Below are positions 1-20,588 of a DNA stretch of 20,588 nt, one piece after another. The notes under the pieces were generated by a model. It was given only the letters and a program-made list of their open reading frames with translations, searched no databases and was not told the origin of the DNA. The translations under genes and the position numbers were made by a program. Origin of the DNA: Paramicrosporidium saccamoebae KSL3 (lineage: Eukaryota > Fungi > Cryptomycota); the NCBI GenBank assembly GCA_002794465.1, contig MTSL01000128.1, forward strand, positions 1 through 20,588, written 5' to 3'. How positions within the stretch are numbered: the first letter of the stretch is position 1; every line of letters begins with the position of its first letter.

Positions 1-217
1 CTCCAAACGCTCGGGCCAAGTACGCTATACTTTTAAATAAAAAGGTGACAATGGCCTTGTTGACGATCGTGGAAAAAGAACCAACCAATGGAAGTGCCCC
101 GTTCATAGAAGGGTAGAGACGGGATGTGCCCATTACGCTTACAAGGTGGACGACAATGTAAATGCCATTCACTTTGAACAGGTTGGGCAAGTCCCTGGCA
201 GTTCATCGTATCATTAA
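1..217 (+). CDS. Putative 3' end of an upstream gene (hypothetical protein), join(<1..19,45..217), with a 25-nt intron
   Basis: The frame is open from 41 to TAA at 215-217 (DNGLVDDRGKRTNQWKCPVHRRVETGCAHYAYKVDDNVNAIHFEQVGQVPGSSSYH). The in-frame TAA at 38-40 is removed by a GTACG...AAAAG intron at 20..44. Family not recognised; model inferred. Confidence 0.35.
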
Positions 218-330
218 TTTATCATGGGTATGGGCGATTCAACCAGATCGGGCCCAAGAACCTCATAGACAGACCCTTTATGGGAATCCCTGGACCTTTA
301 TATACTCTCAAACTTACAAATGTATTAAAT

Positions 331-3297
331 ATGAGGAGAGCATTGGCTGGCTCTTCCTTTTGGGGGACTAGAAGATTTGGGAGCGCATGCACAGCCAAAA
401 GTCTCTCAACTGGTTCCAAAATTGACAATTTCACTGTCCAGTCGATTCGGGAGATACCAGAACTCGGAGTGACAGGCATACTAATGCGTCATCCCACCGG
501 TGCCACCGCTCTGCATCTCGCCAAGGACGACTCAAATTGCACCTTTAGCGTCGCCTTTCGCACCTTTCCCCGTGATTCTACGGGGGCACCACACATTCTA
601 GAACATCTCGCATTATGCGGGAGTCGACGATATCCAATTCGCGATCCGTTCTTCAAGATGCTGAACCGGTCGCTTGCCACGTACATGAATGCTTGGACGG
701 GACGAGATTGGACAATGTATCCATTTGCCACTCGGAATATTCGCGATTATGAAAATCTGAGGGGAGTATACATGGACGCGGCATTCAGACCTTTGCTCCG
801 AGAGGAGGATTTTCGGCAGGAAGGATGGAGGCTGGAAAAGGACGAGGACAAGTGGAAAATTTCAGGAGTCGTTTACAATGAGATGAAAGGTGCATTTTCT
901 GATGCCGAATCTCTGTTTTCCACCCGGTGTCAGCAGCAAATGTTCCCAGGCACCTCTTATTCCCATGTGAGTGGAGGCGATCCTCTTGCGATTCCATCTC
1001 TTTCCCATAGGGATTTAGTGGACTTTTGTAGATCCCACTATCATCCCGCAAATGCTCTGTTTTACTCTTATGGTAATCTGGAATTGGAAACTCATCTTTC
1101 CAAGCTCGATGAGACTCTTGGTCAGATTATGGCTGATTGCGGCGAATTTACACCGTTGAGGAAGCCGATGGATGGATTTCAGCCGTTTGCCAATCCCAAA
1201 TCTGTAGAAATCATGGGAAGTATTGATCCAATGAGTGATCCCAACAAGCAGATAAAGATGATTACATCTTTTATTACCAACCCAATCACCAATTCCCAAA
1301 CGACGTTTAATATGCAGATACTATCGTCGCTGCTTTTGGATGGTCCCGCTGCTCCGTTGTACAAGGCGTTGATTGAGTCGAATATTGGAAGTGAGTATGC
1401 TCCGGGGACTGGGTATGACTCTTCTCTTGCGACGACAACCTTTTCGGCTGGTTTGCAGGGAATCACTGCCGACAATGTTCCGAGGGTGGAGGAGCTTGTA
1501 CTAAAGACACTTGAACAAGTGCGGAATAATGGCTTCCCTGCAGAGCGGATCAATTCAGTGGTCCATCAGATCCAACTTGGACTACGGTATCATTCCGCCG
1601 ATTTTGGATTGGGGCTAGTGCAACGTGCTGCCTCTAGCTGGGTGCACGAACAATGTCCGTTGAGCGAGCTGGCAGTGATGGAAAAGGTCAATGCGTTCCG
1701 TAAGCAGTATGATGAGGGAGGATTGTTTGAACGACTCATTGACCAGATGATGGAGAGCAAACATCGATTGACATTTGTTATGCGGCCGGATAGCGAATAT
1801 AATCAGCAGCAGGATAAATTGGAAGCAGAGTTGGTCGAGAAACTGGTGGGTCAACATGATCAAAGCAGCTTGGAGGGCATATTGGAAAAGAATCGAAAGC
1901 TGTTAGAGTCGCAGGACCGGGTTGAGGACAAGTCGCTGCTTCCCTGTCTCGGTATGGCCGACATTAGCGAGTCTATAGAAAAGAGTCCTTATGCAAAGTC
2001 TGTGGATCCACGCAAGAACCTGACCATATTCTCACGTGAATCGCCCAAGGCCAACGGCCTGACATACTTTAAATCCAAAGTGGCAATTAAGCTGCCCAAA
2101 TCCAAGATTGCCCTACTGCCCATGTTGACAAACTGTCTGACAGAATTGGGAGTTGAGAATATGCCGATTGATGAGTTTGATGGCAAAGTCCGTGCCACCT
2201 GCGCCGGTCTCAATGTGTCTGTCCACCAGGAACGGCCTACAAATGAATCTATCGACCCCGCATTGTCACTAGTGTTGTCATCGCATGCATTGGAGGAGAA
2301 TGCCTCAAAAATGTTTGATCTGTTCGGCCTGGCAATAAGCAAGACTAATTGGCAGGATCTCGACCGAATCAGAACGCACGTAAATGGAGCGTTGGCAGGA
2401 CTTGCTAACTCGATCGCTGGTGCGGGCAGCTCATTTGCCTTGTCGCTTGCTGCGGCTCCTATCTCTTCGTACCGCTACAATCGCGAGTTACTCTCGGGAA
2501 TTTCGCAGATCCGAGTCTTGAAGCAGCTGTCGGCCGACATTGAGGGGACTGCCAAATTGCTGCAAAATGTGCTCTATAGAATTGCCGCCAAGAACGCCAA
2601 GGCCATTGCAGTTATTACCCAGGATGCCACCCTCCGTCCTATGATGGAAAGGAGCGCACAACAACTAATGAAACTCATTCCCGCCGCCAAGACGCGGGTT
2701 TCGTTCAAGAGCACTTTACCAGTCACCACCCGGAACTATGCTCTTGAAATGCCCTTCACTACAAACTATGTTGCCCAGGTGTTTGGCACTAATCCTTTTG
2801 ATGACAATCTTGCTGCAAACCTGTCCATTCTCGCTCGGTTAGCGTCGTCGCAGTTTCTACATCGAGAGATTCGGGAAAAGGGTGGCGCCTATGGCGGCTC
2901 TGCCTCGTACAGTCGCATGGACGGATTGTTTGCTCTATATTCGTACCGCGATCCTGACCCGCTTAACACTATCAAAGTCTTTTCATGTGTGGCCGATTGG
3001 CTTAAGAACAGTGTGATTAGTGAATCAGATCTTTTGGAAGCCAAATTGGCCGTGTTTGGAGATTTGGACAAGCCGCAAGATGTAGCAATGGAGGGATTGC
3101 AGCAATTCTTCCATGGCATGGATGATATCAGTAGACAGACTTTCCGGGATGCCCTGATGCGGGTCACTGCCGAATCACTGAAGCAATCTGGCCAAGGAGT
3201 CTTCCAAAATACAAAAAAACGCACTGTTGCCCTGCTAGAAGAGGGAGGCAAACATACGGGCCAACTTTTAGGATTCAAAATTGACAAATACGAGTAA
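331..3297 (+). CDS. CYM1: Mitochondrial presequence protease (Cym1/PreP/PITRM1, M16C metallopeptidase)
   Basis: Inverted zincin motif HILEH in TGAPHILEHLALCGSRRYPIRDPFFKMLNRSL, plus QEGWRLE, GVVYNEMKG, SGGDP and the C-terminal LHREIREKGGAYG and SYRDP. ATG 331 gives an Arg/Ser-rich targeting peptide (MRRALAGSSFWGTRRF); an upstream in-frame ATG at 280 is the alternative start. Confidence 0.95.
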   Translation: MRRALAGSSFWGTRRFGSACTAKSLSTGSKIDNFTVQSIREIPELGVTGILMRHPTGATALHLAKDDSNCTFSVAFRTFPRDSTGAPHILEHLALCGSRRYPIRDPFFKMLNRSLATYMNAWTGRDWTMYPFATRNIRDYENLRGVYMDAAFRPLLREEDFRQEGWRLEKDEDKWKISGVVYNEMKGAFSDAESLFSTRCQQQMFPGTSYSHVSGGDPLAIPSLSHRDLVDFCRSHYHPANALFYSYGNLELETHLSKLDETLGQIMADCGEFTPLRKPMDGFQPFANPKSVEIMGSIDPMSDPNKQIKMITSFITNPITNSQTTFNMQILSSLLLDGPAAPLYKALIESNIGSEYAPGTGYDSSLATTTFSAGLQGITADNVPRVEELVLKTLEQVRNNGFPAERINSVVHQIQLGLRYHSADFGLGLVQRAASSWVHEQCPLSELAVMEKVNAFRKQYDEGGLFERLIDQMMESKHRLTFVMRPDSEYNQQQDKLEAELVEKLVGQHDQSSLEGILEKNRKLLESQDRVEDKSLLPCLGMADISESIEKSPYAKSVDPRKNLTIFSRESPKANGLTYFKSKVAIKLPKSKIALLPMLTNCLTELGVENMPIDEFDGKVRATCAGLNVSVHQERPTNESIDPALSLVLSSHALEENASKMFDLFGLAISKTNWQDLDRIRTHVNGALAGLANSIAGAGSSFALSLAAAPISSYRYNRELLSGISQIRVLKQLSADIEGTAKLLQNVLYRIAAKNAKAIAVITQDATLRPMMERSAQQLMKLIPAAKTRVSFKSTLPVTTRNYALEMPFTTNYVAQVFGTNPFDDNLAANLSILARLASSQFLHREIREKGGAYGGSASYSRMDGLFALYSYRDPDPLNTIKVFSCVADWLKNSVISESDLLEAKLAVFGDLDKPQDVAMEGLQQFFHGMDDISRQTFRDALMRVTAESLKQSGQGVFQNTKKRTVALLEEGGKHTGQLLGFKIDKYE

Positions 3298-3428
3298 CTG
3301 CCGAGTTGTTGGATGGTCAGAGTAACTCGAATATTCCAAATGACCTCTGGATACCCTTCGCTCCTGCCTCCGAATACCAGAATACCCGAATACATACGAA
3401 TAAATCACAAACCTATTTAATACATGTA

Positions 3429-4470
3429 ATGGTGCCGACCGAGGATTCTAAACTGAACACTGCAGAGTATTCAGAACAGGAACAGGAGCTGTGCAAGTTA
3501 AAGGTATCAATTCGATAGAATGAATGATGCTTATAGTAGGAACGGGTGATAAAGATAAAGTCACTGGAGGCCGCAGTATATCAGGAGGAGAGTGCGTACA
3601 AGTCAGAGTTGACGAAGCGCAAGAAACAGCTGACGGGACGTCCATTGCTTATGGAACAGCTCGAGGCCATCGAGGCGAGTCGGCCAGTACGGATGCCGTT
3701 TCTGTTGTGGGCGGCACTGGGACCGGCGAATCTGATCCTTCCCGACCGCGAACGACTGCAATACAAGGCGTCGTATGAACAGTTCAAGGTGTTGGCCACA
3801 GTGACACATTTGTGCATGTCATTGGTGCTGCTGGTAGTGACGGATCGACCGTGGTTGGATGCATTGTCCAACTTTTGTCTGTTATACGCCTACAGCAATA
3901 TGACACTGCGGGAACACGTTCTCCGACTGAATGGTAGCGCCATGCAACGTTGGTGGGTGTGGCATCATTACTTGTGTGTGGTGTTGTCAGGAACACTGTT
4001 GGTATGGCCGTCAGGAGTGTCGTATTATGCACTGCGACGTCATCTGCTGGGCTTTATGGTGTACATTGCCTCGGTGCAGATTCTGCAATATCGCTATCAG
4101 ATGAATCGTCTATATACGCTACGTGCTCTGTCCAAGGTTGGACCGATGCAAACAACCACCGATTCAGCGTCGGTGCATATATCCAACCAATTAGCCTTTC
4201 TCCTCCCTCTAATCCTCATCGGACACGTATTCATGCAAAAAGACTAATCCGTAGATGGTGCAATTCTATAATTGCTATCTGTTCCTCATCACCGCCGCCC
4301 AGGATGCCTATCGGGAGTGGCAGTTGGTGGCCATTGGGGTGCTGTTTGGACTGATTGCACTGGGAAACATTAGTACAACGTTGCTGACCGTGTGGAAGAA
4401 GCGCGGTCGCACCGCCACCCCCATAAGAACCCGATCTTTCTCGGGACGTTCTCCGTCCCGTTCCGATTAG
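3429..4470 (+). CDS. TMEM120: TMEM120 (TMPIT/TACAN) family membrane protein, join(3429..3503,3540..4226,4255..4470), ~325 aa
   Basis: Motifs YKASYEQFK, LREHVLRLNGS, WWVWHHY, VQILQYRYQMNRLYTLRAL, FLLPLILIGH|MVQ, EWQ and LGNISTTL match the TMEM120 family. Two GT-AG introns (36 and 28 nt) join the ORF fragments in frame. Confidence 0.88.
3504..3539 (+). other. 36-nt spliceosomal intron (TMEM120 intron 1) with tandem TAGTAG acceptor
   Basis: AAG|GTATCA...GCTTATAGTAG|GAA. Removal joins MVPTEDSKLNTAEYSEQEQELCKLK to ERVIKIKSLE in frame. The intron contains an in-frame stop. Confidence 0.7.
4227..4254 (+). other. 28-nt spliceosomal intron (TMEM120 intron 2)
   Basis: GTATTC...GACTAATCCGTAG with branch-like CTAAT. 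Removal restores the conserved GH-xxQ segment and the last transmembrane helices. Confidence 0.85.
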
Positions 4471-4782
4471 CCCACCATTAAACAATATTCATTTAAGATT
4501 GGTAATCCAGATAGCAATCTCACGTCCAGTATGCTGAGGGCAGCTGTATACATGTGTGGCGGGCTAAACCGTTAGCCACGTCAAAGGATTAAAGTAGGAG
4601 AGGTAGGTCGCGACTCAAGTATCCATATCGGGGCATCTCACCAGAACTGGTTGCTATTGCAGTAGTTTGGTGCCCAATAGCATGGCTTCCATTCTATTGG
4701 CTAACAATATGCCACATATTTTAATAAAATGCATACGCTCACCAGCAGGCGCTCTTAACAAAACCATTTATTCGTTGTCCCA

Positions 4783-5688
4783 ATGTGGAAACGGTTCTAT
4801 GGAGTGGCATCAATGCCGCTCCGTGACGTACGAGGCAGTAACCCGCTTACATTGTTGGGACGTAAGGGACTACTACAACAGCTGCCGACGGCGGTGGCAG
4901 CAACATTGAAGCCAGACCTCAAGCTGACACAACTCCGAAACGCCGTCCGGATGCATGCGCGTCAACTGCCGTTTCCAGAGCATATGCTTGACATTGACCC
5001 GCTGACTGTCATTCCCGTCCGTGGAGCACATCCCGCATTGTCAGTGGCGCTGCGTAAGAAGGGCGGACGAAACCACCATGGAAAGATTACGTGTCGCCAT
5101 CGCGGGGGCGGCTTCAAACGTCGAATCAGACTGTTGGACAAAAGTCGACTGGCCAAGGGACAGGTGGTCCGCATTGAACACGATCCTAACCGATCCGCTA
5201 AAATTGCCCTTGTGAAGGGAGTGGATGGACGGGTCTTTTATGTATTGGCCTGGGACGGCTGCAAGGCCGGCGATACAGTGGATATGACGGGTCAGCGTAA
5301 TGGTACCACTCTCTCCCTCCTTGATATTGCTCTCGGTACCACCATCCACAATATTGAAACACGACCTGGCCAGGGCGGTCAGTTGTGTCGCTCCGCCGGC
5401 ACCAAAGCTGTACTCGTAGGAAAGTCAGGCGGTGAGGCAAGCATCAAACTGCCCAGCGGTGTCATTCGCAAATTGTCACTGCAATGTCGTGCCACCATTG
5501 GAGTGGTTGGGAATGCCGAATGGCATTTGCGGATATTGGGAAAGGCCGGTCGACGACGCAATTTGGGTTGGCGGCCGACAGTACGTGGAGTGGCCATGAA
5601 TGCCAATGATCATCCTCATGGTGGAGGAAAGGGTGGTCGGTCAAAGGGTAAGCCATCACAATCCCCATGGGGCAAGATTTGCAAATAA
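4783..5688 (+). CDS. RML2: Mitochondrial ribosomal protein uL2m (Rml2/MRPL2)
   Basis: KKGGRNHHGKITCRHRGGGFKRRIR, IEHDPNRSAKIAL, LCRSAGT, LGKAGRRRNLGWRPTVRGVAMNANDHPHGGGKG and SPWG are bacterial-type L2 motifs. A basic N-terminal extension fits a presequence. Confidence 0.93.
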   Translation: MWKRFYGVASMPLRDVRGSNPLTLLGRKGLLQQLPTAVAATLKPDLKLTQLRNAVRMHARQLPFPEHMLDIDPLTVIPVRGAHPALSVALRKKGGRNHHGKITCRHRGGGFKRRIRLLDKSRLAKGQVVRIEHDPNRSAKIALVKGVDGRVFYVLAWDGCKAGDTVDMTGQRNGTTLSLLDIALGTTIHNIETRPGQGGQLCRSAGTKAVLVGKSGGEASIKLPSGVIRKLSLQCRATIGVVGNAEWHLRILGKAGRRRNLGWRPTVRGVAMNANDHPHGGGKGGRSKGKPSQSPWGKICK

Positions 5689-6044
5689 ACCCCATCACTG
5701 TTAGATAAGATAGTAGTAAGTATATCTATGCATTCCAATAAAGTTCAAGTTGGACTAAGTAGTGAGATCATTATTGGAATTGGGATCACCAGCGGATATT
5801 ATTTTACGGGTATTTAATTTATTGAGTAATCCGCCAGGCTAGGTTCTGCTGTTAATGACCGAGTTGCATGGGTTATGACTAGAATTTACGAGTCATGATT
5901 GAACGCTTGCTTTACCAATAATGGATCTCCTCTTCATAAAAATGAGCCTTCTATTTGGCAGGAATAAAGATCCTTCTTAACAAGAATGAACCTCCCGCTC
6001 ATACTCCCACTCATCGTATTCCCATCCGTTGGTCTTGATTTTTA

Positions 6045-7820
6045 TCAAGCAGGCGGCATTGCTTCGTCGGGGCTCGATTTGCGTCGTTTTATATAAACCA
6101 GAATGGCGATTGTAGCCAACACGAGGACCACTCCACCAATCCCTAGACCAATTAACAGGGTCGTGGGAAGCTGCCCGGGAGCGGTAGTTGTTGGCTCATG
6201 TGATCCTCCATTGGTCGTGGTTCTTTGTTGTGGCGCAGAGCCCTCGCTATGGTGTGTCGGTACCGCCTTAAATACCGGTGTTGTGTTGGACTCGGTGGCA
6301 ACTACGTCCCAAATGTCCTGAAAATCGGGTGCATTCTTTAACGTCCAGTCTAGCTTTCTCTCTGCGTCCTCCGCCGCCATGCAGGTCTTGTAATCAAAGG
6401 TGTGTCCGGCTGGATACAACATCTGTAACACCAGTGCTGCCATGCACTCGCCCATATAGCCATCGTGACCGCGGTTTTGAAACAGGAGCCAGTGCTTCCG
6501 TGGAACTTTGATCTCATTATATAGCTCCCAGCCTGGATAGTATGGGGTGTTGAGGTCCATCCGACTTTGTGCAAATGCAAACTCGGTGGTGCTCGACACT
6601 ACAGGCGATCCCAATGTGCACGTCAGATTCTTCTGAGCTTGTTGAAGAGCTTCGTATCGCCAGTGATAAAGTTGCTTGTAGGCCTCACTGGGGTACAGAT
6701 CGTCGTAACTGGAAGACACACTTGGCGGTGCAACGCTCTCAAAACAATAGTCATAGGACAGCAACACTAACGTATTTACCAACGTATTGCTATCGTCTCC
6801 GCCGGCCCAGGACGTCTTCTTGTACACGGGGTTAATGTACTTTTCAAGTGGCTCGATGACTTTTCTCCTATACTCGTCGAGATCTGTACAATCACTAGTC
6901 GCCTTTACAATTGGCAAGATGGCCATCACCGACCGGTATTCACGACTATTGGGAAACCTTTCGTGGTTTCCCATAATTAAATCCATAAGTATAAAGCTCA
7001 ATTCTCGCACTTTCTCCCCTTGGCCAGTGCCCGTAATGTCAAATACGTTATGGAATAATTCTGTGCACTCATTGTAGGATGGATCGATCATATTCCTGAC
7101 CGCCTGTCGGTAGTTTTTCTCCACAGCTCCTCCCATCTTGCTTCGGCAGAATGCATCCATTGCACAATTCTCAGCTATCCCTTGCAGGGATGTATTCCTA
7201 TTCTTGTGAACGGTGGAAATGCCGCCCATGATAACTGAATTGTATAGATTTGGGAGACGCGAAGCGGAATGGTGCGCCCACTCGGAGCCATATGAGAAAC
7301 CATGCAGGACGATCCGCGATCTTTCCGTCCACCCAGGCCCCATTTTTATTGCCAACGAAATCATTCCAACATCCAATGCAGCGTTCTCCAAAGTTACATC
7401 CTGTGCATCAAACGGGCCACTGCTGAGGTGTTTTTGAAGATTGCCTTTCATATCGCTCCATCTGTAACTTGCACTGGCAAACTCACCTGAAGTGCCCAAG
7501 CCTCGATGATCGACAGCGTAGCCGGCCACATCACCATCGCAAATTTCTGTCCACATGTTGGCAGAATCCATCTCATCTGCCCCATAGCCGCCCGGTCCAC
7601 CAGCCAAATAGAGCACATGGATCCAGGGCTTTGAGCCAGGTACGGTGACCTGTTGGAAGCCAACATCAAAGGTCTTTCCATTTGTGGTATAGTTGGATGG
7701 AACCTTTACATACCCGCGTTTTGTGGATAGATCAGTTGAAGCACAAAACTTGTCACTACAGCTGGATTCCCATCGGATAGTGGGGTTTAGATCTCGTAGT
7801 TTGTGTTCCCAATCGACCAT
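6045..7820 (-). CDS. S33/TAP-like alpha/beta-hydrolase serine peptidase with a Thr-rich linker and C-terminal transmembrane anchor
   Basis: Oxyanion motif YLAGGPGG, YAVDHRGLG, nucleophile elbow GFSYG, candidate Asp (RMDLNTPY) and His (NRGHDG). These are followed by a TTT-rich linker, hydrophobic LLIGLGIGGVVLVLATIAILVYI and basic KRRK. Confidence 0.82.
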   Translation of the reverse strand: MVDWEHKLRDLNPTIRWESSCSDKFCASTDLSTKRGYVKVPSNYTTNGKTFDVGFQQVTVPGSKPWIHVLYLAGGPGGYGADEMDSANMWTEICDGDVAGYAVDHRGLGTSGEFASASYRWSDMKGNLQKHLSSGPFDAQDVTLENAALDVGMISLAIKMGPGWTERSRIVLHGFSYGSEWAHHSASRLPNLYNSVIMGGISTVHKNRNTSLQGIAENCAMDAFCRSKMGGAVEKNYRQAVRNMIDPSYNECTELFHNVFDITGTGQGEKVRELSFILMDLIMGNHERFPNSREYRSVMAILPIVKATSDCTDLDEYRRKVIEPLEKYINPVYKKTSWAGGDDSNTLVNTLVLLSYDYCFESVAPPSVSSSYDDLYPSEAYKQLYHWRYEALQQAQKNLTCTLGSPVVSSTTEFAFAQSRMDLNTPYYPGWELYNEIKVPRKHWLLFQNRGHDGYMGECMAALVLQMLYPAGHTFDYKTCMAAEDAERKLDWTLKNAPDFQDIWDVVATESNTTPVFKAVPTHHSEGSAPQQRTTTNGGSHEPTTTAPGQLPTTLLIGLGIGGVVLVLATIAILVYIKRRKSSPDEAMPPA

Positions 7821-8027
7821 TCCGGATGCTAACCCGAGAACGAATGATATGTGGTTGAGGGAATGCTCTGAGCACCAATCACCAAATTACATTAGTTACG
7901 AGGTGCTGATCCGTCTGTTATTCGTCAGCTCATAGTTAGACTACTGAGGTGCTCATTGGTTCATTCTCAAACGAGTCAGTGATCCCAAGACCCTTTAAAG
8001 CCATCACTCTGTCGGATGGCATGAACA

Positions 8028-8288
8028 ATGCGTCTCGCCCAAATTACCATCTTAGCCGCAATTTGTCTATTCGGAGTGGCCAAGGGGGATGATTTCTTTG
8101 AAATGCTCTTTGGCACCAAGCCCTTGAACGGAAAGTTGGGCGAAAGCAGTGTAGCTCCAGAAGAATCTTCAAAACCTGAAGCGACAAGTGCCGATGCGGC
8201 CAGTTCTGATGCAGCCAACGCTGATGCAGCCAACACTGATGCGGCGGATACTACGGTTACTTCAGAGACTGATGCCACAAACGCGTAG
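8028..8288 (+). CDS. Small secreted acidic low-complexity protein (86 aa)
   Basis: Clear signal peptide MRLAQITILAAICLFGVAKG. The mature part is S/T/D/A-rich with xDAAx repeats. Confidence 0.7.
   Translation: MRLAQITILAAICLFGVAKGDDFFEMLFGTKPLNGKLGESSVAPEESSKPEATSADAASSDAANADAANTDAADTTVTSETDATNA
8190..8249 (+). repeat. 4 x 15-nt coding tandem repeat (xDAAx pentapeptide)
   Basis: gccgatgcggccagt tctgatgcagccaac gctgatgcagccaac actgatgcggcggat. Confidence 0.85.
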
Positions 8289-8517
8289 GACTTGCAAATA
8301 AATACCATTCCAAAACAATATTTGTGACTTGGAGAGGAGTCAGGGCATACTTTAATTTAATTATGTATGGTTCAGCTGACTAATCGGCACATTATTATAG
8401 TCTCGGCTGTATTCTCATGTGAAATTGCAGCACCCAAGAGACTACCCGGGGCATTCGAGCTAATCAGGGACTCGCTCGAATTAATTCCTGATTGGTCCAT
8501 CCCATGCGACAAGCTAC

Positions 8518-8895
8518 ATGTTTCATTGGCAGCGTGGCCACAGCGCGGCTATGCACGATCCGCGTAACTTGGCACTGTCACTGCTGCTCTATAACGAAGC
8601 CCTTCCCATCCGCATCACCACCCAACGTGACTACTGGCTCCTTGATGACCAAATCTTTGACGATCAATCCCTCTTCCAGAGATCCGAGCCGTCTGTAGAG
8701 AAACCAATGCAAGAACTCCAACTGGATGAGGAACGGCAAACGCTGTTCCTGGCACCGGCACCGACTCCGGCCCCGGGAACGCCAGTGACAGTGGTGCCGG
8801 AAAAAAAATGTCCAGAGCAGACGCCATGCGAGGGGCTGTTCTTGAGATCTGAGTTGCTTTCCGACAACGAATCTCAAGGATGGGTGATCGCCTAA
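8518..8895 (+). CDS. Hypothetical protein (125 aa; start uncertain)
   Basis: Longest ORF in the gap, with acidic and PAPTPAP-like composition and AATAAA-like sequence about 30 nt after the stop. No recognisable motif. Confidence 0.35.
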   Translation: MFHWQRGHSAAMHDPRNLALSLLLYNEALPIRITTQRDYWLLDDQIFDDQSLFQRSEPSVEKPMQELQLDEERQTLFLAPAPTPAPGTPVTVVPEKKCPEQTPCEGLFLRSELLSDNESQGWVIA

Positions 8896-9142
8896 TTGCT
8901 CACGTTTGCAATTCTAAAGAAAGAATAAACCTACTCTAGTAACCAATTGTAGTCCAGAGTACATGTATGATATAGGGATTGATTAGCTGGACATTTGAAT
9001 GATGGGGTGGATTGACTAGTCAAGTTTTGAGAACAGAAAAATATGTATCCTTACAATTAGCAGTGAACGGGGTTTTTCCGTATCCTCCCACTTGGCGTGG
9101 TCCATGGTACTTTTCCCACTATGAGACACATGAATGGTAAAT

Positions 9143-10048
9143 CTATTGATATTGAGCAATAAGTTGTTCTATATGCGGGACAAAGACCAAATGGTCAGAC
9201 AGTTGACCGAGATCAAAGGACTGTTCGTATTCAGTGTCAATAGCAACAGCGCGTCTAATACCAGTCAGTTCTGGCCGTGTTGTGGATGGAACGGCAGTAA
9301 ATTGTTGTCCATTCACCAACAATGAAAGCCGACCAGAAGCATGCCTCTGTATTTTGCCATAAAGTCCTTCAGCGGTGGTGGGCCATGCTGAGGTAGCTTC
9401 AGGTTTAGTGTTGCTTTCCAGGGACCGAAAAGCATCGATATCCATGGCATGTTCCTCGCCTGTCAGGAGAGCGCTTGGGAGGGTGTCGGGCTGGACGGTT
9501 GTATTGGATTCGTCTCGCATGACGGGTATACAAGAAGGGAGTTGCACCAAGAATAGCTTTCGTTCGCCATCCAACAGAGCCGATCCATCCAAATATACAT
9601 CATCCATGATAATGTTCCGTCCGCCTTCCGTTTTGACTATGACGTCTTCGGCGGATAAGGAAAGCAGACTGACGGGAAGATGGGCGCTCTCTATCCTCTG
9701 GGCCAGGACTTGTTCCAGATTAGAGTCTTCTTCATAATCTAAGGATGGGTTGCTATCCACCATGGTTGTTGGTTTGCTCTTTAATGTATTGGTGGTGAAA
9801 GAAGAGGTCCGAGACTTGTTGGCAGCGGCAGCAGGACCATGAGCAAAGGGACCTGACACTGCCACTGGCGTGAGGAGACCACTCCTGGGGGGATGAGGTC
9901 TTGCGGCGCCCCTTCCTCGACCTCTCCCTCGCACAGCAACCGGCTTGGGAATCTCGGGTGCCGGTGGGGTGCTACGTCGAGCGCCAGCGGCCACATTTGG
10001 AACAAACTTTGTCTTGGGGACTCCACTTCTGGAAGTATCACCCTCCAT
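9143..10048 (-). CDS. RPC53: RNA polymerase III subunit RPC4 (Rpc53/POLR3D)
   Basis: N-terminal KFVPN, SGPFAHGPA, and the C-terminal RPC4 domain KLFLVQLP ... EGLYGKIQRHASGRLSLLVNG. The first ATG is at 10048; the ORF-track start at 10072 is TTG. Confidence 0.85.
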   Translation of the reverse strand: MEGDTSRSGVPKTKFVPNVAAGARRSTPPAPEIPKPVAVRGRGRGRGAARPHPPRSGLLTPVAVSGPFAHGPAAAANKSRTSSFTTNTLKSKPTTMVDSNPSLDYEEDSNLEQVLAQRIESAHLPVSLLSLSAEDVIVKTEGGRNIIMDDVYLDGSALLDGERKLFLVQLPSCIPVMRDESNTTVQPDTLPSALLTGEEHAMDIDAFRSLESNTKPEATSAWPTTAEGLYGKIQRHASGRLSLLVNGQQFTAVPSTTRPELTGIRRAVAIDTEYEQSFDLGQLSDHLVFVPHIEQLIAQYQ

Positions 10049-10071
10049 CGACTCGACCTGGGTGTCTATCA
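10049..10071. promoter_or_regulatory. 23-bp spacer between divergent RPC53 and RRP41 start codons
   Basis: CAT(10046-10048) cgactcgacctgggtgtctatca ATG(10072). Regulatory role is inferred from position only. Confidence 0.55.
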
Positions 10072-10839
10072 ATGTCTCGTCTGGAATTTGTGTCTCCCGA
10101 GGGACTGCGACTGGACGGACGAAGGGCTAATGAGCTCCGTAGTCTCAGTGCCAAAATGGGCGTATTGCCGCAGGTGGACGGTTCGGCTTTATTTGAGCTC
10201 GGAAATACGCGCGTCCTTGCAACAGTCCATGGCCCCCGTGAGCCTCGACAAAAGGGCCAGGCACAGCATGATTGTGTTGCCCTCACAGCCCGTTTTCATG
10301 CGGCCACCTTTAGTTCTGTGACCGGCGAACGACGACGTATCCTCCGTCAGGACCGACGGCTCACCGAGTGGGGGCACTACATCGAGGAACTCTATTCCTC
10401 GGCCATTATCGGCTCCCTCTTTCCGCGTTCACAGATTGAGATATTTATTGAGGTGCTAAATGCCGACGGGAGTGTGCTGGCGGCAGCGATTAATGCCACA
10501 ACATTGGCACTGGTCAATGCGGGCATTCCGGTGTATGACTATGTGGTGGCCACAAGTGTGGGTCATTTGGCACAGACAGCCCTGTTGGACATTAACAGGA
10601 TGGAGGAGGGCGGGGGACGGGGAAATCCCTCCCTGACAGTGGCTGCATATGGAAGGAACCCCAACTTGACACTACTTGTTACCGGCGACACGAGAGTCGG
10701 TGCTGACAAATTAGAGAGCATGTCAGAGGTGGCCCGCAGTGGAATGAAGAAACTCTTTGACATTTTGGATGAGACAGTAGTACGACCCAATATGGAAACA
10801 ATGCTTGAATCTCGGAAATCCAATTTTACTGAACAATAA
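10072..10839 (+). CDS. RRP41: Exosome core subunit Rrp41/Ski6 (EXOSC4), RNase PH family
   Basis: Canonical N-terminus MSRLEFVSPEGLRLDGRRANELR, plus DGSALFELGNTRVLATVHGPRE, FPRSQIEIFIEVLNADG and AAAINATTLALVNAGIP. Confidence 0.95.
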   Translation: MSRLEFVSPEGLRLDGRRANELRSLSAKMGVLPQVDGSALFELGNTRVLATVHGPREPRQKGQAQHDCVALTARFHAATFSSVTGERRRILRQDRRLTEWGHYIEELYSSAIIGSLFPRSQIEIFIEVLNADGSVLAAAINATTLALVNAGIPVYDYVVATSVGHLAQTALLDINRMEEGGGRGNPSLTVAAYGRNPNLTLLVTGDTRVGADKLESMSEVARSGMKKLFDILDETVVRPNMETMLESRKSNFTEQ

Positions 10840-11271
10840 ACCACCATAGAGACTTGCTGAGTGTGCATAAAAGACCCAGAAATCCCTAGTCTGTCAATAT
10901 GCGCTTTCACAGTACGTATATACTATCCGACAAAATCGCAGCTTTCATGACTGTTTATTGGAAAAGTCATGACCAATCAAAATAACCGCGACTCTATGTT
11001 TCGTGCTATCCGAGACATTGGTGAGACGGGCGTGCGGAAAAGTACAGTCGATAATAGAGCCATGTGACGATCTAGTGGGCCCTTGGGTCCTTCCGCAGCG
11101 GGTCTGCGAGCTGCTGATCCTCATTCTGGTACTTTGTTTGGAATGACGCGTGACCATAGCATACCGGCGAGGAGCCAGTATGGACCCGTCTTCCGCTCCT
11201 AACCAACCTCTTCCTACTCCTTGAACGTTGGCAACGTACAATTGCCACGTCTCCTAACAATAGGGGGACTG

Positions 11272-11642
11272 ATGGATGCATCGAACAGGTTGGCCGCAGT
11301 GGAGGAGCAGAATAGGGAGCTTGTTCGAATGCTGCTCGACATGCGCAATGTTCTGACCAAAATTACTGTGCAGGTACAGGGAAACCCGGTGGTTGAGGGT
11401 GTAGAATGAGGAATTGCAAAACGACGTGTTCGAGTTGCATAAAAGAGTTTTGGACTTGCAAGAGGATTCTTTAATGGTACTCCATGGTCATCTCGTCTCG
11501 ACGGTAGGACTCTGTGGGACGACTGCAAGGTTCATCGACTGACTCGGTCCTCACATCTGAAATTGATGGAGAAATGGGCAAGCAGCGTGCCGAGGGAACT
11601 GATTCGGCGCCTTCCACCCTTGGTCGCCTGTTCCACTTCTAA
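11272..11642 (+). CDS. Spliced small coiled-coil protein, join(11272..11373,11405..11476,11508..11642), 102 aa; may extend upstream
   Basis: Two 31-nt GTAC...TAG introns fuse MDASNRLAAVEEQNRELVRMLLDMRNVLTKITVQ, NEELQNDVFELHKRVLDLQEDSLM and DSVGRLQGSSTDSVLTSEIDGEMGKQRAEGTDSAPSTLGRLFHF* into a continuous heptad pattern plus tail. Upstream introns 11178..11263 (GTATGG...CTAACAATAG) and 11129..11159 also keep the frame. Confidence 0.55.
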
Positions 11643-11880
11643 GACCTAAGACTACAATAAATCCCATCCAATCAACGCATTTCAATCTAAGCAGTGCTAC
11701 TGGCATCCAATAGGATTCTAATCCGTTGGTGGCCATGATTGGTGCATATCGCATAATCTGCACCAACCGGGCGGGACTTTTCGTGCGCCCAAGGCCCAAT
11801 CACGGGGTCGATTGCTTGCAATGTGCGCCAATCGCCCACGCCGTACATAAGGACATTGAACGTCCAAGGCCACACATAGT

Positions 11881-14163
11881 ATGATGTACGACAGTATTAT
11901 TTGGAAACGCACGGCACTCTTGCTGGCTGCCATGCTAGCAGCAGTCACCGCGTCTACATCACCATCACATGTCCCAGTTTTCAGAGCCGATCCTAATACT
12001 TTTGAAATCTCAACAGAGATGGTACCCGGAGCAACTTGTGATAACCCCGGGAATGCCTTCAAGAGTAAGGCAGGGGTTTGTATAGACACGCCACTTTTTA
12101 AAGATATCAAAAAGAACAGCACTGATATTATCCGGCTTATGGATAATACAGCCGACTTAGGATTCTTGTTGGCATATTTGTCCCGCTTTAGTGGGCCCTA
12201 TGTGGAATCAATCCATCATCTTGACATGAATGCAGTCTCGACATTTTTAAAGGGCCTTAGTGAAGACGCGTTACAAAGTCTCCCAGAAAGCGTCAAGAGT
12301 GGTTTCCCCCGGGAAATTGACTATCCTTATGCTAGACTCATCCCACTTATGAACAGAAATCAGACGACAAAGCTGAACAATTCTCTCGTAGCAGACGCAA
12401 TCAAGAATGCCACGACTGATGGCATCTTTCGTCGATTGGTCAACTCTCTTCATAAAGAAGTTGTCGCCGAAAATCTCGGTTTGATTAAGGAGCAGCTATT
12501 AAATAACAGAAGTGGCGTCCGTTTGTGGAAACTCGGTGAAGATGTGATGGCCTTGCTCCTCGCCGAAGATGATTTTTGCTCTGCGATTGATCCAGAGGAC
12601 ATGTTGGTGCTTGGAGAACGCAAGGAACGAGCCAAAAAGGTCTCACCCGAGTGTTTTGCTCTGGTGGACTGGACAGACTGTGAATGCGACAGCCGCATTC
12701 GCTCATTTGACGTCAAGGTATTTTCGAAGATGGAAAACGGATTGAGCAAGAGCTGTTTGAACCTTTTTACCGAGCCGATGGTCAAGGAATATGCCTCGTC
12801 CATGGCAAAGGAGGGCCAATACCACTGCCCAAACCTGGATATTCAATACTTGACCATGGCGGCTGCCAAGGGACTCAGTGATGCATGCTTCGCCAGTCCG
12901 TATATTGAGGGCAGTCAAACCCGCATACGATTTGGCCCAAAATGGCTCGTTGTAGGCGACACGGCGCTTGCAGCTCTTGGAGACGACAATCGTGCTTTTG
13001 AAAAGATCCATAAAGACGACTGGAAGTACATTACTTTGGCCCAAAAGACTGAATACCTCAAGGGCTTGGAGGATGCTTGCGGTGATCTCCCGCAAGAATT
13101 CTTCATGTACAACCGCGGAGTGAAGCTGTCAAACAAGTGCTTTGACGAGCTGGATCCCGAGGTCAAGGGCACTGCGTTCTTGTCGGCCGTGCTGGATGAT
13201 GATGTGCTCGCCTCGGTGTCTTCGATAAGCGACTGGAAGGGATTGGATTCGGACCAAAAGACAGTCGAGGGGCTCAAAATCCTGGAGCTGGCTGAGGAGG
13301 TCAAGAACATTGAAAAGATTATCTCGCTCATGTCCAGCAAGGAAGCTAATTCTGATGTCTGCAGCGAAGTAACAGACCTTAAGGATCATCCAGTGTTGCA
13401 AAAGTATTGCAGCCAAAAATGCATTGACAATCTGCCTGACAAGCTTACCTTTTCCACTCTTGCCGAGCTCAACCCACGAATCTCCCTAATGGTATCCCTT
13501 GACCAGTTCATGGAGGCAGAAAGTTCAGAGTGGAGCAGCATCAAGCCGGACCACTTCCACGCTCTCATGGCGGGCGGCAATCTGTGCAAACGTCTCAATG
13601 AGGATCATTTGAGTCAACTCACCGATGACACTATCGAAGTTATGGATGCGCAGTGTGTGTCAGAACTCGATGTGCTGGACAAATTGCCTAGTAATTTCTA
13701 CAAAGCAGTGAAGCCCCGAGCTCTTAGGAAACTGGATGCTGAGATGGCGGGTAAGCTTACGCTAGACTCGTTGAGTGACGACCAGTTTGCCGAGTTGGGA
13801 GCCGACACGGGAGATAAGCATCCTGCCACTCAATGGACCAAAGACACTATAAGTTCGTTCTCTGACACGCGCATCGCAAAGGTGGACGAGTCAACCTGGT
13901 CCCTGATGCCACCCGCTGCCTACGATGGCATCTCGGCATCCCGCATTGCAGACATTCCTGCCGACAAAATGGGCAAGATGAGTGATGCGCAGGTTAGGGG
14001 AATCCCCAACGAGGCCGTTCAGAAGCTGAGTGAGGCGCAGGCCGCAAAGATTGGAGAATCTTACCAAGGCACTGACAAGAGTCCTGTGGCCTATCTGGCG
14101 GGCGTTATTACCGATGCCAAGGTAAAGGCTGTTCTAGACAGTCGCATGCAGCCACCCGCCTAA
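11881..14163 (+). CDS. Large secreted Cys-containing helical-repeat protein, paralog A (760 aa), unknown family
   Basis: Intronless 760-codon ORF with signal peptide (KRTALLLAAMLAAVTAS), several N-glycosylation sequons and no transmembrane segment. It aligns by eye along its length with 16431..18677. Confidence 0.88.
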   Translation: MMYDSIIWKRTALLLAAMLAAVTASTSPSHVPVFRADPNTFEISTEMVPGATCDNPGNAFKSKAGVCIDTPLFKDIKKNSTDIIRLMDNTADLGFLLAYLSRFSGPYVESIHHLDMNAVSTFLKGLSEDALQSLPESVKSGFPREIDYPYARLIPLMNRNQTTKLNNSLVADAIKNATTDGIFRRLVNSLHKEVVAENLGLIKEQLLNNRSGVRLWKLGEDVMALLLAEDDFCSAIDPEDMLVLGERKERAKKVSPECFALVDWTDCECDSRIRSFDVKVFSKMENGLSKSCLNLFTEPMVKEYASSMAKEGQYHCPNLDIQYLTMAAAKGLSDACFASPYIEGSQTRIRFGPKWLVVGDTALAALGDDNRAFEKIHKDDWKYITLAQKTEYLKGLEDACGDLPQEFFMYNRGVKLSNKCFDELDPEVKGTAFLSAVLDDDVLASVSSISDWKGLDSDQKTVEGLKILELAEEVKNIEKIISLMSSKEANSDVCSEVTDLKDHPVLQKYCSQKCIDNLPDKLTFSTLAELNPRISLMVSLDQFMEAESSEWSSIKPDHFHALMAGGNLCKRLNEDHLSQLTDDTIEVMDAQCVSELDVLDKLPSNFYKAVKPRALRKLDAEMAGKLTLDSLSDDQFAELGADTGDKHPATQWTKDTISSFSDTRIAKVDESTWSLMPPAAYDGISASRIADIPADKMGKMSDAQVRGIPNEAVQKLSEAQAAKIGESYQGTDKSPVAYLAGVITDAKVKAVLDSRMQPPA

Positions 14164-14240
14164 ATGACATGCTTAGAGACTTGTAAATAAAATTTGTCAA
14201 TATTCAAGCAATGTGGTAAGTGGTGTATAAGTGGGTGGAA

Positions 14241-14360
14241 TCAACAGTGTACAAGTAGAATTAACAGTGTACAAGTAGAATTAACAGTGTACAAGTAGAG
14301 TTAACAGTGTACAAGTAGAATTAACAGTGTACAAGTAGAGTTAACAGTGTACAAGTGGAT
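14241..14360. repeat. 6 x 20-nt tandem repeat TTAACAGTGTACAAGTAGA(A/G)
   Basis: Units start at 14241, 14261, 14281, 14301, 14321 and 14341. The first (TCAAC) and last (GTGGAT) copies are slightly degenerate. Confidence 0.97.
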
Positions 14361-14455
14361 TTAGCTGGAATTTCATTTGTAAATTCAAAGCATGGCAATA
14401 CTAAAGTTATTGGCTACAAAACCAAACTTGCATCGTCAATCACAACACACTACTT

Positions 14456-14568
14456 ACTCCTTCCATACTTCACAATTCACAACTCCTTCCATACTTCACA
14501 ATTCACACTTCACACTTCACAATTCACAATTCATAATTCACAGTTTACAATTCACAGGTTACAGTTTA
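14456..14568. repeat. 26-nt tandem duplication followed by a heptamer array NTTCACA
   Basis: actccttccatacttcacaattcaca x2 (14456-14507), then cttcaca cttcaca attcaca attcata attcaca gtttaca attcaca ggttaca, running into the ADCK1 stop codon. Confidence 0.9.
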
Positions 14569-16145
14569 TATAGAAAGCGTAGGTAAATGTCTAAGAGGTA
14601 CAGTTTAAGATGCAAATAACAGCGTCGCAAGAAGGAATCACCCACTACATCCAGACAGTAATGGGCCATAATGGTAAATGTGCGGGAAGGCTCATCTGGA
14701 CGAGCCAAGGCACGCTCCAAATGACGCAGCAGATCATTCGTCTTTAGAACTAACAATAGCTGTCTCGGCACACGCGCAAGTAGCTCCGCCACTTGACCCA
14801 AATATTCTGGAGCTTTGGCCAGAATTTCAGCGCGCTCGGAGGCGCTGCGTGGTGCCACCAGACCGCCTGTTGATATAGTCTGCCAGGACCGCTGCGTTAG
14901 GATGCATGAAAACAGACGATGTGCATCACCTCCTCCTAGTCGTTCTGCATAATGTTTCATTTGGACTTCGTCGGCCTCAAGAACCGATTTCCAAAGCCCA
15001 GCAAAGTCGTGGCGAAAGACATCGGAGAGTTCACGATACAGACCGTGATCAATGACAACGAGCTCAAAAGGCTGACGCCATAGACGGAAAAGACTCCAAC
15101 CACTAGACAATGGTCTCGGACGGACAAGCAGATTCCCTGGATGAGGATCGCAATGCACAAAGCCATGGATAAATATCATTTCAGAGAATACCTGTGTAAT
15201 CAAAGAGGAGACTTGATGGGGATCAATGGAATTTTGCTCCATGAAGCGTCGATCAGTCGCCTTGGCACCAGGCAGATATTCCATGGTCAGCACTCGTTTA
15301 CTGGTAAAGTCCCAATGCACTTTGGGGATTCGCACCACTGTCCCAGGTCCAGAGAGGGACGTCCGACCATAATGTTGAAGATTTTTCAATAGACGTTCTG
15401 AATTATGTCCTTCGTGGACAAAATCGAGCTCCTTGGGCAGATTCGTCTTCATCTCCTCGGCAACCCAATTCAAGTCGAATTCGGGGAATATCCTGCGAAC
15501 CACCTTGACCGCTGTGGCTATGACAAACATGTCAGAGTCCATATGTGATTGTAATCGACGATGTTGCACCTTGACAGCCACCTCTTCACCCGTGTCTCTT
15601 AGCACGGCTCGATGGACCTGCGCCAATGAAGCAGCCCCAATGGGCGTCACGTCAAAGGTGGAGAATACTTTATGCATTGGACATCCAAATTCGTCCAGTA
15701 TGACATGCGCCACTTCTGCCAAACTGCTCTGAGGAGCAGCATTCTGTAGGACGGCCATTTTCGAGGAATATTCGGGTGGCAGGATATACTCTAGCGCGGC
15801 CAGATGTTGGCCCACCTTGATGTAGATGCCACCGTTCTGCTGGAAGAGCAACAAGAGACGTTGCGCGCCCCTCATGTGCACCTTGTTGCGTCTCCGTCGC
15901 CATTCTTCCTCTCCAAGCGGGTGGAGGTCGACAGCCCGTGGGAAGTGTCGTTTATAATCGAGCGAAATGAGGCCGACTGTAAAGGCCGTGCGTGTAGCCC
16001 GACCCACTGTCCGTCCAAAGAATGCTATCTCAGGCCAGTAATATGCACACGCCCCAGCGCCTACCACTACAGTCGTACCGGATACCACCAGTCTCCTAAA
16101 GCGAACGTTGGTGAAGAGTCGGACTAGTCTGGGAAAAGTTGTCAT
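14559..16145 (-). CDS. ADCK1: ABC1/UbiB family atypical kinase, ADCK1/Mcp2-like (mitochondrial)
   Basis: NGGIYIKVGQHL, AASLAQVHRA, VAVKVQH, ELDFVHEGHN, HCDPHPGNLLVR and VIDHGLY. The basic N-terminus and short hydrophobic segment fit mitochondrial targeting. ATG at 16145 (16154 is TTG). Confidence 0.92.
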   Translation of the reverse strand: MTTFPRLVRLFTNVRFRRLVVSGTTVVVGAGACAYYWPEIAFFGRTVGRATRTAFTVGLISLDYKRHFPRAVDLHPLGEEEWRRRRNKVHMRGAQRLLLLFQQNGGIYIKVGQHLAALEYILPPEYSSKMAVLQNAAPQSSLAEVAHVILDEFGCPMHKVFSTFDVTPIGAASLAQVHRAVLRDTGEEVAVKVQHRRLQSHMDSDMFVIATAVKVVRRIFPEFDLNWVAEEMKTNLPKELDFVHEGHNSERLLKNLQHYGRTSLSGPGTVVRIPKVHWDFTSKRVLTMEYLPGAKATDRRFMEQNSIDPHQVSSLITQVFSEMIFIHGFVHCDPHPGNLLVRPRPLSSGWSLFRLWRQPFELVVIDHGLYRELSDVFRHDFAGLWKSVLEADEVQMKHYAERLGGGDAHRLFSCILTQRSWQTISTGGLVAPRSASERAEILAKAPEYLGQVAELLARVPRQLLLVLKTNDLLRHLERALARPDEPSRTFTIMAHYCLDVVGDSFLRRCYLHLKLYLLDIYLRFLYKL

Positions 16146-16430
16146 CCCGTCCAATCACCACCCACCACGGCCATCATGTCCTGATTGGATGACAAGGCAA
16201 ACTTGTGCATTTTAGAGACAATGGATGGATCTATCACTATTGGAGCAATTAAATGTTCACGCAGACTCGTTCCAATCAGTCGCGGGGTTTGATGCGCACA
16301 ACTACCAATTGTTCGGAATGAGCAGTCCGCCTTGCACCAATTACACTGCGCGTGCACACTGTTTCGCACCAATCGTGGCATTCACAGAGTTGGCGTATAA
16401 AGGCAGACGTCGTTCGTCGCAACCACTGCG

Positions 16431-18677
16431 ATGAAGGTTCCTACTGCGTCTATTATTGCGCTTGCGGCGTGTTTGCTGAGCACTGTTAGTGCAGTCATCG
16501 ATAGCGAAACCCACTATGTCTTGCAAATCAGCGGGAGTGGCAACTATGAAGTGGTTCCTAAACAACCGAGTGCTGCCGATTGTAAGACACCGGCTGCCAA
16601 CTTGAATGCTAATCCATCGTTTATTTGCCTTGACCAGAAACACTTTCTGAAGGGTGAGCACTTTAAAGACGTCAAGTTGAGCGATGCCGTTCTATCACTG
16701 TTGTTCCAATATGCCTCGGGCAATGATAGTGATGCGAATTCTCAAGTGAACAAAGATCTCTTGGCTAAGGTCGCCGGTAACATTGGAAAGGACGTTGACG
16801 TGACTTATGGCCAAGCGCTAGGCCAGTGGTACCCATATCTGCCGGCCAGTTTCTTCTCAAGCCGCAAAGGAGATGTATCCGCTCTCCTCAAGGCGGCCCA
16901 AAACAAAGGTCAATTGAAGGCTATGCTCAACAAATTGGACGCTTCACTTGTAAAAGAGTCAAAGGAAGAAATCTTTACCCAAATGAAGGCCCGCCAGTTA
17001 GAGATGAAGAGTTTGGATGACAAGATTCAGGTGGCCCTGTTAAATGAAGCCGAGGGATGCGTGGCACTAGAGGCGGAACAGCTCTCTGGCTTTGACTCTA
17101 ACAGTTTTACCAAGCTTACCCATGGCTGTCTCTCGGCCATAAGCGACATTTCAACCTATTCCCACTGGAATGTTGGGATCCGTAGCATTCCTTCGACGGT
17201 CTTCAATAACGACATCGAACTGCACGCCGATGCATACAAGTACATGACTGTGAAACAAATTTCCGCGTTGGGCAAAACCGACCCAGATAAGAATGAAAGC
17301 TGCAAACACGTTCCGCTTGGGCACTACCTCCAGGGAAATGGTGCCGAGATGACCCCCAAATGCTTCGCCGCTGCGCTAAAGGGATATATACCTGGGACTG
17401 ACCCGCTCGGGAAGACTTTCAACTTTCTCCCCGCCAACATCCTCTCAGAGGTCACTGAGAATGATCTTGTGCTTAAGCTTGATGCGGAATGGCCATACAT
17501 CTCTGTTGAGCAGAAGAAGCATCTCTTTGAGGGGAAAAAATGTGCCGATGTTTCCGCAAAGGCGCTTCACTTCCACAACCACTTTGCCATTTCTCAGGAA
17601 TGCTTTGAGGAGCTGCCGAGTGAAAGCAAGCCGCTAGCAGTCATCCATGCCGATTTGCCGGACACGGCCTTGGCAGATGTCGACGCTAGTGAAGTTGCCA
17701 AGTGGGAGGTGGGAGACCACAAGGGCTTAATGGTCCTTGAGGTTGCCTCTGAGCGTCCCAACATTGGTAAGCTATTGGAACATGCAAGCACCAAAGTCAA
17801 TGGCGAACATATATGCGCGCTCGTGGAAGATGCTGATGAGCTCAAGGCTCTCCCAGTCATCCAAGAATATGGGACCAAGGCATGCTTTGAAGCTATGCAG
17901 TACAAGGTGACGTTGAATGATCTCAAAAAGTTCGCCCCGAATGTCGAAAAGGTCATTTCGGTTGAGGCGCTCATCAAGGACCTGGATCCCGAAACGGGCT
18001 ACAAGGACTTGAGCCCCAAGACCCTCGGAAGACTGGCCAAGGTTAGCACCATCTGCTCGGCCATGACCCTTCCGATCTTCAACGGACTCTCTGATGAGAC
18101 GCACCGAAAATTCCCAGCTGAATGTATGAGCCAACTGAATTTCTTGGGCGATATCCCAAAGGACACCATGACCAAGATTAACAAGGAGGCCTTTGCCAAC
18201 CTGACAGCTGACATGGTTGCCAAGATCCCAGCTGATCATCTTACCGAAGAGCAGTTTGGAATGGCTGGTTCCGGAGTCAGTGACTCGAAAAAGCATCCAG
18301 CCAGCCTGTGGACTAATGCGACTATGGCGAAATTCACTTCTAGCAATGTACGATACGTTCATGCGTCAGCGTGGAAGGCTGCCCCTGCTGACGCCTACTC
18401 GGGCTTATCAGAGCACGCTTTCGGCTCCATTGAGCCCAAGGACATGGAAGAGATGACTCATGAGCAGATTAGCCAAGTTTCCGAGGCAGCTCGTCTCAAG
18501 CTCACTGTGGAGCAGGCCAAACATTTGGGTCTCAAGGTCACTGATGGCACCCACCCACTGACTTCGATTGCCTCTCTCAAGGGCCTTTCCGAATCGGTCA
18601 GCAAGGCAGTTCAGACGCGCATGGCAGCCACTCCGGCAGCACCAGCAGACGCTCCTCCCTCAGAGGAAAAAAAGTAG
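16431..18677 (+). CDS. Large secreted Cys-containing helical-repeat protein, paralog B (748 aa), unknown family
   Basis: Signal peptide MKVPTASIIALAACLLSTVSA and no transmembrane segment. Shared blocks with paralog A: CFEELP/CFDELD, KHPASLWT/KHPATQWT, PADAYSGLS/PPAAYDGIS. Confidence 0.88.
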   Translation: MKVPTASIIALAACLLSTVSAVIDSETHYVLQISGSGNYEVVPKQPSAADCKTPAANLNANPSFICLDQKHFLKGEHFKDVKLSDAVLSLLFQYASGNDSDANSQVNKDLLAKVAGNIGKDVDVTYGQALGQWYPYLPASFFSSRKGDVSALLKAAQNKGQLKAMLNKLDASLVKESKEEIFTQMKARQLEMKSLDDKIQVALLNEAEGCVALEAEQLSGFDSNSFTKLTHGCLSAISDISTYSHWNVGIRSIPSTVFNNDIELHADAYKYMTVKQISALGKTDPDKNESCKHVPLGHYLQGNGAEMTPKCFAAALKGYIPGTDPLGKTFNFLPANILSEVTENDLVLKLDAEWPYISVEQKKHLFEGKKCADVSAKALHFHNHFAISQECFEELPSESKPLAVIHADLPDTALADVDASEVAKWEVGDHKGLMVLEVASERPNIGKLLEHASTKVNGEHICALVEDADELKALPVIQEYGTKACFEAMQYKVTLNDLKKFAPNVEKVISVEALIKDLDPETGYKDLSPKTLGRLAKVSTICSAMTLPIFNGLSDETHRKFPAECMSQLNFLGDIPKDTMTKINKEAFANLTADMVAKIPADHLTEEQFGMAGSGVSDSKKHPASLWTNATMAKFTSSNVRYVHASAWKAAPADAYSGLSEHAFGSIEPKDMEEMTHEQISQVSEAARLKLTVEQAKHLGLKVTDGTHPLTSIASLKGLSESVSKAVQTRMAATPAAPADAPPSEEKK

Positions 18678-18855
18678 ATGCATGAGTGCGTATTGTATCA
18701 TAGAATGGGCTTGTAACTAAGTAAATAAAGACAAGGGCTGAAATTTATCAAGTGTGGCGCGTGGTAATCTATCAAGTTATTAGGTTAGCAAGTTACCAAG
18801 TTGAGAGGGTATTGGGTCATTATTAAATTTGATCCAACATCATGCAGTTAAGGAT

Positions 18856-18875
18856 GGGGTCGGGTTGGGATCGGG
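18856..18875 (+). other. Canonical G-quadruplex-forming motif GGGG-TC-GGG-TT-GGG-ATC-GGG
   Basis: Four G3+ tracts with 2-3 nt loops in an otherwise AT-rich convergent intergenic region. Folding is not demonstrated. Confidence 0.55.
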
Positions 18876-18902
18876 ACCCGTCCGGCAATTGACAACACTC
18901 GT

Positions 18903-19412
18903 TTAAAGAAGAGACTTGATTAGAGTGTTCATGCAGTTAGGATTCGATTTAAACAATGCAGTGGGTTTAAAGATGAGAGAATCAGTCAGAACGACTGGAA
19001 GGTTTTCGACATTGGCGACTAGAACACAACCCATCTTTTGTAGACAGTGAGCCAATTCTTGTTGATGATTATCCATCAAATCTTCATTTGGGACCAGAAT
19101 GAGCTTGGGGATGCGACGAGCGGCATTGTCAAAGATGGGCCCACGTAGTACATCCAGGACAGTACCGCTGCCGGCATGGCCAATGACAATATCGGCTGTC
19201 TGGATGCGGCTCTCCATGTCCGAGATGTAAGTTTCTGGACGAACCTTGGCCGCTGAATGAGTCATCTCGCTGGGGATAGGGGATTGTCCGTGTTGGAGTA
19301 TTATCTCAACAACACCTACATGCTCAGCTGCAGCTTGAAACTCTTTCGAGTAGATTCGGGTTACGAGCGCATCGAAGCGGGTGGTTCCGACCGTAACTAA
19401 CAGTACTGTCAT
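18903..19412 (-). CDS. ALG13: UDP-N-acetylglucosamine transferase subunit Alg13 (GT28 C-terminal family)
   Basis: MTVLLVTVGTTRFDAL, LQHGQS, ADIVIGHAGSGTVLD and KLILVPNEDLMDNHQQELA. ATG at 19412. Confidence 0.93.
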   Translation of the reverse strand: MTVLLVTVGTTRFDALVTRIYSKEFQAAAEHVGVVEIILQHGQSPIPSEMTHSAAKVRPETYISDMESRIQTADIVIGHAGSGTVLDVLRGPIFDNAARRIPKLILVPNEDLMDNHQQELAHCLQKMGCVLVANVENLPVVLTDSLIFKPTALFKSNPNCMNTLIKSLL

Positions 19413-19437
19413 GTCACTGCAAGGGTCAGTTGTCTGA
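19413..19437. promoter_or_regulatory. 25-bp spacer between divergent ALG13 and JJJ1 start codons
   Basis: CAT(19410-19412) gtcactgcaagggtcagttgtctga ATG(19438). Regulatory role is inferred from position only. Confidence 0.55.
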
Positions 19438-20588
19438 ATGGGAAACACTAGCAGTAGTGGGGGGAATACAACAAAAGCCGTGGCTACAAAGCAGAAATGT
19501 TATTATGAGCTGCTGGGTGTTTTGCAGGATGCGACTGGTGACGAGCTCAAGAAGGCATATCGACAAAAGGCGCTTCTCATGCATCCAGACAAGAATCCAC
19601 ACCGACTGGAGGAGGCGCACCACGAGTTTGCCGCAGTGCAAGCCGCCTATGAAGTGCTGAGCGACCCACAAGAGCGTGCATTCTACGACCGACATCGCTC
19701 ATCCATCCTGTCGCAGCACCGTCGAAGGGAGGATGACGATGCACCCGACCTGGACGACCTTGTCAAATACTTTAATACAGACGTATATGAGGGCTTTGGA
19801 GACGGTCCCAAGGGCTTCTTTACTGTCTATCGCCAACTGTTTGAGTTTCTGGAAGAGTTTGAAGCGGAGGAAGAGCTGGACCGACATGGCCACGACTACC
19901 AGCGTGGACGTCAAACTGGCCCTAAAGCAACATATACTTCGTTTGGGAGCAAAAACGCTCCCTACGAGCCAATGGTTCGACAGTTTTATGACAAATGGCT
20001 CCATTTCATCTCCAACCGCACCTTTGACGAGGGCGACCGCTATCAGCCCACTTATGGCGACAATCGTCGGATGCGACGTGCCATGCACAAGGAAAACAGT
20101 AAAGAACGCGACCGACAACGACGCGAATTTAGCGACACAGTGCGTGAACTCGCTGCCTTTGTACGGAAACGCGACCCGCGCTACGTTGCTTTTCAACAAA
20201 ACATTAAAGAGAAAAGGGAACGGGAGGAGAAGGAGCGAAAGGAACGTGACCGAGTGCGTCGTCAAGAGGAAGCAGCCTCGTTTGTGGAGCAGGACTGGAA
20301 TGCCGTCGGCTTGGAGCAGCTTGTGCGAGCTCTCGATGAAAGCGACGATGACAGTGAAGAGACTGATGTTGAGATTGAGGAAGAATTTTACTGTGCTCCG
20401 TGTCGAAAACTGTTTCGAAATCATGGACAATGGAAAAGCCATGAAAAGAGCAAGAAGCATAAGCAAACTCTCTATTCTCTAGGATTTGATATTGACAAAG
20501 AGACGGAGCGGGAGGTAGAGGAGGGAATGGATGAGGCGGTATCAAGGGAGACTGAGCAAGAGGTTGATTCAAATGCGACGATATCAAG
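19438..20588 (+). CDS. JJJ1: J-domain/C2H2 zinc-finger 60S biogenesis co-chaperone Jjj1/DNAJC21 (3' end beyond window; absent from ORF track)
   Basis: My translation gives MGNTSSSGGNTTKAVATKQKCYYELLGV...KKAYRQKALLMHPDKNP...AYEVLSDPQERAFYDRHR, then FYDKW, RRMRRAMHKEN, VRELAAFVRKRDPR and the zinc finger FYCAPCRKLFRNHGQWKSHEKSKKH. The frame is open to the window end. Confidence 0.93.
   Translation, partial: MGNTSSSGGNTTKAVATKQKCYYELLGVLQDATGDELKKAYRQKALLMHPDKNPHRLEEAHHEFAAVQAAYEVLSDPQERAFYDRHRSSILSQHRRREDDDAPDLDDLVKYFNTDVYEGFGDGPKGFFTVYRQLFEFLEEFEAEEELDRHGHDYQRGRQTGPKATYTSFGSKNAPYEPMVRQFYDKWLHFISNRTFDEGDRYQPTYGDNRRMRRAMHKENSKERDRQRREFSDTVRELAAFVRKRDPRYVAFQQNIKEKREREEKERKERDRVRRQEEAASFVEQDWNAVGLEQLVRALDESDDDSEETDVEIEEEFYCAPCRKLFRNHGQWKSHEKSKKHKQTLYSLGFDIDKETEREVEEGMDEAVSRETEQEVDSNATIS

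Follow-up and report, generated by a model that had tools for sequence, protein, structure and literature searches.

How are two divergent genes expressed when their start codons lie 23 bp apart? The question arises in Paramicrosporidium saccamoebae, a mitochondriate, microsporidia-related parasite of amoebae (Quandt et al. 2017), at a junction where an earlier note had placed RPC53 (RPC4) and RRP41 head to head. We analyzed a window of 20,588 nucleotides, contig MTSL01000128.1 of assembly GCA_002794465.1 (MTSL00000000 is the P. saccamoebae deposit), and compared the locus with those of related genomes. RPC4 and RRP41 are a genuine head-to-head pair with start codons 23 bp apart, an extreme yet expected case of the compaction known from microsporidia and their relatives. 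New here are a second such pair, the conservation of the RPC4/RRP41 arrangement, and a putative CCCT element upstream of RRP41. Coordinates are collected in Table 1.

TABLE 1 Features of the two tight head-to-head pairs in the window
Feature	Position	Strand	Description
RPC4 (RPC53/POLR3D) CDS	9143..10048	-	301 aa, no intron; Pfam RNA_pol_Rpc4 3.9e-9
CCCT inside RPC4 codons 2-3	10041..10044	+	-31 from RRP41 ATG; positional equivalent of CCCT in five relatives
Spacer between RPC4 and RRP41 start codons	10049..10071		23 bp, CGACTCGACCTGGGTGTCTATCA; without ATG on either strand
CCTGGG, mid-spacer	10057..10062		GGG at -12 from RRP41 ATG, CCC at -14 from RPC4 ATG
RRP41 (EXOSC4/Ski6) CDS	10072..10839	+	255 aa, no intron; Pfam RNase_PH 1e-32
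First 28 RRP41 codons	10072..10155	+	MSRLEFVSPEGLRLDGRRANELRSLSAK; left out of gene model on record
ALG13-like gene	18903..19412	-	169 aa; Pfam Glyco_tran_28_C 8.5e-19; left member of second head-to-head pair
ALG13/JJJ1 spacer	19413..19437		25 bp, GTCACTGCAAGGGTCAGTTGTCTGA; central GGG
JJJ1/DNAJC21-like gene	19438..20588	+	Runs past window end; DnaJ, ZUO1-like ZHD, zf-C2H2_jaz domains

Identity and start codons of RPC4 and RRP41

Both gene names given in the earlier note agree with the domain matches. The minus-strand open reading frame (ORF) coincides exactly with the recorded gene model P0118 (301 aa) and is identified as RPC4, a subunit of RNA polymerase III, by its C-terminal domain (PF05132, 37.3 bits against a cutoff of 26.5) and its N-terminal motifs; a PDB sequence search with RPC4 returned no match. 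An alignment of seven clade orthologues (A1), among which the window protein is the shortest, shows invariant F15, P17, and N18 in the KFxPN motif, along with an RGRGRG tract and SGPFxxGP. Only 11 residues precede the conserved K-T-K-F-V-P-N, with F15 lying 14 codons past the ATG. No in-frame ATG occurs between this start and the upstream stop, 27 codons away, and the next methionine is codon 96, in keeping with the earlier note, which puts it about 95 codons downstream, behind the conserved motifs.

The plus-strand ORF is identified as RRP41, the RNase PH-like exosome core subunit, by its RNase_PH domain and by full-length collinearity with its homologs: residues 1 to 239 align with human EXOSC4 residues 1 to 234 (E = 8e-51), and residues 1 to 237 align with yeast Ski6 residues 1 to 233 (5e-41), residue 1 matching residue 1 in both cases. 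The RNase_PH match starts at residue 21, and a second match, to RNase_PH_C (0.0033), falls below the curated cutoff. The gene model on record (P0001) has 227 aa, begins MGVLPQ, and starts at Met29 (10156), a residue that aligns to the internal conserved Met29 of human EXOSC4. Compared with the relative L002, codons 1 to 28 include 9 that are identical, 16 with synonymous differences, and 3 with nonsynonymous differences; because the differences are mostly synonymous, these codons are translated, and the recorded model very probably lacks 28 codons at its start. Starting the gene at Met29 had hidden the tight 23-bp spacing.

Homology thus fixes both start codons, as the earlier note had maintained on the strength of the RRP41 N terminus and the RPC4 motifs: the RPC4 ATG, read as CAT at 10046 to 10048 of the plus strand, and the RRP41 ATG at 10072 to 10074 each open the ORF listed in Table 1. 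The two genes lie on opposite strands with facing 5′ ends less than 1 kb apart, which is the usual definition of a head-to-head pair. A search for direct repeats flanking the junction, as a check for assembly collapse, found none; an Rfam search at the junction gave no match at the gathering threshold; and a sigma-70/terminator scan found nothing at the spacer, although such bacterial-type signals are irrelevant to a eukaryote.

A second tight pair and the genome background

The window holds a second head-to-head pair, ALG13/JJJ1, with well-constrained start codons 25 bp apart. In the JJJ1-like gene, an in-frame TGA stands immediately 5′ of the ATG and the J domain begins at codon 20; in the ALG13-like protein, a weakly aligned N-terminal stretch pairs residue 4 with residue 8 of yeast Alg13.

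The published P. saccamoebae genome comprises 7.28 Mb (7.3 Mb) and 3,750 genes, with a gene space of 76% (Quandt et al. 2017), from which we calculated that intergenic stretches average ~466 bp. If spacer lengths are exponentially distributed about this mean, ~5% of spacers should be 25 bp or shorter, whereas two of the four divergent spacers in the 29.4 kb of contig read are that short, and no convergent or tandem spacer there is as short (120 to 1,041 bp). Such tight spacing is therefore commoner here than chance would predict. The earlier note was correct in describing microsporidia-like compaction in an organism with full mitochondria but presented it as a surprise; a compact, microsporidia-related genome alongside a complete mitochondrion is precisely the subject of the published genome paper, which also describes an assembly binned out of a metagenomic assembly with a reported coverage of ~50 to 59×. 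Stranded poly-A RNA-seq of P. saccamoebae spores (2 × 125 bp) has been published as well (Quandt et al. 2017). The genome keeps introns, of which the TMEM120 and JJJ1 gene models provide examples.

Conservation of the pair in relatives

Comparison with orthologous loci, a check that the earlier note had proposed, covered eight distinct related loci, and in every one of them RPC4 and RRP41 stand head to head (the pair is kept in L001, L002, L003, L005, L007, L008/L009, and L010). The ATG-to-ATG spacers in related loci measure 38, 61, 67, 83, 136, 168, and 246 bp, and the 23 bp of the window is the extreme end of this continuum. Relatives have an RRP41 intron that is absent from the window, the first one falling within the coding sequence rather than in the leader, and their RPC4 N termini are longer. 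In L005, the relative with the 38-bp spacer, ATGs occur upstream of RRP41 at -34 and -26, which would limit a clean RRP41 leader to fewer than 26 nt. A search of JGI metagenomes gave no relatives with the RPC4 profile and mostly distant matches (29 to 55% identity) with the RRP41 profile, none close enough to provide an orthologous spacer. The best named homologs of PreP come from early-diverging fungi (37 to 39% identity), consistent with Holomycota.

C-rich motifs around the start codons

An unbiased positional scan of 4-mers upstream of the RRP41 ATG ranked CCCT at -30 to -21 best, with 5 of 8 loci. In five relatives, a CCCT lies 22 to 30 nt ahead of the RRP41 ATG. When the window, with its CCCT at -31, is included, the motif lies 22 to 31 nt upstream of the ATG in six of the eight loci, regardless of spacer length. 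The scan value was reached by 42 of 2,000 shuffles and 100 of 2,000 circular shifts (p ~0.02 to 0.05), modest statistical support for a putative CCCT element, and the positional scan of the same loci found no conserved element on the RPC4 side. CCTGG or CCCTG also recurs in the orthologous spacers (max-statistic shuffle p ~0.03).

Each of the tiny spacers (23 and 25 bp) carries one central CCC/GGG triplet 12 to 15 nt from both ATGs; in ALG13/JJJ1, it reads as CCC at -13 when counted from the ALG13 start and as GGG at -15 when counted from the JJJ1 start. Its counterpart between RPC4 and RRP41, the mid-spacer CCTGGG, is a candidate microsporidian-type CCC/GGG initiation element. Across 17 P. 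saccamoebae genes, CCC occurs at -20 to -1 in 7 (calculated expectation, ~3.4), and CCC or GGG occurs there in 11 (~6 expected). The top 6-mer of an unbiased search upstream of the same 17 ATGs was ACCCTT, which was not significant (max-statistic p ~0.09). We had noted enrichment of GACCC, ACCCT, and ACCCTT post hoc and demoted it to a lead given this value. Overall, the C-rich motifs are weak and partly post hoc evidence for an initiation zone. No account of promoter motifs in Paramicrosporidium turned up in a search of the literature.

Expression from a 23-bp spacer

Two conventional promoters and two 5′ untranslated regions (UTRs) cannot fit in 23 bp, and the reasoning of the earlier note on this point is sound. 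It went on to pose a choice between nearly leaderless mRNAs and promoters inside the neighbor's coding sequence. These are the right two options, but they are not mutually exclusive, because no placement of the start sites would keep the upstream part of either promoter clear of the neighbor's first codons.

With moderate confidence, we favor a reading that joins the two: a compacted bidirectional pair with a minimal shared initiation zone, short leaders, and promoter DNA within the neighbor's first codons. On this reading, the ancestor of the clade already had RPC4 and RRP41 closely spaced and head to head. DNA loss in the P. saccamoebae lineage would have removed the RRP41 intron, brought the spacer down to 23 bp, and cut the RPC4 N terminus back as far as the conserved TxRxG-x-KTKFxPN motif allows. 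Both mRNAs would begin within the spacer or at its edges, with 5′ leaders of at most 27 nt and possibly ~10 nt. The upstream DNA held by each RNA polymerase II initiation complex would be the first 30 to 40 bp of the neighbor's coding sequence, and since the two complexes would then cover the same ~70 bp in opposite orientations, they would be expected to fire alternately, not together. A C-rich element, with CCCT at -31 and the central CCTGGG as candidates, may mark the initiation zone in the manner of the microsporidian triple-C motif.

Four features of the sequence point to short leaders: the upstream ATGs of L005, an upstream ATG at -27 from the JJJ1 start, the position of CCCT, and the central CCC/GGG triplets. 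Under standard eukaryotic scanning, leaders shorter than ~12 nt give leaky scanning. On a very short RRP41 leader, such scanning would let an out-of-frame ATG inside RRP41, at 10130, capture ribosomes, which counts against this part of the reading. Look-ups of exact products, covering the 255-aa RRP41 and, for each gene, the longest TTG-start ORF, found no transcript contigs.

The alternative that survives best, although we regard it as unlikely, is that the divergent transcripts overlap, each start site lying tens to ~180 nt inside the other gene's coding sequence. Leaders would then be of ordinary length, the two RNAs would be mutually antisense across the spacer and the neighbors' 5′ ends, and the initiation complexes would sit apart. 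There is precedent in Antonospora locustae and at >80% of tested Encephalitozoon cuniculi loci, where, according to the background given in PMC2803860, transcription overlaps and control elements lie inside adjacent genes. Long leaders would also carry no upstream ATG, the ATG-free tracts extending 179 nt (any frame) upstream of RRP41, 182 nt upstream of RPC4, and 146 nt upstream of ALG13. With 179 to 182 nt clear ahead of both members of the pair, long leaders would incur no upstream-ATG penalty, a point against short ones. However, these tracts are explained by the neighbors' proteins: resampling of synonymous codons gave P = 0.82 to 0.89 and thus no sign of selection for clean long leaders. 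We dropped upstream-ATG depletion as evidence on leader length, in either direction, for the same reason. Also counting against overlapping transcripts are the upstream ATGs at -27 (JJJ1) and -26 and -34 (L005 RRP41) and the conserved CCCT, whose distance from the RRP41 ATG is fixed and short; head-on polymerases would moreover be expected to interfere across the overlap.

We consider it very improbable that one or both mRNAs start far off and reach the genes through a 5′ UTR intron or a read-through or polycistronic RNA. Microsporidia do show transcription overrun and multigene transcripts (PMC2803860), and P. saccamoebae does have introns, as the TMEM120 and JJJ1 models illustrate. Against a distant upstream exon for RRP41, though, the plus-strand spacer has no AG dinucleotide ahead of the ATG to provide a 3′ splice site, and the first RRP41 intron of relatives lies within the coding sequence; plus-strand read-through would have to cross ~900 nt of antisense RPC4, with upstream ATGs at -179, -233, and -288.

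Still less credence attaches to a wrong start codon, either for RRP41, which the gene model on record begins at Met29 (leaving a spacer of 107 bp), or for RPC4, which would begin at Met96. The 28 residues ahead of the RRP41 Met29 align from residue 1 with EXOSC4 and Ski6, they differ from L002 by 16 synonymous and only 3 nonsynonymous codons, and the RNase_PH match is already under way at residue 21; in RPC4, KFxPN, RGRGRG, and SGPFxxGP are all N-terminal of Met96. Loss or collapse of spacer sequence at the junction is the least plausible explanation of all, even for a genome binned from a metagenomic assembly, given a junction without flanking direct repeats, ORFs intact up to both start codons, an independent 25-bp pair, relatives from independent assemblies with spacers down to 38 bp, and the ~50 to 59× coverage.

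Comparison with other compact and divergent promoters

The closest parallel is in the microsporidian E. cuniculi, where the ribosomal protein genes S16 (ECU03_310) and L13 (ECU03_320) stand head to head with a 35-bp spacer and where 5′ UTRs are shorter than 7 nt and the ATG is closely preceded by a CCC-like or GGG-like motif (PMC2803860). Tight spacing and short leaders were therefore documented before. As in S16/L13, divergent housekeeping coding sequences lie a few tens of base pairs apart, the genome is compacted and belongs to the same broad lineage, and signals are presumed common to both genes. The spacer here is shorter (23 bp, and 25 bp in the second pair, versus 35 bp), it contains no AAATTT-like signal, and the organism retains a full mitochondrion and introns.

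In E. cuniculi, every transcript has a CCC/GGG motif on its 5′ side (PMC5499648), and the triple-C motif is also present in the early-branching Amphiamblys (PMC5381614). Two features of our loci resemble this microsporidian core promoter: the CCC/GGG triplet 12 to 15 nt from both ATGs in each tiny spacer and the CCCT that precedes RRP41 by a fixed distance both in the window and in five relatives. Unlike the microsporidian motif, however, the conserved CCCT lies 22 to 31 nt from the ATG rather than immediately upstream, and the enrichment at the 17 P. saccamoebae gene starts is not significant (p ~0.09).

Overlapping transcription in compacted genomes (Antonospora locustae, E. cuniculi, and nucleomorphs) is reported to have been described by Williams et al. 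in 2005 and by Corradi et al. in 2008 and is summarized in PMC2803860. This literature is mostly about 3′ read-through and multigene transcripts. Such genomes share with our window intergenic DNA too short for control elements, which must then lie within adjacent genes; the issue here is a different one, two 5′ ends facing away from each other rather than 3′ read-through. According to the background given in PMC2803860, long overlapping transcripts are common in microsporidian spores, which counts against the short-leader reading; microsporidia differ between stages.

More distant systems bear on what is feasible. Giardia lamblia has short promoters, leaders of 1 to 14 nt, and inherently bidirectional transcription, and the mammalian TISU element supports translation from very short leaders. 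These cases demonstrate, by analogy only, that eukaryotes can produce and translate mRNAs whose leaders are ~12 nt or shorter; the lineages are unrelated to ours and the sequence elements are different. Classical bidirectional promoters of yeast and mammals serve pairs spaced by less than 1 kb around a common nucleosome-free region, with start sites typically ~100 to 200 bp apart and two separate initiation complexes. RPC4/RRP41 is likewise a divergent housekeeping pair whose arrangement is kept across relatives, but with start codons 23 bp apart, two complexes cannot sit side by side.

What the tight pairs would imply

A broader and rather doubtful proposition is that Paramicrosporidium and its uncultured relatives already express genes in the microsporidian style, with a C-rich initiation element, near-leaderless mRNAs, and coding-embedded promoters. 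If this were true, microsporidian-style promoter architecture would predate mitochondrial loss and extreme gene loss, and ~23 to 25 bp would in practice be about as short as a divergent spacer of this lineage can get and still work, which would account for head-to-head spacers being shorter than tail-to-tail ones here. If the start sites lie inside these spacers, two initiation complexes in opposite orientations would have to share ~70 bp of mostly coding DNA, and the locus would be a naturally occurring minimal bidirectional promoter. All of this leaves the present picture standing and takes an established pattern down by one branch; the 23- and 25-bp spacers provide two clean test loci, in a microsporidian relative with mitochondria, for when ultrashort leaders and coding-embedded promoters arose. 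For annotation, the P. saccamoebae RRP41 model is corrected to 255 aa rather than 227, and the choice of start codon masks the tightest spacers in this genome, a problem that the reannotation of E. cuniculi also faced.

The RPC4/RRP41 junction and its start codons

The genes for the RNA polymerase III subunit RPC4 (RPC53/POLR3D; minus strand) and the exosome subunit RRP41 (EXOSC4/Ski6; plus strand) stand head to head, with a 23-bp spacer between their start codons (plus strand, ...CCCTC CAT CGACTCGACCTGGGTGTCTATCA ATG TCTCGT...). Pfam matches identify both products (RNA_pol_Rpc4, 3.9e-9, over the curated cutoff; RNase_PH, 1e-32), and the earlier note had both the coordinates and the gene names right. 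Both start codons that it had assigned also held up. In an alignment of RPC4 from seven clade members, F15, P17, and N18 of the KFxPN motif are invariant, and the next Met, as far off as claimed (codon 96), comes only after this motif, the RGRGRG tract, and SGPFxxGP. Upstream of the 10048 ATG, the frame contains no further ATG before it reaches a stop 27 codons away, and the window protein is the shortest of the seven, with only 11 residues before K-T-K-F-V-P-N.

For RRP41, residues 1 to 239 align with human EXOSC4 residues 1 to 234 and residues 1 to 237 with yeast Ski6 residues 1 to 233, residue 1 falling on residue 1 in both cases. Of codons 1 to 28, 9 are identical to those of the closest relative (L002), 16 differ synonymously, and 3 differ nonsynonymously, a synonymous-rich pattern indicating that they are translated. 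The 179 nt upstream of this ATG contain no other ATG in any frame. The gene model on record for the assembly (227 aa) starts at Met29 (position 10156), which pairs with the internal Met29 of EXOSC4, and leaves out 28 conserved N-terminal codons (10072 to 10155); the model very probably needs extending by all 28, a correction that is new here. Because a Met29 start would make the spacer 107 bp, the omission masks the real 23-bp spacing in the annotation. Assembly collapse, a danger raised in the earlier note, is an unlikely source of the 23-bp spacer, since no repeat was found flanking the junction and independent assemblies have spacers down to 38 bp.

Features of the contig and of related RPC4/RRP41 loci (L handles), with spacers in bp
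Feature	Position	Strand	Detail
RPC4 ORF	9143..10048	-	start codon is CAT at 10046-10048 on plus strand
CCCT, window copy	10041-10044		within RPC4 codons 2-3
RPC4/RRP41 spacer	10049-10071		23 between both start codons
RRP41 ORF	10072..10839	+	ATG at 10072-10074
ALG13-like gene	18903-19412	-	ATG at 19412; protein starts MTVLLVTVGTTRFD
ALG13/JJJ1 spacer	19413-19437		25 between well-constrained start codons
JJJ1/DNAJC21-like J protein gene	19438-20588+	+	ATG at 19438
Divergent spacers	contig 1-29412		207, 23, 285, 25
Convergent spacers	contig 1-29412		356, 247, 395, 225, 120
Tandem spacers	contig 1-29412		131, 535, 229, 1041, 285, 478, 323, 647
Window			ATG-to-ATG spacer 23
L005, locus with short RPC4 exon 1 (M...PRLxS...TTLGG)	1179-1216		ATG-to-ATG spacer 38
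L007, locus with such an exon	3860-3920		ATG-to-ATG spacer 61
L008 (L009 identical), locus with such an exon	3934-4000 (L008)		ATG-to-ATG spacer 67
L010, locus with such an exon	2410-2492		ATG-to-ATG spacer 83
L002			ATG-to-ATG spacer 136
L003			ATG-to-ATG spacer 168; 81 with upstream Met as start
L001			ATG-to-ATG spacer 246

Conservation of the pair

We compared the junction with related loci from Logan, JGI, and NCBI assemblies (RRP41 50 to 65% identical), assigning start codons from homology and exon structure. This alignment of orthologous loci, which the earlier note had proposed as a check, found RPC4 and RRP41 head to head at every locus fetched, with spacers of 38 to 246 bp in the relatives. 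The pair is therefore ancient and tight throughout, a deep conservation not previously described, and the P. saccamoebae spacer is the far end of a continuum. Relatives carry an RRP41 intron after codon 11 or codon 58, and in the more distant ones an RPC4 intron separates a first exon, PRLxS...TTLGG, from TKFAPxx, an N-terminal layout resembling that of human POLR3D. Both introns are absent from the window, whose lineage has lost the PRLxS...TTLGG exon along with its intron. The route to 23 bp would have combined intron loss, trimming of the RPC4 N terminus, and, as we infer, loss of spacer DNA.

TMEM120, mitochondrial-type RPL2, unknown ORFs, RPC4, and RRP41 follow one another in this order in the window, L002, and L003; PreP lies on the opposite side of this block in L002, indicating local rearrangement. 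Directly before its RRP41 ATG, the L003 spacer carries (TA)n microsatellite sequence along with repeats of CCCA (CCACCCACCCACCCAC; region 6470 to 6557).

Spacers along the contig

Gene models and ORFs on the window and its extension to contig position 29412 define 17 spacers, the two shortest of which (23 and 25 bp) are both head to head and below all five tail-to-tail spacers (120 to 395 bp). The usual rule is the reverse. This pattern suggests that 3′ ends require more private DNA than 5′ ends in the P. saccamoebae genome. With a mean intergenic length of ∼466 bp, computed from published genome totals, an exponential model predicts that ∼5% of spacers do not exceed 25 bp; two of the four divergent spacers are that short, a larger share but from a tiny sample. 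In the second tight pair, residue 4 of ALG13 pairs with residue 8 of yeast Alg13, though the N-terminal stretch is weak, and the JJJ1-like gene has an in-frame TGA immediately before its ATG and a J domain from codon 20.

Between RRP41 and the next gene, 1,041 bp (10840 to 11880), unusually long here, lack a gene model; ORFs of 62 to 134 aa in this interval had no Pfam match, and Rfam was also empty. The plus-strand genes at 11881 to 14163 and 16431 to 18677 encode diverged paralogues of ∼750 aa each (23% identity across 732 residues, E = 2e-47) with hydrophobic, signal-peptide-like N termini and no Pfam domain.

Leader length and promoter elements

A Pol II initiation complex spans several tens of base pairs, a figure that the earlier note rightly took as established; wherever the start sites lie, each gene's upstream promoter DNA must therefore overlap its neighbor's first codons. 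We lean toward short leaders (5′ UTRs), in which both mRNAs would begin inside the 23-bp spacer or at its edges. Consistent with this, ATGs lie at −34 and −26 upstream of the RRP41 ATG in L005, and JJJ1 has one at −27, arising where the ALG13 start reads CATG, which opens an 8-codon ORF (within 19410 to 19440) whose TGA stop abuts the main ATG (TGAATG). The sister lineage also offers precedent (E. cuniculi, Amphiamblys). Very short leaders normally give leaky scanning, and an out-of-frame ATG at 10130, within RRP41, counts against them.

When 4-mers were scored by position, with no preset motif, over the 60 nt preceding RRP41 in eight loci, CCCT ranked best, at −30 to −21 in five of eight, or six with the window copy at −31; its score was reached by 42 of 2,000 shuffles and 100 of 2,000 circular shifts. 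That its position holds regardless of spacer length likewise favors short leaders. On the RPC4 side, the scan of the eight loci found no conserved element. Each tiny spacer (23 and 25 bp) has one central CCC/GGG triplet, 12 to 15 nt from either ATG, and the 5-mer most widely shared among the eight spacers is CCCTG or CCTGG (p ∼0.03); enrichment of a C-rich motif upstream of the 17 available P. saccamoebae start codons was not significant (p ∼0.09).

Long, overlapping leaders of RPC4 and RRP41 seem rather doubtful. ATG-free tracts of ∼180 nt upstream of both genes would permit them, and microsporidian spores commonly contain transcripts that overlap (PMC2803860), but the tracts are fully accounted for by the neighbors' protein sequences (synonymous resampling, P = 0.82 to 0.89). 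A wrong start codon, an assembly artifact, or a distant promoter would be less probable again, even taken jointly.

Comparison with microsporidia

A look-up of the RPC4 product leads to contig MTSL01000128.1 of NCBI assembly GCA_002794465.1, of which the window is positions 1 to 20588. Under accession MTSL00000000, Quandt et al. (2017, eLife 6:e29594) described for P. saccamoebae 3,750 genes on 7.3 Mb of nuclear DNA at 47% GC, of which 76% is gene space, together with a canonical mitochondrial genome. Microsporidia-like compaction alongside full mitochondria, as remarked in the earlier note, thus fits the organism but is not new. The text of that paper mentions neither intergenic distances nor introns, and a literature search turned up nothing about promoter motifs for the genus Paramicrosporidium. 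The nearest parallel comes from microsporidia: E. cuniculi has 5′ UTRs under 7 nt and a CCC-like or GGG-like motif directly upstream of the ATG (PMC2803860), and the triple-C motif lies 5′ of all its transcripts (PMC5499648) and occurs in Amphiamblys (PMC5381614). Judged from sequence alone, the RPC4/RRP41 locus is alike, making it a candidate for this class of CCC motif and ultrashort leader. New here are a possible conserved CCCT element, a candidate now inside coding sequence, and the 23-bp RPC4/RRP41 and 25-bp ALG13/JJJ1 pairs, both shorter than the published head-to-head example, E. cuniculi S16/L13, with 35-bp spacing (PMC2803860).
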